64,000 bases of DNA from Acidobacteriota bacterium (GTDB lineage Bacteria > Acidobacteriota > UBA6911): assembly GCA_963664705.1 (NCBI GenBank), contig OY761556.1, positions 2,020,795 through 2,084,794 of the forward strand. Reading direction: 5' to 3'. A program made the translations under genes and the position numbers. The notes beneath the pieces are model-generated. The model was not told where the DNA came from. It searched no databases and saw nothing but the letters and a program-made list of their open reading frames with translations. Below, piece by piece: positions 1 through 64,000 of the stretch (position 1 is the stretch's first letter; every line of letters begins with the position of its first letter).

Positions 1-32
1 CGGTCTCAACAGGGATAGAAGGGAAGCATGCT

Positions 33-635
33 ATGGTAAGCGATGCCTACAGATTTGTGATTCCAGCGCTGGCGCTGGGCATCGTATTTTTCTGGTTCCA
101 CATTTTTTCTGTGGCCGTGATCTTTATTCTGCTGGCCGCGTTTGTATGCTTCTTTTTCCGTAATCCTAACCGGAATATTCCGGAAGGGAAGAATTTGGTT
201 GTTTCCCCGGCGGATGGAAAAATCGTAAAGATCTCCCAGGGTCCCGGCTCAAATCAGACAATCTGCATTTTTCTAAATATCTTCAACGTTCACGTCAACC
301 GATCTCCCATCGCCGGAGAACTGGTAAAATTCGAGTACAAGCGCGGAAAATTCAAGGTTGCCTATGACGAGGAAGCCTCGCGCGTGAACGAACAAAATGT
401 CCTCACGATCGCCGGTTCAGGCATCACGGTAACAGTGCAACAGGTTGCCGGGTTGATTGCCCGCCGGGTTATTTGCTGGAAAAAGCCGGGAAATGCGCTG
501 GCCCGAGGTGAGCTGTTTGGACTGATACGATTCGGATCGCGCGTGGATGTTGTGGTCCCGGGAAATGTTACAATCAAAGTGAAAGTTGGCGAACACGTCC
601 AGGGCGGCAGTTCCGTCCTAGGAGAATATGCATGA
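33..635 (+). CDS. psd: phosphatidylserine decarboxylase family protein (short membrane-anchored type)
   Basis: 200-aa ORF with a hydrophobic N-terminus, then a ...GLIRFGSRVDV... G-S self-cleavage-type motif of pyruvoyl PSDs. It has a 4-nt ATGA overlap with downstream pssA. Confidence 0.8.
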   Translation: MVSDAYRFVIPALALGIVFFWFHIFSVAVIFILLAAFVCFFFRNPNRNIPEGKNLVVSPADGKIVKISQGPGSNQTICIFLNIFNVHVNRSPIAGELVKFEYKRGKFKVAYDEEASRVNEQNVLTIAGSGITVTVQQVAGLIARRVICWKKPGNALARGELFGLIRFGSRVDVVVPGNVTIKVKVGEHVQGGSSVLGEYA

Positions 636-1426
636 GCCAGTCTCCTGAAGAACCATTGAAAGCCCCTGCGGCGCAAAACAGTCCTCGCAGACGCCTGGGG
701 CGGTCTGTATATCTTCTGCCCAGTCTTTTTACGGTCGGAAATATCTTTTGCGGCTTCTACGCCATTCTCTCCACTATGTATGGCGCCTATGGCCACGCGG
801 CTTATGCCATAGGCCTGGCGATCGTGCTGGATTCACTTGATGGAATGATCGCACGGTTGACCAATTCGACGAGCGGTTTCGGACTGCAACTCGATTCACT
901 GGCCGATGTCATCTCTTTCGGCATTGCCCCCTCCGTTCTTGCCCTCTGCTGGGGCTTGACGGCTGTAGATCAGCGACTGGCATGGATTGCTTCCTTCACC
1001 TTTACCATCTGCGGAGCCATGCGACTGGCGCGATTTAATATTCAGGCCGAAAATTTGAAGCATTTTGTCGGATTGCCCATCCCCGCGGGAGGAGGTACGG
1101 TTGCCGCTCTGGTCCACTTCTTCGGCGATCCGGTCAAAAGCCGCCTGGGATCCAATCTGATGCTCGCCGGAGTGTTTCTGCTTGCGCTGCTGATGATCAG
1201 CACCATTCGCTATTACAGCCTCAAACATCTCCCGCTTGGCAGGAAGTCTCACCAGACCATTCTGCTGATCGCCCTGTTCGTGGCATTGCTCTTCTTCCTC
1301 TCAAAACCGACACTGCTGGTCCTGGCCATCGTCTATGTGCTTTCGGGCCCGCTGGCCCGATTGAGCGGGGGACATCGCAACAAACCGGGAGGGGAATTGA
1401 CTCTGGCCAATACTCCGCAGCAGTGA
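632..1426 (+). CDS. pssA: CDP-diacylglycerol--serine O-phosphatidyltransferase
   Basis: CDP-alcohol phosphatidyltransferase signature (DSLDGMIARL...GLQLDSLADV) in a polytopic membrane protein. It is translationally coupled to psd. Confidence 0.85.
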   Translation: MSQSPEEPLKAPAAQNSPRRRLGRSVYLLPSLFTVGNIFCGFYAILSTMYGAYGHAAYAIGLAIVLDSLDGMIARLTNSTSGFGLQLDSLADVISFGIAPSVLALCWGLTAVDQRLAWIASFTFTICGAMRLARFNIQAENLKHFVGLPIPAGGGTVAALVHFFGDPVKSRLGSNLMLAGVFLLALLMISTIRYYSLKHLPLGRKSHQTILLIALFVALLFFLSKPTLLVLAIVYVLSGPLARLSGGHRNKPGGELTLANTPQQ

Positions 1427-1570
1427 TCTGATTAATGCCTTTTGCCAGATTCGTAAGGGCCAAAAGTCCTGGCCCCGAATTTGGCAAATTCCGGAATTAG
1501 GCATCCATTCCTCTTTGGGCTGCGGCAGATTTCCAGACCGGACACTGTCCATCCGCGCTACAATGGATGG

Positions 1571-2317
1571 ATGCCAGTACATGAAGCCGAGGCCGTTGTC
1601 CTGAGGCAGTATTCCCTTTCCGATTCGGATCGTATTGTCGTTTTTGCGACCCGGGAATATGGCAAGGTGCGCGGCGTGGCCCAGGGAGTCAAAAAGCCGA
1701 AAAATCGTATGGCCGGCACCCTGGAGCCATTGAATCATATTCGCGTCGAGTTTTATTCAAAGGAGGGACGCGAACTCAGCCAGGTTCGCCAGGCCGAGTT
1801 GATTCACCCCTACCTGGGGAAAAATCCATCGCTCCTGAGTGTTTATGTGTATAGCTATTTTGCAGAGATCGCCAACGAGATCGTGCAGGATGGTCAGCCC
1901 AATCATCCGTTCTTTCGGCTTTTGCTGGCCTGCCTGCAGGCGGGAGATGCGCAGGGACCCAACCAGGCGCTGGTACGATACTATGAAGTCTGGAGCCTTA
2001 AACTTAGCGGCCTTCTTCCCAATTATGCCTATTGCTCGAATTGCGGCAAATGTGTTAAAGATGAAGGGTTTTTTGCCTGGATTGAATCCGGGCAAGTGCG
2101 TTGTTATTCATGTGCCGCGGGGCGGGGATTGGGAATTGGCGCAGCATCGGCCGCATCCCTTGAAGCGATGATGAAATACGGCCCCGAACAGTTTATGGCA
2201 CGGCCCCTGCCGCGGGATTCCGCCGCGGAACTCGAGCGCCTGTCGCAGAGACTCCTGGGGCTTCAATTGGAGAGGGAACTCAAATCCTACCGCATGTTGC
2301 GAGAGATTCTTTCATAA
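1571..2317 (+). CDS. recO: DNA repair protein RecO
   Basis: RecO-like N-terminus [37 protein letters not shown] and a C-terminal Cys4 zinc motif (CSNCGKC...CYSC). I moved the start to internal ATG 1571; the ORF track begins at 1481. Confidence 0.85.
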
Positions 2318-2330
2318 CCAGAAGATTCCA

Positions 2331-3221
2331 ATGCCACCAAAAAATATTCAGCAGATTATCATGACACTCGAGCAGTTCTGGGACCGACAGGGCTGCATCT
2401 TACAGCAACCATACGACAATGAGGTCGGCGCGGGCACAATGGCTCCGGAGACCTTTCTTCGCGTTTTGGGTCCGGAACCCTACCGTGTCGCCTACGTCAT
2501 GCCGTCGCGACGGCCGACGGACGGACGCTACGGAGACAATCCGAACCGTGTTCAAAAGCATCATCAATACCAGGTCATCATGAAGCCTTCACCCAAAAAT
2601 ATTCAGGATTTGTATCTTCAAAGCCTGATGGCGTTGGGAATCAATCTGAAGGAGCACGACCTGCGTTTTGAAGAGGACAACTGGGAATCCCCAACGCTCG
2701 GCGCCTGGGGAATCGGCTGGCAGGTCCTCCTGGATGGGCTTGAAATCACGCAGTTCACCTACTTTCAACAGGCAGGCGGACAGGATCTTGACCCGATCAG
2801 TGCCGAAATCACCTATGGACTGGAACGCATCGGAACCTTTATTGCGCAGGTAGACAGTATTTATGACCTGCAGTGGTCCAACAGCGTAACCTATCGAGAC
2901 ATCCGGCACAGGGAAGAAGTCGAATTCTCAAAATACAACTTCGAAGCAGCGAACGTCGACATGCTGTTTAAGCTGTTCTCCCTGTACGAGGAAGAAAGCA
3001 AGCGGCTTCTTGAAATGGACCTTGTCCTTCCGGCATATGATTATTGCCTGAAGTGCTCCCATACTTTCAATCTGCTCGATGCCCGGGGTGCGATTAGCGT
3101 AACCGAAAGAGTAGGGATCATCGCGCGCGTGCGGCAACTGGCTTGCGAGGTTGCGCGCCGTTATCTGGAGAGTCGCGAGAAGCAGGGATTCCCGCTGCTC
3201 GCATCACGTACAGCATCTTAG
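2331..3221 (+). CDS. glyQ: glycine--tRNA ligase alpha subunit
   Basis: Highly conserved GlyQ sequence ([31 protein letters not shown]...), 296 aa, directly upstream of glyS. Confidence 0.95.
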
Positions 3222-3242
3222 GTGGAGCCATCCTAATCGATT

Positions 3243-5321
3243 ATGGAAAAATCAGAGCTCGTTATTGAGTTGGGCGTGGAGGAAATCCCGGCCTCGATGA
3301 TCGAGGACGCCTCGCGTCAGTTTACGGATTTGATTCTGGAGTCGCTAAAAGCGCAGCGGCTTGCCTGCGGAGAGGTGACTCGGTGGTATACTCCGCGGCG
3401 CGTCATCCTGGGAATTCAGGATGTTCCCGTGCGCCAGGAAGATCTCGTGGAAGAGATTACAGGGCCACCCAAGAGCGTCGCCTATGACAATGCCGGCAAT
3501 CCCACGAAAGCCGCGATGGCTTTTGCACAAAAAAACAGCGTCCCCCTTTCGAAACTGAAAATCGTTCAGACACCCAAAGGCGAATACATTTCCATCCAGC
3601 GGAAAGTCCGCGGAGAGAAGACGGCAAAACTGCTGGAACGTCTGATCCCGGCCGCAATCGGAAAAATTCAGTTTCCCAAGACCATGCATTGGAGCCCGGA
3701 TCACTTCCGCTTTGCGCGCCCATTGCGCTGGATCGTAGCCTTGTTTGCCGGCAAAACCGTCCGGTTTACCATTGCCGATGTCGCTGCATCGAACTATACC
3801 TCCGGACACCGTTTTCTTGGAAAGCCCAGAATTGCGGTTACCTCGCTCTCCACATTGAAAGAAAATTTGCGCGCAAATTCTGTCATGGTCGATCCGGTGG
3901 AACGACTGGCCAAAATTCAGGAAGGACTGCTGCGGGAGGCAGAGGCCTGCGGCGGCACATTGCTGGCAGATCCCGATCTGCTGAGCACCGTTGTGAATTT
4001 GAATGAAGCGCCGTCCATCGTTCGCGGCAATTTCGAAGAGCGCTTCCTGGCACTGCCCAAGGAAATCCTCATCACGGTCATGCGGGAACATCAGAAATAT
4101 TTCTGTGTTCTTAATGCGGAGGGACAGCTTCTTCCCGTTTTTCTTGCCGTGGTCAATATCGAATCCGACCGGGACCGGATCATCCAAACAGGTCACGAAC
4201 GCGTCCTGCGTGCAAGGCTCGCGGATGCCGCTTTCTTCTGGGATACCGACCGCAAGACCCGGTTGGCCGACCGCGAAGAGGCACTGAAACATGTACTGTT
4301 CCAACTGAAGTTGGGATCTTATTTTGACAAAACGCAGCGCGTACTTTCATTACTCCCGAAGGTAGCGAACGCCCTGGGCAAGCCTGATCTGATTCCCGAT
4401 CTGGAGACGGCCTCGCATTTCTTCAAATGCGATCTCATCACGGAAATGGTGAAGGAATTCACCGACTTGCAGGGCGTAGTCGGTGGACTGTATGCACGCG
4501 CGGAAGGCTATCCGGAATCGGTCTGGCGTGCCGTATACGAACAGTACGAACCCAAATCCACCAATTCACCCTCTCCCGGTTCCATCACCGGCGCTATTCT
4601 CGCGCTTGTGGATCGCCTGGATACCGTATGTGGCTGCTTCAGCATCGGCCTGATTCCTTCCGGATCGGGAGATCCGTTCGCAGTTCGTCGACAGGGCAAC
4701 GGCATTCTCAAAATTGTTTTCGATCATCGTTTGAGCATTTCTCTCCAAGATATGATTCAATGGAGTCTCCATGCTCATGGAAAAGACGTTTCTCAGGTAA
4801 TCGACAGCCTGAAGGAATTTTTCGAGGGTCGACTACGCTTCCTGTTTGAAGAAATGGGCTATGCCTATGACTGCGTCAATGCAGCATTGGCCGCCGGTTT
4901 TGATGATCCATTGGATGTATTGGAACGGCTGCGCGCACTTCAGGAACTCAGGCAGGAAGCTGACTTCCTGTCGCTGGCATCCAATTTTAAGCGCATCGTA
5001 AACATACTGTCTCAGGCAGGAAATGAAACGGGCACTCTGGATGAGTCCAAGCTTCAGGATCCGGCGGAGATGGCTTTGTGGAAGAGCTACCTCCAGGTTC
5101 AGCCGGAAGTGGAGGCGGCCAGAAGAAATCATGACTATGGCGCGGCTCTGCGATCGCTTGCATCCATGCGCCAAGTCGTGGATGAATTCTTTAAGCAAGT
5201 CATGGTGATGGCCGAGGATCCGGCGCTTCGCCAAAACCGGATATCGCTTCTGTTTAGGGTTTCACAGATTTTCAGGAGTATCGCGGATATTTCCAGGATT
5301 GTCATCGAACGAGGCGCCTGA
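3243..5321 (+). CDS. glyS: glycine--tRNA ligase beta subunit
   Basis: 692-aa ORF with a GlyS N-terminus (LVIELGVEEIPASM...) and the canonical glyQS gene order. Confidence 0.95.
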   Translation: MEKSELVIELGVEEIPASMIEDASRQFTDLILESLKAQRLACGEVTRWYTPRRVILGIQDVPVRQEDLVEEITGPPKSVAYDNAGNPTKAAMAFAQKNSVPLSKLKIVQTPKGEYISIQRKVRGEKTAKLLERLIPAAIGKIQFPKTMHWSPDHFRFARPLRWIVALFAGKTVRFTIADVAASNYTSGHRFLGKPRIAVTSLSTLKENLRANSVMVDPVERLAKIQEGLLREAEACGGTLLADPDLLSTVVNLNEAPSIVRGNFEERFLALPKEILITVMREHQKYFCVLNAEGQLLPVFLAVVNIESDRDRIIQTGHERVLRARLADAAFFWDTDRKTRLADREEALKHVLFQLKLGSYFDKTQRVLSLLPKVANALGKPDLIPDLETASHFFKCDLITEMVKEFTDLQGVVGGLYARAEGYPESVWRAVYEQYEPKSTNSPSPGSITGAILALVDRLDTVCGCFSIGLIPSGSGDPFAVRRQGNGILKIVFDHRLSISLQDMIQWSLHAHGKDVSQVIDSLKEFFEGRLRFLFEEMGYAYDCVNAALAAGFDDPLDVLERLRALQELRQEADFLSLASNFKRIVNILSQAGNETGTLDESKLQDPAEMALWKSYLQVQPEVEAARRNHDYGAALRSLASMRQVVDEFFKQVMVMAEDPALRQNRISLLFRVSQIFRSIADISRIVIERGA

Positions 5322-5522
5322 TATAAAATCCGTGCTACGGAAAGAATACTCTTTGAGATTGTTTGAGCTCTTTGCCCGATTGCAAGAGCTTCAATAATTT
5401 CAAAGAGGCTTTGGTTTTGGGAGAGCCTGGATCCAATGAACCGACTTCTCCCGGAATGCAATCAAACCAGGTGGCAGACCAGGTCGTTTTTTGGCCGGCT
5501 ATCCATATTGAGGAATTAAAAA

Positions 5523-6839
5523 ATGATCGCCAAAGGAAAAGAAATTGCGCCCGCAACAGGCAAATTGGGCGTAGTACTTCCCGGAATGGGCGCAATCAGC
5601 TCTACATTCATAGCGGGAGTGGAGGCAGTTAAAAAGGGAATCGCCAAGCCGATCGGCTCGTTGACACAAATGGGAACTATCCGTTTGGGGAAGCGCACGG
5701 AAGGGCGCATTCCCAAGATTAAGGATTTCGTTCCGCTGGCATCTCTCGACGACCTGGTATTCGGCGGTTGGGACATTTTCTCTGATAACATCTACCAGGC
5801 CGGATTACACGCCGGTGTGCTGGAACGCAGCCTTTTGGATCAGGTGCGGCCCGAAATGGAGGCGATTAGCCCGTGGACCGCTGCTTTCGACAAAAACTAT
5901 GTCCGGAAGCTCGATGGCACCCATGTAAAAAAGGGCGCCAATAAAATGGAATTAGCGGAACAGCTGCAGGATGATATCAAGGCGTTCAAAAAGAAGAACA
6001 ACCTCAGCCGCATGGTCATGGTCTGGTGCGCCAGCACTGAAGTCTTCCTAAAGCCTTCTGCCGTACACCAAACCGTGGAGAGCTTCGAAGAAGGTTTGCG
6101 GAAGAATGATCCGGATATCGCCCCAAGCATGCTTTATGCCTACGCCGCCATCAAATCCGGAATCGCTTATGCCAACGGCGCGCCCAACCTTTCGGCCGAT
6201 ATTCCGGCGCTGAATCGCCTCGCGAAAGATCACAACATTCCGATTTGCGGAAAGGACTTTAAGACCGGACAGACTTTGATGAAAACCATCCTGGCCCCCG
6301 GATTGAAGTCGAGACTCATCGGACTGAGCGGCTGGTTCTCCACCAACATCCTCGGCAACCGTGACGGTGAAGTGCTGGACGATCCGGATGCTTTCAAGAC
6401 CAAAGAGGAAAGCAAGCTGTCGGTCCTGGAACACATCCTTCAACCGGATCTCTATCCGGACCTTTATTCGAATTATACTCACAAGGTGAGGATCAATTAC
6501 TATCCTCCGCGCGGCGACAACAAAGAAGGCTGGGATAACATCGACATCTTTGGCTGGCTCGGATACCCAATGCAGATCAAGGTCGATTTCCTCTGCCGCG
6601 ATTCCATCCTGGCAGCCCCAATCGTTCTGGATCTCGTGATGTTCCTCGATCTGGCGCAGCGCTGCGGCATGAGCGGCATCCAGGAGTGGCTCTCCTTCTA
6701 CTTCAAGAGCCCGATGTGCGCTCCAGAGCTTTATCCTGAACACGACCTGTTCATTCAGCTGATGAAGCTTAAAAATACGCTTCGCTACCTGCAAGGCGAA
6801 GATCTGATCACGCACCTCGGCCTGGAGTATTACGACTAG
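5523..6839 (+). CDS. ino1: inositol-3-phosphate synthase (myo-inositol-1-phosphate synthase)
   Basis: 438 aa with an N-terminal Rossmann region (GKLGVVLPGMGAISSTFIAGVEAVKKG). Overall it resembles bacterial/archaeal MIPS as I recall the family. Confidence 0.8.
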   Translation: MIAKGKEIAPATGKLGVVLPGMGAISSTFIAGVEAVKKGIAKPIGSLTQMGTIRLGKRTEGRIPKIKDFVPLASLDDLVFGGWDIFSDNIYQAGLHAGVLERSLLDQVRPEMEAISPWTAAFDKNYVRKLDGTHVKKGANKMELAEQLQDDIKAFKKKNNLSRMVMVWCASTEVFLKPSAVHQTVESFEEGLRKNDPDIAPSMLYAYAAIKSGIAYANGAPNLSADIPALNRLAKDHNIPICGKDFKTGQTLMKTILAPGLKSRLIGLSGWFSTNILGNRDGEVLDDPDAFKTKEESKLSVLEHILQPDLYPDLYSNYTHKVRINYYPPRGDNKEGWDNIDIFGWLGYPMQIKVDFLCRDSILAAPIVLDLVMFLDLAQRCGMSGIQEWLSFYFKSPMCAPELYPEHDLFIQLMKLKNTLRYLQGEDLITHLGLEYYD

Positions 6840-6851
6840 GAATCTGGCTTT

Positions 6852-6910
6852 AAACAAAAAAGGCGATTGAAAAGGTTTCAAAGCCTATTCAATCGCCTTT
6901 TTTGTTTTTG
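6852..6910. terminator. bidirectional intrinsic terminator
   Basis: Perfect 12-bp stem AAGGCGATTGAA (6860-6871) / TTCAATCGCCTT (6888-6899). An A-run lies upstream and a T-run downstream. It sits between convergent ino1 and ppdK. Confidence 0.65.
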
Positions 6911-6926
6911 AACGTCGATCGCTCCA

Positions 6927-6955
6927 GGCTCGAAGGCCACCTGAGCCTTCGAGCC
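6927..6955 (-). terminator. stem-loop just downstream of the ppdK stop
   Basis: 11-bp stem GGCTCGAAGGC / GCCTTCGAGCC with a 7-nt loop and no adjacent U-run. It may act together with the 6852-6910 terminator. Confidence 0.35.
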
Positions 6956-6969
6956 CGAAGAAAATCCAT

Positions 6970-9744
6970 TTATGCCGTGTGGCTGATGGTCTGCTGTGAA
7001 CCCAATGCCGCCTGAGCCGCAGCAAGACGAGCAATGGGTACGCGATAAGGCGAGCAGGAGACGTAATTCAGTCCTACGCGGTCGCAGAACTGCACCGAAG
7101 AAGGCTCGCCGCCATGCTCTCCGCAGATACCGACCTTGAGTTCCGGTCGTGTTTTTCGGCCTTTATCCGTGCCCATCTGAACCAGCTGGCCCACACCTGT
7201 CTGATCCAGAACCTGGAAGGGATCATCCTTGAAGATGCGGTTTTCGATGTAGAACGGCAGGAACTTACCGGAGTCGTCGCGAGAGATGCCGAATGTCGTT
7301 TGAGTAAGATCGTTGGTCCCGAATGAGAAGAATTCGGCCACCTCGGCGATCTTGTCCGCCGTCAGGGCAGCGCGCGGCAGCTCAATCATGGTTCCGACAA
7401 GATATTCGATAGATATCTTCGATTTTTCGCATACCTCCGAGGCCACCCGGCGGACGACATCGCCCTGCAGCTTCAACTCGCTGACATCCGCGACCAGCGG
7501 AATCATGACTTCCGGATAAACCTTGACCCCTTTCTTCTGCATGTTCGCGGCGGCTTCAAAAATGGCGCGCGCCTGCATCTCCGTTATCTCCGGGAAGACA
7601 ACCCCAAGGCGGCAACCTCTGTGGCCGAGCATCGGGTTCGCTTCATGCAGCGACTGCACTCTGTCCCACAGAGTTTTGGCATTGGCTTTCAGTTTGCGGG
7701 CAAGCTTGCGAGTGTCCTCTTCGCTATGCGGCAGGAATTCGTGCAACGGCGGATCCAGGGTACGGATGGTAACCGGGAATCCGTCCATGGCTTTGAAGAT
7801 GCCTTCGAAATCCTTCCGCTGCAGGCGAAGAAGTTCGTTAAGCCCACCCTTGTACAGTCTCTTGGGTTCTTCGATTTCCTTCTTAAGCTTCTTTTTCAAA
7901 TCCTGAAGCTCTTTGCGCTTCTTGGGGGATACGCCACGCGCAAGATCCGCCTCGACGGCATTCAGATCGCGCTCCAGCCGCTTGAAATCGAGAGAGCCGA
8001 GAATCATCTGGCGAACAAAATCAATCCGGTCTCCTGCAAAAAACATGTGCTCAGTCCGGCAGAGTCCGATTCCCTGGGCACCGAAACCTCTTGCAATCGC
8101 GGCATCCATGGGGGTATCCGCGTTTGTCCGCACCTTCATTCTGCGGGCTTTGTCGGCCCATTCCATCAGCTGCTTGAAATCGTTCCCCAGTTCGGGATCG
8201 ATAAGGGGGGCCTGTCCAAGAATAATTTGGCCGCTGGTTCCATCTACGGTGATCCAGTCACCCCGGCTGATCTTCACTCCATTGACCGTGAATTCATTCT
8301 TGGCATAGTTGATCGCCACATCCCCGGCGCCCACGACGCAAGGTTTGCCCCAGCCGCGGGCAACGACCGCTGCATGACTGGTGGGACCACCCGTGGAAGT
8401 GAGAATGGCTTGTGCGGCATCCATACCACGCACATCTTCCGGAGACGTTTCACGCCGTACAAGAATGACCTTCTCGCCCTTTTCCTTCAAGAGTTCCGCT
8501 TCTTTCGGGGTAAAGACCACTTTTCCTGAGGCAGCACCCGGACTGGCGTTAATGCCCTTGGTCAACACCTTCAGTTTGGCTTTAGGATCCACCATCTTAT
8601 GCAGCAACTGGTCCAGGTCGCCGGCCGGCACGCGCATGATGGCCGTCTTCTCGTCAATTAACCCTTCCTTCACCATTTCCACGGCGATGCGCACGCCTGC
8701 GGGTCCGGTTCGCTTTCCATTTCGAGTCTGCAGCATCCAGAGTTTTCCGCGTTCCACTGTGAACTCGAGGTCCTGCATATCCCGATAGTGTTTTTCGAGC
8801 TTATCCGCCAGTTGAACAAACTGATCGTAGATCGCGGGCATGTCTACCTTGAGCTCATCGATGTGCTTGGGTGTGCGGATACCGGCAACCACATCTTCTC
8901 CCTGAGCGTTCGACAGATAATCCCCAAACAGCCTTCTCTCACCAGTCGCCGGGTTTCTCGTAAAAGCGACGCCGGTTCCGGAATCTTCGCCCATATTTCC
9001 GAATACCATTGTCACCACGTTGACGGCCGTGCCCAAGTCATCAGGAATTCTCTCTCTGCGGCGATATGCCTTGGCTCGATCTCCGTTCCAGGAACGGAAT
9101 ACGGCCTTGATTGCCTCTTCAAGCTGCTGGTACGGGTCAGCCGGGAAGTCTGATCCGGTTTCGGCTCGAATAATTTTTTTGAATTCCCTGCAGACATCGG
9201 CAAGATCACCGGCTTTCAGATCCGTGTCCATCTTGGCTTTTACCGAGTGTTTGATCTTTTCCAACGCCTGTTCAAACAACTCGCCGTCGACGCCCAGAAC
9301 AATCTTGCCGAACATCTGGATGAAGCGTCGGTAGGCATCAAGAGCAAACCTTTCGTTCGATGTAAGGCTTGCCAGCCCCTGCATCGTCTCATCATTCAAT
9401 CCCAGATTAAGAACCGTATCCATCATGCCTGGCATGGAGAACTTCGCCCCGGACCGTACGGAAACGAGCAGCGGATTTGTAATGCTGCCGAATTCTTTGC
9501 CTGTTGAGGATTCAACCTTCTTCAGCGCAGATAAAACCTGGTTCCACATCCCTTCGGGAAACTGGGCTCCGCTGGAATAATAGGCGTTGCAGGCCTGAGT
9601 AGTGATCGTGAATCCAGGTGGGACCGGCAATCCTGCATTCGTCATCTCGGCAAGGCCGGCGCCTTTTCCACCGAGAAGATCTTTCATTTCACCGTTTCCG
9701 TCTGCTTCACCATCTGCAAATAGGTATACATATTTGATGGACAT
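6970..9744 (-). CDS. ppdK: pyruvate, phosphate dikinase
   Basis: 924 aa with a PPDK-typical N-terminus (YVYLFADGEADGNGEMKDLLGGKGAGLAEM), the phosphohistidine region (TSTGGPTSHAAVVARGWG) and a C-terminal PEP-utilising domain. Confidence 0.95.
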   Translation of the reverse strand: MSIKYVYLFADGEADGNGEMKDLLGGKGAGLAEMTNAGLPVPPGFTITTQACNAYYSSGAQFPEGMWNQVLSALKKVESSTGKEFGSITNPLLVSVRSGAKFSMPGMMDTVLNLGLNDETMQGLASLTSNERFALDAYRRFIQMFGKIVLGVDGELFEQALEKIKHSVKAKMDTDLKAGDLADVCREFKKIIRAETGSDFPADPYQQLEEAIKAVFRSWNGDRAKAYRRRERIPDDLGTAVNVVTMVFGNMGEDSGTGVAFTRNPATGERRLFGDYLSNAQGEDVVAGIRTPKHIDELKVDMPAIYDQFVQLADKLEKHYRDMQDLEFTVERGKLWMLQTRNGKRTGPAGVRIAVEMVKEGLIDEKTAIMRVPAGDLDQLLHKMVDPKAKLKVLTKGINASPGAASGKVVFTPKEAELLKEKGEKVILVRRETSPEDVRGMDAAQAILTSTGGPTSHAAVVARGWGKPCVVGAGDVAINYAKNEFTVNGVKISRGDWITVDGTSGQIILGQAPLIDPELGNDFKQLMEWADKARRMKVRTNADTPMDAAIARGFGAQGIGLCRTEHMFFAGDRIDFVRQMILGSLDFKRLERDLNAVEADLARGVSPKKRKELQDLKKKLKKEIEEPKRLYKGGLNELLRLQRKDFEGIFKAMDGFPVTIRTLDPPLHEFLPHSEEDTRKLARKLKANAKTLWDRVQSLHEANPMLGHRGCRLGVVFPEITEMQARAIFEAAANMQKKGVKVYPEVMIPLVADVSELKLQGDVVRRVASEVCEKSKISIEYLVGTMIELPRAALTADKIAEVAEFFSFGTNDLTQTTFGISRDDSGKFLPFYIENRIFKDDPFQVLDQTGVGQLVQMGTDKGRKTRPELKVGICGEHGGEPSSVQFCDRVGLNYVSCSPYRVPIARLAAAQAALGSQQTISHTA

Positions 9745-9801
9745 TGATGTTCTCCCGGGATAATCGTCGGATGTACTTCTGATTTACTGACACGCGCTTG
9801 T

Positions 9802-9830
9802 ATATTACCTCAAAATGGGATAGCGCTCAA
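9802..9830 (-). promoter_or_regulatory. candidate sigma70-type promoter of ppdK
   Basis: On the minus strand: -35 TTGAGC (9830-9825), a 17-nt spacer, then -10 TAATAT (9807-9802). This is about 55 nt upstream of the ppdK ATG. Sequence match only. Confidence 0.35.
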
Positions 9831-10059
9831 AACCTTCGTTTCTGTTAAAACGAATAAAGTAATTGCCCTTATCGGAATTGTGTTTGCTTTAGATTTGATT
9901 ATGCTGAGCTTAATTTGAGATCAGGGGATTGGTGTCGCAGGGTCGCATCCCCAACCTGGAATCGGCGAGCCGGCGAACCGGCATCGATAACCCCAGGCTG
10001 GGGTCAGCTTCTCGAATAGCCTAATTTTCATATCGGCAGGCGGCGGAAATAGATCAGGC

Positions 10060-11100
10060 TTATTTCGCCTCCCTGGCATTTAGGGCATTTTTCAACTCGG
10101 TGATCTCCTTCTCGAGACTCCTCAATTTGCGCATCATGTCCGGCAGTTTTGCAAAGACCGCCGTCGACCGCAGCCATGCGGAGTTTTCAAACGCCGGCGA
10201 ACCCGACATCACCGCTCCGGGAGCAATATCATGCGAGGTTCCGCTTTGCGCCGTAATGATTGCCTTGTCGCCGACCTCCAGGTGCCCGGCAAATCCTACC
10301 TGCCCGCCGACCCAGACGCCCCTCCCAAGTCTCGTGGAGCCCGCAAGTCCGACCTGCGCTGCCAACACGCAGTCCGGCCCAACCTGGGCTCCATGTCCAA
10401 TCTGCACGAGATTGTCCACCTTGGCTCCCCGGCGAATGATCGTATCCCCAACCGCCGCTCTATCAATGGTTGTATTCGAACCAATCTCTACATCGTCCTC
10501 GATTAGAACACGGCCGGTCTGGCAGATCTTATAAAAGCCCCCTTCTCTGGTGGGAGCAAATCCAAACCCATCGCTGCCAACCACGGCACCATTTTGCAGG
10601 ATGACCCGGTTCCCAAGAATGCAATCCTCCCGAACAATGACATGGGAATGCAGCAGACAGTTGTTCCCGACCGAGACTCCCGGATAGAGAACGACATGCG
10701 GATGGATTTCGACTCCGGAGCCGATCGTACATCCCTTGCCGATCACCGCATATGCACCGATACTGGCATCGTCCGGAATTTCCACGCCCTCCGCTACAAC
10801 CGCCGTCGGATGCACTCCAACCTCAGGCTTTTGCGGAACGAAGAAAATTTCCAGCGCACGCGCAAAGGCAAGGTATGGATCCTCGGTTCGAAGGGAAGGT
10901 TTGTCGATGGGCGCGATATCCTCACCTAAAATGATTGCAGAGGCATTCGTGGTTTTGATGTGGCTGACATATTTGCGGTTGGACACGAAAGTGATATCCC
11001 CCGGGCCGGCTTCATCAATCCCCGCAACCCGAAAAATTTCGACGTCGTTTTCAGCGACCATTCTGCAGCCTAATCGGAGAGCAATTTCGGAAAGCTTCAT
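10060..11100 (-). CDS. lpxD: UDP-3-O-(3-hydroxyacyl)glucosamine N-acyltransferase
   Basis: LpxD N-terminus MKLSEIALRLG..., long left-handed beta-helix hexapeptide repeats and a C-terminal helix. I chose ATG 11100 as the start; the ORF track extends to 11136. Confidence 0.9.
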   Translation of the reverse strand: MKLSEIALRLGCRMVAENDVEIFRVAGIDEAGPGDITFVSNRKYVSHIKTTNASAIILGEDIAPIDKPSLRTEDPYLAFARALEIFFVPQKPEVGVHPTAVVAEGVEIPDDASIGAYAVIGKGCTIGSGVEIHPHVVLYPGVSVGNNCLLHSHVIVREDCILGNRVILQNGAVVGSDGFGFAPTREGGFYKICQTGRVLIEDDVEIGSNTTIDRAAVGDTIIRRGAKVDNLVQIGHGAQVGPDCVLAAQVGLAGSTRLGRGVWVGGQVGFAGHLEVGDKAIITAQSGTSHDIAPGAVMSGSPAFENSAWLRSTAVFAKLPDMMRKLRSLEKEITELKNALNAREAK

Positions 11101-11129
11101 AAGACCCAACCTCGATTCCCACGCAAAAT

Positions 11130-12824
11130 ATGGCATTGCAACGTGTTATAGAAACGAAGCCCTATGGTAGTATTAAGCTCCACATGCGTCAAGGAGAGGC
11201 TGCTTTGGAGCCACCGGTAATAGCATCCGGAAATCGAAATGCCGGTTTGATGAGTGCGGCGGGATCGGTGAGCATCGCCATCATGGTCAGCCGGGTCCTT
11301 GGATTGATGCGCGACATGGTCCAGGCGAGATATTTCGGCGCAGGGCTTTATACCGACGCTTTTAACATCGCCTTCAGGATCCCGAATCTTCTAAGAGATC
11401 TGTTCGCCGAAGGGGTTCTCAGCTCCGCATTTGTCCCCACCTTTATCCGCAGACTCACACAGGATGGCAAAGAGCAGGCCTGGTTGCTTGCCAACCGCGT
11501 CATCAGCATGCTGTTGATGATCATGGCCGCACTCACCCTGCTGTTCTTTTTCGGCGCACGTTTTTTTGTCTATCTGCTGGCTTCCGGCTATGCGCGGATA
11601 CCGGGGAAATTCGATTTGACGGTTCAGATGACTCAAATCATGTCTCCTTTTCTGCTGTTCATTGCGCTCGCCTCCGTTGCCATGGGCATGCTGAATGCCT
11701 ACGGATCCTTCTTCATCCCCGCAATGGCATCCTCGATCTTCAACGCCTGTTGCATCCTTTGCGGGATCTTTCTTTCTCCCTTCATGCCCCGTTGGGGCCT
11801 TCACCCGATTGTTTCTATGGCCATAGGGGCACTGATCGGTGGCGCCGCGCAGTTTCTTATCATGGTACCTTCTGCTCGCAGATATGGGTTCCGGTTCCGG
11901 TTTGACATCCGCCCGTCCGATCCGGATCTCCAAAAGATCTGGCGCCTGATGCTGCCCGCCATCGTTGGGCTTTCCGCAACCCAGATCAACATTACGGTAG
12001 ACTCTCAAATTGCTTCGATGTATGGAGACGGCCCCGTCTCCTGGCTCAACTATGGATTCCGCCTCATGCAGCTTCCTATCGGCGTATTTGGAATCGCTAT
12101 CGCCACCGTTACCCTGACATCCGTTTCCCATCATATCGCCCGGAATGAACCAGGCAAGCTCCAGAACACCCTCTCCTCCAGCCTTCGGCTGGCCGCATGT
12201 CTGACCTTCCCGGCTACCGTTGGACTGGTATTCTTTCGCAAGGAAATCGTTCAGCTGATTTTTGAACGCGGGTCTTTTCTGCCGGCCCACACGATAGAAA
12301 CCAGCAAGGTGGTGATGTTTTATGCCCTGGGGCTGTTTTTCTATTCGGCGGTCAAGATCCTGGTTCCGACGTTCTATGCGCTCGAAGACACACGGACTCC
12401 GGTGCGGCTGAGCTTGATGACGGTTGCAGCCAAAATAGCTTTCAATCTTGCAATGATCCGATACCTGGGTTTTCTTGGTTTTCTCGGGCTGCCGCTTGCC
12501 ACAACATTCGCCTCCTGCCTGAACTTCGGCCTGCTGCTGAGGAAGCTCCGCACAAAGGCGAATATCGGGTCCATCATCGGAAGTCCGATGGTTTATTTGC
12601 GCATCGCCATCGCATCCCTGGTTATGGGCCTGCTGTCCCTACTGGCATATCGTGCCAGCGGCATGATCTGCTCCGGCACCGGGTTGACGGCACAAGCCTT
12701 GAGGCTGGGATTGGCCATAGCCGTTGCCATGGCCTCCCTGCTTCCGCTGCTCAAATTGTTCAGGGTTGAAGAAGGAAAGGCCCTGTATCGGATGGCCGCA
12801 TCGTACCTTGGGAAGGCTCAATGA
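11130..12824 (+). CDS. murJ: lipid II flippase MurJ
   Basis: Polytopic MOP-family protein with the MurJ N-terminal pattern ([39 protein letters not shown]). The true start may be ATG 11184 or 11250, because 11130 nearly abuts divergent lpxD. Confidence 0.85.
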
Positions 12825-13708
12825 CCAGAGATTTTCTTGCAGAATTTTCCACCTATCTGCGCGTAGAAAAAGGCCTTTCGCCAAATACAATCGCTTCCTA
12901 TGGATTGGACTTGAAAAAGCTCAAACAGTACGCCGATGCCAGGGAACTGGATATCAGCAGGCTAAGCCAGGAGGATATCATCGGCTGGATTCAAGACCTG
13001 CTTGGCCAAGGCTTGGCTCCCAGGTCTGTCGCGCGATCGATCAATGCGGCTCGGAGTTTCTACCGCTATCTGGTAGGGGACCGGATCATTGATACCGATC
13101 CAACGGAAAACCTGGAGACGCCACGATCCCTGACGCCGCTGCCAAGATTCCTTACCCGAGAGGAAGTGGATAAACTGCTTCTGACCCCCGATACCGACAC
13201 CGCCATCGGCAGCCGGGACAAAGCGATGCTGGAAGTGCTTTATGCATCCGGCCTGCGTGTCAGCGAATTGGTCAGACTTGGAATGACACAAGTGGATCGA
13301 AATCTCGGTATCGTTTCGTGCGTCGGGAAGGGAAGTAAGGAACGTATCGTCCCTATTGGATCTGCTGCGGGCGAACAGGTCGATGCCTATATTCAGAAAT
13401 TCCGGCCCCAGCTCTTGGGCAAAAGGAAGAGCAACTACCTCTTTGTCACACGCCGCGGCGGCCCTATGACCCGGCAGGGCTTCTGGAGGAATCTACGGGA
13501 TTATGGAATCAAGGCCGGAATCACCAAATCACTGACTCCGCACATGCTCCGCCATAGCTTTGCCACACATCTGCTGGAAAATGGCGCGGACCTTCGCTCT
13601 GTGCAGCTCATGCTGGGGCATTCGGATATTTCGACAACGCAGATTTATACGCACGTTACGCGGGAGCGACTCAAGCAGGTATACCGAAAATTTCACCCGC
13701 GAGCGTGA
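12821..13708 (+). CDS. xerD: site-specific tyrosine recombinase XerD
   Basis: XerD-like N-terminal SAM-like domain ([23 protein letters not shown]). Catalytic residues are present (..ASGLRVSEL.., [24 protein letters not shown]). 4-nt overlap with murJ. Confidence 0.8.
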
Positions 13709-13737
13709 AATATTTCACGCTGCAGGCAGCGATAGCC

Positions 13738-16083
13738 TCAGGTCCGTATCGTAAAGAGAAGAACCAGACCCGCCGCGCCGAAAAGCAGATTCGGAGCCCA
13801 CGCCGCCAATACCGGAATCAGCAACCCATAGGCCCCCATCGCCTCGAAAACACCAGAGAGTCCCCAGTAGCTCATGGCAATCGCAATGCTCATCCCAACG
13901 CCAAACAAGGCCCCCTTCTTCCCTGTCGAAAAGGAAAAGGGAACACCCAGAATGGCCATGACAAGACAACTCAGCGGAAAGGCTATTTTCTTATGGAGCT
14001 CAACCTGTAATTCTGTAGCATTATAGCCAGATTTCAAGAGATCTATAATGCATTTCCTTAACTCGAAATAGGTCATTTTAGCCGACTCTTTTGGCTGGAA
14101 TATTTCCTTTTCAAAGTAATCGGCCTTTTCGGGCAACTGACAATACTCCTTGGTTATGCGCCGAAAACCCGTTGCCGCTGATTCATAGTCGCGGACCCAG
14201 CCATCCTCCAGAGTCCAAAGTCCATTTTTATCTACCAGAGCCCGGTTTGCATGGATACGCCGCAGTATCTTCACCTGGTTCATCTCGATATCGTAGATAT
14301 TGAGATCCACAAATGAATGCTGGCTATTGTCAAAATACTCGTAATTATAGATTCGGTTGGCCTCGCCAAAAATCCACTTCCGTTGAAGGCGCATGGCGGT
14401 TTGCGGCGGCTTTCCTTTGATTCTATTATGCAGATCATCCTGGACGCTATTAGCATAGGGAAGGACGTAATCCTGTAGCAGGTAAAGACTTGCGCATAGG
14501 CCGCAGGCAATCAGCAGCACCGGAACGGCAATACGGTAAAGGCTCCATCCACCCGCCTTGATCGCGGTGATTTCCGAATTTTTTTCCAGGATTCCAAAAT
14601 TAATGAGAACGCCCAGCAGGACGGACATCGGCACCACAAGCATCAGGATGTGCGGTGTAAAAAAGGTGAAATAATCCAGAACCATGGAAGCGGGGATCTT
14701 GTTCTTGATGATGTCGTCGAGAAGATCAAAGAGCGTGAAAAGAACAAAGAGCGTTCCACAAACCATCAACGACCAGAAGAAATAGCCGAAAAACCCTTTG
14801 GAGATATAGACATCCAGGACTCTTGGAAATCGGAATCGCGCAACGCGAGCCGTTGATTTAAGTAAACTGTTGTCCATTCCGGCGACGCGGTTCCGAATGC
14901 TTTTAAGGCGTTGATCCCAACCACCAAATCCGATGCGCCAGGAAATCCAGGATAGCATGTGGCCGATGGCATGGCTTTGTTCCACCCGGTAGAAAAAAAC
15001 CAATCCAAGCGTAGTCAGGATCAGGTTGGCGCCCCAGGCTCCCAGCCAGGGATTCACTTTTCCCACCGATGCCAGGCGAATGCCGTTGGCAAACAGCATA
15101 TAAAAAAGAATGACGAGGACAAGGCTTAATGCAAAGCCCGAGGTACGGCCGCCCCGGTGGGAACCGACTGCGAGGGTTAATCCAAGCAGCGCAAATGGGA
15201 CGATGGCAAAAGGAAGCGCAAAACGCCGATTCAGTTCGATCAGTTGTTCCAGCCGCAGTTTGGGCGGCGATGTGCCGAAGGAATGCCATAAATAGGAGGT
15301 GCTTTGCTCGATGACCTTGCGCAGGCGAGTCTCCGTAGGCGAGGAGGTAAACCTGGGGCTCAAAGGAATTGGGATATCGGTGGTATTAAAGGTTGTAAGG
15401 GTATCTTTGCTGGGATCCTCCGGGTCGATGACGTAGCTTTTGCCGCCTTCAAGATGCAGTTGGAGACGCTTGTTGGAGGAATCGCTGACCCAGGATCCCG
15501 ACTTTGCCATTATGGTGCGTGGAGACTTGGGGTCCGAGTTGTCGGACAGAAAGACGCGCGCCCAGCGCTGTTTGTCGACAGCGAGATCGTCCAGGTAGAA
15601 GACGATATTGGGAAAATCGTCGTTGCCCCCATTAAAAACTCGCGGCTGCACCTGGGAAGTTGCCTGGGTCAGACTAACGCGACTTTTCAGCTGGGCAATA
15701 ACGTCATTTGTTCTGGGAAAGATAACGGTTGTGACGATTCCGGTCATAAGGCCGACGAGCGCCCCAAAGATGAGAATGGGGCGCAGCAGCGTACGGATAG
15801 GAACTCCGCAGGCGCGCAAAGCGGTAATCTGGCTTTCGCCGGAGAGTCCGCTCAGGCCAATCAGAATCCCGATCAGATAGGAAAGAGGGAGAGAAAAGAT
15901 AAGCGTTCCCGGAATAATGGCGGCGCTGATCAGGAGAATGGTTCCGAGGGAAGCGTTGCGCGTAATCAGGAGTTCGGAGAGGCTTCCGAGGTATTGAACA
16001 GATAGGACAAAGGTCAGAATAATAACCGTGATGAAGAAAGGGGGAATGATCGAGATATAGAGGAGCTTATCAATCTTGCTCAT
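13738..16083 (-). CDS. LPS export ABC transporter permease, fused LptF-LptG (YjgP/YjgQ family x2)
   Basis: 781 aa made of two tandem YjgP/YjgQ-type modules. Each has 3 TM segments, a periplasmic beta-jellyroll region and 3 more TM segments. The second module starts near ..RVLDVYISKGFFGYFFWSL.. Confidence 0.8.
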   Translation of the reverse strand: MSKIDKLLYISIIPPFFITVIILTFVLSVQYLGSLSELLITRNASLGTILLISAAIIPGTLIFSLPLSYLIGILIGLSGLSGESQITALRACGVPIRTLLRPILIFGALVGLMTGIVTTVIFPRTNDVIAQLKSRVSLTQATSQVQPRVFNGGNDDFPNIVFYLDDLAVDKQRWARVFLSDNSDPKSPRTIMAKSGSWVSDSSNKRLQLHLEGGKSYVIDPEDPSKDTLTTFNTTDIPIPLSPRFTSSPTETRLRKVIEQSTSYLWHSFGTSPPKLRLEQLIELNRRFALPFAIVPFALLGLTLAVGSHRGGRTSGFALSLVLVILFYMLFANGIRLASVGKVNPWLGAWGANLILTTLGLVFFYRVEQSHAIGHMLSWISWRIGFGGWDQRLKSIRNRVAGMDNSLLKSTARVARFRFPRVLDVYISKGFFGYFFWSLMVCGTLFVLFTLFDLLDDIIKNKIPASMVLDYFTFFTPHILMLVVPMSVLLGVLINFGILEKNSEITAIKAGGWSLYRIAVPVLLIACGLCASLYLLQDYVLPYANSVQDDLHNRIKGKPPQTAMRLQRKWIFGEANRIYNYEYFDNSQHSFVDLNIYDIEMNQVKILRRIHANRALVDKNGLWTLEDGWVRDYESAATGFRRITKEYCQLPEKADYFEKEIFQPKESAKMTYFELRKCIIDLLKSGYNATELQVELHKKIAFPLSCLVMAILGVPFSFSTGKKGALFGVGMSIAIAMSYWGLSGVFEAMGAYGLLIPVLAAWAPNLLFGAAGLVLLFTIRT

Positions 16084-16322
16084 GAATGAAGACTAGCACA
16101 GGTCAGGGAAGAATTGCATCAAGCGCTTGTAAATAAAGGCGTTTCTGGAATTATTATCGTCAAATCAACCAGGATGTTTTTGCAAATATAACTTCTGATA
16201 AGATATATTATGTAAACTAAAAATTATTTGTCTGAAACGCAATTATTGCTTTTAGCCACCGGAAATGTCTCACAGAACTCTCCTCCGGAGACTGACTCTC
16301 AATTGCCACTCCTGCCCATTTC

Positions 16323-16820
16323 TTACATCTTATATTTTCCGAGATCTTCGGGATTGAGATTCTCCAGCCATTTCCGGATGTCCTCCGGAGAGCTGCGGTC
16401 TGAAGTCAGAGTGGTGGTTGAAGTGCTGGAGGACTTTGAAATCACGTCCTCGGTGACAAAAATCGGGGAATCTGTTCTCAGAGCCAGCGCAATCGCATCC
16501 GATGGCCGTGAATCGACCGTAATCACCTTTCCCCCGGCATCCAGGAAGATCAGCGCATAGAACGTGTTGTCTTTCAATTCGGTTACCACGATCTTTGTGA
16601 CTCGTGCGTTGAGATGATTCAGCAGCCCCTTCATCAGGTCGTGAGTCATAGGCCTCGGGGTATCTACCTTTTCAATCTGGAGAGCAATCGCATTGGCCTC
16701 AAAGATTCCTACCCAGATCGGAAGCAGCGTATCGCTTGTCGCTTCCTGCAGTACCACGATTGGCGAATTGGTGAGTGGATCCATCATCAGACCTTTTATC
16801 TTAAACTCGATTTCCTTCAT
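16323..16820 (-). CDS. bifunctional nuclease family protein (DUF151/BFN)
   Basis: 165 aa with the motif run ..DPLTNSPIVVLQE....LPIWVGIFEANAIA......PRPMTHDLM... typical of BFN-domain proteins. Confidence 0.8.
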   Translation of the reverse strand: MKEIEFKIKGLMMDPLTNSPIVVLQEATSDTLLPIWVGIFEANAIALQIEKVDTPRPMTHDLMKGLLNHLNARVTKIVVTELKDNTFYALIFLDAGGKVITVDSRPSDAIALALRTDSPIFVTEDVISKSSSTSTTTLTSDRSSPEDIRKWLENLNPEDLGKYKM

Positions 16821-16926
16821 GATCCCTCCCGGCCCGGATTTTGAAAATCAGGGGCAAAATCCCGCGCGCCCCGCTGCGCGTCTTCGTTCTGGCAAGATTC
16901 CAGTCAATACACGCCTTGGCGACAGT

Positions 16927-18261
16927 TCATGCGTTAATTCGGATTCCCTTCAAACTGTTAGGGCTGGCACCCGTGACCTCCACCATGATCAACTGGCCCA
17001 TTAGGTCTTCCGGTCCGTCAAAATTGACAATCTTGTTCGTTCCGGTACGTCCCATCAGGTTGAAACGGCTTCGAGCTTTGTCTTCGACGAGCACCTCCAC
17101 GATCCGGCCCAGATACGCCTTGTTCTTCTCATGCTGAATTCCCTTCTGGCGTTCCTGGAGCAATTGCAGCCGTCTTCCCTTCTCCTCCTCGGGTACATCG
17201 TCCGGGAAGCTCAGTGCCGCAGTATTCGGCCTCGGCGAGTACTTGAAGGAAAAGGCGCTATCGTATTGTACCTCATCGAGCAAACGCAGAGTATCCTCAA
17301 AGTCCGCTTCGGTTTCGCCCGGAAACCCAACAATAAGATCCGTGGAGATGGCAATTTCACGTGTTGCGCCGTGGATTTTTTTGATGACAGCCATATAGCT
17401 GTCTCTCGTGTAACCACGCCGCATGGTTTTCAGGACGCGTGTCGAACCGGATTGAACGGGCAGATGAATCTGGTTGCAGACTTGCGGACAGGTGATCATC
17501 ACCTCGAGCAGCTCATCGGTAAAATCGCTGGGGTGCGGAGAGGTGAATCGAATCCTTTTCAGGCCATCGATTCCGCTCATTTTCCGAAGCAGCTTGGCAA
17601 AATTCAATCCCCCAGGGGTTCTCTCCCGATAGGAATTTACCGTTTGCCCCAACAGCAGGATTTCGAAATAGCCCTTCGCTACCAGTTCTTCCACTTCAGC
17701 CAGAATGTTCGAACTCGGTCGTACCCGCTCGGCGCCTCGCGTCAGGGGGACAACGCAGAATGCACATTGGCGGCTGCATCCTTCGCTGACCGTGACGCTG
17801 GCGCGCCATGAATTCTGTCGCAGCACATCCGATGTCTCGACCGGCCCGGGATCCTCATCCAGACGCAACTGCACCAGCGGAAACTCGCCACCAAGGCTCC
17901 GTTCGACGAGATCTCTCATGACGTGCCCCTTTTGAGGACCCGCCAGGATGTTCACGAAGGGTGCCTTTTTGAGGATCTTTTCTCCCTCCAGCTGCGCCAT
18001 GCAGCCCACCACGCCAACAACCATATTCTGCCGATGGTTTTTATGGCGCTTGATTTCGCCCAGGCGCGCATAGACTTTCTGGACCGCCTTTTCCCGGACG
18101 CTGCATGTATTCAGGATAATGACATCCGCTTCCGAGGCATCGACAGCTTGTTCCATGCCACTATTTCGAAGGCTCCCGGCAATCTTCTCGGAATCCAGAT
18201 CATTCATCTGGCAGCCAAAGGTCTCAATCAAATACTTTTTATTCATACGACTAACAGCCAC
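16927..18261 (-). CDS. miaB: tRNA (N6-isopentenyl adenosine(37)-C2)-methylthiotransferase
   Basis: UPF0004 N-domain (YLIETFGCQMN), radical-SAM cluster motif (CSRQCAFC) and a C-terminal TRAM domain. Confidence 0.9.
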   Translation of the reverse strand: MAVSRMNKKYLIETFGCQMNDLDSEKIAGSLRNSGMEQAVDASEADVIILNTCSVREKAVQKVYARLGEIKRHKNHRQNMVVGVVGCMAQLEGEKILKKAPFVNILAGPQKGHVMRDLVERSLGGEFPLVQLRLDEDPGPVETSDVLRQNSWRASVTVSEGCSRQCAFCVVPLTRGAERVRPSSNILAEVEELVAKGYFEILLLGQTVNSYRERTPGGLNFAKLLRKMSGIDGLKRIRFTSPHPSDFTDELLEVMITCPQVCNQIHLPVQSGSTRVLKTMRRGYTRDSYMAVIKKIHGATREIAISTDLIVGFPGETEADFEDTLRLLDEVQYDSAFSFKYSPRPNTAALSFPDDVPEEEKGRRLQLLQERQKGIQHEKNKAYLGRIVEVLVEDKARSRFNLMGRTGTNKIVNFDGPEDLMGQLIMVEVTGASPNSLKGIRINA

Positions 18262-18266
18262 TATTC

Positions 18267-19973
18267 CTATTTCTGAGTTTGCCGCGAGTGCTCGATCATT
18301 TCCATTGCATGTCGGCGTGTGGTTTCGGTGATGGTTTCGCCACCGAGCATTCGTGAGAGTTCCTCAATTCTATCCTTATCGCTGAGTTGCAGCACCACCG
18401 TTTCGGTCCGGTTGCCGACAACCTCTTTGCTGACGTTGAAATGATTGCGGGCAAAGGCTGCAATCTGGGGCAGATGGGTCACACAAAGCACCTGATTCTC
18501 TTCCGCAATGTCCCAGAGCCGCTTCCCCACGGCCTCCGCAACTCTTCCCCCGATCCCGGCGTCCACCTCATCGAATACAAGAGTCCTTCCGGATTCATCT
18601 CCGCCGCAAACCGAGCGGATCGAGAGCATCAAGCGGGACAACTCACCTCCCGAAGCTATCTTCGCAAGCGGTTTCATTTCCTCGCCCTTGTTCGGGGCTA
18701 TTAAAAACTCTACATGGTCGATGCCATTGAGTCCATAAAAAGTCGGAACCTGTGCCTGCACACCGTCATGATTGCGGGGGTGGAACTGCACGCTCATTTC
18801 CATGCGTTCCATTGCGAGGGAAGCAAATTCCCGCCGTATCGCTTTTTCCAGGCCCGCGGCATCCCGTCGACGCTTCTCCGAAAGCTTTTCAGCCAGGGCT
18901 TTGTAGTCATCCAGATCCTGCTGCAGTTCCCGTTGCAGCCTTTCGGCCGAATCCGCATGGCAACCCAACTCATCCAGCTCTTTGATGCAGTTTGCAAGAT
19001 AGCCCAGGACATCGGTGGTCGAGCTGGCGTACTTCTTTGTCAGTTTTTCCAGTGCGTATAGCCGTTCTTGCACCTGTTCCAGCCGCTCGGGGCTGAAATC
19101 GCAGCCGGCGGCATAATCCCTGGCGGCAAACGCTACATCCTCGAGCTTGTACCGGCTTTCCTGAAGTGTTTCACGATGAGCGCCCCAGAAAGCATCCAGC
19201 CGCGCCAAATCCTCCATCAGTCTTTCAAGGTGGCTCAGTTGAAGCAGGACAGAAGATTCGCTTTCATACAATGCCGTATAAATCCCGGAAGCAAGACCGA
19301 GTATCTTTTCTCCATTCGCAAGGAGGATCCGCTCATTTTCCAGCGCTTCCTTTTCTCCCGGCTGCGGATTCACGCTGCGGATCTCTTCGATCTGAAACTG
19401 AAGAACGTCCATGCGGCGCAGACGCTCCTGTTCATTGGTGGCGATGGATTCGAGCATGCGAGCCGTATCGCGAAGCTTCCGGTAGCGGACCTTAACCTCA
19501 TTCCGCAGAACAGAGTTGTCGCCATAGGCATCCAGCCACTCGAGATGGGTGGCAAGATCCAAAAGGGTGCGCTGCTCCTGCTGTCCGTGAATATCGGCGA
19601 GCTTTTCGCCAATTTCCTTCAGCGTCGCAACCGTAGCAAGGTGATTATTGAGAAAAACGCGATTTCTCCCGGAGACGGAGATCTCGCGACGGATTAGCAG
19701 CGTATTGTCTTCGGAATCAAAACCGGCATCTGCCAGCATCGCGGAGGCGGGGTGTCCGGATGCAATTTCGAAAAGCCCTTCAACCACCGCACTGTCGCAC
19801 TCGGAACGGATCATTTCCTGGGAAGATCTTGCTCCCAGAAGCAGGCCCAGTGCATCCACAAGGATGGATTTTCCGGAGCCGGTTTCACCGGTCAGCAGGT
19901 TCAATCCGCGGCCGAATTCGATCTCCAGCTCTTTGATCAGGGCCAGATTCCGGATTCGAATCAGACGAAGCAT
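18267..19973 (-). CDS. recN: DNA repair protein RecN
   Basis: Walker A LTGETGSGKS at the N-terminus, a long coiled-coil middle and a C-terminal signature/Walker B (GGELSRLMLS...LVFDEVDAGIGG). Confidence 0.95.
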   Translation of the reverse strand: MLRLIRIRNLALIKELEIEFGRGLNLLTGETGSGKSILVDALGLLLGARSSQEMIRSECDSAVVEGLFEIASGHPASAMLADAGFDSEDNTLLIRREISVSGRNRVFLNNHLATVATLKEIGEKLADIHGQQEQRTLLDLATHLEWLDAYGDNSVLRNEVKVRYRKLRDTARMLESIATNEQERLRRMDVLQFQIEEIRSVNPQPGEKEALENERILLANGEKILGLASGIYTALYESESSVLLQLSHLERLMEDLARLDAFWGAHRETLQESRYKLEDVAFAARDYAAGCDFSPERLEQVQERLYALEKLTKKYASSTTDVLGYLANCIKELDELGCHADSAERLQRELQQDLDDYKALAEKLSEKRRRDAAGLEKAIRREFASLAMERMEMSVQFHPRNHDGVQAQVPTFYGLNGIDHVEFLIAPNKGEEMKPLAKIASGGELSRLMLSIRSVCGGDESGRTLVFDEVDAGIGGRVAEAVGKRLWDIAEENQVLCVTHLPQIAAFARNHFNVSKEVVGNRTETVVLQLSDKDRIEELSRMLGGETITETTRRHAMEMIEHSRQTQK

Positions 19974-20168
19974 CGGCTAAAAACCCTATTAAAGTTTATG
20001 GGTAACGCGCGATCCGCAGTCTACCATATTTGGCCATCAGTCGTCAGTGGGGATGAACCGCACAGTTGTTTTGGATCTATCCAGCGACTGCTGACGTATA
20101 TTCATATTCGGAATATCGAACGGCAAGCCTTGCTGACAACCGTCCGCTGACGGCTGAGAACTATTGAC

Positions 20169-20957
20169 ATGCCCGGCATCCTATGGTTACTTCTGGAATT
20201 TATTATTCACTATTTTCGCGGAGGGACTCCAATCATCCACCCACATACAGTTCTTTTTCAAGTACCACCCTCAACCCCGTTCGGCGGTTCGATCTTTGGT
20301 ATGATTGGGCACATCAGCGGGGTTGCACTTTGCATCCTTATCCTGCTCGTGGCATTCTCCATTTTTTCCTGGACGATCATTCTGAGAAAGTGGCTGACAT
20401 TCCGCCAGATTGAGCAGAAAAACCAGGCTTTTATCAGCCTGTTCCGGAAAAGCGCGCGGCTCAGCGAAGTGGGCTCCGCCTGCGAAATGTACCGCGGTAC
20501 GCCTTTGTCCGGGATTTTCAGCGCCGGGTACCAGGAACTCAACGCGCAGATTCAAACGCTCGGTGCGCAGAAAACCGATCGACCGGTGCTCGTCGAACGG
20601 AACTTTATCGGAATCCAGAGATCGCTTCAGCGAGCTGCCGCCGCCGAACTGTCGGTCATTGAACGCAGCATGAGCTGGCTGGCAACAACCGGTGCCGTAA
20701 CCCCCTTTGTCGGCCTGCTCGGCACCGTGATCGGAATCATGAGCGCATTTCTGGGCCTTGGCGAAGGCACGACGTCGATTCAAGCCGTGGCGCCTGGCAT
20801 TGCCGAAGCCCTGATCGCTACGGCCATGGGGCTCTTTGCCGCTATTCCAGCCGTCATCGCGTATAACCAGTTCATCAGCAGGATAAAAAACATTGCGGTT
20901 GAAATGGACGATTTCTCCTCCGAATTCCTGAATCTCGTAGAACGGAGCTTCAGCTGA
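20169..20957 (+). CDS. tolQ: Tol-Pal system protein TolQ (MotA/TolQ/ExbB proton channel)
   Basis: Three-TM MotA/ExbB-type protein with a conserved C-terminal half (LATTGAVTPFVGLLGTVIGIMSAF...IAEALIATAMGL). It is the first gene of the tol-pal cluster. The only in-frame alternative start is ATG 20301. Confidence 0.85.
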   Translation: MPGILWLLLEFIIHYFRGGTPIIHPHTVLFQVPPSTPFGGSIFGMIGHISGVALCILILLVAFSIFSWTIILRKWLTFRQIEQKNQAFISLFRKSARLSEVGSACEMYRGTPLSGIFSAGYQELNAQIQTLGAQKTDRPVLVERNFIGIQRSLQRAAAAELSVIERSMSWLATTGAVTPFVGLLGTVIGIMSAFLGLGEGTTSIQAVAPGIAEALIATAMGLFAAIPAVIAYNQFISRIKNIAVEMDDFSSEFLNLVERSFS

Positions 20958-20958
20958 C

Positions 20959-21387
20959 ATGGCCTTCACGACATCGCAAGGAAAAACTGCTACGTCCCTG
21001 TCGGAAATCAATGTGACACCCCTGGTGGATGTCATGCTGGTGCTGCTCATCATATTCATGGTGACGGCTCCGATGTTGCAGACGGGAATAGAGGTGCAGC
21101 TTCCGGAAACCAGAAATGTTAAAGAAGTGAATCCGGAGCAGCGAATCATCATTTCTATCAGCCGCGATGGGCTCATTTACTATGGAGCGGATGCAATCAA
21201 GTTTGCGTCCATTCCGGGGCGCTTGAAAAAGGATGCCAAAGGCCCGAAGGATGCCATCTTTTTAAGAGCGGACATCGATGTGAAATGGAAGTATATCGTT
21301 TCCGTAATTGATGCCATTCGCGGTGCGGGCTATAACGAGATTCGTCTGGTTACAAAGCCATTTACCAAAGAAGCAACAAACCGATAG
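20959..21387 (+). CDS. tolR: Tol-Pal system protein TolR (ExbD/TolR family)
   Basis: 142 aa with the ExbD/TolR N-terminal pattern (SEINVTPLVDVMLVLLIIFMV) and its position after tolQ. Confidence 0.85.
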   Translation: MAFTTSQGKTATSLSEINVTPLVDVMLVLLIIFMVTAPMLQTGIEVQLPETRNVKEVNPEQRIIISISRDGLIYYGADAIKFASIPGRLKKDAKGPKDAIFLRADIDVKWKYIVSVIDAIRGAGYNEIRLVTKPFTKEATNR

Positions 21388-21402
21388 GGCTTCTGATCCG
21401 AA

Positions 21403-22200
21403 ATGGATAATGATAACCGCAGGGAAACACTGCTGAATATCCCGCTTATCCAGGAGCGCTATGGGAAGTTCTTTATCGCCTCTCTGGGAATCCACGGCAT
21501 CGTGATTCTGATGTTGATTTTCGGCGGATATCTGCTTCCTTCAAATCCTATTATGATCGGCGGCGGTGTGGGGGGCGGGACTGGCGGTGACACCACAACC
21601 GTCGGGGTCGTGGATGAGCTTTCCGGGGGCGCCGGCATGTATAAACCCTCGATTGTTCCCCGTCCGCCGGCTCTTAAGGAAAAGCCCGAACCGAAGGATG
21701 AATCCAAGGCCATTCCACTTCCGCACACTTTGGAATCAAAAAAGAAAAAGCCGGACACCGCGAGAGAAACAAAACCGGCTCCCGATTCCAATGCAATACC
21801 GACCGCTCCGGAACCAGGCTCCGGGGGCGCCGGAGGTCATAGCGGAGGCAGTGGTGGCGGCTTCGGAGGAGGCAGCGGTGTTTCAATTGGCCCGGGATCC
21901 GGCGCCTTTGGGGATTCCATGTATGCGCGGACCGTTGAAAAGAGAATCAGCGATGCCTGGCAAAAGCCGCCCGATAACGTGCACGTCGAAATTGTTTTTA
22001 GTTTCCTCATCCTTGCGAATGGCAAAGTCACAAACATCAAGATGGAAAAATCGTCGGGGAATCCGACTCTGGATAGGTATGCCGAACGCGCGATACTCGA
22101 CTTGACCAATCCACAACGCCCGCTGCCGGCTCCACCGCCGGAATACAGGGGGCGCCCGATAACGTTCGTTGCACAGTTTATCTATCCACCGAGCCAATGA
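21403..22200 (+). CDS. TolA-like / TonB-family energy-transducer protein
   Basis: Single N-terminal TM segment, a Gly/Pro-rich low-complexity linker and a C-terminal TonB_C-like domain. It occupies the tolA position in the tol-pal cluster. Confidence 0.7.
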   Translation: MDNDNRRETLLNIPLIQERYGKFFIASLGIHGIVILMLIFGGYLLPSNPIMIGGGVGGGTGGDTTTVGVVDELSGGAGMYKPSIVPRPPALKEKPEPKDESKAIPLPHTLESKKKKPDTARETKPAPDSNAIPTAPEPGSGGAGGHSGGSGGGFGGGSGVSIGPGSGAFGDSMYARTVEKRISDAWQKPPDNVHVEIVFSFLILANGKVTNIKMEKSSGNPTLDRYAERAILDLTNPQRPLPAPPPEYRGRPITFVAQFIYPPSQ

Positions 22201-23567
22201 TCAGTTTACAAAGGAAAAAAATGGCCGCCAAAATAGTGACATTCACGCTGCTGATCCTCAGCACTGTGCTGCCCTCTCTGTTCACGCAGGATCTCCCGCC
22301 GGTAACCGTTCGTCCGAAACCAAACGAAGAAGTGATTCTTGCGGTTGTGGATGTTCAGCCTGCCAATAGAGAAAACTCAACCGAGCTTTCGGAGATCATC
22401 AAGACCTTCAATCAGGTTCTATGGGATGATCTCTCGTTTGCCGGGTATTTTACGATGGCCGGCCGCAGTTTTTACCCTCCCAAGCCCATCATTCGGCCGG
22501 AGGATCTGAATTATGACGAGTGGGGCAGTCTGCCGTTCAAAGTGAGCTACCTGTCGGCGGGAACCCTGAATATCACGGGTGGAACCCTCCGGGCAGAGCT
22601 TCGCATCTTTGACATGAAGGGCCGGCAACCGGGCCCCGGGCAGATCATTACCGGAGATCCGGCTCAGATCCGGACAATCGCTCACCGCTGGGCGGATGAG
22701 ATCGTTTATCAGTTGACCGCCGGAGCATCCAGAGGTATCGCATCCACGAAGATTGCCTATGTTTCCAGGAAAGGAAATGCCAAGGAGATCTACATCGCCG
22801 ATTATGACGGGTTTAATGCCCAGGCATTCACCCATAGCGGGACGCTGAATCTGTTTCCGAACTGGGCTCCCGACAACTCCAAGTTGGCGTTTGTCACCTA
22901 TCGCACCGGCAAGCCCGAAATCAACATCTATTCATATCTGGATGGCTCCAGGCTTCAATTCCCGATCTTCAACTCGCTGGCCTCAACCCCGGCCATAGCC
23001 CCGGACGGAACCGAAATCGCCTATGCGCTCAGAACGCCGCGTGGGGATACTGATCTGTATATTTCAAAACTGGATGGCTCCGACCGGAGGGACATTACCA
23101 ACAACCCCTCTATCGATACTTCCCCAACATGGTCCCCATCAGGACGTCAGATAGCTTTTGCCACTGACAGGATCCAGACAGGGGCGACCCAGATTCACAT
23201 CTGTGATGTCGACGGCACCAACGTAAGGAGAATTGTCAAAGAAGGTGGAGACTCCGATTCCCCGGCATGGTCTCCGGACGGAAAGTTTATTGCGTTTCAC
23301 TGGAAGCCGCGGCTGAGCACCAGCTACGACATCTTCATTGCCGAGGTCAGCACCGGGAGGATCCGTCAACTGACCAGCGGCAGCGGCAGCAACGAGGGAC
23401 CGACCTGGGCGCCAGATAGCCGGCATATTTCCTTTCAATCGAATCGTACGGGAACGACTCAGCTTTATATTATGCTTTTGGATGGATCCGAGCTCCGCAT
23501 GATAACCAAGCAGGGGAATAACAGCAGCCCCGCGTGGAGCGGCTATTTCCGTTCCGCGGAAAAATAG
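22197..23567 (+). CDS. tolB: Tol-Pal system beta-propeller protein TolB
   Basis: Signal peptide, TolB N-domain, then repeated WD40-like PD40 blades (..SPAWSPDGKFIAF.., ..GPTWAPDSRHISF..). Confidence 0.9.
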   Translation: MISLQRKKMAAKIVTFTLLILSTVLPSLFTQDLPPVTVRPKPNEEVILAVVDVQPANRENSTELSEIIKTFNQVLWDDLSFAGYFTMAGRSFYPPKPIIRPEDLNYDEWGSLPFKVSYLSAGTLNITGGTLRAELRIFDMKGRQPGPGQIITGDPAQIRTIAHRWADEIVYQLTAGASRGIASTKIAYVSRKGNAKEIYIADYDGFNAQAFTHSGTLNLFPNWAPDNSKLAFVTYRTGKPEINIYSYLDGSRLQFPIFNSLASTPAIAPDGTEIAYALRTPRGDTDLYISKLDGSDRRDITNNPSIDTSPTWSPSGRQIAFATDRIQTGATQIHICDVDGTNVRRIVKEGGDSDSPAWSPDGKFIAFHWKPRLSTSYDIFIAEVSTGRIRQLTSGSGSNEGPTWAPDSRHISFQSNRTGTTQLYIMLLDGSELRMITKQGNNSSPAWSGYFRSAEK

Positions 23568-23707
23568 TGAATTTTCTGACGATGTGTTTTCCGGCATCGG
23601 GCTGCGTGCTATACTCCGATTGATCGGATATAAATCCGTATCCGGGAGCACTGCTATTAATCAAACCTCGACGAAAACCAGAAACACGTGATGAAGGAGA
23701 TACCGCA

Positions 23708-24475
23708 ATGAGAAGCTCATTGTACAGGTTCACTGCCGCGGTCATCGTTCTGACGGCTTTGATGCTTTCTGGAACGAGCTGCAGAAAGAATCCCCCAGTT
23801 CAACCGCCTGCCCCGGCGAAAGAGACGCCTCCACCGCCTCCTGCGCCGCCGACTCCGGCTCCCACGATTTCCTTGAGTGCGTCTCCATCCGCCATTGAGC
23901 GAGGACAGTCTGCAACGCTTTCATGGAATTCCACCAACGCCACGGGCATAACCATCGATAATGGCGTGGGGACCGTCGAAGCCTCCGGCAGCCGTGCGGT
24001 ACGGCCGCAATCTTCCACGACGTACATGATTCGTGCAACCGGCCCCGGCGGCAATGCTGTGGCCGAGGCCAGAGTCACGGTCACGGTTCCAACCGTCGTT
24101 ACACCACCGCAGCCTCAGCCCATTAGCGACACCGAGTTCTTCACCTCGAGTATCAAGGATGCCTTCTTTGATTATGATCAATACAGCATCCGTGAGGATG
24201 CCAGGCAAGCTTTGATGGCTGATGCCCGCGCATTGGCGCAAAGACCTGGAATCCGGATAACGATTGAAGGGCATGCCGATGAGCGCGGGTCCGAGAAATA
24301 CAATCTCGCACTCGGCGACCGAAGAGCCAATGCGGCGAAGGAATTTCTGGTCAGCCAGGGAGTCGATGCCAGCCGTATTGATACCACTTCGTACGGCAAA
24401 GAGCGGAATTTCTGTGAAGAGCATACCGAGGAATGCTGGCAGCTGAACCGCCGCGCTCATCTGGTAATGCGCTAA
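23708..24475 (+). CDS. pal: peptidoglycan-associated lipoprotein Pal (OmpA family) with an extra N-terminal beta-domain
   Basis: Lipoprotein-type signal ending ..LSGTSC, a Pro-rich linker, a ~90-aa Ig-like segment, then an OmpA_C domain (IEGHADERGSEKYNLALGDRRANAAKEFL). Confidence 0.85.
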   Translation: MRSSLYRFTAAVIVLTALMLSGTSCRKNPPVQPPAPAKETPPPPPAPPTPAPTISLSASPSAIERGQSATLSWNSTNATGITIDNGVGTVEASGSRAVRPQSSTTYMIRATGPGGNAVAEARVTVTVPTVVTPPQPQPISDTEFFTSSIKDAFFDYDQYSIREDARQALMADARALAQRPGIRITIEGHADERGSEKYNLALGDRRANAAKEFLVSQGVDASRIDTTSYGKERNFCEEHTEECWQLNRRAHLVMR

Positions 24476-24499
24476 GCAAGGATACTGGTTTGAAATCGC

Positions 24500-24541
24500 G
24501 GGAGGGCGGAAGGACTGCCGCAACAGTACTTCGGCCCTCCC
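24500..24541 (+). other. intercistronic stem-loop between pal and ybgF
   Basis: 13-bp stem (GGGAGGGCGGAAG / CTTCGGCCCTCCC, one G-G mismatch) with a 16-nt loop and no U-run. It could be an mRNA-stability or partial termination element. Confidence 0.35.
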
Positions 24542-24607
24542 TGTCCATTACCCCGTCAATCTGTGCCATAATACTGTGTGCAATCCCTGTTCAATAGGAG
24601 AAAGCGC

Positions 24608-25450
24608 ATGAAGCGAACACTGATTTTTTGCCTGCCCGTATTCCTGCTGTGCATCCTTCAGGCAGCATCGGCCGGCACAAGAGAGGATCTCCTGCGTTTG
24701 CAGAGCGATGTCAATGCGATGCAGGCTCAGATCCGAGACATTGATAGGAAGTTTGACGAACGCTACGATGGCATAAAAAGCCTGGTGGTCCAGCTGAACG
24801 ACCAGGTGGCTAAATCGAGCCTGATATTGGATCGAATTGCCAGATCGCTCGAATCCCAGGCCGCCGGTACAAAGTCCAATGACCAGGCATTTTTGCAGGA
24901 GGTGCATAACCTGTCGCTAAAGATGGACGATGTTACAACCCGCTTGTCCGCTCTGGCGCAACAGGTCAACGATTTGAAAGTGCAGGCCAAAGCGATAGCG
25001 ACGGAGCCGGCAGCCAATTCGGTTGTTTCGCCACAATCGATCTTCGATCAGGCCTACAGTGATTACGTCCAGGGGAATTTCGATCTCGCAGCACAGGGTT
25101 TCTCGGACTATCTGCGGAATAATCCGGCTTCAGACAAAACCGCGGCCGCGCAGTTTTATCTTGGCGACTCCTATGCACAACAGAGCAAAATATCTCAGGC
25201 TATCACCGCCTTCACGCGGGTCATCAATGATTTCCCCGATGCAGAACAGGCAGCCAGCGCTTTGTATAAACGTGGAAGGGCTGAACTGCAGATGAAGGAA
25301 AGCGACAACGCCATCGCCGATTTCAGGGCGGTGGTCGACAAATTCCCCGCTGCGCCCGAAGCGGAGCGGGCAAAAGACGAACTCCGGAAGTTGGGTGTCA
25401 GCATTACCAAACCGGCAGCTGCCAAAGAGCCGCGCCGGCGATCAAAGTGA
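24608..25450 (+). CDS. ybgF: Tol-Pal system protein YbgF/CpoB (coiled coil + TPR)
   Basis: Signal peptide [14 protein letters not shown].., an N-terminal coiled coil and C-terminal TPR repeats ([26 protein letters not shown]..). It is the last gene of the tol-pal cluster. AGGAG lies 7 nt upstream of ATG 24608. Confidence 0.75.
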
Positions 25451-25460
25451 GGTACACATA

Positions 25461-25904
25461 ATGGCTTCTCTGAACAAAGTTCTGCTCATCGGACATCTTG
25501 GAAAAGATCCTGAAGTCCGCTATACGCCGGATGGTGCCGCTGTTGCTTCCTTCAGCCTCGCAACCAGCGAGGTGTTTAATGACAAGAATGGCACGCGCCA
25601 GGAGCGCACCGAGTGGCACAGGATCTCTGCCTGGGGCAAGCTGGCCGATATCTGCAAACAGTATCTTGCCAAAGGACGGCAGGTTTACATCGAGGGACGT
25701 ATTCGAACCCGCGAATATACGGATCGCGAAGGAATTAAGCGATATGCGACCGAAATTGTCGCCAACCAGATGATTATGCTGGGCGGACGTCCCCAAGGCG
25801 GAGAAGCGGGATACCAGTCCGGTACATCCGTCGCCAGACCGGTCGCAGATGCCGACCAGGCCTTCGGCGATCCGGGAATCACCGATAGCGATATTCCCTT
25901 TTAA
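25461..25904 (+). CDS. ssb: single-stranded DNA-binding protein
   Basis: [37 protein letters not shown]... OB fold, a Gly/Pro-rich tail and the acidic C-terminal tip DSDIPF. GAGG lies 8 nt upstream of ATG 25461. Confidence 0.95.
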
Positions 25905-25909
25905 TACCT

Positions 25910-25947
25910 GCGGGAGGGAGAGTGCATTCCGGTCCTCCCCCTCCCGC
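25910..25947 (+). terminator. stem-loop between ssb and selD (possible terminator/attenuator)
   Basis: 9-bp GC-rich stem GCGGGAGGG / CCCTCCCGC, extendable inward, followed by TCATTTATT. It lies 27 nt before the proposed selD start. Confidence 0.4.
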
Positions 25948-25973
25948 GTCATTTATTAGCAAGGCGGTTGTGC

Positions 25974-27026
25974 GTGTCAAAGGATTCCAAGCAAAAAAGA
26001 CTGACCGAGTGCAGCAGTGCCGGTGGTTGAGCCAGCAAAATGAGTCCGGCGGTGCTGGACAAAGTTTTATCAAAGCTTCCACGCCAGGAGGACCCGCGTC
26101 TGCTGGTGGGCTTTGGAAAAAAGGATGATGCCGGAGTTTATCTTCTTCATGATGGACTCGCCCTGGTACAGACAACCGATTTCTTCACCCCTATCATCGA
26201 CGATCCTTATCAGTACGGACAGATAGCCGCCGCCAATTCCCTTTCCGATGTCTATGCCATGGGGGGGCGTCCCATTACTGCCCTCTCCATAGTCTGTTAT
26301 CCCGAAGACGGCGATCTCGAGATGCTCGAGCAAATCCTGGTCGGCGGCATGGACAAGATGATTGAAGCCGGCTGCACGGTAGTCGGCGGCCACATGGTGC
26401 GCGACGCCGAAGTTAAATTCGGCTACGCCGTCACCGGCACCGTTGATCCCAAGAACGTATGGACCAATGCCGGCTCTCATCCGGGGGATGTGCTGCTTTT
26501 AACCAAACCTCTCGGCACTGGAGTGATCGCGACTGCTATTCGCGCCGGGAAATCCGAACCTGAATGGACCCAGGCTGCCATAGATGTAATGCGCCAACTG
26601 AATAAGGACGCGGCCATTGCTCTCGACGCGGTGAAGGATTCCATCCATGCGGTCACCGATATAACGGGATTCGGCTTCATCGGCCACACTCTCGAAATGG
26701 CGACCGGAAGCGAAGTCAGCATTCGCATCGAAAGCGGCAGCATCAGGCTGATTCCAGGAGCGATGGAGTGCGTGCGGCTGGGGTGCATCGCCGGCGGACT
26801 GAAAAAGAACCGCGCTTTTGTCGGCGCCGATGTGCAGTTCGCGGACGGAGTTTCTCCGGAATTGCAGCAACTGCTGTTCGATCCGCAGACATCCGGCGGA
26901 CTGCTGATCTCCATTCAGCCGGAAGCGGCGGAAGAAGCTTCCCGGTTGCTGGAAGCCGCCGGCTGCCAGGCCATGCGCATTGGCACCGCCATCGAAAAGA
27001 TGGCTTTTCCCGTCCTGGTCATCTGA
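25974..27026 (+). CDS. selD: selenide, water dikinase SelD, selenocysteine-containing (UGA 26028-26030 decoded as Sec)
   Basis: The ORF track starts at ATG 26040, but the frame stays open upstream to 25905 apart from one TGA. Read-through gives VSKDSKQKRLTECSSAGG-U-ASKMSPAVLDKVL. This aligns with E. coli SelD [24 protein letters not shown], placing U on the catalytic Cys17 and conserving Lys20. The rest is clearly SelD (TTDFFTPIIDDPY..GGRP..; C-terminal DPQTSGGLL). GTG 25974 is the best start; TTG 25968 is the alternative. Confidence 0.85.
26028..26030 (+). other. in-frame UGA (selenocysteine codon) of selD
   Basis: This is the only stop codon between 25905 and the selD body, and it aligns to the catalytic Cys/Sec position of SelD. 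Confidence 0.8.
26037..26067 (+). promoter_or_regulatory. candidate bacterial SECIS hairpin for selD
   Basis: Apical stem GUCCG (26044-26048) / UGGAC (26056-26060, one G-U pair) with loop GCGGUGC. The lower stem extends as AAA(26037-39)/UUU(26065-67) across an internal loop. It starts 13 nt after the UGA. Folded by eye only. Confidence 0.5.
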
Positions 27027-27139
27027 TCCTTTGGGAATATTCGACCGGGACCGTCTGCGCCTCGGCGAGCATCTCGCCGGCAAAATCCCAGTTGTGTCCA
27101 CGACACTGATGCCGCCGCGACGGCGACGGTTCCTGCATG

Positions 27140-27859
27140 CTAAAAGCGGTATTTGGCCTTCTTGACATCCTGGCGGAAATCCGGCCCCTGAATTTCTACC
27201 TCCCGACACATCTCAAACAATCGCGAACGAAGACGCATGCCTATTCGGTCCGTCAAATTCTCCTCCCCCTGTTTGACAGGCTTGTCGAGGTAATTGGAGG
27301 TAAAAATAGTCAGCTTCTCGTCGTTATAGCGACAGTTGATGATGTGCGCAATGGTGTCCCGCACCCAGTCCGTCGGCTTGTTGGCTCCCAGTTCATCCAG
27401 GATCAGTACCTTCGCCTCCAGTACAGGCCGCAGCACCTCCAATTCCGAGGTTTGAGAAACGGAATTCCAGCTGGCCTGAATCTCGCGAAGTAGATCCCTG
27501 AAATCATAGAAGAGCCCGCCATCCCCCTTTTCCATGATCACCTGCTTCAGCAGGGCAACCGCAAGATGTGTCTTGCCGACGCCGCAAGTCCCAAGCAGAA
27601 GCAGCCCCACATCGATCTGGGGATATTTATCCAGGAATCGCTGGACGTAGAGCTTTGCCTTCTTTTGAGATTCATTTTGCGGCAGGTATGATTCCAGATC
27701 GCAATGCTCATACCGCTTCGGGATGCGTGCTTCGGCCAGAAGCCTCTCGACCCGGACCGAGCTCATGCAGGTACATCGGCGTACACCCCCTTCCACCGGT
27801 TCCCATCCGGAACCGCTGCAAAGAGGACAAGCTGGGAGTAATGAATTTTCAGTGGTCAT
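27140..27859 (-). CDS. DnaC/IstB-like AAA+ ATPase (putative helicase loader) with an N-terminal Cys4 zinc ribbon
   Basis: N-terminal CPLCSGSGW...RRCTC, Walker [15 protein letters not shown], Walker B VLILDELG and sensor-1 TSN. No IstA-type transposase is adjacent. Confidence 0.75.
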
Positions 27860-27935
27860 TGGAAACCTGAGGATATCACAAGTGCCTGGGGCCTGCGCGA
27901 ATTATTGAAATTGAATTATGGTACGCAAAACACAC

Positions 27936-29075
27936 TTATTGCGAATTGGGAACAGCTGCCTTTGGTGCGGGCTTTGGCGGAGGAGGACCTGGCACCGCGG
28001 CAACCTGAAGCGCCTTTAACTCGGCATACATCTTTTGAACATTTGACGGAAAAAAATTCTGGAATCGATACTTCGAATACTTTTCCGGCACCGCAATATC
28101 CCGGACGGCCTGATCCAGACCATCCCCGCGATCCACCGATTCCTTTACCAGCGACTGCAGTGATTCAAAATAGCCCAGGAAATTCTGGATATCCTTTTTA
28201 GTCCCCACTGTTCCATGGCCGGGGACAAATTTTTCGGCATCCAGTTTTAGCACTTCTTCCAGTGTTTTCATCCAGGACAAAATGGATGCATCCTGTACAT
28301 TGGGAATGGCTTCATTAAAAAAAAGATCCCCAACAAATACAATCTTTTGAGCCGGCAGCAGCATCACCACATCCCCGTCGGTGTGCCCTTTTCCAAGGTA
28401 CAGAATCCGGACTTCCTGTTTTCCGTCCAGAATCTTCAAGCTGTCATCCAGGGTAACAGATGGCGCCCCTATTTTTAGCTTGGACATCGTCTGGATGTAT
28501 TCGTCACGCGTCTTGATCTGCTCGCGCAGCCGTTGCAGAAGATCCGGGTCCTTCGTCTTGGCCATATCTCGGCGCAATCTTTCGACCTGCGCTTGCGCCA
28601 CGGATATTGTCCTGTTGAGCGAGGGGAGGTCTCCTTCGAGGACCTCCCGGCGCGCCGCGGTGCTTCCGATCAATTGGGCGTCCGGGAAGGCCTGGTTTCC
28701 ATGGGTATGATCGGCATGTGCATGGCTGTTGACAACATAACGGATAGGCTTTGGCGTAACCGATCGAATGGCATTCAGTAATGCCTGCCCAGCCTCGGGA
28801 GTGAAGTGGGTGTCGAATACGAGAACCGAATGCTCCAGCACAACGAATCCGGCGTTGCTTACAGCATCCCCATCCGGGCTGACAATCCTTACGAATACAT
28901 TATCCGCAAGCCTGGTCAGATCCGAGCTTTCCTTTGAGTACGCGGCGGTCGAAAACAGACACCACAGGCCTGTCATCACGCAAGCCCATCGGACTATTTG
29001 TTTAATTGCAGAAAATGAAAGAATGGAAGGACCTCGCGTTTCAGAAATTCGACATGCGCTGCACCGGCGCTTCAA
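27936..29075 (-). CDS. MBL-fold metallo-hydrolase (secreted)
   Basis: HxHxDH motif (NSHAHADHTHGN) and later H/D ligands (GKGHTDGD, PGHG), with a hydrophobic N-terminal signal-like segment. The start is uncertain (35-nt overlap with the upstream gene; ATG 28976 is an alternative). Confidence 0.8.
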   Translation of the reverse strand: MKRRCSACRISETRGPSILSFSAIKQIVRWACVMTGLWCLFSTAAYSKESSDLTRLADNVFVRIVSPDGDAVSNAGFVVLEHSVLVFDTHFTPEAGQALLNAIRSVTPKPIRYVVNSHAHADHTHGNQAFPDAQLIGSTAARREVLEGDLPSLNRTISVAQAQVERLRRDMAKTKDPDLLQRLREQIKTRDEYIQTMSKLKIGAPSVTLDDSLKILDGKQEVRILYLGKGHTDGDVVMLLPAQKIVFVGDLFFNEAIPNVQDASILSWMKTLEEVLKLDAEKFVPGHGTVGTKKDIQNFLGYFESLQSLVKESVDRGDGLDQAVRDIAVPEKYSKYRFQNFFPSNVQKMYAELKALQVAAVPGPPPPKPAPKAAVPNSQ

Positions 29076-30210
29076 CCAGCATCACCGATTTCTGATTCTT
29101 CGATCGCCCCCGGTAGAAAGTAACCTTCACACTCTCACCGGGACGTTTTGTCTCCAAAACCAATCGAAGCTCCTCAAGCGAACCAACCGGCTTTCCATCT
29201 ATTTCAGTCAGAATATCGCCGCCCACCAGGATCCGCTGGTTGAACAGGATGGCCATTTGATTGGCGCCTTTGATTCCGGCCTGATCGGCGGAACTGCCGC
29301 GGTATACGCGGGCAATCATGATTCCGCTCTGCACGGGCAGATTGAGTTCCGAGGCAAGATCTTCGTTCAGCTCATATCCTTCGATGCCGAACCAGGGTCT
29401 ACGAACACGTCCCTCCCGGATCAACTCCGTCACGACGCGGCGAATGGTATTGGCAGGGATCGCAAAACCGATTCCGATGCTCCCGCCTCCGCGGATTGTA
29501 AAAATCGAGGTATTGATCCCGATCATCTCACCGGCGGTATTCAGCAATGGCCCACCTGAATTTCCGGGATTGATGGCCGCATCGGTCTGAATAACATTGT
29601 CGACCAGCGTGCCTTCTTCAGTTTTGATGCGGCGGCCCAGGGAGCTTACAATGCCCGTGGTCATTGAATTCTGAAGGCCCAGGGGATTTCCGATAGCCAG
29701 GACTTTCTGCCCAACCTTCAATGCGCTGGAATCCCCCAGAGTAATAGGATGCAGCCGGTCCTTGGGAGCGCCGGAAATCCTGATCACGGCCAGGTCGTTC
29801 TGCTTATCGTACCCGATGACCTTGGCCCGGTATTTCGTATGGTCCGGCAACGAAACTTCCAGGCTATCCGCGGACTCAATGACATGATAGTTGGTAAGAA
29901 TATTTCCGTCCGTATCCAGCACGCAGCCGCTTCCGGTCCCTCCATCGGTTGCGACGGGCGCGAAGAAGAAATCGTATTCCACTACCTTTTGGGTAATGTT
30001 GACGACTCCCGGACTTACCTGGTCATATACACGGATATTTGTCTGCTCTTCGCTGCTGAGGGAGGCCTGGCCGGCTGGAGCAAATGCAAAAGCTGGCTTC
30101 GACGGCTCCTTTGGGCTGTATCCAGGGATCAGATCCCATTTCAGCGCCATCAGAGTGGCCGAACTGGAAAGAAGAACGGCGATGATGATATTTCTTACTG
30201 GGTGCCTCAT
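29041..30210 (-). CDS. HtrA/DegP-family serine protease with one PDZ domain
   Basis: Trypsin-like catalytic triad context (..LTNYHVI.., ..DLAVIRI.., ..GNSGGPLLN..) followed by a PDZ domain, with an N-terminal signal/anchor. Confidence 0.85.
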   Translation of the reverse strand: MRHPVRNIIIAVLLSSSATLMALKWDLIPGYSPKEPSKPAFAFAPAGQASLSSEEQTNIRVYDQVSPGVVNITQKVVEYDFFFAPVATDGGTGSGCVLDTDGNILTNYHVIESADSLEVSLPDHTKYRAKVIGYDKQNDLAVIRISGAPKDRLHPITLGDSSALKVGQKVLAIGNPLGLQNSMTTGIVSSLGRRIKTEEGTLVDNVIQTDAAINPGNSGGPLLNTAGEMIGINTSIFTIRGGGSIGIGFAIPANTIRRVVTELIREGRVRRPWFGIEGYELNEDLASELNLPVQSGIMIARVYRGSSADQAGIKGANQMAILFNQRILVGGDILTEIDGKPVGSLEELRLVLETKRPGESVKVTFYRGRSKNQKSVMLVEAPVQRMSNF

Positions 30211-30261
30211 AAAGCAAAAGAGCCTCCTGGAGCCGGGTATGGTCCAGGAGGCTTTCCTTCT

Positions 30262-31395
30262 CTACCTGAATTGAATCGAAATGCCGCTGCCGGAAATATT
30301 CAGATCCATGGCAAGCGAAGTCTTTGCCAGATCGGGAACCGGCACTTTGGCGGTCATCCGCAAAATACTCATATTCAGTTTATATTCTCCCGGAGGAACC
30401 GCCTTGGTGAACTTGCAGTTTCCATGGTTTCCTTCCGTCAGAATCGGCGTGGACTGATAGGATCCGGATGCGCCTTCCAGAACGAGGACGAAACCGTCCA
30501 GACGATCCATATTCCAGCTGCCGCCGGACTTGTTGATGCTGACGTTGATGGTTTTGGGAGCCTTCTTGGCGGCATCTTCCTTCTTGTCCGCTTCGCCTCG
30601 ATCCCTTGATTTTTTGACAATGTCGCCAATCCAGGTATCGATCATTTTTTGAAGTTCACCGGATGATTTCAGACGATCGATGGTGGCATTAACCTTGGCC
30701 AACAACGCAGTCTCACCCTTCCGCACCACCGCCACATACTTGTACTTATTAACCTGCTCCGGCAGAGTGGTGGTGTTCGGATAGCTGTTGAAGCTGCTGT
30801 AGGAAATCATGATCTCATCGCCAATGACCGCGTTGATTTCAGCGCGGTTCAATGCACCCAGGGCATCATCCAAGGTAGGGAATTTCTTGACGGTGATATC
30901 TTTTTGGGTGGCCAGGAAGGTATCCGCCGGACGCCCGGAGGCAACGCCGACCATCTTCCCCTTCAGACTCGCAAGGTCCTTAACATCAAAGTCATTGCGC
31001 TGATGAGCAATCACATCGCTGCTCTCATAATACGGCTGTGAAAAAGCGAAATCCTTTTCTCTGGCCGGATCACTGGCGATCGCGGAAATCACTACCTCAG
31101 CCTCGCCGTTCTTGAGCAGATCGAGAACGTGATCATAGCCATTGGCTTTCACCCAGTTCACCTCGATATTGAGATCTTTCCCAATCTCGTTTCCGAGATC
31201 TATGTCGAGGCCTTGAACGCCGGTTCCCGCGCCAAACTCAAACGGAGCATTCCGGGCATCCGTGACGATGGCGATCTTTTTATGTTTCTTCATGCTTGCT
31301 TCGGCGCTGGGGATTTCTTTTTCTTTCTTACCGCAACCGATTGCGATCAGCATCAAGCCGACCATCATCAAAACAATGTATTTTGTTATTCGCAA
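30262..31395 (-). CDS. lipoprotein: family-3 solute-binding (amino-acid-type SBP) domain plus an extra C-terminal domain
   Basis: Lipobox ..LIAIGC, an SBP_bac_3-like body (IAIVTDARNAPFEF..., ..AVIGDEIM..) and a ~110-aa C-terminal extension after a Lys/Asp-rich linker. TTG start with AGGAGG 6 nt upstream. Confidence 0.7.
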   Translation of the reverse strand: MRITKYIVLMMVGLMLIAIGCGKKEKEIPSAEASMKKHKKIAIVTDARNAPFEFGAGTGVQGLDIDLGNEIGKDLNIEVNWVKANGYDHVLDLLKNGEAEVVISAIASDPAREKDFAFSQPYYESSDVIAHQRNDFDVKDLASLKGKMVGVASGRPADTFLATQKDITVKKFPTLDDALGALNRAEINAVIGDEIMISYSSFNSYPNTTTLPEQVNKYKYVAVVRKGETALLAKVNATIDRLKSSGELQKMIDTWIGDIVKKSRDRGEADKKEDAAKKAPKTINVSINKSGGSWNMDRLDGFVLVLEGASGSYQSTPILTEGNHGNCKFTKAVPPGEYKLNMSILRMTAKVPVPDLAKTSLAMDLNISGSGISIQFR

Positions 31396-31645
31396 GTCTT
31401 ACCTCCTTGGAGATATATAGGAGCTTCAATTCATTGCATTACGATTGCATGGGTATTCTAGCCAAATTAGCATTATGACCAAAGCTTTTTTAACATTCTT
31501 AGTTTCTAAAAGTATCGGGGAGGCTCCTCGCTGAAAGCCGGGCACTTCGTTCCCTTCCCCCAGTAGCGTCCTAAAGCCCTCTGGAAGGGGGCCGGCCATA
31601 GGATCCTCTAAATACATTAGATGCGATTCGGAGACCATTGTTCCG

Positions 31646-32833
31646 CTACAGATCACGCTTTCCATAAGTAAACGACATCGAACCGGCCGCTAGCAGACAA
31701 AAAGCGGCTCCGAGCATGCAAACGCCCCCATAGCCCCGTAATCCAAACAGAATCCCTGACATAAGTGTAGCAAGACCGATGCCCAATTGGGAAAACGAGT
31801 TCTTTAGGGCTACAAAAGCTCCTCGCGAGCCGGAGGGGACAATCTCGGTCAGGACAGCCTCCATCGGTCCCTGCCGGAATGCAGCCGCCAGACTGACCAA
31901 CCCAAAAACCAGAAACATCATCTTGCCCCACTGGAGCTTGGGAAGAAGAAGCAGAAACCCCGCGAGTGCGACGCTGCTGACGACAACCTGCAATCGCTTT
32001 CCGATTCTGTCGGCAATAGCTCCTGCGAATGGAGACGCCAGCAAGGCCGCTCCACCCGCAATCAGAAATACCAGGCCGATCCGACTGCTCGGAATGCCAA
32101 AGGCACCGTGAAGCCATTCACCGAAAAACGCAAGGAACCCCATTGTCCCCGCTGAAGCAAAGAAAGAACTCATCAAGGCGCCAATCGCGCCCGGGAATTT
32201 AAGGAATCCGGCATAGATTCTGATAGTTTCGACAACGGGCGTGCGCCTCGCCTGTGCTGCGGTCGTGGAGAGATCTCTCAGAAAAACCTGGACCGATATA
32301 AGCAAAATCAGACTAACCAGCGCCATGACTCCAAACACCGAATTCCATCCATACCGCTCGCCAAACCATGAGCCCAGTGGCACTCCGAGGACAAGGGCGG
32401 CATAATAGGATGAAAATATGGAACCCATCGCCCAACCTCGATTTTCATAGGGGAAAAAATCGGCGGCATACGATATCGTGTTCAGGCTGAGCATGCTCGC
32501 TCCCATGCCGGTCAAAATCCTCCCACATAAAAGCGCGTAAAATCCGTTGGAAAAATAGGAGGCACAGGAGCCAAGGCAAAAGACAATCAGACCGGTCATC
32601 AGGCCGCGCTTGCGTCCAAACACATCCGAGACGCGGCCCCAGATGAGAACCGAGAGCCCCGCGCAAATCGAATACCCGGTGAAGAGCAACCCTATTTCTG
32701 AAAAGGACCGGCCGAATTGCATCCGGATCGCGGGGAGAAGCGGACTGAGGATCTGATTGTCCGCAACCCCGACAAAGAGGATAAGAAACAGACACGCAAC
32801 AACCCTTCGTTGGTCTCTCTGCCGGAGTGTCAT
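31646..32833 (-). CDS. MFS transporter
   Basis: 395 aa, ~12 predicted TM helices, and the MFS loop 2-3 motif (GRVSDVFGRKRG). Confidence 0.85.
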   Translation of the reverse strand: MTLRQRDQRRVVACLFLILFVGVADNQILSPLLPAIRMQFGRSFSEIGLLFTGYSICAGLSVLIWGRVSDVFGRKRGLMTGLIVFCLGSCASYFSNGFYALLCGRILTGMGASMLSLNTISYAADFFPYENRGWAMGSIFSSYYAALVLGVPLGSWFGERYGWNSVFGVMALVSLILLISVQVFLRDLSTTAAQARRTPVVETIRIYAGFLKFPGAIGALMSSFFASAGTMGFLAFFGEWLHGAFGIPSSRIGLVFLIAGGAALLASPFAGAIADRIGKRLQVVVSSVALAGFLLLLPKLQWGKMMFLVFGLVSLAAAFRQGPMEAVLTEIVPSGSRGAFVALKNSFSQLGIGLATLMSGILFGLRGYGGVCMLGAAFCLLAAGSMSFTYGKRDL

Positions 32834-32839
32834 GCCAGA

Positions 32840-33199
32840 TTATTCGAAGTGCTTGATTTGCAGGTGCTCCGCTGCAATATCGGTCTGATCCACGACAGAT
32901 GCGGCCGCAACGCCCATTGCAATGACAATGGCTTCGCTGATTTCCTCAGGCGTCGCCCCGAACTTCTTTGCCTTTTTGATATGTCCGCTCAAACAGCCCT
33001 GGCACTTGAAACCCAGGGCCGCGGCAATCGCAATGAGTTCCTTGGTTTTCCGATCTATTTTGGATTTCTTGTAGGTCTCCTGGTAGAACTCGAAATAGAT
33101 CTTTTTCATCCGCGCTTCGACCATCGTATAGGATGGCCATTTACCCTGCGGCTCTGGTGTGATCGCGTTTTCCTGTGGGGCATCCGACGGATTCTTCAT
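32840..33199 (-). CDS. carboxymuconolactone decarboxylase (AhpD-like) family protein
   Basis: 119 aa with a CMD/AhpD-core pattern including CxxC (GFKCQGCLSGHIKKAKKFGATPEEISEAI). Confidence 0.8.
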   Translation of the reverse strand: MKNPSDAPQENAITPEPQGKWPSYTMVEARMKKIYFEFYQETYKKSKIDRKTKELIAIAAALGFKCQGCLSGHIKKAKKFGATPEEISEAIVIAMGVAAASVVDQTDIAAEHLQIKHFE

Positions 33200-33329
33200 A
33201 CCATTATCCTCATTCGAGTTCCGAAGTATTGAGCGATACTAACATATTCCATTGATGATTTACGATTGACGAATGACGATTGTATCGCGTTGATCGCAGC
33301 AAACCGCCCATGGAATCCGGTACCCAGCC

Positions 33330-33827
33330 CTAGAGTATTCTTTCCATGATCCAGGCATCCTCCACCGGGTCGGTGTAGTAATTCAGGCGTGTCCCGGCAA
33401 TCCGGAAATTGTGGCGATTGTAGAAAAGTATGGCGGTTTGATTGGACTTGCGAACTTCAAGGAAGCACCGGTTGCATCCCCGACGAATGCCCTCGGAGTA
33501 GGCATTCTCCATCAGTTCCGTGCCAATACCCTGCCGGTGATATTCCGGAAAGACTCCGAGTTTCAGAATCTCCAGATTATCGTAAATGGATCGCGCCAGA
33601 AAGAAACCGGCGATCGACTCCCTTACCGATGGAGAACTGATCACAGCCTTGCATCCGAAATATTCGGGGAATTCTTCCAGAAACCGCCGGTAGTTGTCGT
33701 TGCCCCAAAACGCCAGTTTAACCTGGTCTTCAAGCGGTTGCAGGAAAGGAATGTCGTCGACGGTCAGGCGGGCAACATAGCAATTTGAAATCATCTCAGC
33801 GCTTTTTGCTTTTGTTTTTGAGGGCAT
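33330..33827 (-). CDS. rimI: ribosomal-protein-alanine N-acetyltransferase (GNAT)
   Basis: GNAT acetyl-CoA motif (VFPEYHRQGIGTELM). It lies immediately downstream of and overlapping tsaB, the classical tsaB-rimI arrangement. Confidence 0.75.
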   Translation of the reverse strand: MPSKTKAKSAEMISNCYVARLTVDDIPFLQPLEDQVKLAFWGNDNYRRFLEEFPEYFGCKAVISSPSVRESIAGFFLARSIYDNLEILKLGVFPEYHRQGIGTELMENAYSEGIRRGCNRCFLEVRKSNQTAILFYNRHNFRIAGTRLNYYTDPVEDAWIMERIL

Positions 33828-34500
33828 CCGGAGGCCTTATATACATGGGGTCGGCAGCGATATCTTCGCCCGAACGCCAGACCCGTTTTCGCGCAAGTGC
33901 CAGCCTGCCTATCCGTGCCGCCAGAAACAAATCTGCTTCTATTGCACGGTTCAATATCCCAGGTTTGCTTTTTATCTCCTCCAGCCGGCACGCCTTCAGC
34001 TCACCAACAATATATGTATGCCTGTCTGAAAGGTGATGTTCAAGATCAGAAATGCTGGAAAGTGCAGGCTTCCCGGATGACCGAATTCTGCCGTTTTTGC
34101 CCAGATAGGTGCCACAGTACAGCTGGGAGCGGTGTGCATCCAGTACTGCAAGAATTTTTCCATCCAGGTAGGAAAATTGATGGGCGATGGCATCCAGTCC
34201 GGAAACTCCTGCAAATGGAATGGCCAGTGACTGAGCTAACCCCAGGGCCGTCGCAATTCCGATCCGAATGCCCGTAAAGGAACCGGGACCGATGCCAACG
34301 GCAACCAGATTCAAATCTCCCAATCCCCATCCGACTCTGCCCAGTAGAAAGTCGATTGAGCTTAATAATAGAGCCGAATGCGTTTGCAGTGAATTCAGGC
34401 GAAGTTCCGCGCGCAATTCTTCACCTTCCAGTAAGGCGACACTACCCCGCACGGATGAGGTATCAAAAGAAAGAATCTTTGGGGCCACGCTCACAGGCAT
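33796..34500 (-). CDS. tsaB: tRNA threonylcarbamoyladenosine biosynthesis protein TsaB
   Basis: YeaZ/TsaB pattern (ILSFDTSSVRGSVALLEG..., VAVGIGPGSFTGIRIGIATALGLA). I moved the start to ATG 34500 (MPVSVAPKIL...). Confidence 0.85.
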   Translation of the reverse strand: MPVSVAPKILSFDTSSVRGSVALLEGEELRAELRLNSLQTHSALLLSSIDFLLGRVGWGLGDLNLVAVGIGPGSFTGIRIGIATALGLAQSLAIPFAGVSGLDAIAHQFSYLDGKILAVLDAHRSQLYCGTYLGKNGRIRSSGKPALSSISDLEHHLSDRHTYIVGELKACRLEEIKSKPGILNRAIEADLFLAARIGRLALARKRVWRSGEDIAADPMYIRPPDALKNKSKKR

Positions 34501-34636
34501 CATCATTGACAACAGCAGGAAGCGGATTATATACTGCAGCCTCTTTATATACAAGGATTTGTGATCCGGTTCCCGTAGTTAAATCCAAGAATTTCCGCGA
34601 AAATCCGCGGTTGAATCCCCTCGGAAAGCCAAGTTG

Positions 34637-37138
34637 ATGGAAGACCTCACCCCAATGATGAGACAGTATCATGAGGTCAAGAGGCGCTTTCCCGGCAAAC
34701 TGGTCTTCTTTCGCCTCGGCGATTTCTATGAAATGTTTTACGAGGATGCGGTACTTGCGTCCCGTGAACTTGAAATCACCCTGACCTCGCGCAATAAGGA
34801 TAAAAGCGGGGCTCCCATTCCCATGTGTGGCGTGCCCTATCACTCGGTCGACGGCTACATTGCCCGTTTGATGAAAAAGGGATACAAGATTGCCATCTGT
34901 GAGCAGGTGGAAGATCCGCGCAGCGCAAAGAAACTCGTTCACCGCGAAGTAACAAGAGTACTGACTCCCGGGACTGTCGTGGAGGAAATGCTCCTGGAGC
35001 CGAAAGATCACAATTACCTGGGCAGCCTTTGCATCCATGAGGAGGGTGTAGGACTCGCGTTCATGGATCTTTCCACTGCCGATTTTCTCGCGACCGAGTT
35101 TTCGTCGGACGAATCCTGGCATAAGGCGATCGATGAACTGACGCGTTTTTCGCCCAGGGAAATTGTTCTCTCTGAAGGTTCCAGCGAGGAAGTAAGGCAG
35201 CGACTGGTCCGCGACTGGTCCGACTCATGGGTATCCAGCCCGATCGACGACTGGACATTTAATTATGATTACGCGCAGCGGATCCTTCTTGAACATTTCG
35301 GACTCGCCAGCCTGGATGGGCTTGGGGCGTCCGGAAAATCACTGTCTGTCTGCGCCGCCGGCGCACTGATACACTATCTGCGCGATTCGCAATTGACCGC
35401 GCTGGGCAAAGTCGCAACCCTGCGCTTTTTCGAGCCGTCCGACTTTCTGAAGCTTGACGCCTCCACGGTTACGAACCTCGAACTGGTTCAGACTCTGGAT
35501 GGATCCAAGAAGGGTTCGCTTTTCTCATTTCTGGACATGACACACACGGGCATGGGAGCGCGCCTGCTAAAATCCTGGCTGCTGCTGCCGCTGCTCAATC
35601 TTGAGGAATTACAGAGGCGGCAGGATTCCATTGAAGTCATGACATCCAGCATTCAGATGCATGGGCGCCTCACGACACAGCTGTCTGAAATTCACGACCT
35701 GGAAAGGCTGATCAGCCGTGTGATGGTCGGGGTTGCCACCCCCCGGGAGCTTCTTGCTTTGAGGGACTCCCTCCGGGTTATTCCCGCCATCCGGGATCTT
35801 TTGACCGTGTTCCCTTCCCCGCGAGTTTCGGAAATTCGCGCAAATCTGGACCCACTGGAAGACGTTGTTCTTTTGATCGAAACCGCAATCTCGGACGATC
35901 CGCCGGCGTCCGCATCCGATCCCGGAATCATCCGGAACGGGTATTCCCCGGAACTGGATGAATTGCGATCCATTCGTCATAGCGGCAAAGGATACATTGC
36001 ATCGCTCGAGGCCCGGGAACGGCAGAAAACGGGAATCTCATCGCTCAAGGTGAAGTTCAACCAGGTTTTCGGATATTTCATCGAAGTCACAAATTCCAAC
36101 CTTTCCCAGGTGCCTTCGAACTATATCCGAAAGCAGACACTGGTCAATTGCGAGCGTTTTGTAACCGAGGAATTGCAGCAATACGAGGAAAAAGTTCTTG
36201 GTGCGGAAGAGCGGATTGCAACGTTGGAGAAAGAACTGTTTGGCCAGGTGCGCAAATCCGTGGCCGTGCAGGGACTGCGAATCCAGACAACGGCGCGCCT
36301 TCTCGGCGAACTGGATGCATATGCCTCGCTATCCGAAGTCGCCGTCAAAAACGGCTATGTTCGCCCCAGGTTGACTGCCGGGGATGAGATATTTATCCGT
36401 GACGGCCGCCACCCCGTCGTCGAGTTGCAGAGTCAGCCCTTCATTCCGAATGACTTGTATCTCAACTCCACGACCGATCAACTGATTGTTTTGACCGGGC
36501 CGAATATGGGTGGAAAGTCCACCTACCTTCGGCAGACCGCGCTGATCGTTATCCTGGCGCAGATGGGTTCTTTTGTTCCCGCCGGCGAAGCGCGACTTGG
36601 ATGCGTCGACCGCATCTACACACGCGTCGGCGCTTCCGACAACCTGGCACGCGGAAGATCCACCTTCATGGTGGAAATGATTGAAACGGCAAACATTCTG
36701 AACACCGCTACAACGCGCAGCCTCATTCTGCTTGATGAAGTCGGCCGAGGCACGGCTACATTTGACGGACTGTCTCTGGCCTGGGCGATTGCGGAATACC
36801 TGGTGCAGAATCCTGTCCATCGCGCAAAAACTCTTTTCGCCACGCATTATCATGAACTGACAAAAATGTCCGAGGTTCATCCCGGCGTCAGGAATTATTG
36901 TATGGCGATTCAGGAGGTCGGCAAGGAGATCGTCTTTCTACGAAAAGTCACTCCAGGCGCCGCCGACAAAAGCTATGGTATCGAGGTGGCTCGTCTCGCC
37001 GGGATGCCCCGGGATGTCCTGACCAGGGCGAACAAAATTCTCGAAAAACTTGAAAGAAAAGAAATAGACCTGACGGGTCGCGCGCACAGACGTTCGACGG
37101 ATGAAGTGCTGGATGAAATGCAGAAGTCGCTTTTTTAA
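34637..37138 (+). CDS. mutS: DNA mismatch repair protein MutS
   Basis: TPMMRQYHEVKRRFPG..FFRLGDFYEMF mismatch-binding N-terminus, Walker A GPNMGGKST and a C-terminal HTH region. ATG 34637 follows the TTG at 34634. Confidence 0.95.
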   Translation: MEDLTPMMRQYHEVKRRFPGKLVFFRLGDFYEMFYEDAVLASRELEITLTSRNKDKSGAPIPMCGVPYHSVDGYIARLMKKGYKIAICEQVEDPRSAKKLVHREVTRVLTPGTVVEEMLLEPKDHNYLGSLCIHEEGVGLAFMDLSTADFLATEFSSDESWHKAIDELTRFSPREIVLSEGSSEEVRQRLVRDWSDSWVSSPIDDWTFNYDYAQRILLEHFGLASLDGLGASGKSLSVCAAGALIHYLRDSQLTALGKVATLRFFEPSDFLKLDASTVTNLELVQTLDGSKKGSLFSFLDMTHTGMGARLLKSWLLLPLLNLEELQRRQDSIEVMTSSIQMHGRLTTQLSEIHDLERLISRVMVGVATPRELLALRDSLRVIPAIRDLLTVFPSPRVSEIRANLDPLEDVVLLIETAISDDPPASASDPGIIRNGYSPELDELRSIRHSGKGYIASLEARERQKTGISSLKVKFNQVFGYFIEVTNSNLSQVPSNYIRKQTLVNCERFVTEELQQYEEKVLGAEERIATLEKELFGQVRKSVAVQGLRIQTTARLLGELDAYASLSEVAVKNGYVRPRLTAGDEIFIRDGRHPVVELQSQPFIPNDLYLNSTTDQLIVLTGPNMGGKSTYLRQTALIVILAQMGSFVPAGEARLGCVDRIYTRVGASDNLARGRSTFMVEMIETANILNTATTRSLILLDEVGRGTATFDGLSLAWAIAEYLVQNPVHRAKTLFATHYHELTKMSEVHPGVRNYCMAIQEVGKEIVFLRKVTPGAADKSYGIEVARLAGMPRDVLTRANKILEKLERKEIDLTGRAHRRSTDEVLDEMQKSLF

Positions 37139-37150
37139 ATCAAGAATGAA

Positions 37151-38860
37151 ATGCCGGTTGCGAACATGGTCAACAGCGGTCTGAAAATTAACGCCACCCT
37201 CCTTCACACGATCATCCTCGCGCTGATCTGCCTCCCCTATTGCATAAATCTGGGGAAATCATCCATTTGGGATGCAAACGAGGCTTTTTATGCAGAAACG
37301 CCGCGGGAAATGATGGTTCGAGGTGACTACCTGGCGCCTCATTTCAACTTTCAGCCCCGCACGCAAAAGCCTCCCCTGACCTACTGGATTGTCCTTGCTT
37401 CTTATAAGCTATTTGGCGTCGACGAATTTGCGGTTCGCTTCCCCAGCGCCCTGGCAGCAATCGGCACGATATTGTTTTCCTACGGAATGGCAGCCATTCT
37501 GTTCGGACGACGTGCTGCCCTGTTTGCGGCAGTCATTACCGGGATAACGGCGCGCATCTTTATACTGGCGCGCCGCCTTCCCATCGATATTCTGCTCGTC
37601 TTCTTTCTGACGGGAGCGCTCTTTTTTCTCATTCGCGCCATTCAAAGATCCGACAGGCGCAGCTGGATTTTCTTTTACATATTTGTCAGCCTGGGCTTTC
37701 TTACAAAAGGTCCCATCGCTATCTTCCTTCCTGTCGGCACCTATATTCTCTGGAGTCTGTGGGCAGGCAAGGAAAAGCATCCCATCCGGTCATTCTGGCA
37801 AGCGCTCTTGGATACGCGTCCTGTGCTGGGAGCACTTCTCTTCGCCGGTATTGTTCTGCCCTGGTACGTGCTTATCTACAGAGCTCACGGCTGGCTGTAT
37901 ATTTCACCGTTTTTTCTTCGCGACAATTTCGGCCGTTTCGCGGCTGAATCTTTGGGCCCCTCCCGGAGCGTGCTTTATTATTTTTCCATTTTCGCAACGG
38001 ACTTCTTCCCGTGGTCTCTTCTGGGATTGCCCGCTGTTTACTACCTGTGGATTCATCGCAAAGAGCGCCTTTTAAAAAACACGGCCTTCGGCCTGCCCGC
38101 TCTGTGGTGCCTTCTGATATTTGCGTTCTTCTCGCTCTCCAGAAATAAGCAGGAATATTACATCGCGCCAATGTATCCGGGCGCAGCCCTGCTTCTTTCA
38201 GGCATCCTTGACAGAATAGCCGGCAAATCGGCCTTCCGCGAAGAGCTTAAGGGCTGCGCATTTTGGAACTGGATTTATGGAACGCTGGCGATTCTTCTCC
38301 TGTTGCTTGCCTCCTTCATGCCGTATATTCTCAGCTTCTTTATGCCCGGCATCACACCCGTGCTAGACTATGGCCCGTCGATTGTTTTACTGGCAGGGGC
38401 CTTATCGTGCCTGTGGAGCGTGCTGCGCGGCAAACAAATGGGTTCTTTTTTTGCGGTGGCGTCGTCGCTGTGGGCTATTTACCTGACTTGCGCGCTTGTG
38501 TATTTACCCGCTTTGGAAACGTCGCGTCCGGTAAAGGATTTTTGCAGAACGATTGAATCCAGATTTCAATCGAACGACGAGGCCGGATATTTCGGTACAG
38601 CGCTTCCCAGCATGGCGTATTATCTTCGCCGGCCTATTTTCGAGGAAAGCAGTTCGGAGCAGATGATGCAGAAATTTCAATCAGGAAAGCGGATTTTCTG
38701 CGTATTGAGTCAAAAGGACTTTGCCTCTTTCTCCGACAATAAGGACCTTCATTTACATATACTCGACCGACATGCCAGGTTCTCAGTACATCTTAATACT
38801 GTTTTAAACGCCGGACATCACACGGGGAATGAGCTGCTGCTCGTTTCGAATCGGCCTTAG
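37151..38860 (+). CDS. glycosyltransferase family 39 (ArnT/PMT-like, lipid-carrier-dependent)
   Basis: 569-aa polytopic protein with an ArnT/PMT-type first periplasmic loop (SIWDANEAFYAETPREM) and many TM helices. Confidence 0.8.
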   Translation: MPVANMVNSGLKINATLLHTIILALICLPYCINLGKSSIWDANEAFYAETPREMMVRGDYLAPHFNFQPRTQKPPLTYWIVLASYKLFGVDEFAVRFPSALAAIGTILFSYGMAAILFGRRAALFAAVITGITARIFILARRLPIDILLVFFLTGALFFLIRAIQRSDRRSWIFFYIFVSLGFLTKGPIAIFLPVGTYILWSLWAGKEKHPIRSFWQALLDTRPVLGALLFAGIVLPWYVLIYRAHGWLYISPFFLRDNFGRFAAESLGPSRSVLYYFSIFATDFFPWSLLGLPAVYYLWIHRKERLLKNTAFGLPALWCLLIFAFFSLSRNKQEYYIAPMYPGAALLLSGILDRIAGKSAFREELKGCAFWNWIYGTLAILLLLLASFMPYILSFFMPGITPVLDYGPSIVLLAGALSCLWSVLRGKQMGSFFAVASSLWAIYLTCALVYLPALETSRPVKDFCRTIESRFQSNDEAGYFGTALPSMAYYLRRPIFEESSSEQMMQKFQSGKRIFCVLSQKDFASFSDNKDLHLHILDRHARFSVHLNTVLNAGHHTGNELLLVSNRP

Positions 38861-38894
38861 CTGGCACTGGGCTTGGCAGGAGCAGCCCGAAGAT

Positions 38895-39875
38895 ATGAAA
38901 ACTAAACTTTTCGCAATTTTAAAGATCGCCGTAACAGCATTGCTGTTTGTTTTTATTTTTCGCAAAATCGATTTTCACCAGTTCGGGGAAACCCTTCGTA
39001 ATGCGCGGCTGGACATCCTTGCCCTTGCATTTATTGTCCTCTGGGCCGGCCACTATATCTGCATTTATCGCTGGCGCATGCTCATGCGTCCTCTGATGCC
39101 GGTTCTTTCTCTTGCCCAGTTATTTGGGATTTACTGTATCGGATTGTTCTTCAATCTGACGTTTCCCACCGTCGTAGGCGGAGATGTAGTCAAGATGTAT
39201 TATGCCGGCAAGCCTTCGAAGTCTTATGCGGAGAGTTTTGCGTCCACGTTTCTCGACCGTGATGCCGGCATGCTGGCTATGATGATTATTGCCTGCTACG
39301 CCATCCTCGTGCACCCTGTCCATGTGCCCAAGGTTCCGGTTCCTTTCATTGTATGGAGCGGATTCGTGGCCTTTGTTGCGGTCAATGTGGGTATATTTTC
39401 TCCCTATTTTCATCAGATACTTACAGGCTTGCTGAACCGTCTGCACCTGGGCAAAATCGCCGCAAAAGTGGACACCATTTCAAACGCATTCCGCATCATG
39501 GGCAAGCACAAATCGGTTCTCGTTCTGTCGCTTGTTATCTCATTCATCAATCAACTGCTGGTCATCGCGGTGACCTGGATTCTGGCGCTCGGGCTGCGCA
39601 TTCAAATCTCGTGGGTGCATTGTCTGATCTTTATTCCGGTAGTTACACTCATATCGATGATTCCGATCAGCCTCAACGGCATGGGCCTCCGCGAATATGC
39701 ATTTATGAGCCTCTTCGGCGCGGTTGGAATTCCTGCCTCATCCTGTATCGCGCTGGGACTACTGACATCTCTCTTCATCATCCTGTCTTCTATTCCGGGC
39801 GGCATCGTGTATATCTTTTTCCGGAACCGGTCAGACATGCAGCAGTTGGCTGAAATGGAAACCGAATTCTCATGA
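38895..39875 (+). CDS. flippase-like membrane protein (lysylphosphatidylglycerol synthase TM region / UPF0104 family)
   Basis: ~8 TM helices and an N-terminus KIAVTALLFVFIFRKIDF typical of this family. It sits between GT39 and GT2. Start chosen at ATG 38895. Confidence 0.65.
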   Translation: MKTKLFAILKIAVTALLFVFIFRKIDFHQFGETLRNARLDILALAFIVLWAGHYICIYRWRMLMRPLMPVLSLAQLFGIYCIGLFFNLTFPTVVGGDVVKMYYAGKPSKSYAESFASTFLDRDAGMLAMMIIACYAILVHPVHVPKVPVPFIVWSGFVAFVAVNVGIFSPYFHQILTGLLNRLHLGKIAAKVDTISNAFRIMGKHKSVLVLSLVISFINQLLVIAVTWILALGLRIQISWVHCLIFIPVVTLISMIPISLNGMGLREYAFMSLFGAVGIPASSCIALGLLTSLFIILSSIPGGIVYIFFRNRSDMQQLAEMETEFS

Positions 39876-40849
39876 GCGAACTTGTTTCCATCATTGTCCC
39901 TGTCTATAACGAACGCGAGAACCTTGAACCGCTGGTCCGCTCGCTCACCCGTGTTCTGGACCAGACCGGCGAGGACTATGAAATTCTTTTTGTCGACGAT
40001 GGGAGTAGCGACGGCAGCGCGGACTACCTGGACACTTTGCCCACGGTGAACCCTCGGATCAAAATAATCCACTTTCGCAGGAATTTCGGGCAGACAGCCG
40101 CCATGTCCGCGGGATTCGATCATGCACGGGGATCCATCCTCATTCCAACCGATGCCGACCTGCAGAATGATCCAGAGGACATTCCAGCGATCCTGGCAAA
40201 ATTGCGCGAGGGCTATGATGTTGTCAGTTGCTGGCGCCAAAAAAGACAAGATAAATGGCTTACCCGCCGTCTTCCATCCCAAATAGCCAATGCCCTGATA
40301 TCCAGGATCGGTGGCGTTCCTTTGCATGATTACGGCTGCACTCTGAAGGGTTATCGCCGTGAAGTGGTGGAGCATATCCGCCTATACGGCGAAATGCATC
40401 GGTTTATCCCGATTTATGCCTCGTGGGCAGGAGCCCGGGTCACCGAAATCCCCGTGCGTCATCATCCACGCACGGCCGGCGCAAGCAAATACGGCCTCAG
40501 CCGTACCTACAAGGTCGTCCTGGATCTTCTGACCGTGAGAATGCTTGGACGCTATTCGACAAAACCCATGTATTTTTTCGGGGGAGTCGGTCTCATCTCC
40601 TGCGCTGCGGGCTTTCTATGCGCCCTTTTGACCCTGGGTGATAAGTATCTCAACGGTGTGAAGGCACACAACAATCCGCTTCTGCTGCTGGCCGTGTTTC
40701 TCTTTCTACTGGGAGTCCAATTCATCCTGATGGGATTGGTGGCGGAGTTGGTCATCCGCACCTACTTTGAATCTCAGGGAAAGACTCCTTACATCGTGCG
40801 CCGCCTGAACGGCACTTTCGCACGCGAGGATATGTCCGCCAAGCAGTGA
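39872..40849 (+). CDS. glycosyltransferase family 2 (polyprenyl-phosphate glycosyltransferase, ArnC/DPM1-like)
   Basis: SIIVPVYNEREN...FVDDGSSDGS..., DAD motif (PTDADLQNDP) and two C-terminal TM helices. 4-nt overlap with the upstream gene. Confidence 0.85.
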   Translation: MSELVSIIVPVYNERENLEPLVRSLTRVLDQTGEDYEILFVDDGSSDGSADYLDTLPTVNPRIKIIHFRRNFGQTAAMSAGFDHARGSILIPTDADLQNDPEDIPAILAKLREGYDVVSCWRQKRQDKWLTRRLPSQIANALISRIGGVPLHDYGCTLKGYRREVVEHIRLYGEMHRFIPIYASWAGARVTEIPVRHHPRTAGASKYGLSRTYKVVLDLLTVRMLGRYSTKPMYFFGGVGLISCAAGFLCALLTLGDKYLNGVKAHNNPLLLLAVFLFLLGVQFILMGLVAELVIRTYFESQGKTPYIVRRLNGTFAREDMSAKQ

Positions 40850-40959
40850 ACATGGGAGTACAATAAATTTGTGGGTTTGAGAGTACGATCGTTGCAAAAT
40901 ACAAGCTATAAACTTGGGCAGGTCGACTAAAGCACCTGCAAGCAGATTGGGAGACTCCA

Positions 40960-41733
40960 TTGTTTTCAGAACAGTTTGGGTTTCGGCAGCATGCGCTCGT
41001 TAACTTCGTGGGGGGTGGAGGAAAAACCGCTTTAATTCATAAGCTGATGGAGGAGTATTGTTCCTGCGGGCCCGTGCTTTGCACGACCACTACCAGGATC
41101 CATCCGCCCGATCCCAGCGAAGGCCTGGTTGTGATCTCCAGCGATAATCTTCAGCTGCTCACCACAATGGTGGACAAGGTCAGCCGGAACTGCACGAGTC
41201 GTTCGTACAAGCTCGTGGTTACCCGGCACTTTATGACTCCGAATTTATTGAGGGGTGTTCCGCCCGACTTCGACAACTCTCTTTCCCGAGATCTGTTTCC
41301 CATCCTTTTGAATGAGGCCGACGGAGCCGCAAGTTTTTCCATCAAGATTCCACGCGAAGGCGAGCCGGTTTTGATGGAGAATGCGCAGTACCTCGTGCCC
41401 GTAATCGGAATCGACTGCCTCTACCAGCCGCTCGGTCCGGAAGTCGTCTTCAGATTCCAGTCCCCCATGGCGGAACAACTCTCGCTGCAACCGGGCGAAC
41501 GGATTACTCCGGATGTTGCGGCGCGCATCCTTATGCACCCAGAGGGCGTCTGCAAATACTGGAAACCCGGAATGACCATCATTCCTTTCATTAACAAGGT
41601 GGATGGTCCAGCGCAGGATTCCTCCGCACATGATCTTGCCGCCTCCATACTTAAGAACGGAAATTTCCCCGTTCAGCGCGTTGTATACGGCAGCGTGCTC
41701 CAGGGAAGAGTCGATTCCTTTTCGCCCGCATAG
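40960..41733 (+). CDS. YqeC-like P-loop protein (putative selenium-cofactor biosynthesis accessory protein)
   Basis: 257 aa with an N-terminal P-loop NFVGGGGKTALI, an ..LLNEADGAAS.. motif and ..FINKVDG.. (NKxD-like). As I recall it, this matches the YqeC family (TIGR03172). TTG start with GGGAG 6 nt upstream. Confidence 0.5.
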   Translation: MFSEQFGFRQHALVNFVGGGGKTALIHKLMEEYCSCGPVLCTTTTRIHPPDPSEGLVVISSDNLQLLTTMVDKVSRNCTSRSYKLVVTRHFMTPNLLRGVPPDFDNSLSRDLFPILLNEADGAASFSIKIPREGEPVLMENAQYLVPVIGIDCLYQPLGPEVVFRFQSPMAEQLSLQPGERITPDVAARILMHPEGVCKYWKPGMTIIPFINKVDGPAQDSSAHDLAASILKNGNFPVQRVVYGSVLQGRVDSFSPA

Positions 41734-41738
41734 CGCTG

Positions 41739-42554
41739 ATGACCATTCAACAGCTGACCAGCAAGGACAACCCGCTTCTTAAAGACATCCGCCTGGTTTC
41801 GTCCGGAATGCGGCGGGCGCCCAAAGAACTGGTCATTGCGGAAGGATTGCGCGTTCTCGAAGAAGTTGAACAATCCCCTTTTACGATCGAGGCGGTGGTT
41901 TTTTCGGATGATTTCGGGTCAGCGCCGCGCGAAAAGAACTTGCTCGATCGATTTCAATCAAAGCTATCGCGACTCTATTGCGTCAGTAGTGTTCTCTTTC
42001 AAACCATATCCACCGTGCAAACTCCGCAGGGGATCCTCGCGCTGGTGCGTGTCCCGGCTCTGTCTATATCGTCCGCCCCGAAATCAAGGAATCCGCTGCT
42101 CATCTGCGCCTGCGGTCTTCAGGACCCGGGAAACCTCGGGACACTCATCCGCACAGCCGCAGCCGCGGATGCCAATATGTTTTGTACCACCAAAGGCACC
42201 GTTTCCGCGCGCAACCCGAAAACCATTCGTTCCAGCGCCGGATCTTTTTTCCGAATTCCGATTCTCGAGCAGGTTGACATCCGCGAATTCCAGCAATACT
42301 GCATCGGTCACTCCATTCGCCTGTTTCGCACCGACGCACAGGAGGGCGTAATCTATACGGAGGCGGATTTGAAGTCTCCCTGTGCCGTTCTTTTGGGCAA
42401 CGAGGGAAGCGGATTTGCGGAACAACCGATCTCCGAACTGCCGGCGATCCGAATTCCTATCGCAAAGGGTGCCGAATCCCTGAATGTAGCCACTGCTGGA
42501 GCTGTCATTCTTTTCGAAGCCCGCAGGCAGCACGGGTGGACTGAAGACCTATGA
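41739..42554 (+). CDS. TrmH/SpoU-family RNA 2'-O-methyltransferase
   Basis: N-terminal substrate-binding domain plus SpoU methylase motifs (..LQDPGNLGTLIRTA.., ..LGNEGSG.., ..IPI....ESLNVATA..). Confidence 0.85.
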   Translation: MTIQQLTSKDNPLLKDIRLVSSGMRRAPKELVIAEGLRVLEEVEQSPFTIEAVVFSDDFGSAPREKNLLDRFQSKLSRLYCVSSVLFQTISTVQTPQGILALVRVPALSISSAPKSRNPLLICACGLQDPGNLGTLIRTAAAADANMFCTTKGTVSARNPKTIRSSAGSFFRIPILEQVDIREFQQYCIGHSIRLFRTDAQEGVIYTEADLKSPCAVLLGNEGSGFAEQPISELPAIRIPIAKGAESLNVATAGAVILFEARRQHGWTEDL

Positions 42555-43888
42555 ACAAATCGCTTTTCCCTGAATCGGATGAGCCGTCCGTAACGCCCGA
42601 TGCCCCGCTGGCAGAGCGTCTTCGCCCGAGAACACTCGATGAGATCGTTGGCCAGCAACATCTGATCGGAGAAGGAAAGGTTCTGCGTGCGATGGTGGAG
42701 CAGAACCAGTTGACATCGATCATTCTTTGGGGACCTCCAGGCACCGGCAAAACCACGCTCGCCCGCATCATGGCAAAGCAGACACACTCTCCGTTTGTTT
42801 TCTACAGCGCAGTGCTTTCGGGCATTAAAGAGATCAAGACCGTTATGGCGGAGGCGGAATCCCACTCACGCAGAAATCTGGGAAGAACCGTTGTGTTTGT
42901 CGATGAAATTCATCGCTTCAACAAAGCTCAGCAGGATGCATTTTTGCCTTATGTGGAATCAGGCGTCATCCTATTGATCGGTGCCACGACCGAAAACCCA
43001 TCCTTCGAAGTAATCAGCCCGCTGCTCTCCCGGTGCAAGGTTTACGTGCTCAACCCGCTTCAGCCCTCGGAAATTGTTGAAATATTGAAGCGTGCCCTTA
43101 CCGACGAAGCGCGCGGCCTTGGCAGTGTTTCGATCTCCGTATCCGACGAAGTGCTGCAACAGCTCGCCATCTTTGCCAATGGAGACGCTCGCATTGCCCT
43201 GAACATATTTGAGCTGGCCATTTCACTGAAGAGCGGGAAAAAGTCGGGAGAAGCGCTGGTATTGAATACGGCCGATCTGGAATCCGCACTCCAGCGGAAG
43301 ATCCTGCAATACGATAAATCCGGCGAGGAGCATTACAACCTTATCTCCGCCCTTCACAAATCCATGCGCAACAGTGATGCCAATGCCGCCCTATATTGGC
43401 TCGGACGAATGCTGGAGGCCGGCGAGGATCCGGTGTATATCGCCCGCCGCATGGTTCGCTTTGCCTCTGAAGATGTCGGATTGGCCGATGTCCGTGCTCT
43501 GAGCGTTGCCTTGGACGCCACGGAAGCGGTACGGCTGATAGGCCTTCCGGAATGCAAACTGGCGCTGGCGCAGGCTGCTGTTTATCTATCGGTGGCACCC
43601 AAGTCGAATGCTCTGTATACCGCCTATTCGAGCGTGGCTTCTGACGTACAAAGGACTTTTAATGAACCTCCGCCTTTACAAATCCGCAATGCGCCCACTA
43701 AGCTCATGGAAGAATTGGGCTATGGCAAGGGCTATCAGTATGCCCATGACCTAAAAGAAAAAGTGGCGGACATGGAGTGTCTGCCCGATTCTCTTCGCGG
43801 CCGGCAGTACTACCATCCCTCAGACCAAGGAATGGAACGGCGCATCCGGGAAATCCTCGCCGAAATCAAGCAGCGCAAAAGCCATTAA
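42551..43888 (+). CDS. rarA: replication-associated recombination protein A
   Basis: Walker A GPPGTGKTTLA, Walker B VFVDEIHRFNK, and a MgsA C-terminal domain (..ISALHKSMRNSDANAALYWLGRML..). Confidence 0.95.
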   Translation: MNKSLFPESDEPSVTPDAPLAERLRPRTLDEIVGQQHLIGEGKVLRAMVEQNQLTSIILWGPPGTGKTTLARIMAKQTHSPFVFYSAVLSGIKEIKTVMAEAESHSRRNLGRTVVFVDEIHRFNKAQQDAFLPYVESGVILLIGATTENPSFEVISPLLSRCKVYVLNPLQPSEIVEILKRALTDEARGLGSVSISVSDEVLQQLAIFANGDARIALNIFELAISLKSGKKSGEALVLNTADLESALQRKILQYDKSGEEHYNLISALHKSMRNSDANAALYWLGRMLEAGEDPVYIARRMVRFASEDVGLADVRALSVALDATEAVRLIGLPECKLALAQAAVYLSVAPKSNALYTAYSSVASDVQRTFNEPPPLQIRNAPTKLMEELGYGKGYQYAHDLKEKVADMECLPDSLRGRQYYHPSDQGMERRIREILAEIKQRKSH

Positions 43889-43914
43889 CGCCAAGGGGAA
43901 TCCCGCCGTGACAC

Positions 43915-44018
43915 CTAATGCCTCATACTATTTGTCGAGGGCGAGGCCCTTCGGATTGCGGTGGCTTGCCCCCGCCTTCGGCTACTGTAATTATCAAAGG
44001 CGTCAGTAAGCTGCCGGA
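43915..44018 (+). repeat. structured intergenic repeat, copy A (full length)
   Basis: CTAATGCCTCATACTATTTGTCGAGGGCGAGGCCCTTCGGA...CCGCCTTCGGC...AAAGGCG...GCCGG aligns along ~100 nt with 57235-57337. Its first ~50 nt also align with 46041-46090. It contains a conserved hairpin CGCCTT/AAGGCG. Confidence 0.6.
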
Positions 44019-44130
44019 CTCCATGGCGAGCCTCTTCGCAAATGATATACGGCATTGGGCGGGACGCGTCCTCATTGTCGGTACACGGTTTTTTGACATT
44101 TGCTTGTTGTAAATGCGACTGGAAGGTGGT

Positions 44131-44139
44131 TGATATAAA
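44131..44139 (+). promoter_or_regulatory. candidate extended -10 promoter element for the selenoprotein gene
   Basis: TGaTATAAA (TGn + TATAAA) lies ~29 nt upstream of ATG 44168. No convincing -35 was found. Sequence match only. Confidence 0.3.
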
Positions 44140-44167
44140 TCAAACCATTTGCCCAAGAGAGGAACCA

Positions 44168-45943
44168 ATGAACTGCAAAGCGTTCTTTTTCGCGCCTTTT
44201 CTCCTCCCGTTCCTGTTTGCCGCATCTGCGGCGGCGCAAGATGCAAAAATCACCGCAATGAATCCGAGAGGCATTCTTCCTCTCATACGCAGGATACCGA
44301 TGGCCCCGCGGCCAGCAACGCTGGATGGCAAGGTTATTTATCTGGTCGATTCAAGGTATCCGCGCACCCGGGAATTTGTTGAAGAACTGCATAAGGTGCT
44401 CCAGGAACAATATCCGAAAACCACCTGGGTCCTTAGGGACAAGTTCGGAGGCTATGTCGATGATGATCCAAAGCTGTGGGCCGAAATCAAGGAGAAGGGG
44501 CATGGAATGATTATGGCCCTTGGCCATTGAAGCACCTGCTCGCCGTCGGTCGTCGGCCATTGTGTGACAGCAGAGAGCTTGGGAATTCCAACAGTGCCAA
44601 TCATTACTCAAAGGTTTCGCGAACTTGTGACCGCCATCGCCTTCAAAAAGGGAATTCCGAGCATGCGGATGGTCTACACACCGCATCCGGTCACAGACCG
44701 GCCGGCGGCGATGTGCCGGAAATACCTGCAGGGCAATGACCCGGTTACAGGCAAGCCGATCCTGCAGGAGATCGTGGAAGGGTTGATGAAACCTGTCTCG
44801 AACGAAGATAAATCGACCGGCTTTCTCCCTCGACCGCCCCGTGTCCGGTTGCTGCCTCCGGACACCGCCGAAAACCTGGACAATTACTTCTATGATAATA
44901 ACCTGACGGACGGGCTTCCGATCGTACTTCCTACGGAAAAGAAGGTAGCTGAGATGCTGAAAGCGACCAGCCGCAAGCCTGACGAGATTGTCGGCAAAAT
45001 GGCCGCTTCCACTCCACACGAAGCGTGGGAGTATACCGTTGAAATGGTTGCCGTCAATGCCGTGATGTCGGGAGCAAAGCCGGAATACTTCCCTGCAATT
45101 CTCGCCCTGGCCTCAACCGGTCAGACTGCCTTGGTCAGTTCCACATCCTCCTATGCAAGAATGGCATTGTTCAATGGGCCCATCGTGCAGGAAATGGGCA
45201 TGAATTCAGGTGTCGGCGCCATGGGACCTTTTAGCCGAGCCAACGCCACCATCGGCAGGTGCTGGACATTGATGTCCAAGAATATTGGAGGGTCGGGCAA
45301 AATCGGTGAAACCTACATGGGGACTCAAGGGAGCAACCTCAATTATAACAACCTCTGCTTTCCGGAAACCGAAGACGCTTTGCCTCCCGGGTGGAATCCA
45401 TTTCACGTGCAGAAAGGACACAAGCGGTCCGAAAGCGTGGTGAGTGTTTTTGGCGGTTGGAGCCTCAGCGATATCTGCTGGTATACGCCCACGCCCATCT
45501 ATCAGGTCATCCGTGGATGGCTGGAGCATTTCTTCTCCACCAGCGTAACCGGAGCCACACTTATCCTGGATCCGATGGTCGCCGCCGATGTAGCCTCCGC
45601 CGGGTTCAAATCCAAGGAGGACTATGCCGATTACCTGATAAGGAATACCGGAACGCCAGCCTGGCTTTATTGGCAAACCCGGCAGGCAGAGCTGGAACAA
45701 GCTCGGAAAGGCGTAGAGCCTTTTGCTACCTATTTGAAGGCTGGCGAAAACGGGGTAATCCCCCTATCGCGTTTTACGGGAAAGCTGGTCTTGGGTGTGC
45801 CGGTGAATGCATTCGCGTTCGGTACTCTGGCCTCAGACCGCACGCCGATCGAGATCATCGTAACTGGAGGAGGAACCAACACCTATTGGGCTGGCGGCGA
45901 TTTTATGTATTCGGGCAGCGCTTCGATCGACCATTGGAGATAG
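44168..45943 (+). CDS. predicted secreted selenoprotein: UGSC-like U-x-x-C domain fused to an uncharacterised ~400-aa domain (UGA 44528-44530 decoded as Sec)
   Basis: ORF-track entries 44042..44530 and 44564..45943 share a frame and are separated only by TGA plus 11 sense codons. Read-through gives ..GHGMIMALGH-U-STCSPSVVGHCVTAESLGIPTVPIITQRF.. ATG 44168 has GAGG 5 nt upstream and encodes a Sec-type signal peptide (MNCKAFFFAPFLLPFLFAASAAA/QD). The downstream entry has only a GTG with no SD. Confidence 0.65.
44528..44530 (+). other. in-frame UGA (candidate selenocysteine codon)
   Basis: Single stop between two same-frame ORFs. It creates a U-S-T-C (UxxC) motif. Confidence 0.6.
44536..44573 (+). 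promoter_or_regulatory. candidate bacterial SECIS hairpin
   Basis: Apical stem GCCG (44542-44545) / CGGC (44554-44557) with loop UCGGUCGU (contains GGUC), 11 nt after the UGA. A possible outer stem is CUGCU (44536-40) / AGCAG (44569-73). Folded by eye only. Confidence 0.4.
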
Positions 45944-46040
45944 GTGAAGCAACGAGAATGAAACTGTAGCCCGCTTGACCGCCAGCATCTTACGGGCAAG
46001 AGCACAGCTGGCTCTATCGCAGCCGTTGCCGCCGGGACGG

Positions 46041-46090
46041 CTAATGCCGCATACCATTTGTCGAGTACGATGCACTTCGGACGGCGGCGC
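46041..46090 (+). repeat. structured intergenic repeat, copy B (5' half only)
   Basis: CTAATGCCGCATACCATTTGTCGAGTACGATGCACTTCGGA matches copy A at about 35 of the first 41 positions (by-eye alignment). It ends at the rocD stop codon and is flanked by the inverted GCCGCCG (46029-35) / CGGCGGC (46082-88). Confidence 0.55.
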
Positions 46091-47290
46091 CTAGCTCATC
46101 AGAACCGGTTCAATGCGCTCGAGGGCCCAATTGATTTCATCTTTCGTGATGACCAGCGGCGGCGCAAACCGAACGGTGTTTTCATGCGTTTCCTTGCAGA
46201 GCAGTCCCTTCGACATCAGCATTTCACAGAACCGTCTGGCCCCGCCGGACTCGGGATGCAATTCAACGCCGATCAATAATCCTTTCCCGCGCACATCCTT
46301 AATATGCGGACTCCTGATGCGCCTTAACTCATTCTGGAAATAATCTCCCATGGCAGCGGCGTTTTCGATCATCCCCTCTTCCACTAGAACCTTCAGCGCC
46401 GTTCGCGCGATGGCACAGGCAAGCGGATTTCCTCCGAATGTGCTGCCATGCTCTCCTGGCCGCAGCACTCCCAGGACTTCCACATTCGATAATACCGCCG
46501 AGATAGGATAAAAGCCTCCAGACAAGGCTTTGCCGATAATGGTCAGATCGGCCTCAATTCCATCGTATTCTTCAGCCAGCAGACGCCCCGTTCTCCCCAG
46601 CCCGGTCTGGATTTCATCCAGAATAAAAACCACATGGTTCTTCTCACAAATCGCCTTGGCTCGAGACAGGAATCCCGCCGGGGGCACGATGACGCCGGCC
46701 TCCCCCTGTATAGGTTCGACCAGGAAGCCAACTGTGTTTGGCGTGATCGCCTTCTCAAGAGCCTCCGCATCGCCAAAAGGAATTACGGTGAATCCGGGTG
46801 TAAACGGACCGAAGTTTTCCCGATAGTATTCATCCGTACTGAAACTCACGATGGTAATTGTGCGGCCATGAAAATTATTGGCACAGACAATGATCTCCGC
46901 CTTGTGGCGGGGGACCCCCTTTACCTGATATCCCCATTTCCGAACGGCTTTGATAACCGTTTCGACAGCCTCCGCGCCGCTATTCATCGGCAACACCTTG
47001 TGGGAATGGGTCAGATCGCATATTTCCCTGTAAAACAAACCCAACTGATCATTTCGAAACGCGCGTGAAGTCAACGTCAGCTTCCGCGCCTGCTCCTCCA
47101 TGGTTTTCAGTATTCTGGGATGACAGTGTCCCTGGTTGACCGCCGAATAGGAGGACAGGCAATCGAGGTATCGATTCCCATCCACATCCCATACCCAGAC
47201 GCCTTGCCCCCTGGCAAGAACAACATCCAAAGGCTTGTAATTGTGCGCGCCGTATTCTTCCTCGAGGCGGATAAACTCCGTGCTGTCCAT
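46091..47290 (-). CDS. rocD: ornithine--oxo-acid aminotransferase
   Basis: Class-III PLP aminotransferase whose N-terminus is typical of OAT ([49 protein letters not shown]). I moved the start to ATG 47290, which has AGGAGG upstream. Confidence 0.85.
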
Positions 47291-47486
47291 GGCTCCTCCT
47301 GTTCTTCCCTGACATAGAAATAGCATAAAAACCGGGCCGGTCCCACCTGATCCGTCATTGGAAACCGGCCAGGGCGGGAAGGCTGGTTTCAATTTTTGAA
47401 GCAAATCCGGTGGAATTTGTCGGAAGCCGGTACTATCCTTTTCCCTTCTAAACAGAGGCCTTCCGGCCCTAAATCAAGGAGAGTAC

Positions 47487-48371
47487 ATGTCGAGCGCAAA
47501 AAAGGTGCTTAAACTGGGGATGCCGAAGGGGAGCCTGCAGGAGTCAACCATCGAATTATTTCGAAGGGCGGGCATTCGCATCGCTTCGAGCGACCGATCC
47601 TACTTCCCCTATTGTGATGATGAGGAAATCGAAGTCATGCTGATCCGTTCCCAGGAAATGGGAAAATACGTTCAGGATGGCCTGTTCGATGCCGGAATCA
47701 CAGGCCAGGACTGGATCCTGGAAACCAGTGCCAATGTAAAGGAGATCTGTGAACTGGTCTATGGCAAATCAGGATTCAAGCCGGTCCGTTGGGTATTGGC
47801 GGTCCCGGAAAGCTCAAAAATCCGCTCGATAAAGGATCTTCAAGGCAAGCGGATCGCAACCGAACTCGTCAATTACGTCACGCGGTATCTGGCGGCCAGG
47901 AAGGTAAAGGCAAAAGTCGAGTATTCCTGGGGCGCCACGGAAGCAAAGGCGGGGATACTGGTTGACGCGATTGTCGAGCTCACCGAGACAGGCAGATCCC
48001 TGAAGGCCAATCAACTGCGGATCGTGGAGGATGTGCTCGCATCAACCACGCGCTTCATTGCCAATAAGGAAGCCTGGCGCGATCCCTGGAAGCGCGAAAA
48101 GATGGAAAATATCGCAATTCTCCTCAAGGGTGCGCTGGCCGCCGAAGGCATGGTTGGATTGAAAATGAATCTGAAGGAAAAAGATCTCGAGAAGGTAATG
48201 AGCATCCTTCCCTCTCTCAAGAGACCCACGGTCAGCCCGCTTACATTGCCCGGATGGATGGCACTGGAAGTCGTCGTCGAGGAAAAGATTGTAAAGCGGA
48301 TGATTCCCGACCTGAAGAGGGCCGGAGCCGAGGGAATTATCGAATACCCGCTGAACAAGCTGATTGCATAG
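47487..48371 (+). CDS. hisG: ATP phosphoribosyltransferase (long form with C-terminal regulatory domain)
   Basis: [12 protein letters not shown]... N-terminus and 294 aa length, consistent with long-form HisG. Confidence 0.9.
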
Positions 48372-48432
48372 CACCCCTGCGCTTTATGGAGCGGAGGCGA
48401 AGGCTCAAAAGAGCTTTCGCCTCTGTATTCTC

Positions 48433-49998
48433 CTAGCGCTCTTCAAATATCTCTGAAAGAATTCGCCCTTCCGCTCCGCTAGGTATCTCTACTCCCAGCA
48501 GGCTGGCCAATGTCGGAGCCACGTCGTTCATTGCGATTGTCTGGTAGAAACGCTTCGCCTTGATCCCCGGCCCCATGAAAATCACGGGAACGTGCGAATC
48601 ATACCCAAAGGGCGTCCCATGCGTGGTGCTCGTCCCGCCCATGGCAATGTAGTACGGATCCAATATTATGTAGATATCCGCTCCACGACTGAAGGAATAG
48701 CCATTTGCCACGCGGCGCGCAACACGGTCGCCTGAAGGCACGCCTCGCATAAGCTGCTCGCGCGTGTATACCCGGAATACATGGGGCAAGGACTGAATGG
48801 CCTTCGCAGCTTCAGCCGCGACCTCCGATTCGCTCAGCTTCTTTGCCCGGATCAGGTCCCAGTTGAGATAAATCGACTCTTCCGGCGAAGCAGCAATCCA
48901 GTTGCCGTCGCCATATTTGTCGGCAAGCGCTTTCTTGGCTGCATTCAGAATTGCGGAAACCTCCACCCTGCCACCCGGCATTTTTCGTTTGGTGTTGACC
49001 TCGGGCATAGGGGCCACACCATGATCCGCAGAAAAAACTACGGTCACATTGGCCATTCCCACCTGGGCGTCGATGTATTTAAACAGCTTCCCGAGTAGGC
49101 GGTCTGTTGCAATGGAAACTTCACGCACCTGCTGCGAATCCGGACCATTGGCGTGCCCGACATAGTCATTCGAAGAAAAGCTGATCATGAGCAGGTCCGT
49201 ATCCGAATCCAATCCAAGCTTTTCACCCTTAATTGCAGACTCGGCCATTTGCTCGATCAGTTCATTACCAAAGGGAGTGAATCGAAGCGTGCCGTAGAGT
49301 TTAGGGCCCACGTCTGCGGAAAGCTTGGTACCAAGCCACTCGATGCCTTTGTACTTGTCCGCGGGCCTTCCCGAATTGAATTCCTTTACCCAGGCCGGAA
49401 GCTCCGGCAGGTAGTAGGAGCTGGTGACAAAATTTCCCGACCTGTCATCGAACCAGTAAACCGCATCCGCCATGCGTCCGGTCGCCAGAATTCCACTGTA
49501 ATCCTTGAACGATATCCCCACTACATGGTTTTTGCCTTGCCCCGCAATCTTGATTTCATCGCCCAGCGTGCTCACCAGAAGGTTCTGAGGCGAAGACCCG
49601 GAACCGCCGTTGCCTCCTACCTGCTGAACACTGGTATCCTGTGCCGACTGAATCACCTTTCCCGCCGACCGGTCATACCAGGAATTACCGATGATTCCGT
49701 TTACCGAAGGAAAGGCTCCTGTTAAAAATGCCGCATGGCCAACCGAGGTAAAAGTTGGAAAGTGCTCATAGTGGGCGTTAGTGAAGACGGCTCCCCGCGT
49801 CAGCAATTGTTTGAACCCACTCTTGTATTCGCTGCCAAACCGGGTCAGATAGTCGTAGCGGAATTGATCTGCAATGATCGCCACCACAAGTTTGGGCTTG
49901 GTCGAGGGATGAACCGGCGCCTTCTCGACCTTCACGGGAGCTTGCGCAAATACTTCCAGTGCTGCAAGAGCAAATATGAGCAAAATCAGCTTCTTCAT
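48433..49998 (-). CDS. alkaline phosphatase superfamily protein (type I phosphodiesterase/nucleotide pyrophosphatase-like), secreted
   Basis: Signal peptide MKKLILLIFALAALEVFAQA, metal/nucleophile motifs (VVAIIADQFRYDY, FPTFTSVGHAAFLTG) and later ..DHG.. and ..TTHG.. ligands. Confidence 0.8.
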   Translation of the reverse strand: MKKLILLIFALAALEVFAQAPVKVEKAPVHPSTKPKLVVAIIADQFRYDYLTRFGSEYKSGFKQLLTRGAVFTNAHYEHFPTFTSVGHAAFLTGAFPSVNGIIGNSWYDRSAGKVIQSAQDTSVQQVGGNGGSGSSPQNLLVSTLGDEIKIAGQGKNHVVGISFKDYSGILATGRMADAVYWFDDRSGNFVTSSYYLPELPAWVKEFNSGRPADKYKGIEWLGTKLSADVGPKLYGTLRFTPFGNELIEQMAESAIKGEKLGLDSDTDLLMISFSSNDYVGHANGPDSQQVREVSIATDRLLGKLFKYIDAQVGMANVTVVFSADHGVAPMPEVNTKRKMPGGRVEVSAILNAAKKALADKYGDGNWIAASPEESIYLNWDLIRAKKLSESEVAAEAAKAIQSLPHVFRVYTREQLMRGVPSGDRVARRVANGYSFSRGADIYIILDPYYIAMGGTSTTHGTPFGYDSHVPVIFMGPGIKAKRFYQTIAMNDVAPTLASLLGVEIPSGAEGRILSEIFEER

Positions 49999-50051
49999 TG
50001 AATTCCTCTCGTTGTAAATTCCCGCTGAATGACGCGCTTTTCAGTGCGAGG

Positions 50052-50327
50052 TTAACCGATGACCACATTCCAGTCCCGGATTTCCCATTTTGGAACCAGC
50101 CCGTTAAGAACATAGGGATCCTGGCGAATGAACTCCTCGATCACAGCCCTATCCCGGCAATGAAAGATGAGGACAGCCTTATCCGTCGGCTCGGTCAGGG
50201 CTCCGCCCAGAATCAGATCTCCTCTTTTGAAAGCCTCTCCGGCCAGTCGGAGGTGCTCCTCCCGAAATGTGGCTCTTCGTTCAATGTAATCCTCGACGAC
50301 ATGGTAGATCAGCAAGTAATATTTCAT
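50052..50327 (-). CDS. YciI family protein
   Basis: 91 aa from ATG 50327 (MKYYLLIYHVVEDYIERRATFREEHL...GGAL...), a YciI-like pattern. The ORF track extends further upstream to 50435. Confidence 0.7.
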   Translation of the reverse strand: MKYYLLIYHVVEDYIERRATFREEHLRLAGEAFKRGDLILGGALTEPTDKAVLIFHCRDRAVIEEFIRQDPYVLNGLVPKWEIRDWNVVIG

Positions 50328-50455
50328 CTTTGGCTCAGTGTCGGACGTGTGGAAAAATGAGTTTATTCTATTTGTGTTTCCGTTGAATTTGGAAAACGCC
50401 TGCGCTACTTTATGAGGTCCACCAACAACAACCAACTATAACCCGGAGCAAGCCT

Positions 50456-51994
50456 ATTTACCGCGAAAATATCCTGATTCTGGATTTTGGTTCTCAGTAT
50501 ACACAGCTCATTGGAAGAAGGATTCGTGAGCTTTCCGTATACTGCGAGATCGTACCCTATTATTCCGCCATGGAAAAGATCCAGGCGCTGCGCCCATCGG
50601 GCATCGTACTATCCGGTGGGCCGGATTCCGTCTGCCGCGAAGGGAGCCCGTCCCTTCCCCTTGAGTTTTTTGATATTGGACTCCCGATCCTGGGAATCTG
50701 CTATGGGCTGCAGCTGATCTCGCAGAAATTGGGAGGGCGCGTTGTTCCCGGAGGCGATCGCAGGGAATTTGGCAAGGCGACGGTCGAGGTCTCGGAATCG
50801 GATACGCTCTTTGCCGGTCTGCCGGATCGATTCCAGGGCTGGATGAGCCATGGAGACCGCGTCGAACAGCTTCCCGAGGGCTTTCATGTCCTGGCCACGT
50901 CAGGAGGGATTATAGGCGCTGCTGCGGATGAATCGCGAAAGATCTGGGGTCTTCAGTTTCATCCTGAAGTCGTCCACACACACAACGGGGCACAGATTCT
51001 CGAAAATTTTGTAACCCGCGCCTGCGGGTGCAAGCGCGAGTGGACCATGGCCGCCTTCATTGATTCTGCGGTGAAGGACATCTCTACCCGAATCGGCTCG
51101 AACAGTGTGATATGCGGTCTCAGCGGCGGAGTGGATTCCACGGTGGCCGCTCTGTTGGTTCACAAAGCTATTGGCGACCGTCTGACCTGCGTGTTTGTAG
51201 ACAACGGCCTGCTGCGCAAGGATGAATTTAAATCGGTCCTGTCCGCATTTCGTGAACGTCTGCATCTGAAAGTGCTGGGAGTCGACGCAGAGGATCGTTT
51301 CCTCGCAAAGCTCCGCGATGTTGAGGAACCGGAGCGCAAACGCAAGATCATTGGGGAGGAGTTTATCCGCGTATTTGAAGCGGAAGCCCGTAAACTGGGC
51401 AATCCGCCATTCCTGGTCCAGGGGACCCTGTACCCGGACGTCATCGAATCCACATCGGTCCGCGGCCCCTCCGCCGTCATCAAGTCACACCACAATGTTG
51501 GCGGGTTGCCCAGCGACATGCAATTTGAGTTGGTCGAACCGCTTCGCGAGCTATTTAAGGACGAGGTTCGAAAAGTCGGCCTGGAATTGGGAATAGAGGA
51601 GCGCTTTATCTTCCGCCATCCCTTCCCCGGGCCCGGTCTGGCGGTGCGAATTCTCGGATCGATTACCAGAGAGCGCCTTGATCTCCTCCGCGAGGCGGAT
51701 GCCATCGTCCAGGAGGAGATTGAGCGCGAAGGATTGATCAAGGAACTCTGGCAGGCCTTTGCCGTGCTCCTGCCCATCCGCAGCGTCGGAGTCATGGGCG
51801 ATGACCGGACCTATGAAAATGTGGCCGCCCTCCGCATTGTGACCAGCATGGATGGAATGACCGCGGATTGGGCAAAGATTCCTTACAGTGTTTTGGAAAA
51901 AATCTCTACGCGTATCGTGAACGAAGTACGCGGAATCAACCGGGTGGTGTACGACATTACGTCCAAGCCGCCGGGTACCATTGAATGGGAGTAG
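50456..51994 (+). CDS. guaA: GMP synthase (glutamine-hydrolysing); start codon non-canonical or uncertain
   Basis: The ORF-track entry starts at ATG 50570. The same frame upstream encodes the conserved GATase N-terminus ([31 protein letters not shown]). No ATG/GTG/TTG occurs between the upstream stop (50384-86) and 50570. ATT 50456 has GGAG (50445-48) 7 nt upstream. Confidence 0.85.
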
Positions 51995-51997
51995 CCA

Positions 51998-54900
51998 GTG
52001 CCTGAAGCAACGCCTTTTGTGCACCTTCACAATCACTCCGAGTACAGCCTGCTTGACGGTGCTGCCAAAATCAGCGGCCTGGTGGATACGGCTCTGGCGA
52101 TGGGAATGCCGGCCCTGGCCATTACGGACCATGGCAATCTCTTTGGCGCTCTTCAGTTTTATAACACTGCCAAGAAGAAGGGGCTGAAGCCGATCATTGG
52201 TTGTGAAATCTATGTTGCCAAAGAAAGCCGACACAAAAAAATTGGCGGCGGAGATCAATCCAATCACCTGGTGCTGCTCGCGGAAAATCTGACCGGGTAT
52301 CATAATCTGAGCAAACTGGCGTCGTACGGTTTTCTGGAAGGTTTTTACTATAAGCCTCGAATCGATAAAGAACTGCTAGCGCAGCACAGCGAAGGTCTCA
52401 TCGCCTCTTCAGCATGCCTGAAGGGAGCCGTTCCCCAAAAGCTGACCATGGAGCAGCCCGAGGCTGCTCTGGCTGAGGCGATGGAGCTCCAGGATATTTT
52501 CGGCAAAGGCAACTTCTACCTGGAACTGCAGGATCACGGACTCGCCGCTCAGAAAAAGGTAAATCCGGCAATCCTCGAAATTGCCCGCAAAACCGGGATT
52601 CCTCTGATTTGTACCAACGATACGCACTATCTGCGGCGCGATGACAGCGTCGCGCATGACGTTCTGCTCTGCATTGGTACCGGCAAGCTTGTCAGCCAGC
52701 AGGACAGAATGCGTTACGAAAGCGACCAGTTTTACTTCAAGTCCTATGACGAGATGCATAAGCTTTGGGGAGAAATTCCGGAATCGCTCTCCAACACTCT
52801 GCGGATTGCCGAGCGTTGCCACCTGGAAATCGAGACCGAGCAGCCGCTGCCTCCTTTTGATGTGCCTCCGGGCTATACCGCCGACAGCTATTTCGAAAAG
52901 ACTGTGCGTGAGGGGTTCCAGGAACGGCGCGCTTATCTCGAAAACCTTGCGGCCCAGGGCCAGCTGAAAAATCCACTCACCGATTATGAAGTGCGTCTCG
53001 ATTTCGAAATCGAGATGATCAAGCAGATGCAGTTTTCGAGCTATTTCCTGATTGTCTGGGACTTGATCAAGTATGCGCGCGACCACGATATTCCGGTCGG
53101 CCCCGGGCGCGGGTCCGTCGTGGGCAGCCTCGTTGCCTACAGCCTTAAAATAACGGATATCGATCCGCTTCAGTACGCTCTGTTTTTTGAACGATTCCTC
53201 AATCCCGAACGCATTGCGCCGCCCGATATTGACATGGATTACTGCATGAACCGTCGGGCGGATATGATCGATTATGTCAACCGGAAGTATGGCCGGGACA
53301 AGGTCTGCCAGATCATCACATTTGGTACCATGGCGGCGAAAGGCGTTATTCGCGATGTCGGGAGAAGTCTCGATATCCCTTACGCGGAAGTCGACCGCAT
53401 TGCCAAACTGATCCCGGACGAACTGAACGCCACGATAGATAAGGCCCTGGAACAGGAGCCGCGCCTGAAAGAGGAGATGAAAAATCCTCAGATTGCCAAC
53501 CTTATTGAAATTGGCAAGCGGCTCGAAGGACTATCGCGTCACTCCTCAACCCATGCCGCCGGAGTTGTGATTGCACCCAAACCTCTTGTTGAACTTGTTC
53601 CGCTTCAAAAGACGAACAAGGATGAAATCACAACCCAATACAGCATGAAGGACCTGGAGTCGATCGGCCTCCTGAAAATGGACTTTCTTGCCCTTACGAC
53701 GCTCACCGTTATCGACAGCGCCGTGAAACGCGTCAAGAATGAAAAGGGCATCGATCTGGATCTCTCTTCCGTCGCGCTGACCGACACAAAGGTATACGAT
53801 CTTTTTTCGGAAGGCAGAACGAACGGGATATTCCAGTTTGAAAGCGGCGGGATGAAAGCCGAATTGCGCAGGCTCAAACCGGAGCGTTTCGAGGACCTGA
53901 TCGCGCTGAATGCATTGTATCGTCCCGGTCCCATGGACATGATCCCGGAATTCATCAAGCGCAAACAGGGACTAATCGAAGTAGAATATCCCCATCCCGT
54001 TCTTGAAGAAATTCTGAAAGAAACCTACGGCATCATTGTTTATCAGGAACAGGTCATGCAGATCGCCAGCAAGATGGCGGGTTTCTCGCTTGGCCAGGCC
54101 GATATTCTTCGCAAAGCCATGGGAAAGAAGATGGCCTCTGTCATGCTCTCGATGCGGGATAAGTTTATCGAAGGCGCACGACAGCAAAAGATACCGGAAA
54201 AGGCAGCGGCCCAGGTATTTGACCTCATGGAGCAGTTTGCGCAATACGGGTTCAACAAATCGCATGCGACCGCCTATGCCCTTCTGGCCTATCAGACGGC
54301 CTACCTTAAAGTTCACTACCCGGTGCAGTTCATGGCGGCCCTGCTCACCAGTGAAATCGGGAACACGGATAAGATCGTCATGTATATTGCCGAATGCAAG
54401 GACATGAACATCTCGGTGTTGCCGCCTGATATCAACGAGAGTTCCGTCGACTTTAAATCCCAGAACGATACGATTCGATTTGGAATGCTGGCGATTCGCA
54501 ATGTGGGAGAAGCAGCGATCCGCTCGGTTCTGGAATATCGCGATAAAAATGGAAGGTTCCGCAGCCTCTTCCAGTTTTGCGAAGAAGTGGATTCCCGGAC
54601 GCTCAATAAGCGTGTACTCGAAAGCCTGGTCAAGAGCGGAGCACTGGACTCTCTTGGCTGGAAGCGCTCTCAATGTATGGCAATGATCGACACCGCCATC
54701 GAATACGGCCAGAAGGCTCGCCGCGACCGCGAAAGTGGACAGAAAGGCCTGTTCTCGGATTCATCGGCCGGCCGCTCCGCTGTCGTGGAACCTACCGCTC
54801 CGGATATTCCGGAATGGGAAGTAGAACAGAGGCTGTCCTTTGAAAAGGAAACCCTCGGATTCTATGTCTCCGGCCATCCGCTCGATCGTTTTGTCCGGGA

Positions 54901-55459
54901 GGTTACGCGCTTCAGCAAAAAAAGCATCGCGGATTACATCAGTGAGGGGAAAAGCACCGAGTGCCGCATCGCCGGAATCGTCACCGATTTCAGGCAGCGC
55001 CGGACCAAAAAGGGCGATCTGATGGGCGTCTTTAATCTTGAGGATCTCAGCGGGGCCGTGGAAACCGTTGTCTTCCCAAATTCCTATCCCAAGTTCGAAC
55101 CCTATATGAATGCGGATTCTCCGATCCTGGTTTCCGGACGATTTGAACTGGAAGATGGGCGCGGCGCCAAGTTTGTTGCCTCAGACGTGCAGCCCATGAC
55201 GGGTCTGGCAGAACGCAATGCCAAGACATTGCGCATCCGGGCGGATCTCTCCAATCTGTCTCCCGCTACGGCCACCACCTTGCACCGCCTTCTCGAAAGC
55301 AATCGCGGCGATACCGGCGTTGACGTGGAACTGTATTCTCCATACGATTTCCGTGTTAACATTCAATCCTCTGATTTTGTGAAGGTGAAGTCGAGCCCCG
55401 AACTGATAGAACAGATTGAAAGCATCTGCGGTCCGGGCTCAGTTTATGTCGTGATCTAG
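51998..55459 (+). CDS. dnaE: DNA polymerase III subunit alpha
   Basis: 1153 aa with a GTG start, PHP domain N-terminus FVHLHNHSEYSLLDGA, the polymerase core and a C-terminal OB fold. Confidence 0.95.
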   Translation: MPEATPFVHLHNHSEYSLLDGAAKISGLVDTALAMGMPALAITDHGNLFGALQFYNTAKKKGLKPIIGCEIYVAKESRHKKIGGGDQSNHLVLLAENLTGYHNLSKLASYGFLEGFYYKPRIDKELLAQHSEGLIASSACLKGAVPQKLTMEQPEAALAEAMELQDIFGKGNFYLELQDHGLAAQKKVNPAILEIARKTGIPLICTNDTHYLRRDDSVAHDVLLCIGTGKLVSQQDRMRYESDQFYFKSYDEMHKLWGEIPESLSNTLRIAERCHLEIETEQPLPPFDVPPGYTADSYFEKTVREGFQERRAYLENLAAQGQLKNPLTDYEVRLDFEIEMIKQMQFSSYFLIVWDLIKYARDHDIPVGPGRGSVVGSLVAYSLKITDIDPLQYALFFERFLNPERIAPPDIDMDYCMNRRADMIDYVNRKYGRDKVCQIITFGTMAAKGVIRDVGRSLDIPYAEVDRIAKLIPDELNATIDKALEQEPRLKEEMKNPQIANLIEIGKRLEGLSRHSSTHAAGVVIAPKPLVELVPLQKTNKDEITTQYSMKDLESIGLLKMDFLALTTLTVIDSAVKRVKNEKGIDLDLSSVALTDTKVYDLFSEGRTNGIFQFESGGMKAELRRLKPERFEDLIALNALYRPGPMDMIPEFIKRKQGLIEVEYPHPVLEEILKETYGIIVYQEQVMQIASKMAGFSLGQADILRKAMGKKMASVMLSMRDKFIEGARQQKIPEKAAAQVFDLMEQFAQYGFNKSHATAYALLAYQTAYLKVHYPVQFMAALLTSEIGNTDKIVMYIAECKDMNISVLPPDINESSVDFKSQNDTIRFGMLAIRNVGEAAIRSVLEYRDKNGRFRSLFQFCEEVDSRTLNKRVLESLVKSGALDSLGWKRSQCMAMIDTAIEYGQKARRDRESGQKGLFSDSSAGRSAVVEPTAPDIPEWEVEQRLSFEKETLGFYVSGHPLDRFVREVTRFSKKSIADYISEGKSTECRIAGIVTDFRQRRTKKGDLMGVFNLEDLSGAVETVVFPNSYPKFEPYMNADSPILVSGRFELEDGRGAKFVASDVQPMTGLAERNAKTLRIRADLSNLSPATATTLHRLLESNRGDTGVDVELYSPYDFRVNIQSSDFVKVKSSPELIEQIESICGPGSVYVVI

Positions 55460-55476
55460 GTGTCATAGGAACTGAG

Positions 55477-56358
55477 ATGGAAGCCACGGATTCAACACAA
55501 GCGGAGATTGAACGGCTGCGAGCAGAAGTGCAGCGACTCAAAGGGGACGACGGCGTCGCCTATCAGCGAACTCTTCTCGCGCGGCATGATCTGCGCCCCT
55601 ATACGCTGGATTATGTAGAACGCCTCTTTCGGGATTTTTCCGAAATTCACGGAGACCGGCGCTATGGCGATGATGCCGCGATCGTCACCGGCATGGCGGT
55701 CTATCATGGCACTCCCGTGATGGTTGTTGGCCATCAAAAGGGCCGGGATATCCGGCAGCGCCAGCATAGAAATTTCGGCTGCCCGCAGCCCGAAGGCTAT
55801 CGCAAAGCCCTGCGGGCGATGAAACTGGCTGACAAATTCTCGCGCCCCATCATCACCTTCGTCGACACGCCGGGAGCCTACCCTGGAGTCGGAGCGGAGG
55901 AGCGTGGTCAGGCCGAGGCCATTGCCTTCAACCTTCGCGAAATGGCACGGCTCGAAGTCCCGGTTATCGTCTGTGTCGTTGGCGAGGGAGGAAGCGGAGG
56001 CGCATTGGCTATTGCGGTCGGCAACAAAGTCCTGATGCAGGAAAACGCCATCTACTCGGTTATCACTCCGGAAGGATGCTCCGCCATTCTTTGGAAGGAT
56101 CAAGCACAGGCTCATGTGGAGGCCGCCGCTGCTGCCTTAAAAATCACGGCTTCCGATCTGAAATCCATGGGTTTGATCGACGAAATAGTCCCTGAACCGC
56201 CCGGCGGCGCCCACGCGGATCATGCGGCGGCAGCCGATTTCCTCGACCGGCACTTGCGTCCCAGCCTTGAAGCGTTGATGAGAATTTCCGGAACAGACTT
56301 GAGGAAACAGCGTTACGAGCGATTCCGCGCCATTGGAGCCGTATCCGTTCTCTCCTGA
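55477..56358 (+). CDS. accA: acetyl-CoA carboxylase carboxyltransferase subunit alpha
   Basis: Conserved AccA blocks (HGDRRYGDDAAIVTGMA..., FVDTPGAYPGVGAEERGQ, GEGGSGGALA) and the dnaE-accA neighbourhood. Confidence 0.95.
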   Translation: MEATDSTQAEIERLRAEVQRLKGDDGVAYQRTLLARHDLRPYTLDYVERLFRDFSEIHGDRRYGDDAAIVTGMAVYHGTPVMVVGHQKGRDIRQRQHRNFGCPQPEGYRKALRAMKLADKFSRPIITFVDTPGAYPGVGAEERGQAEAIAFNLREMARLEVPVIVCVVGEGGSGGALAIAVGNKVLMQENAIYSVITPEGCSAILWKDQAQAHVEAAAAALKITASDLKSMGLIDEIVPEPPGGAHADHAAAADFLDRHLRPSLEALMRISGTDLRKQRYERFRAIGAVSVLS

Positions 56359-56416
56359 ACTTCCGGTATCGTGGATTTGCGGGAATCGGGAGCGCGCTCT
56401 CTTTTGACGGCTCCGG

Positions 56417-57109
56417 TTAGTTGCGAAGTCCCTTCAACTGAGTGCGGTAGACGTAGCGAACAATGCGTGCGCGCTCGGATTCGCTGATGGCCAGAAATCG
56501 CACACCCGCACGATACATCATTTGATTTTCAGCCGGGCTGTCCGAAAACACTACCCTGCAGGGTATTCGAATCAATGGCGCATCATCCGGCAGAGATAAT
56601 TTGATCTCCAACAGGGTATTTTCCGGAATCGGCTTTGCGCATCGTATCCCCACCCCCCCCGCGCTGACATCGCTTGTGGTCGTTCGGAGATTGAAGGGAA
56701 TGTCGGTATCGGTCCGGGCATCCCTTTGAGTGCCGGTAATTTCCACCGGTATCATGCATTTTACGCGGAAATTCTGACGACGCTGAATACGGGCGATGGC
56801 ACTGCTTTGGATGATTGTCAGCTGCGGCAATCCCTCCGAGTGCATTTCATCGACCATGCCCGAAAATTCATGGGGGACGTAGTCTCTGACGAAATTGAAT
56901 GCGAGTATCTGATCTTTATGCGCCAACAGACGCATTCCCGCATGGGTTGGCCAGGCGATGATCAGCTTACCCTGGGCTATATCGCTGACACGACTATAAT
57001 ACGTGACGCTGGTGTCATCCCCTTCAATACGCACCTGCAGGAGTTCGTTGACATCTATCTGGATGTCCACTTCTTCCGAAAATTCGTTATTCGATTCCGG
57101 CATACCCAT
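56417..57109 (-). CDS. PilZ domain protein (YcgR-like, PilZN + PilZ)
   Basis: c-di-GMP-binding motifs RxxxR (QRRQNFR) and D/NxSxxG (SDVSAGG) in the C-terminal half, with a YcgR-type N-domain. Confidence 0.8.
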   Translation of the reverse strand: MGMPESNNEFSEEVDIQIDVNELLQVRIEGDDTSVTYYSRVSDIAQGKLIIAWPTHAGMRLLAHKDQILAFNFVRDYVPHEFSGMVDEMHSEGLPQLTIIQSSAIARIQRRQNFRVKCMIPVEITGTQRDARTDTDIPFNLRTTTSDVSAGGVGIRCAKPIPENTLLEIKLSLPDDAPLIRIPCRVVFSDSPAENQMMYRAGVRFLAISESERARIVRYVYRTQLKGLRN

Positions 57110-57173
57110 GCAAGATCCCGCTATCCATTATCTCCTTTGGCTCTTATCGGCCGTTATCCCGTCCTATATAGCG

Positions 57174-57201
57174 ATATTACAGCGGCAGGCCAGGCTTTCA
57201 A
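57174..57201 (-). promoter_or_regulatory. candidate sigma70-type promoter of the PilZ gene
   Basis: On the minus strand: -35 TTGAAA (57201-57196), a 16-nt spacer, then -10 TAATAT (57179-57174). Sequence match only. Confidence 0.35.
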
Positions 57202-57234
57202 AAACCTCGCCTAATGGGAGCGCAGGCTTCCCGG

Positions 57235-57337
57235 CTAATACCGCACATTCTTTTTCGAGGGCGAAGTCCTTTGGAGTGAAGTAGTTTGCCACCGCCTTCG
57301 GCTTTTATGGCTCTCAAAGGCGGCAGCAAGACGCCGG
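57235..57337 (+). repeat. structured intergenic repeat, copy C (full length)
   Basis: CTAATACCGCACATTCTTTTTCGAGGGCGAAGTCCTTTGGA...CCGCCTTCGGC...AAAGGCGGC...GCCGG is collinear with copy A over ~100 nt. Its hairpin CCGCCTT/AAGGCGG lies immediately downstream of the mutL stop. Confidence 0.6.
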
Positions 57338-57350
57338 CGCTTCCAGCCGA

Positions 57351-59207
57351 CTAAATGCGGCCGAAATTGCGCTCGATTTCGTACATACTGAAACGCAGGA
57401 TAACCGGTCGACCGTGAGGACAATTTGTGGGTATTCGCGTAAGCGACAGCTGATCCAGCAGCCATTGCATTTTCTCTGGGGTCAGGGGCATGTTCACCTT
57501 GACGGCGGCACGACAAGCGGTGCTCACACAAATTCTGTCCCGAATCCGCTCGACATCCAGCGTTCTCTCTTCATTTTCGAGACCCTCCAGAATCTCCGAC
57601 AACAGTCTGCGATAGTCGGAATCTTTCGCCATGGCAGGGACCGAGCGGATCAGGATAGTGTTGCCGCCAAAGTGCTCGACCGTAAAACCGTTCCGGTTCA
57701 ATTCCGGGACCATTCGATCAAATAGTGCGACCTGATGCGGAGGCAATTCCACGGAGAGAGGAACGAGCAGCCCCTGCGTCTCCAACGAACTGTTCTGGGC
57801 ACCCGCCGCCATTTTTTCATATAGGATGCGCTCATGGGCAACGTGCTGATCAATGATGAGGAGTCCCTGGCTGTCGCAGGCAAGAATATAGCTTTCCTTC
57901 AACTGTCCCAGTATGCGTACCTCACCGGATTGAAAGGGGCGATCGACCCGCTCCGAAGCTCCCAGCAGCATAGTGGGCAGAATACGCAATGAAGCGTGAT
58001 CTTCGATTCCGGCCGAATCCATCGGCGGTGTCTCGCGGAACGGGTAATTCAGAGCACGCTGGAACGGATTGGGTGCGGCGGCCGGCGGTGTAAAATCAAA
58101 TGTGCTTGCATACGCTGCCTCCCGGTTCAGCGGAGAAGCATATTGCAGCGCATTGATACCCATGGGATTGGATGAGGGGGCCAACTCCCGGTGTTCATAA
58201 ACAGGAATGCTGGTAGTCTTTACCAGGGCCTGCTCAATTGTATCGAGCACAAGCTTATGCACCGTGCTCTGATCGCGGAATCGAATTTCTGTTTTTGCCG
58301 GATGCGCGTTTACATCCACCTCATCAAAAGGCAATTCCACAAAAAGGATCACAACCGGATAGGCGGAAGAGGGCATGCAATTTCTGTACGCCTGTCGGAT
58401 TGCACTGGTGATGACCTTGTCCCGCACCATCCGCCGATTCACATAAAAGAATTGGGAATAGGCATTTGTTCTTTGTTCATGCGGACGTGAGCTGAATCCG
58501 CGGATACTCACGGGGCCCGTTTGACCGGACAGCTCGATCAGATTATCCAGAAATCCTTCCCCGAAAATCTGATAAACCCTTTCTCTGATCTCCGTGACAG
58601 CGACCGCATCCATCAGTACGCGGCCGTCGCTTTCCAATGTAAATCGAATCTCGGGATGCGCCAGGGCATAGTGCGTCACCAACCTGGCAATATGACCCAG
58701 CTCCGTGTCATGCGACCTGAGAAATTTCCTTCGGGCCGGCACATTGAAGAATAAATCACGAACCGTAATCTCCGTCCCTTTGTCCCAGGGTATCGGTTTC
58801 ACGGCACGCATTACTCCACCCTGGATCTCCAGTTCCGTTCCGGAAATGGAATCGGATCCGCGCTGTCTTGTTTTGAGTGTGAGACGCGAAATGGAGGCAA
58901 TCGAGGGAAGCGCTTCTCCTCGGAACCCAAGCGTGGCTATTGCCGTCAAATCGTCGGCCGTCTGCAGTTTGCTTGTCGCATGATGTTCAAAAGCCAGAAT
59001 TGCATCATCCGGGCTCATCCCCTCGCCGTCATCTCGAACCTGGATGGAGCGCTTCCCTCCCGACATGATGGCGACGTGCACGGCCCGGCATTGCGCATCA
59101 ATCGAGTTCTCCAGCAACTCCTTCACCACAGACGCCGGCCGCTCCACGATTTCACCGGCGGCTATCTTGTTCGCTAGAATTTCAGGGAGAACCCGGATCT
59201 TATTCAT
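57351..59207 (-). CDS. mutL: DNA mismatch repair endonuclease MutL
   Basis: GHKL ATPase N-terminus (IAAGEIVERPASVVKELLENSIDA) and the C-terminal endonuclease motif DQHVAHERILYE (MutH-independent type). Confidence 0.95.
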   Translation of the reverse strand: MNKIRVLPEILANKIAAGEIVERPASVVKELLENSIDAQCRAVHVAIMSGGKRSIQVRDDGEGMSPDDAILAFEHHATSKLQTADDLTAIATLGFRGEALPSIASISRLTLKTRQRGSDSISGTELEIQGGVMRAVKPIPWDKGTEITVRDLFFNVPARRKFLRSHDTELGHIARLVTHYALAHPEIRFTLESDGRVLMDAVAVTEIRERVYQIFGEGFLDNLIELSGQTGPVSIRGFSSRPHEQRTNAYSQFFYVNRRMVRDKVITSAIRQAYRNCMPSSAYPVVILFVELPFDEVDVNAHPAKTEIRFRDQSTVHKLVLDTIEQALVKTTSIPVYEHRELAPSSNPMGINALQYASPLNREAAYASTFDFTPPAAAPNPFQRALNYPFRETPPMDSAGIEDHASLRILPTMLLGASERVDRPFQSGEVRILGQLKESYILACDSQGLLIIDQHVAHERILYEKMAAGAQNSSLETQGLLVPLSVELPPHQVALFDRMVPELNRNGFTVEHFGGNTILIRSVPAMAKDSDYRRLLSEILEGLENEERTLDVERIRDRICVSTACRAAVKVNMPLTPEKMQWLLDQLSLTRIPTNCPHGRPVILRFSMYEIERNFGRI

Positions 59208-60523
59208 TCGTTTGACTGCACCGTCTGTTCCGGCTTCGGGGCCGCAGGTTTCCAGCTATTGCTTTTGACTGAATCGAGATATTCGATCAGTTCCGGAATG
59301 GACACTTCCCATTGTCGCGATTCACGAAGACTCTTGATGGCATACCGATCTTGTGCAAGTTCATTGTCGCCAATGATCAGCACGTGTTCCGAATTCAGCT
59401 TATTGGCCTGGCGCATCTGGCTTTTCAGACTTCCCTGCCCAAATTCCACATAGCAGGAATGGCCGCGATGCCTCAACGTGCGGGCAATCTCCAGCGCCTT
59501 TCTGAACGCCGGTTCTCCCATAAAGGCCAGATATAATTCGGGTTTGAACTGCGCTTCCGCACTCTGCTCCTGCGGCATCACCATGACCAGACGATCCAAT
59601 CCCATGGCAAAACCGATGCCTTTGGCCGGAGGGCCGCCCAGCACTTCGGAAAGCCCATCGTATCGCCCCCCGCCAACCAGTGCATTCTGCGCGCCGAGGT
59701 CTCCGCTCACGATTTCAAATGCCGTCTTGACGTAGTAATCCAGCCCACGCACAAGTCTGGGAACGATCTGGAATAGAATCCCCGCCGCGTCCAGGTATCC
59801 GCGAACGCTCTCGAAATGGCTGCGGCATTCCTCACACAGGTGATCCGTTATGACGGGAAGCTTCTGAATATATGGCTGACAGCTTTCCACCTTGCAATCC
59901 AGAACACGAAGGCTGTTGGTCGTGGCGCGCCTGCGGCAATCTTCACAAAAATGAGGCAGATCTTCCTGCAGCGCACGGCGGAGCATCTCAATATATGCCG
60001 GTCTGCAGTTGCCGCAGCCGACCGAATTCAGGAGCAGCCGTCCCTTAACCCCGATGGAATCCAGGAACCACAAAGCCATTTCAATCAGCTCGGCATCGAC
60101 GGCCGGATGATCTGATCCGAGCGATTCTGCACCAATCTGGTAGAACTGGCGCCACCGGCCCTTCTGCTTTTTCTCGTGTCGAAACATAGGCCCGATGTAA
60201 TACATCTTGGTAAGCCCGCCGCCGCGATACATTGTATGCTGGATGTAGGCACGAACCACGGAAGCCGTCGCCTCCGGGCGAAGCGTTACGGAACGTTCGC
60301 TCTGGTCCACAAATGTATACATTTCCTTGCCTACGATATCCGTATCCCCACCGATCCCCCGGGCAAACAGCTCGGTGGGCTCAATGATCGGAGTACGTAT
60401 TTCAAGATATCCGTACTTTTGGAAAATATTTCGCGCGCGTTCTTCCGCCACATGCCAGCAGGCAATCTCCTCCGGCAGAAGGTCTCTGGTTCCAGGAAGG
60501 TTGCTTAAAACGAGTTCATCCAT
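59204..60523 (-). CDS. hisS: histidine--tRNA ligase
   Basis: Class-II aaRS HisRS blocks (GTRDLLPEE, FRHEKKQKGRWRQFYQIGAE, GGGRYDGL) and a C-terminal anticodon-binding domain. 4-nt overlap with mutL. Confidence 0.95.
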   Translation of the reverse strand: MDELVLSNLPGTRDLLPEEIACWHVAEERARNIFQKYGYLEIRTPIIEPTELFARGIGGDTDIVGKEMYTFVDQSERSVTLRPEATASVVRAYIQHTMYRGGGLTKMYYIGPMFRHEKKQKGRWRQFYQIGAESLGSDHPAVDAELIEMALWFLDSIGVKGRLLLNSVGCGNCRPAYIEMLRRALQEDLPHFCEDCRRRATTNSLRVLDCKVESCQPYIQKLPVITDHLCEECRSHFESVRGYLDAAGILFQIVPRLVRGLDYYVKTAFEIVSGDLGAQNALVGGGRYDGLSEVLGGPPAKGIGFAMGLDRLVMVMPQEQSAEAQFKPELYLAFMGEPAFRKALEIARTLRHRGHSCYVEFGQGSLKSQMRQANKLNSEHVLIIGDNELAQDRYAIKSLRESRQWEVSIPELIEYLDSVKSNSWKPAAPKPEQTVQSNE

Positions 60524-60790
60524 CGTATGTCCTTCGGATAAATAAGGTAAGCAGCTATGGTAGCAAATTCCCGCCGCTCTGGTAATGGTTTTCCGACAAG
60601 GCAGGCCCCCTGTGGCTGGAAGCTATTGGATCTGGATATTTTTCGACTTCCGTTATCAGTATCTTCATAACGTCTGCACCTTTAACTGTTTATGTATCCA
60701 GAAATGCTCGCCTCTGTGCAACTTCCTCCGCGGGAAACTATCAGAATAGTCAGGGAGCCCAGGATGGGTACGAGAAACAGGAGGGTGCCG

Positions 60791-61774
60791 ATGTTGAAAG
60801 AGCAGGAGTTGAGAGAACAACTCAGGAAAGAGATCATTGGACAGGACAAGGCGATTGATGCCATGGTCCGCGCTGTGATGGTTGCCAATCTTGGAATCTG
60901 CGATCCGCAGCGACCATTGGGTACATTTCTGTTCCTTGGGCCGACCGGGACAGGCAAGAGTCAGATCGGCCGATCACTGGCCCAGATTCTGCATGGAAAC
61001 GACTCGGGGCTTCTTGTCATCAACTGCACGGAATTCAAGAATCCGCACGATGTTTCCAAGCTCACAGGAGCGCCTCCGGGATATATCGGCCACGACCATC
61101 CGCCTTTTCTTACCCCTGAGCGCTTGGAAAAAAAGCAGACCATCGTCATTTTCGAAGAATTGGAGAAGGCCGATCGTGCGCTCAATGACCTCCTTCTGCA
61201 AATTCTTGAAAGAGGTGAATTGAAGACCGGACTCGGCGTGGATCTCAGCTTCAGGAATTGCTTCATTATTCTGACCAGCAATGTCTGTGCGAAGGAAGTG
61301 GATCAGATAACCACCAACTCCTACATTGGCTTCAATCCGGTCTATCCCAAGCTTGAAGGTATGGACCAGGATGTCGCCAATGACAAAATCCGTTCCGTCT
61401 GCATTGGCGCCGTCGAGGACTTTTTCAGTCCCGAATTTATCAATCGCATCGATGAAATAGTGACGTTTAATCGCCTGAAAGACGATCACCTGATGCTGAT
61501 CCTTGAGAAGTTTCTCGCCGACACCAGAGCGCGCCTGGCAACTGCGGGGATTGCCGCCATCGTTTCAGAGGCTTCCAAGCGCTTTCTTATCCGAAAAGGA
61601 ACCAATCTTCGCTATGGAGCCCGGCCCTTGCGCCGAGCGGTACGGGAATACCTGGAATACCCGCTGGCTGCACTGATTGCTGAAGAGGGAGCGACTCGCA
61701 ACCAGATTGTGCATGTGGAGGCTGAGGAGGAGTGCCTGTCCTTCCACTTTGCCAGAATGGCGGCAGCGTCTTAG
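60791..61774 (+). CDS. stand-alone ClpA/ClpB D2-type AAA+ ATPase module
   Basis: IIGQDKAIDAMVRAV..., Walker A GPTGTGKS, GAPPGYIGHD, Walker-B region IVIFEELEKA, sensor-1 LTSN and sensor-2 GARPLRR. There is no N-domain, D1 or M-domain. I chose ATG 60791 (AGGAGG 6 nt upstream); the ORF track starts at 60692. Confidence 0.75.
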   Translation: MLKEQELREQLRKEIIGQDKAIDAMVRAVMVANLGICDPQRPLGTFLFLGPTGTGKSQIGRSLAQILHGNDSGLLVINCTEFKNPHDVSKLTGAPPGYIGHDHPPFLTPERLEKKQTIVIFEELEKADRALNDLLLQILERGELKTGLGVDLSFRNCFIILTSNVCAKEVDQITTNSYIGFNPVYPKLEGMDQDVANDKIRSVCIGAVEDFFSPEFINRIDEIVTFNRLKDDHLMLILEKFLADTRARLATAGIAAIVSEASKRFLIRKGTNLRYGARPLRRAVREYLEYPLAALIAEEGATRNQIVHVEAEEECLSFHFARMAAAS

Positions 61775-61924
61775 AAGACTTCCAGCGAAATTCCAGATTC
61801 CGGATTCCTATTCCAGACTGAGCGTTTCGCCGGCACAGGCGTAGCCTCCACGATGCGGATGACGCATACACCTTGTCTAAGCCCTGCAAGGCCAGTGAAG
61901 CGACAGGCCCGGAGGGCTGCTGAA

Positions 61925-63316
61925 TTATTGGCTTTCCCTGAAAACGCTTCGCTTGGACACTTCCTGAATCAGGGTCTCGAGGTAGCTGACGAACTTTCGC
62001 ATTCTCGTGCGGATTTCGGCAAGGTTGATGGAAACAACGATTGCATCTGAAAAGCTTTCAAATTCCGCCCAGTCCCGATACATCAGCGAGTGGAGCGATG
62101 AATCCTTGAAAGCCCCGATGCGTTCCACGATGCGCGTCGCATCCAGTTCCTCTTTATCCGCAAGCAAATCCATCAGCCAGCGTCGCAAATCCCAAAGATC
62201 CTGACGGAGCTTTTCGGCGGCGACCAGTTGACCGGCACGAGCCGGGAATAGAGTGGATCCGTCAAAGTTCTTATCCAGGGATTGAATCAGACTCACGATG
62301 CAACTTTGACAGCAATTGCGAAGCAGTCCATGGCTGTTTTCCATCCGGCTGTAAACAACCCTGGGGTCCATTTCGCGAGCAATGCCGACCAGTTCCCGGG
62401 ATTGCACCCGCTGGGATTCCATCTTCATCGAATAGGTAACAAGTTCAGCTGCATTTTGAAGCGCGGGAGCGACGTCGTTATTGCGCAAAATGCGGGCTTT
62501 CATAAAATCGGCCAGGCTTCCCATTTCCTCATGAATGAGGGCAAAGATCACAAGGTGCTGCTTCAGCGGCCTGTCCTTGGTCAAATCAGCCATGACAATT
62601 CGCAGGTATTTCAGGAAACGGAAGAGATAGAGAAAAACCAGCGCGACATTTCTTCTGACCGTCTCATGCGGGATGCGCCGAAGCGTGGCAATCAGCGCCT
62701 TGTTTTCGATAAGATCGTACTGCAATTTGAATCGCTGACTAATCAGCATGTCGACATAGCGGCAGTTCTTCAGCTCGCGGCTGAAGTTTCGGCCCAGGGA
62801 AATGAACAGCTGGAAATCCCGACCGGGCTGAAGATTCAGTGAATCGATGGTGATACGCAGATCGTTGAGAGCCTGCAACAATTGCGACAGGCTGTCGGCC
62901 GGTGTTAACTGTTCTGCGATGCGGCTGATATTCGAATCCAGGATTCTGTCCCGTCGCATCTGGTCTTCGATGAAATCCTCAAACTCGAACTTATCGTCCT
63001 GCCCCGCCCGAATGATGTCACAGGTGAACGCCTCACACCGTTGAACGGACTCGCGCACAATTCCGATCTCCGGCGCAAAGCTGCGCATTGCCAGCCCTGT
63101 TCTTTCCGACTCCCCGAGCGGCAGATGATCCAGGTCGAAGTATGCTTGGATCGCTTTCAGGCATGTTTCCATTCCAAAGAGGCTTTCAATTGCCCCCCTT
63201 TCCTGGATCTGCTTGATCCACCTTGTGAGATTTTCCGTTCCTGCAATTATCTCGGAGTGCAGCGCATCGACAAAGGAGTTCTGAATGCGAAGACCTTTTC
63301 CCGGCTCCAGAGGCAT
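61925..63316 (-). CDS. hypothetical protein (predominantly alpha-helical, no recognised motif)
   Basis: Long ORF with typical codon usage, third gene of a co-directional trio. ATG 63316 has GGGAG 6 nt upstream; the ORF track starts at TTG 63337. Confidence 0.6.
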   Translation of the reverse strand: MPLEPGKGLRIQNSFVDALHSEIIAGTENLTRWIKQIQERGAIESLFGMETCLKAIQAYFDLDHLPLGESERTGLAMRSFAPEIGIVRESVQRCEAFTCDIIRAGQDDKFEFEDFIEDQMRRDRILDSNISRIAEQLTPADSLSQLLQALNDLRITIDSLNLQPGRDFQLFISLGRNFSRELKNCRYVDMLISQRFKLQYDLIENKALIATLRRIPHETVRRNVALVFLYLFRFLKYLRIVMADLTKDRPLKQHLVIFALIHEEMGSLADFMKARILRNNDVAPALQNAAELVTYSMKMESQRVQSRELVGIAREMDPRVVYSRMENSHGLLRNCCQSCIVSLIQSLDKNFDGSTLFPARAGQLVAAEKLRQDLWDLRRWLMDLLADKEELDATRIVERIGAFKDSSLHSLMYRDWAEFESFSDAIVVSINLAEIRTRMRKFVSYLETLIQEVSKRSVFRESQ

Positions 63317-63333
63317 ACCCATCTCCCGATCAA

Positions 63334-63696
63334 TCAAAGCGCCGATGACGAAAGCCTCCGAAATTCCTCGGTGCTTTTTCGCATTGCCAGCCAGTCTTCA
63401 AAGATAGCGGGGGTCTCCAGCCAGATGCGGAACCACTCGGCAATCTCCTGTTTCTGCAGGCGCTTCTGCAATGAAACCTTTCGGTTGCGGCCGATAAGCT
63501 CCGCCCGGTATCGCCCCAAACTGGCAATTCGGCGACAATACTCCACTCCTTTCTTATCGCTCGTTTCGCGATATTTTCGGCATAAATTTTCAAGCGTAAG
63601 TAGGGTCGACTCCGCCTCCTCCAGGGTAGCAAAAGCCAAAACACCCGTAAGTGCTTCGCTATAGGGAGGTTCTATGTTCAGCTCTTTGTGCGCCAT
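63334..63696 (-). CDS. hypothetical protein (120 aa)
   Basis: An ORF only 11 nt downstream of the preceding ORF and abutting the next one. No recognisable family. Confidence 0.5.
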   Translation of the reverse strand: MAHKELNIEPPYSEALTGVLAFATLEEAESTLLTLENLCRKYRETSDKKGVEYCRRIASLGRYRAELIGRNRKVSLQKRLQKQEIAEWFRIWLETPAIFEDWLAMRKSTEEFRRLSSSAL

Positions 63697-63707
63697 GAAG
63701 TTGCAGA

Positions 63708-63968
63708 CTAGCGCGGGCCGGCGGAAATCGCAGTCTCCAGCCCAATCTCAAAAAAGATCATCCTGGACCCATTATCCCGCCGGTACACATTGGGAATATA
63801 GACCACGGAATCTTTGAGATATGAAGTAAGGTCGTCAGAATTTATATGCAGGTACAGAAAGCCGCTCCCCTTGCTGTGCGGCTCCACAATCTTTTCCATG
63901 AGAAACTTGGAGTCGAAATCATCCAAAGCATCCTGATTCAGATCAGATCTTGGAATTCTCGGCAGCAC
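63708..63968 (-). CDS. hypothetical protein, 5' end uncertain (may extend past the window edge)
   Basis: The frame is open to the window end. GTG 63968 is the first start in frame. An SD-led ATG at 63984 is in another frame, so a frameshift or short uORF cannot be excluded. Confidence 0.4.
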   Translation of the reverse strand: MLPRIPRSDLNQDALDDFDSKFLMEKIVEPHSKGSGFLYLHINSDDLTSYLKDSVVYIPNVYRRDNGSRMIFFEIGLETAISAGPR

Positions 63969-64000
63969 GGTTTTCGGAAACCATGATTTATCCTTCCGAA

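Follow-up and report, generated by a model that had tools for sequence, protein, structure and literature searches.

The main message from this stretch of DNA is that two apparent genes are really one: positions 44168..45943 on the forward strand of the window (by which we mean the whole 64,000-nucleotide stretch from an Acidobacteriota bacterium that was analysed) form one gene with a single in-frame TGA at 44528..44530, and this codon is almost certainly read as selenocysteine (Sec). Taken as a whole, the explanation that we favour, with good confidence, is a Sec-decoded, exported fusion of a UGSC redox module with a second, C-terminal domain (hereafter the C-domain). An earlier note on this DNA, made from its letters only, had arrived at an interpretation that is supported and essentially right, and the checks run from its list came out in its favour. 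It did overstate the novelty, since the UGSC family was known and a UGSC fusion had already been reported (in 2008); what the window gene adds is a functional lead.

The ORFs 44042..44530 and 44564..45943 share one frame and, when the sequence is read directly, are split solely by the TGA and the 11 sense codons that follow it. Together they give a CDS of 591 codons with Sec at codon 121 and a TAG stop at 45941-43, an assignment based on the frame, on tblastn and on a Cys homologue, and the read-through product runs ..MIMALGH-U-STCSPSVVGHCVTAESLGIPTVPII.., which contains a U-x-x-C motif in the form U-S-T-C. A Shine-Dalgarno-like GAGAGG (44157..44162, forward strand) sits 5 nt before ATG 44168, the start to which the N-termini of homologues align, and nothing comparable precedes GTG 44564. 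All of this had been claimed in the earlier note (the shared frame, the motif, and a ribosome-binding site at the ATG with none at the GTG), and it withstands re-reading. At one related locus (L003) a tblastn match extends across residues 1-591 at 88% identity, and the full-length Cys homologue P0087 is continuous across the Sec position. It had also been argued that stop-to-stop annotation misses the gene and that homologues ending at the UGA would speak against a fusion; homologues do not end at that point, and among the best 120 database matches, 119 are N-terminally truncated gene calls beginning just past the UGA. Judged from the window ORFs, the gene is isolated, with rarA on one side and a convergent aminotransferase gene on the other.

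The case for Sec at this UGA (U121) is chiefly comparative. TGA occupies the same column in 29/29 codon-aligned homologous genes, with frames intact on both sides, which is conservation far beyond chance, and across the loci fetched we counted 32 Sec sites. These TGA-bearing homologues (~30 genes) belong mostly to Acidobacteriota, together with Desulfobacterota-type and Dehalococcoidales MAGs, and the residues flanking Sec are kept among homologues as LWAEIKEKGHGMIM..GH*S[ST]C..G[IV]P. Rarer homologues carry Cys instead of Sec (P0087, both L001 paralogues, where the codon is TGC, P0134, P0146, P0147, P0155, P0232 and P0233), which supplies the Cys/Sec alignment, full-length forms included, that the earlier note had proposed looking for; P0087 and both L001 paralogues read GHCSTC or GHCGGC at the site. 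The candidate resolving cysteine of U-S-T-C, Cys124 (44537..44539, forward strand), is invariant across all Sec and CxxC homologues. A general reassignment of UGA was rejected, because TGA serves as the normal stop for 17 of the 42 long ORFs of the window.

Supporting context comes from selD, the selenophosphate synthetase gene (25974..27026, forward strand, start codon approximate), whose product carries AIRS and AIRS_C domains. Its own in-frame UGA at 26028-30 aligns with Cys17 of E. coli SelD in a tblastn comparison (40% identity), which upholds the earlier view that this SelD is itself UGA-recoded, and a hairpin with a GGU loop lies downstream of that codon. Within the 64-kb window, selA and selB were not among the ORFs scanned and no tRNA, tRNA-Sec included, was found. 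From the conservation pattern, we infer actual insertion of Sec at U121.

What kind of protein is this? Residues 41-183 (44288..44716, forward strand) form a UGSC domain, an alpha/beta redox domain recognised by Pfam PF24696, by NCBIfam NF041046 and in the AF2 model of P0087. The Pfam match (E 2.9e-26, 93.1 bits against a gathering cut-off of 25, model positions 13-155 of 172) straddles the TGA at residue 121, and the NCBIfam match (E 1.6e-19, 70.4 bits) falls under the equivalog cut-off of 125. The proposal that the protein belongs to the UGSC family thus holds in one respect, as both models span the UGA, and needs amending in another, as the protein fails the literal NF041046 pattern, having U-S-T-C rather than U-G-S-C and being 591 aa long with a fused C-domain rather than stand-alone at ~150 aa. 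The name ‘UGSC family (seleno)protein’ is nevertheless given by PGAP to a fused Cys form of 560 aa, and the stand-alone UGSC protein of L034 scores 138.3 bits on NF041046, over the cut-off. We modelled two proteins with AF2, the Cys homologue P0087 at full length and the window protein's own C-domain. The P0087 model is a rigid two-domain structure (pLDDT 89.7, pTM 0.88) in which the UGSC domain is built of alternating beta-alpha units, with the Cys where a strand ends and a helix starts. No thioredoxin-family HMM in Pfam or NCBIfam matches the Sec domain, which this model shows as a domain of beta-alpha-beta repeats; the weak PDB matches of the model are flavodoxin-like or Rossmann-like, with TM <0.2 relative to the query.

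The C-domain (44861..45940, forward strand, ~360 aa, modelled with pLDDT 91.5) has no assigned function, and the earlier remark that it fits no characterised family is confirmed: the window protein and diverse relatives have no Pfam or NCBIfam match in this region, neither its sequence nor a profile built from 70 sequences finds a relative in the PDB, and Foldseek returns no neighbour in the PDB for either the full-length P0087 model or the C-domain-only model. Readings as a Toblerone fold, a fumarate hydratase or a PurM-like domain were rejected at TM ~0.2 or below. The family is nevertheless large, with 3492 clusters at 50% identity, and is marked by the motifs TDGLPxxxPT, AVNAVM[AS]G, NGP, ANATIGR and ENE/ETE..W. 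The domain is found also alone or tandemly duplicated, and that of the window is 35% identical to stand-alone C-domain genes.

The most telling clues to function lie in other genomes, where the two halves do occur as neighbouring genes, a possibility that the earlier note had raised. At L034/L035, a C-domain gene whose product matches the C-domain of the window protein (E 2e-36) is immediately preceded by a stand-alone UGSC gene (GD-U-GSC), and the same layout is seen on the P0284 contig and at L040. Three further proteins (P0249, P0265 and P0291) have a Redoxin/ResA-like thioredoxin-fold domain in place of UGSC, fused to the C-domain, and at L042 the gene after such a fusion is a stand-alone UGSC gene with Sec. 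Cytoplasmic CxxC forms adjoin thioredoxin-reductase-like (TrxR-like) genes (best match TIGR01292, 231-373 bits, with a CASCDG motif in that of L045) and also ABC importer genes; at the loci examined, neither reductases nor transporters are encoded beside the exported acidobacterial genes. Those neighbours that do recur in Acidobacteriota (SDR, exported methyltransferase, AOR and NuoF-like genes) give no functional signal and look like the shared synteny of relatives, and a 67-nt flanking repeat has no copy in the other loci or in a metagenome pattern scan.

We therefore propose, as a working model, that the window gene is a fused version of a two-component module whose parts are elsewhere adjacent genes, namely a classic stand-alone UGSC selenoprotein and a C-domain protein. 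In the mature protein the UGSC and C-domains would be tightly packed, and U121-S-T-C124, at its strand-to-helix junction, would cycle between selenol/thiol and selenenylsulfide forms. The C-domain, whose polar pocket (D, T, N, R, E and W) is conserved, would be the substrate-binding or catalytic part, and electrons would pass from a reductant through the U/CxxC of UGSC to a small molecule that the C-domain holds as substrate. Put simply, this would be a Sec/thiol redox module serving a catalytic domain of unassigned activity, with transfer between the domains presumed to run in the reductive direction. That the UxxC of UGSC serves the C-domain at all is, in our estimation, roughly an even bet.

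The strongest competitor to a redox relay, although we think it unlikely, is that the U-x-x-C binds a metal or metalloid, or carries sulfur or selenium, or that the N-domain mainly gives structural support to a C-domain whose work involves no redox chemistry. A large share of fused relatives keep the N-domain and have neither redox residue (P0121, which reads GHMDTL, P0123, P0133, P0136, P0164, P0183 and others, to which can be added L024 with GQLDTC), so the C-domain is not universally in need of a UxxC, and a C-domain that has no invariant Cys and can occur alone or in tandem duplicate fits this idea too. Set against it are the choice of a CxxC thioredoxin-fold domain as the alternative N-terminal partner, the recurrence of TrxR-like genes next to CxxC forms and a local motif like the Sec region of GrdB/PrdB, all of which point back to the relay.

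Where would such a relay operate? The N-terminus (44168..44236, forward strand) reads as a predicted Sec-type signal peptide, MNCKAFFFAPFLLPFLFAASAAA | QD, with n-h-c regions and an A-x-A site recognised on visual inspection and in a hydrophobicity scan. The cleavable signal claimed earlier for this protein is, as a prediction, conserved: most homologues have an equivalent hydrophobic segment ending ..SPA|QE.., and the n-h-c layout with an A-x-A/SPA|QE site is kept across ~25 genes. One subclade has instead an RR Tat-like motif (RRxLLSLLG), and some relatives carry a lipobox-like LAAC. On this pattern the window protein is probably exported, the signal peptide of the 591-aa precursor directing the product across the inner membrane and presumably being cleaved. 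The other possibility, that this is a true selenoprotein whose hydrophobic N-terminus is an uncleaved anchor or no export signal at all, leaving the protein membrane-tethered or cytoplasmic, strikes us as a little less likely even than a non-redox role for the U-x-x-C. The signal was, after all, judged from sequence pattern and hydrophobicity, and the Dehalococcoidales homologues (L013 and L027) and many distant relatives do without the segment, are cytoplasmic and have their TrxR partners in the cytoplasm too. However, the conserved signal layout and the Tat-like and lipobox-like variants argue for export, and a basic N-terminus this short, with a single hydrophobic helix after it, would in any case leave most of the protein outside.

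At the RNA level, a putative SECIS hairpin (44542..44557, forward strand) begins 11 nt past the UGA with the pair G44542-C44557. Its stem has 4 bp and, beyond a U.U mismatch, 1 bp more, capped by a GGUC loop (44548-51); the spacing and the loop are as the earlier note had described them. Folded as a single sequence the hairpin is no stabler than dinucleotide-shuffled versions (z +0.59 and -1.12), and it is therefore comparison among homologues that carries the SECIS argument; that comparison favours the hairpin. Across 30 genes, 88% of cells pair; synonymous entropy at the hairpin is 0-0.24 against 0.79 gene-wide, the lowest of the 370 windows scored; and merely 2.7% of synonymous recodings give a hairpin as stable. 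Covariation is thin, consisting of a compensatory G-C to A-U change in one pair, at two third-codon positions, in just 2/30 sequences, and neither a gathering scan of the whole window nor a permissive scan of 43700-46300 found a SECIS or any other RNA family in Rfam. The hairpin would recruit SelB and Sec-tRNA(Sec), and UGA 44528 would then be read as Sec. That the TGA is instead a genuine stop ending a ~120-aa product, with the downstream part separately translated (from GTG 44564 or ATG 44663) or dead, is very improbable: gene callers do annotate homologues in that way and the single-sequence energy of the hairpin is unremarkable, but the 11 codons from TGA to GTG are conserved at the protein level in all homologues, one Pfam domain straddles the stop, Cys homologues run through uninterrupted, the TGA column is the same in every aligned gene with both flanks in frame, and the GTG has no Shine-Dalgarno site.

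Why does a Sec-decoded fusion of this kind matter? UGSC-containing proteins have been among the most abundant selenoprotein families of environmental metagenomes since about 2005-2008, and their function is still orphan (PMC2398784, PMC13188914). The comparison with other genomes provides a first concrete lead to it, made up of an obligate partner domain, fused or adjacent; a likely electron donor, in the TrxR-like flavoproteins beside cytoplasmic CxxC forms; a likely substrate class, in compounds imported by Opp/Dpp-type or NMT1-type ABC systems; and a tractable cytoplasmic Cys homologue, WP_358488424.1, in a cultured Pseudonocardia, where TrxR-like proteins flank it and SBP_bac_5 binding proteins are adjacent. 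With the window gene the phylum Acidobacteriota, whose selenium biology has been little studied, gains a probable periplasmic selenoenzyme. Annotation systematically gets this gene and thousands like it wrong, giving a short ORF plus a ‘hypothetical protein’ truncated at its N-terminus. More tentatively, and at rather less than even odds, we would read all of this jointly: UGSC and the C-domain may constitute a widespread thiol/selenol-dependent enzyme system, encoded by adjacent or fused genes and built on a catalytic fold without a solved relative, whose cytoplasmic forms are fed by dedicated TrxR-like flavoproteins and act on a small molecule from adjacent ABC importers, and whose Sec-containing fused version moved to the periplasm and multiplied into multi-copy families in Acidobacteriota and Desulfobacterota. 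If true, an orphan selenoprotein family that ranks with the most abundant in aquatic metagenomes would gain a function and a context.

Several known systems are helpful comparators. The minimal upper stem-loop of the E. coli fdhF SECIS has a well-established geometry, and we folded its sequence here alongside ours. By predicted geometry, the two share a start 11 nt past the UGA, an apical GGUC loop ~18-21 nt downstream of the UGA and an unpaired U in the stem; the window hairpin differs in its shorter stem (5 canonical pairs) and in a U.U mismatch that replaces the bulge. Exported selenoproteins of the DsbA-like, DsbG-like and thiol:disulfide interchange types are known in prokaryotic selenoproteomes (PMC1976440, PMC13188914) and, like the window protein with its predicted extracytoplasmic action, bear a redox motif (UxxC/CxxU), whereas here the fold is unlike that of thioredoxin and a large non-redox domain is joined to it.

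Closer still is, of course, the UGSC family itself, the orphan ‘UGSC-containing protein’ of the Sargasso and GOS selenoproteomes (PMC2398784, PMC1976440, PMC13188914), in which Sec forms far outnumber Cys forms. It has the same alpha/beta domain, with Sec first in the UxxC and then ..E..G-[IV]-P-[TS]-V, but classic members are stand-alone, about 150-180 aa long, carry a literal U-G-S-C and pass the NF041046 equivalog cut-off; U-S-T-C, a score of 70 bits, a signal peptide and the fused C-domain set the window protein apart. A ‘UGSC/Unknown_1 fusion’ appears in the GOS study (Zhang & Gladyshev 2008; PMC2398784, Fig. S1A), and its partner, matched here by description only, resembles our C-domain in being a conserved unknown domain that is also a separate protein in some organisms. 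Those sequences are marine reads, and the account given of that fusion says nothing of an export signal, a reductase partner or adjacent genes.

A further parallel is with the Grd/Prd selenoenzymes, even though the window protein has no significant match to PF07355 or TIGR04483 in Pfam and NCBIfam, no pyruvoyl partner of the GrdE/PrdA type accompanies the UGSC module, and by HMM the C-domain is related to no Grd/Prd subunit. Around the Sec, GrdB/PrdB (PF07355/TIGR04483) and UGSC share a local likeness of strand, U-x-x-C, helix and E-x-G-I-P-T-V, which is suggestive only (hhalign probability 36% with the Sec columns aligned; P0087 on TIGR04483, E 0.098). In architecture, GrdB/PrdB and GrdA likewise pair a small Sec redox component with a separate substrate-specific component, and the Grd/Prd systems are recharged, as the UGSC module would be, by thioredoxin reductase systems whose genes lie close by.

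Two open reading frames, 44042..44530 and 44564..45943, lie in the same frame, and the gap between them holds only a TGA at 44528-30 and 11 sense codons, so that read-through of this TGA from ATG 44168 yields a fused frame of 591 codons, with the peptide ..KEKGHGMIMALGH-U-STCSPSVVGHCVTAESLGIPTVPII.. flanking the TGA. A Shine-Dalgarno-like GAGAGG (44157-62) stands 5 nt before this ATG, homologue N-termini align with it and not with the upstream ATG 44042, and GTG 44564 has no ribosome-binding site. Our re-reading thus agrees with the earlier note, which had described the same-frame ORFs and had set ATG 44168 against the GTG; indeed, every sequence-level statement in it was correct. With TGA translated as Cys, Pfam UGSC (PF24696) covers residues 41-183 (E 2.9e-26) and NCBIfam NF041046 residues 54-180 (E 1.6e-19), and since both matches cross residue 121, a single domain spans the TGA. 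Searching 5.8 billion proteins brought up 4102 relatives; 119 of the best 120 are 424-459 aa long and start right after the UGA position, which is the signature of gene callers halting at a selenocysteine (Sec) codon, and the sole full-length protein in those 120 (P0087, 597 aa) reads MIMAIGH-C-STC. We examined 31 genome loci, mostly from Acidobacteriota MAGs, the others from Desulfobacterota-type (Desulfatiglans, Desulfobacterales, Thermodesulfobacteriota) and Dehalococcoidales MAGs, and found TGA at the identical column in 32 gene copies, with coding sequence conserved on both sides; one locus (L001) has TGC there in two tandem paralogues, and one divergent copy (L024) has GQLDTC at the Sec site. 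Reassignment of UGA is rejected, because TGA terminates 17 of the 42 long ORFs in the window. With the UGSC models spanning the UGA, Cys homologues continuous through it and the column TGA in 29/29 genes of the codon alignment, TGA 44528-30 is almost certainly read as Sec, not stop, as first proposed.

The hairpin noticed earlier, 11 nt past the UGA, is present at 44542-44557 (+ strand); numbered with the U of that codon as 1, it has pairs G15-C30, C16-G29, C17-G28, G18-C27 and C20-G25, a U19/U26 mismatch and a GGUC loop at 21-24. Spacer length (11 nt) and loop (GGUC) are those of the minimal fdhF SECIS of E. coli, whose sequence, when folded, gives the expected hairpin. Comparative evidence for a SECIS is stronger than single-sequence folding, which did no better than dinucleotide-shuffled sequences (z +0.59 over 63 nt and -1.12 over 22 nt). 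Among 30 homologous Sec genes, bases pair in 88% of cells, and one pair made of two third-codon positions switches from G-C to A-U in 2/30 sequences. At each of the positions +5 to +9 (P-S-V-x-G) essentially a single codon is used, with a normalised synonymous entropy of 0-0.24 vs 0.79 +/- 0.19 gene-wide, and of 370 sliding windows the one adjoining the UGA ranks lowest. When this peptide is recoded synonymously, an equally stable hairpin arises in just 2.7% of cases, and 0.6% also keep the GGU loop. Such patterns support the hairpin as a putative SECIS, with thin covariation.

The window's selD (25974-27026, + strand) has an in-frame TGA at 26028-30, in line with Cys17 of the E. coli enzyme, and a hairpin with a GGU apical loop downstream of it; the organism therefore very probably decodes Sec, and SelD is itself UGA-recoded, as the earlier note had it. 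Searches for selA, selB and tRNA-Sec found none within the 64-kb window. Split by its UGA, selD is a selenoprotein gene of which stop-to-stop annotation keeps only the part from 26040 on. Directly downstream, an IstB-like ATPase gene (27140-27859, - strand), encoding the helper protein of the IS21 family, hints at a mobile element nearby. In addition, the UGSC gene has, 2.4 kb upstream, a YqeC-family gene (40960-41733, + strand; PF19842, E 4e-29). YqeC is associated with the cofactor trait of selenium-dependent molybdenum hydroxylases, and if that association is true the gene would bring the selenium-related genes of the window to three.

The protein is also probably exported, a prediction made from its signal-like N-terminus, MNCKAFFFAPFLLPFLFAASAAA|QD, in which a basic n-region precedes a hydrophobic core and an A-x-A site. 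The cleavable Sec-type signal suggested before is consistent with the homologues, since segments ending ..SPA|QE.. recur in nearly all acidobacterial and Desulfobacterota-type copies. In one subclade (L001 in two copies, and L018 and L030, which contain selenocysteine) a Tat-like ..NRR[KT][LI]LSLLG.. replaces this signal, and these proteins, if the motif is genuine, would be exported already folded. The Dehalococcoidales copies (L013, L027) start straight at the mature part, with no leader.

Residues ~232 to 591 form a C-terminal domain (C-domain), which the earlier note could not place in any characterised family. It has no match in Pfam or NCBIfam, and the PDB gives no sequence match, a 70-sequence profile with E values up to 10 included. 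Its confident AF2 model (pLDDT 91.5, pTM 0.89) has no Foldseek neighbour in the PDB (best E 0.078, probability 0.09, TM 0.17), and the full-length P0087 model (pLDDT 89.7, pTM 0.88) matches only generic Rossmann-like or flavodoxin-like domains there, via its N-domain. The C-domain family is very large and comprises 3492 clusters at 50% identity (E up to 1e-3), with conserved residues that are polar or structural (TDGLPxxxPT, VExVAxNAVMAG, NGP, ANATIGR, ENE..W) and no invariant Cys among aligned relatives.

The C-domain occurs joined to a UGSC domain that carries Sec, CxxC or neither (the last, for example, in P0121 GHMDTL, P0136 GQSSTV, P0183 and others); fused to a Redoxin/ResA-like CxxC thioredoxin-fold domain (P0249, P0265); alone, at ~345 aa (P0239, P0261, P0234); in tandem duplicate (P0207, P0210, P0227); and, as a fifth arrangement, as its own gene beside a stand-alone UGSC gene. 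At L034/L035, a UGSC selenoprotein gene (..ITGLGD-U-GSC.., 138 bits, above the NF041046 equivalog cut-off) directly precedes a C-domain gene whose product shares 35% identity with the C-domain encoded in the window (E 2e-36); another C-domain gene adjoins them, as does an Opp/Dpp-type ABC system. A UGA-split UGSC followed by a C-domain is likewise found on the P0284 contig, where a Pyr_redox_2 gene and genes for NMT1-type binding proteins accompany it, and at L040, where CoA-transferases do; Tara Oceans contigs carry a Redoxin-C-domain fusion and then a stand-alone U-G-S-C gene. This pattern of fusion and adjacency is typical evidence that UGSC and C-domain work together. Cytoplasmic CxxC fusions adjoin thioredoxin-reductase-family genes, in the order TrxR, Opp-like ABC system, SBP_bac_5, fusion and TrxR-like gene in Pseudonocardia (L041), with a TrxR-like gene (CASCDG motif) beginning 9 nt past the fusion at L045 and similar neighbourhoods at L046/L047. 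Gene order of this kind suggests that a TrxR-like reductase recharges the U/CxxC of UGSC. The genes for exported proteins in Acidobacteriota have no such reductase or transporter neighbours at the loci examined, and that of the window lies by itself, with rarA on one side and a convergent aminotransferase on the other.

Related Acidobacteriota MAGs hold multiple Sec paralogues (L004, L005/L006 on CAWEJX010000012.1, L009, L033; L001/L002, of which L001 has its two tandem Cys paralogues), with three copies within ~17 kb on one contig and at least 4 in MAG SRP192927_co7_741. A frameshifted copy in a MAG labelled Gammaproteobacteria (L029, ~4001-5712), which keeps the TGA and SECIS sequence, is a pseudogene or else an artefact of long-read assembly. 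The window gene is flanked by a 67-nt direct repeat (43903-43969 and 46029-46095, 79% identity). Its core, CTAATGCCNCATACNATTTGTCGAG, is present at these two positions alone within the window (0 expected by chance), and each copy has self-complementary ends (CCGCCG...CGGCGG). Rfam gave no match, and neither the related loci nor a metagenome pattern scan yielded another copy; an intergenic repeat, a small RNA and the boundary of a cassette are candidate identities.

As for mechanism, U121 would act as nucleophile and C124 as resolving residue of a selenol/thiol redox domain, serving a substrate held in the polar pocket of the C-domain. This is the likeliest reading, and we give such a relay an even chance; a weak point is that many relatives lack the redox residues. 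At L044 (2571-12102), two redox-Cys-less fusions (P0121 and a 582-aa paralogue) sit amid two glycyl-radical enzymes and a radical-SAM activase, possibly a functional setting of another kind for the non-redox branch.

UGSC-containing proteins make up a well-known and abundant family of selenoproteins to which no function is assigned (PMC2398784, PMC1976440, PMC13188914), and the 2008 GOS paper lists a 'UGSC/Unknown_1 fusion', with Unknown_1 also a separate protein (PMC2398784); Unknown_1 is plausibly our C-domain. The UGSC-like pattern recognised earlier stands as a PF24696 domain, although the motif is U-S-T-C, not U-G-S-C, and the protein falls below the NF041046 equivalog cut-off. Since the family is known, the domain has a Pfam model and a 560-aa fused Cys form already bears the PGAP name 'UGSC family (seleno)protein', the gene is an unannotated member of a known family; neither that family nor the occurrence of a fusion is new. 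What goes beyond the papers searched is the C-domain partner with its TrxR-like context, the lack of any solved structural relative of that domain, the conserved Sec-type or Tat-like export signals and the multi-copy expansion in Acidobacteriota. The original observation is confirmed and its overall interpretation supported: the gene is real and systematically mis-annotated, and offers a concrete handle on an orphan selenoprotein family. Among known systems, the UGSC domain may be distantly related to the Sec region of GrdB/PrdB, which the data suggest without establishing it: TIGR04483 matches at only E 0.098, hhalign gives a probability of 36% with Sec columns aligned, and one of the two comparison sequences passes PF07355. 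The glycine and proline reductases, which pair a small selenoprotein with a substrate-specific subunit, follow a logic formally like that of the module proposed here.
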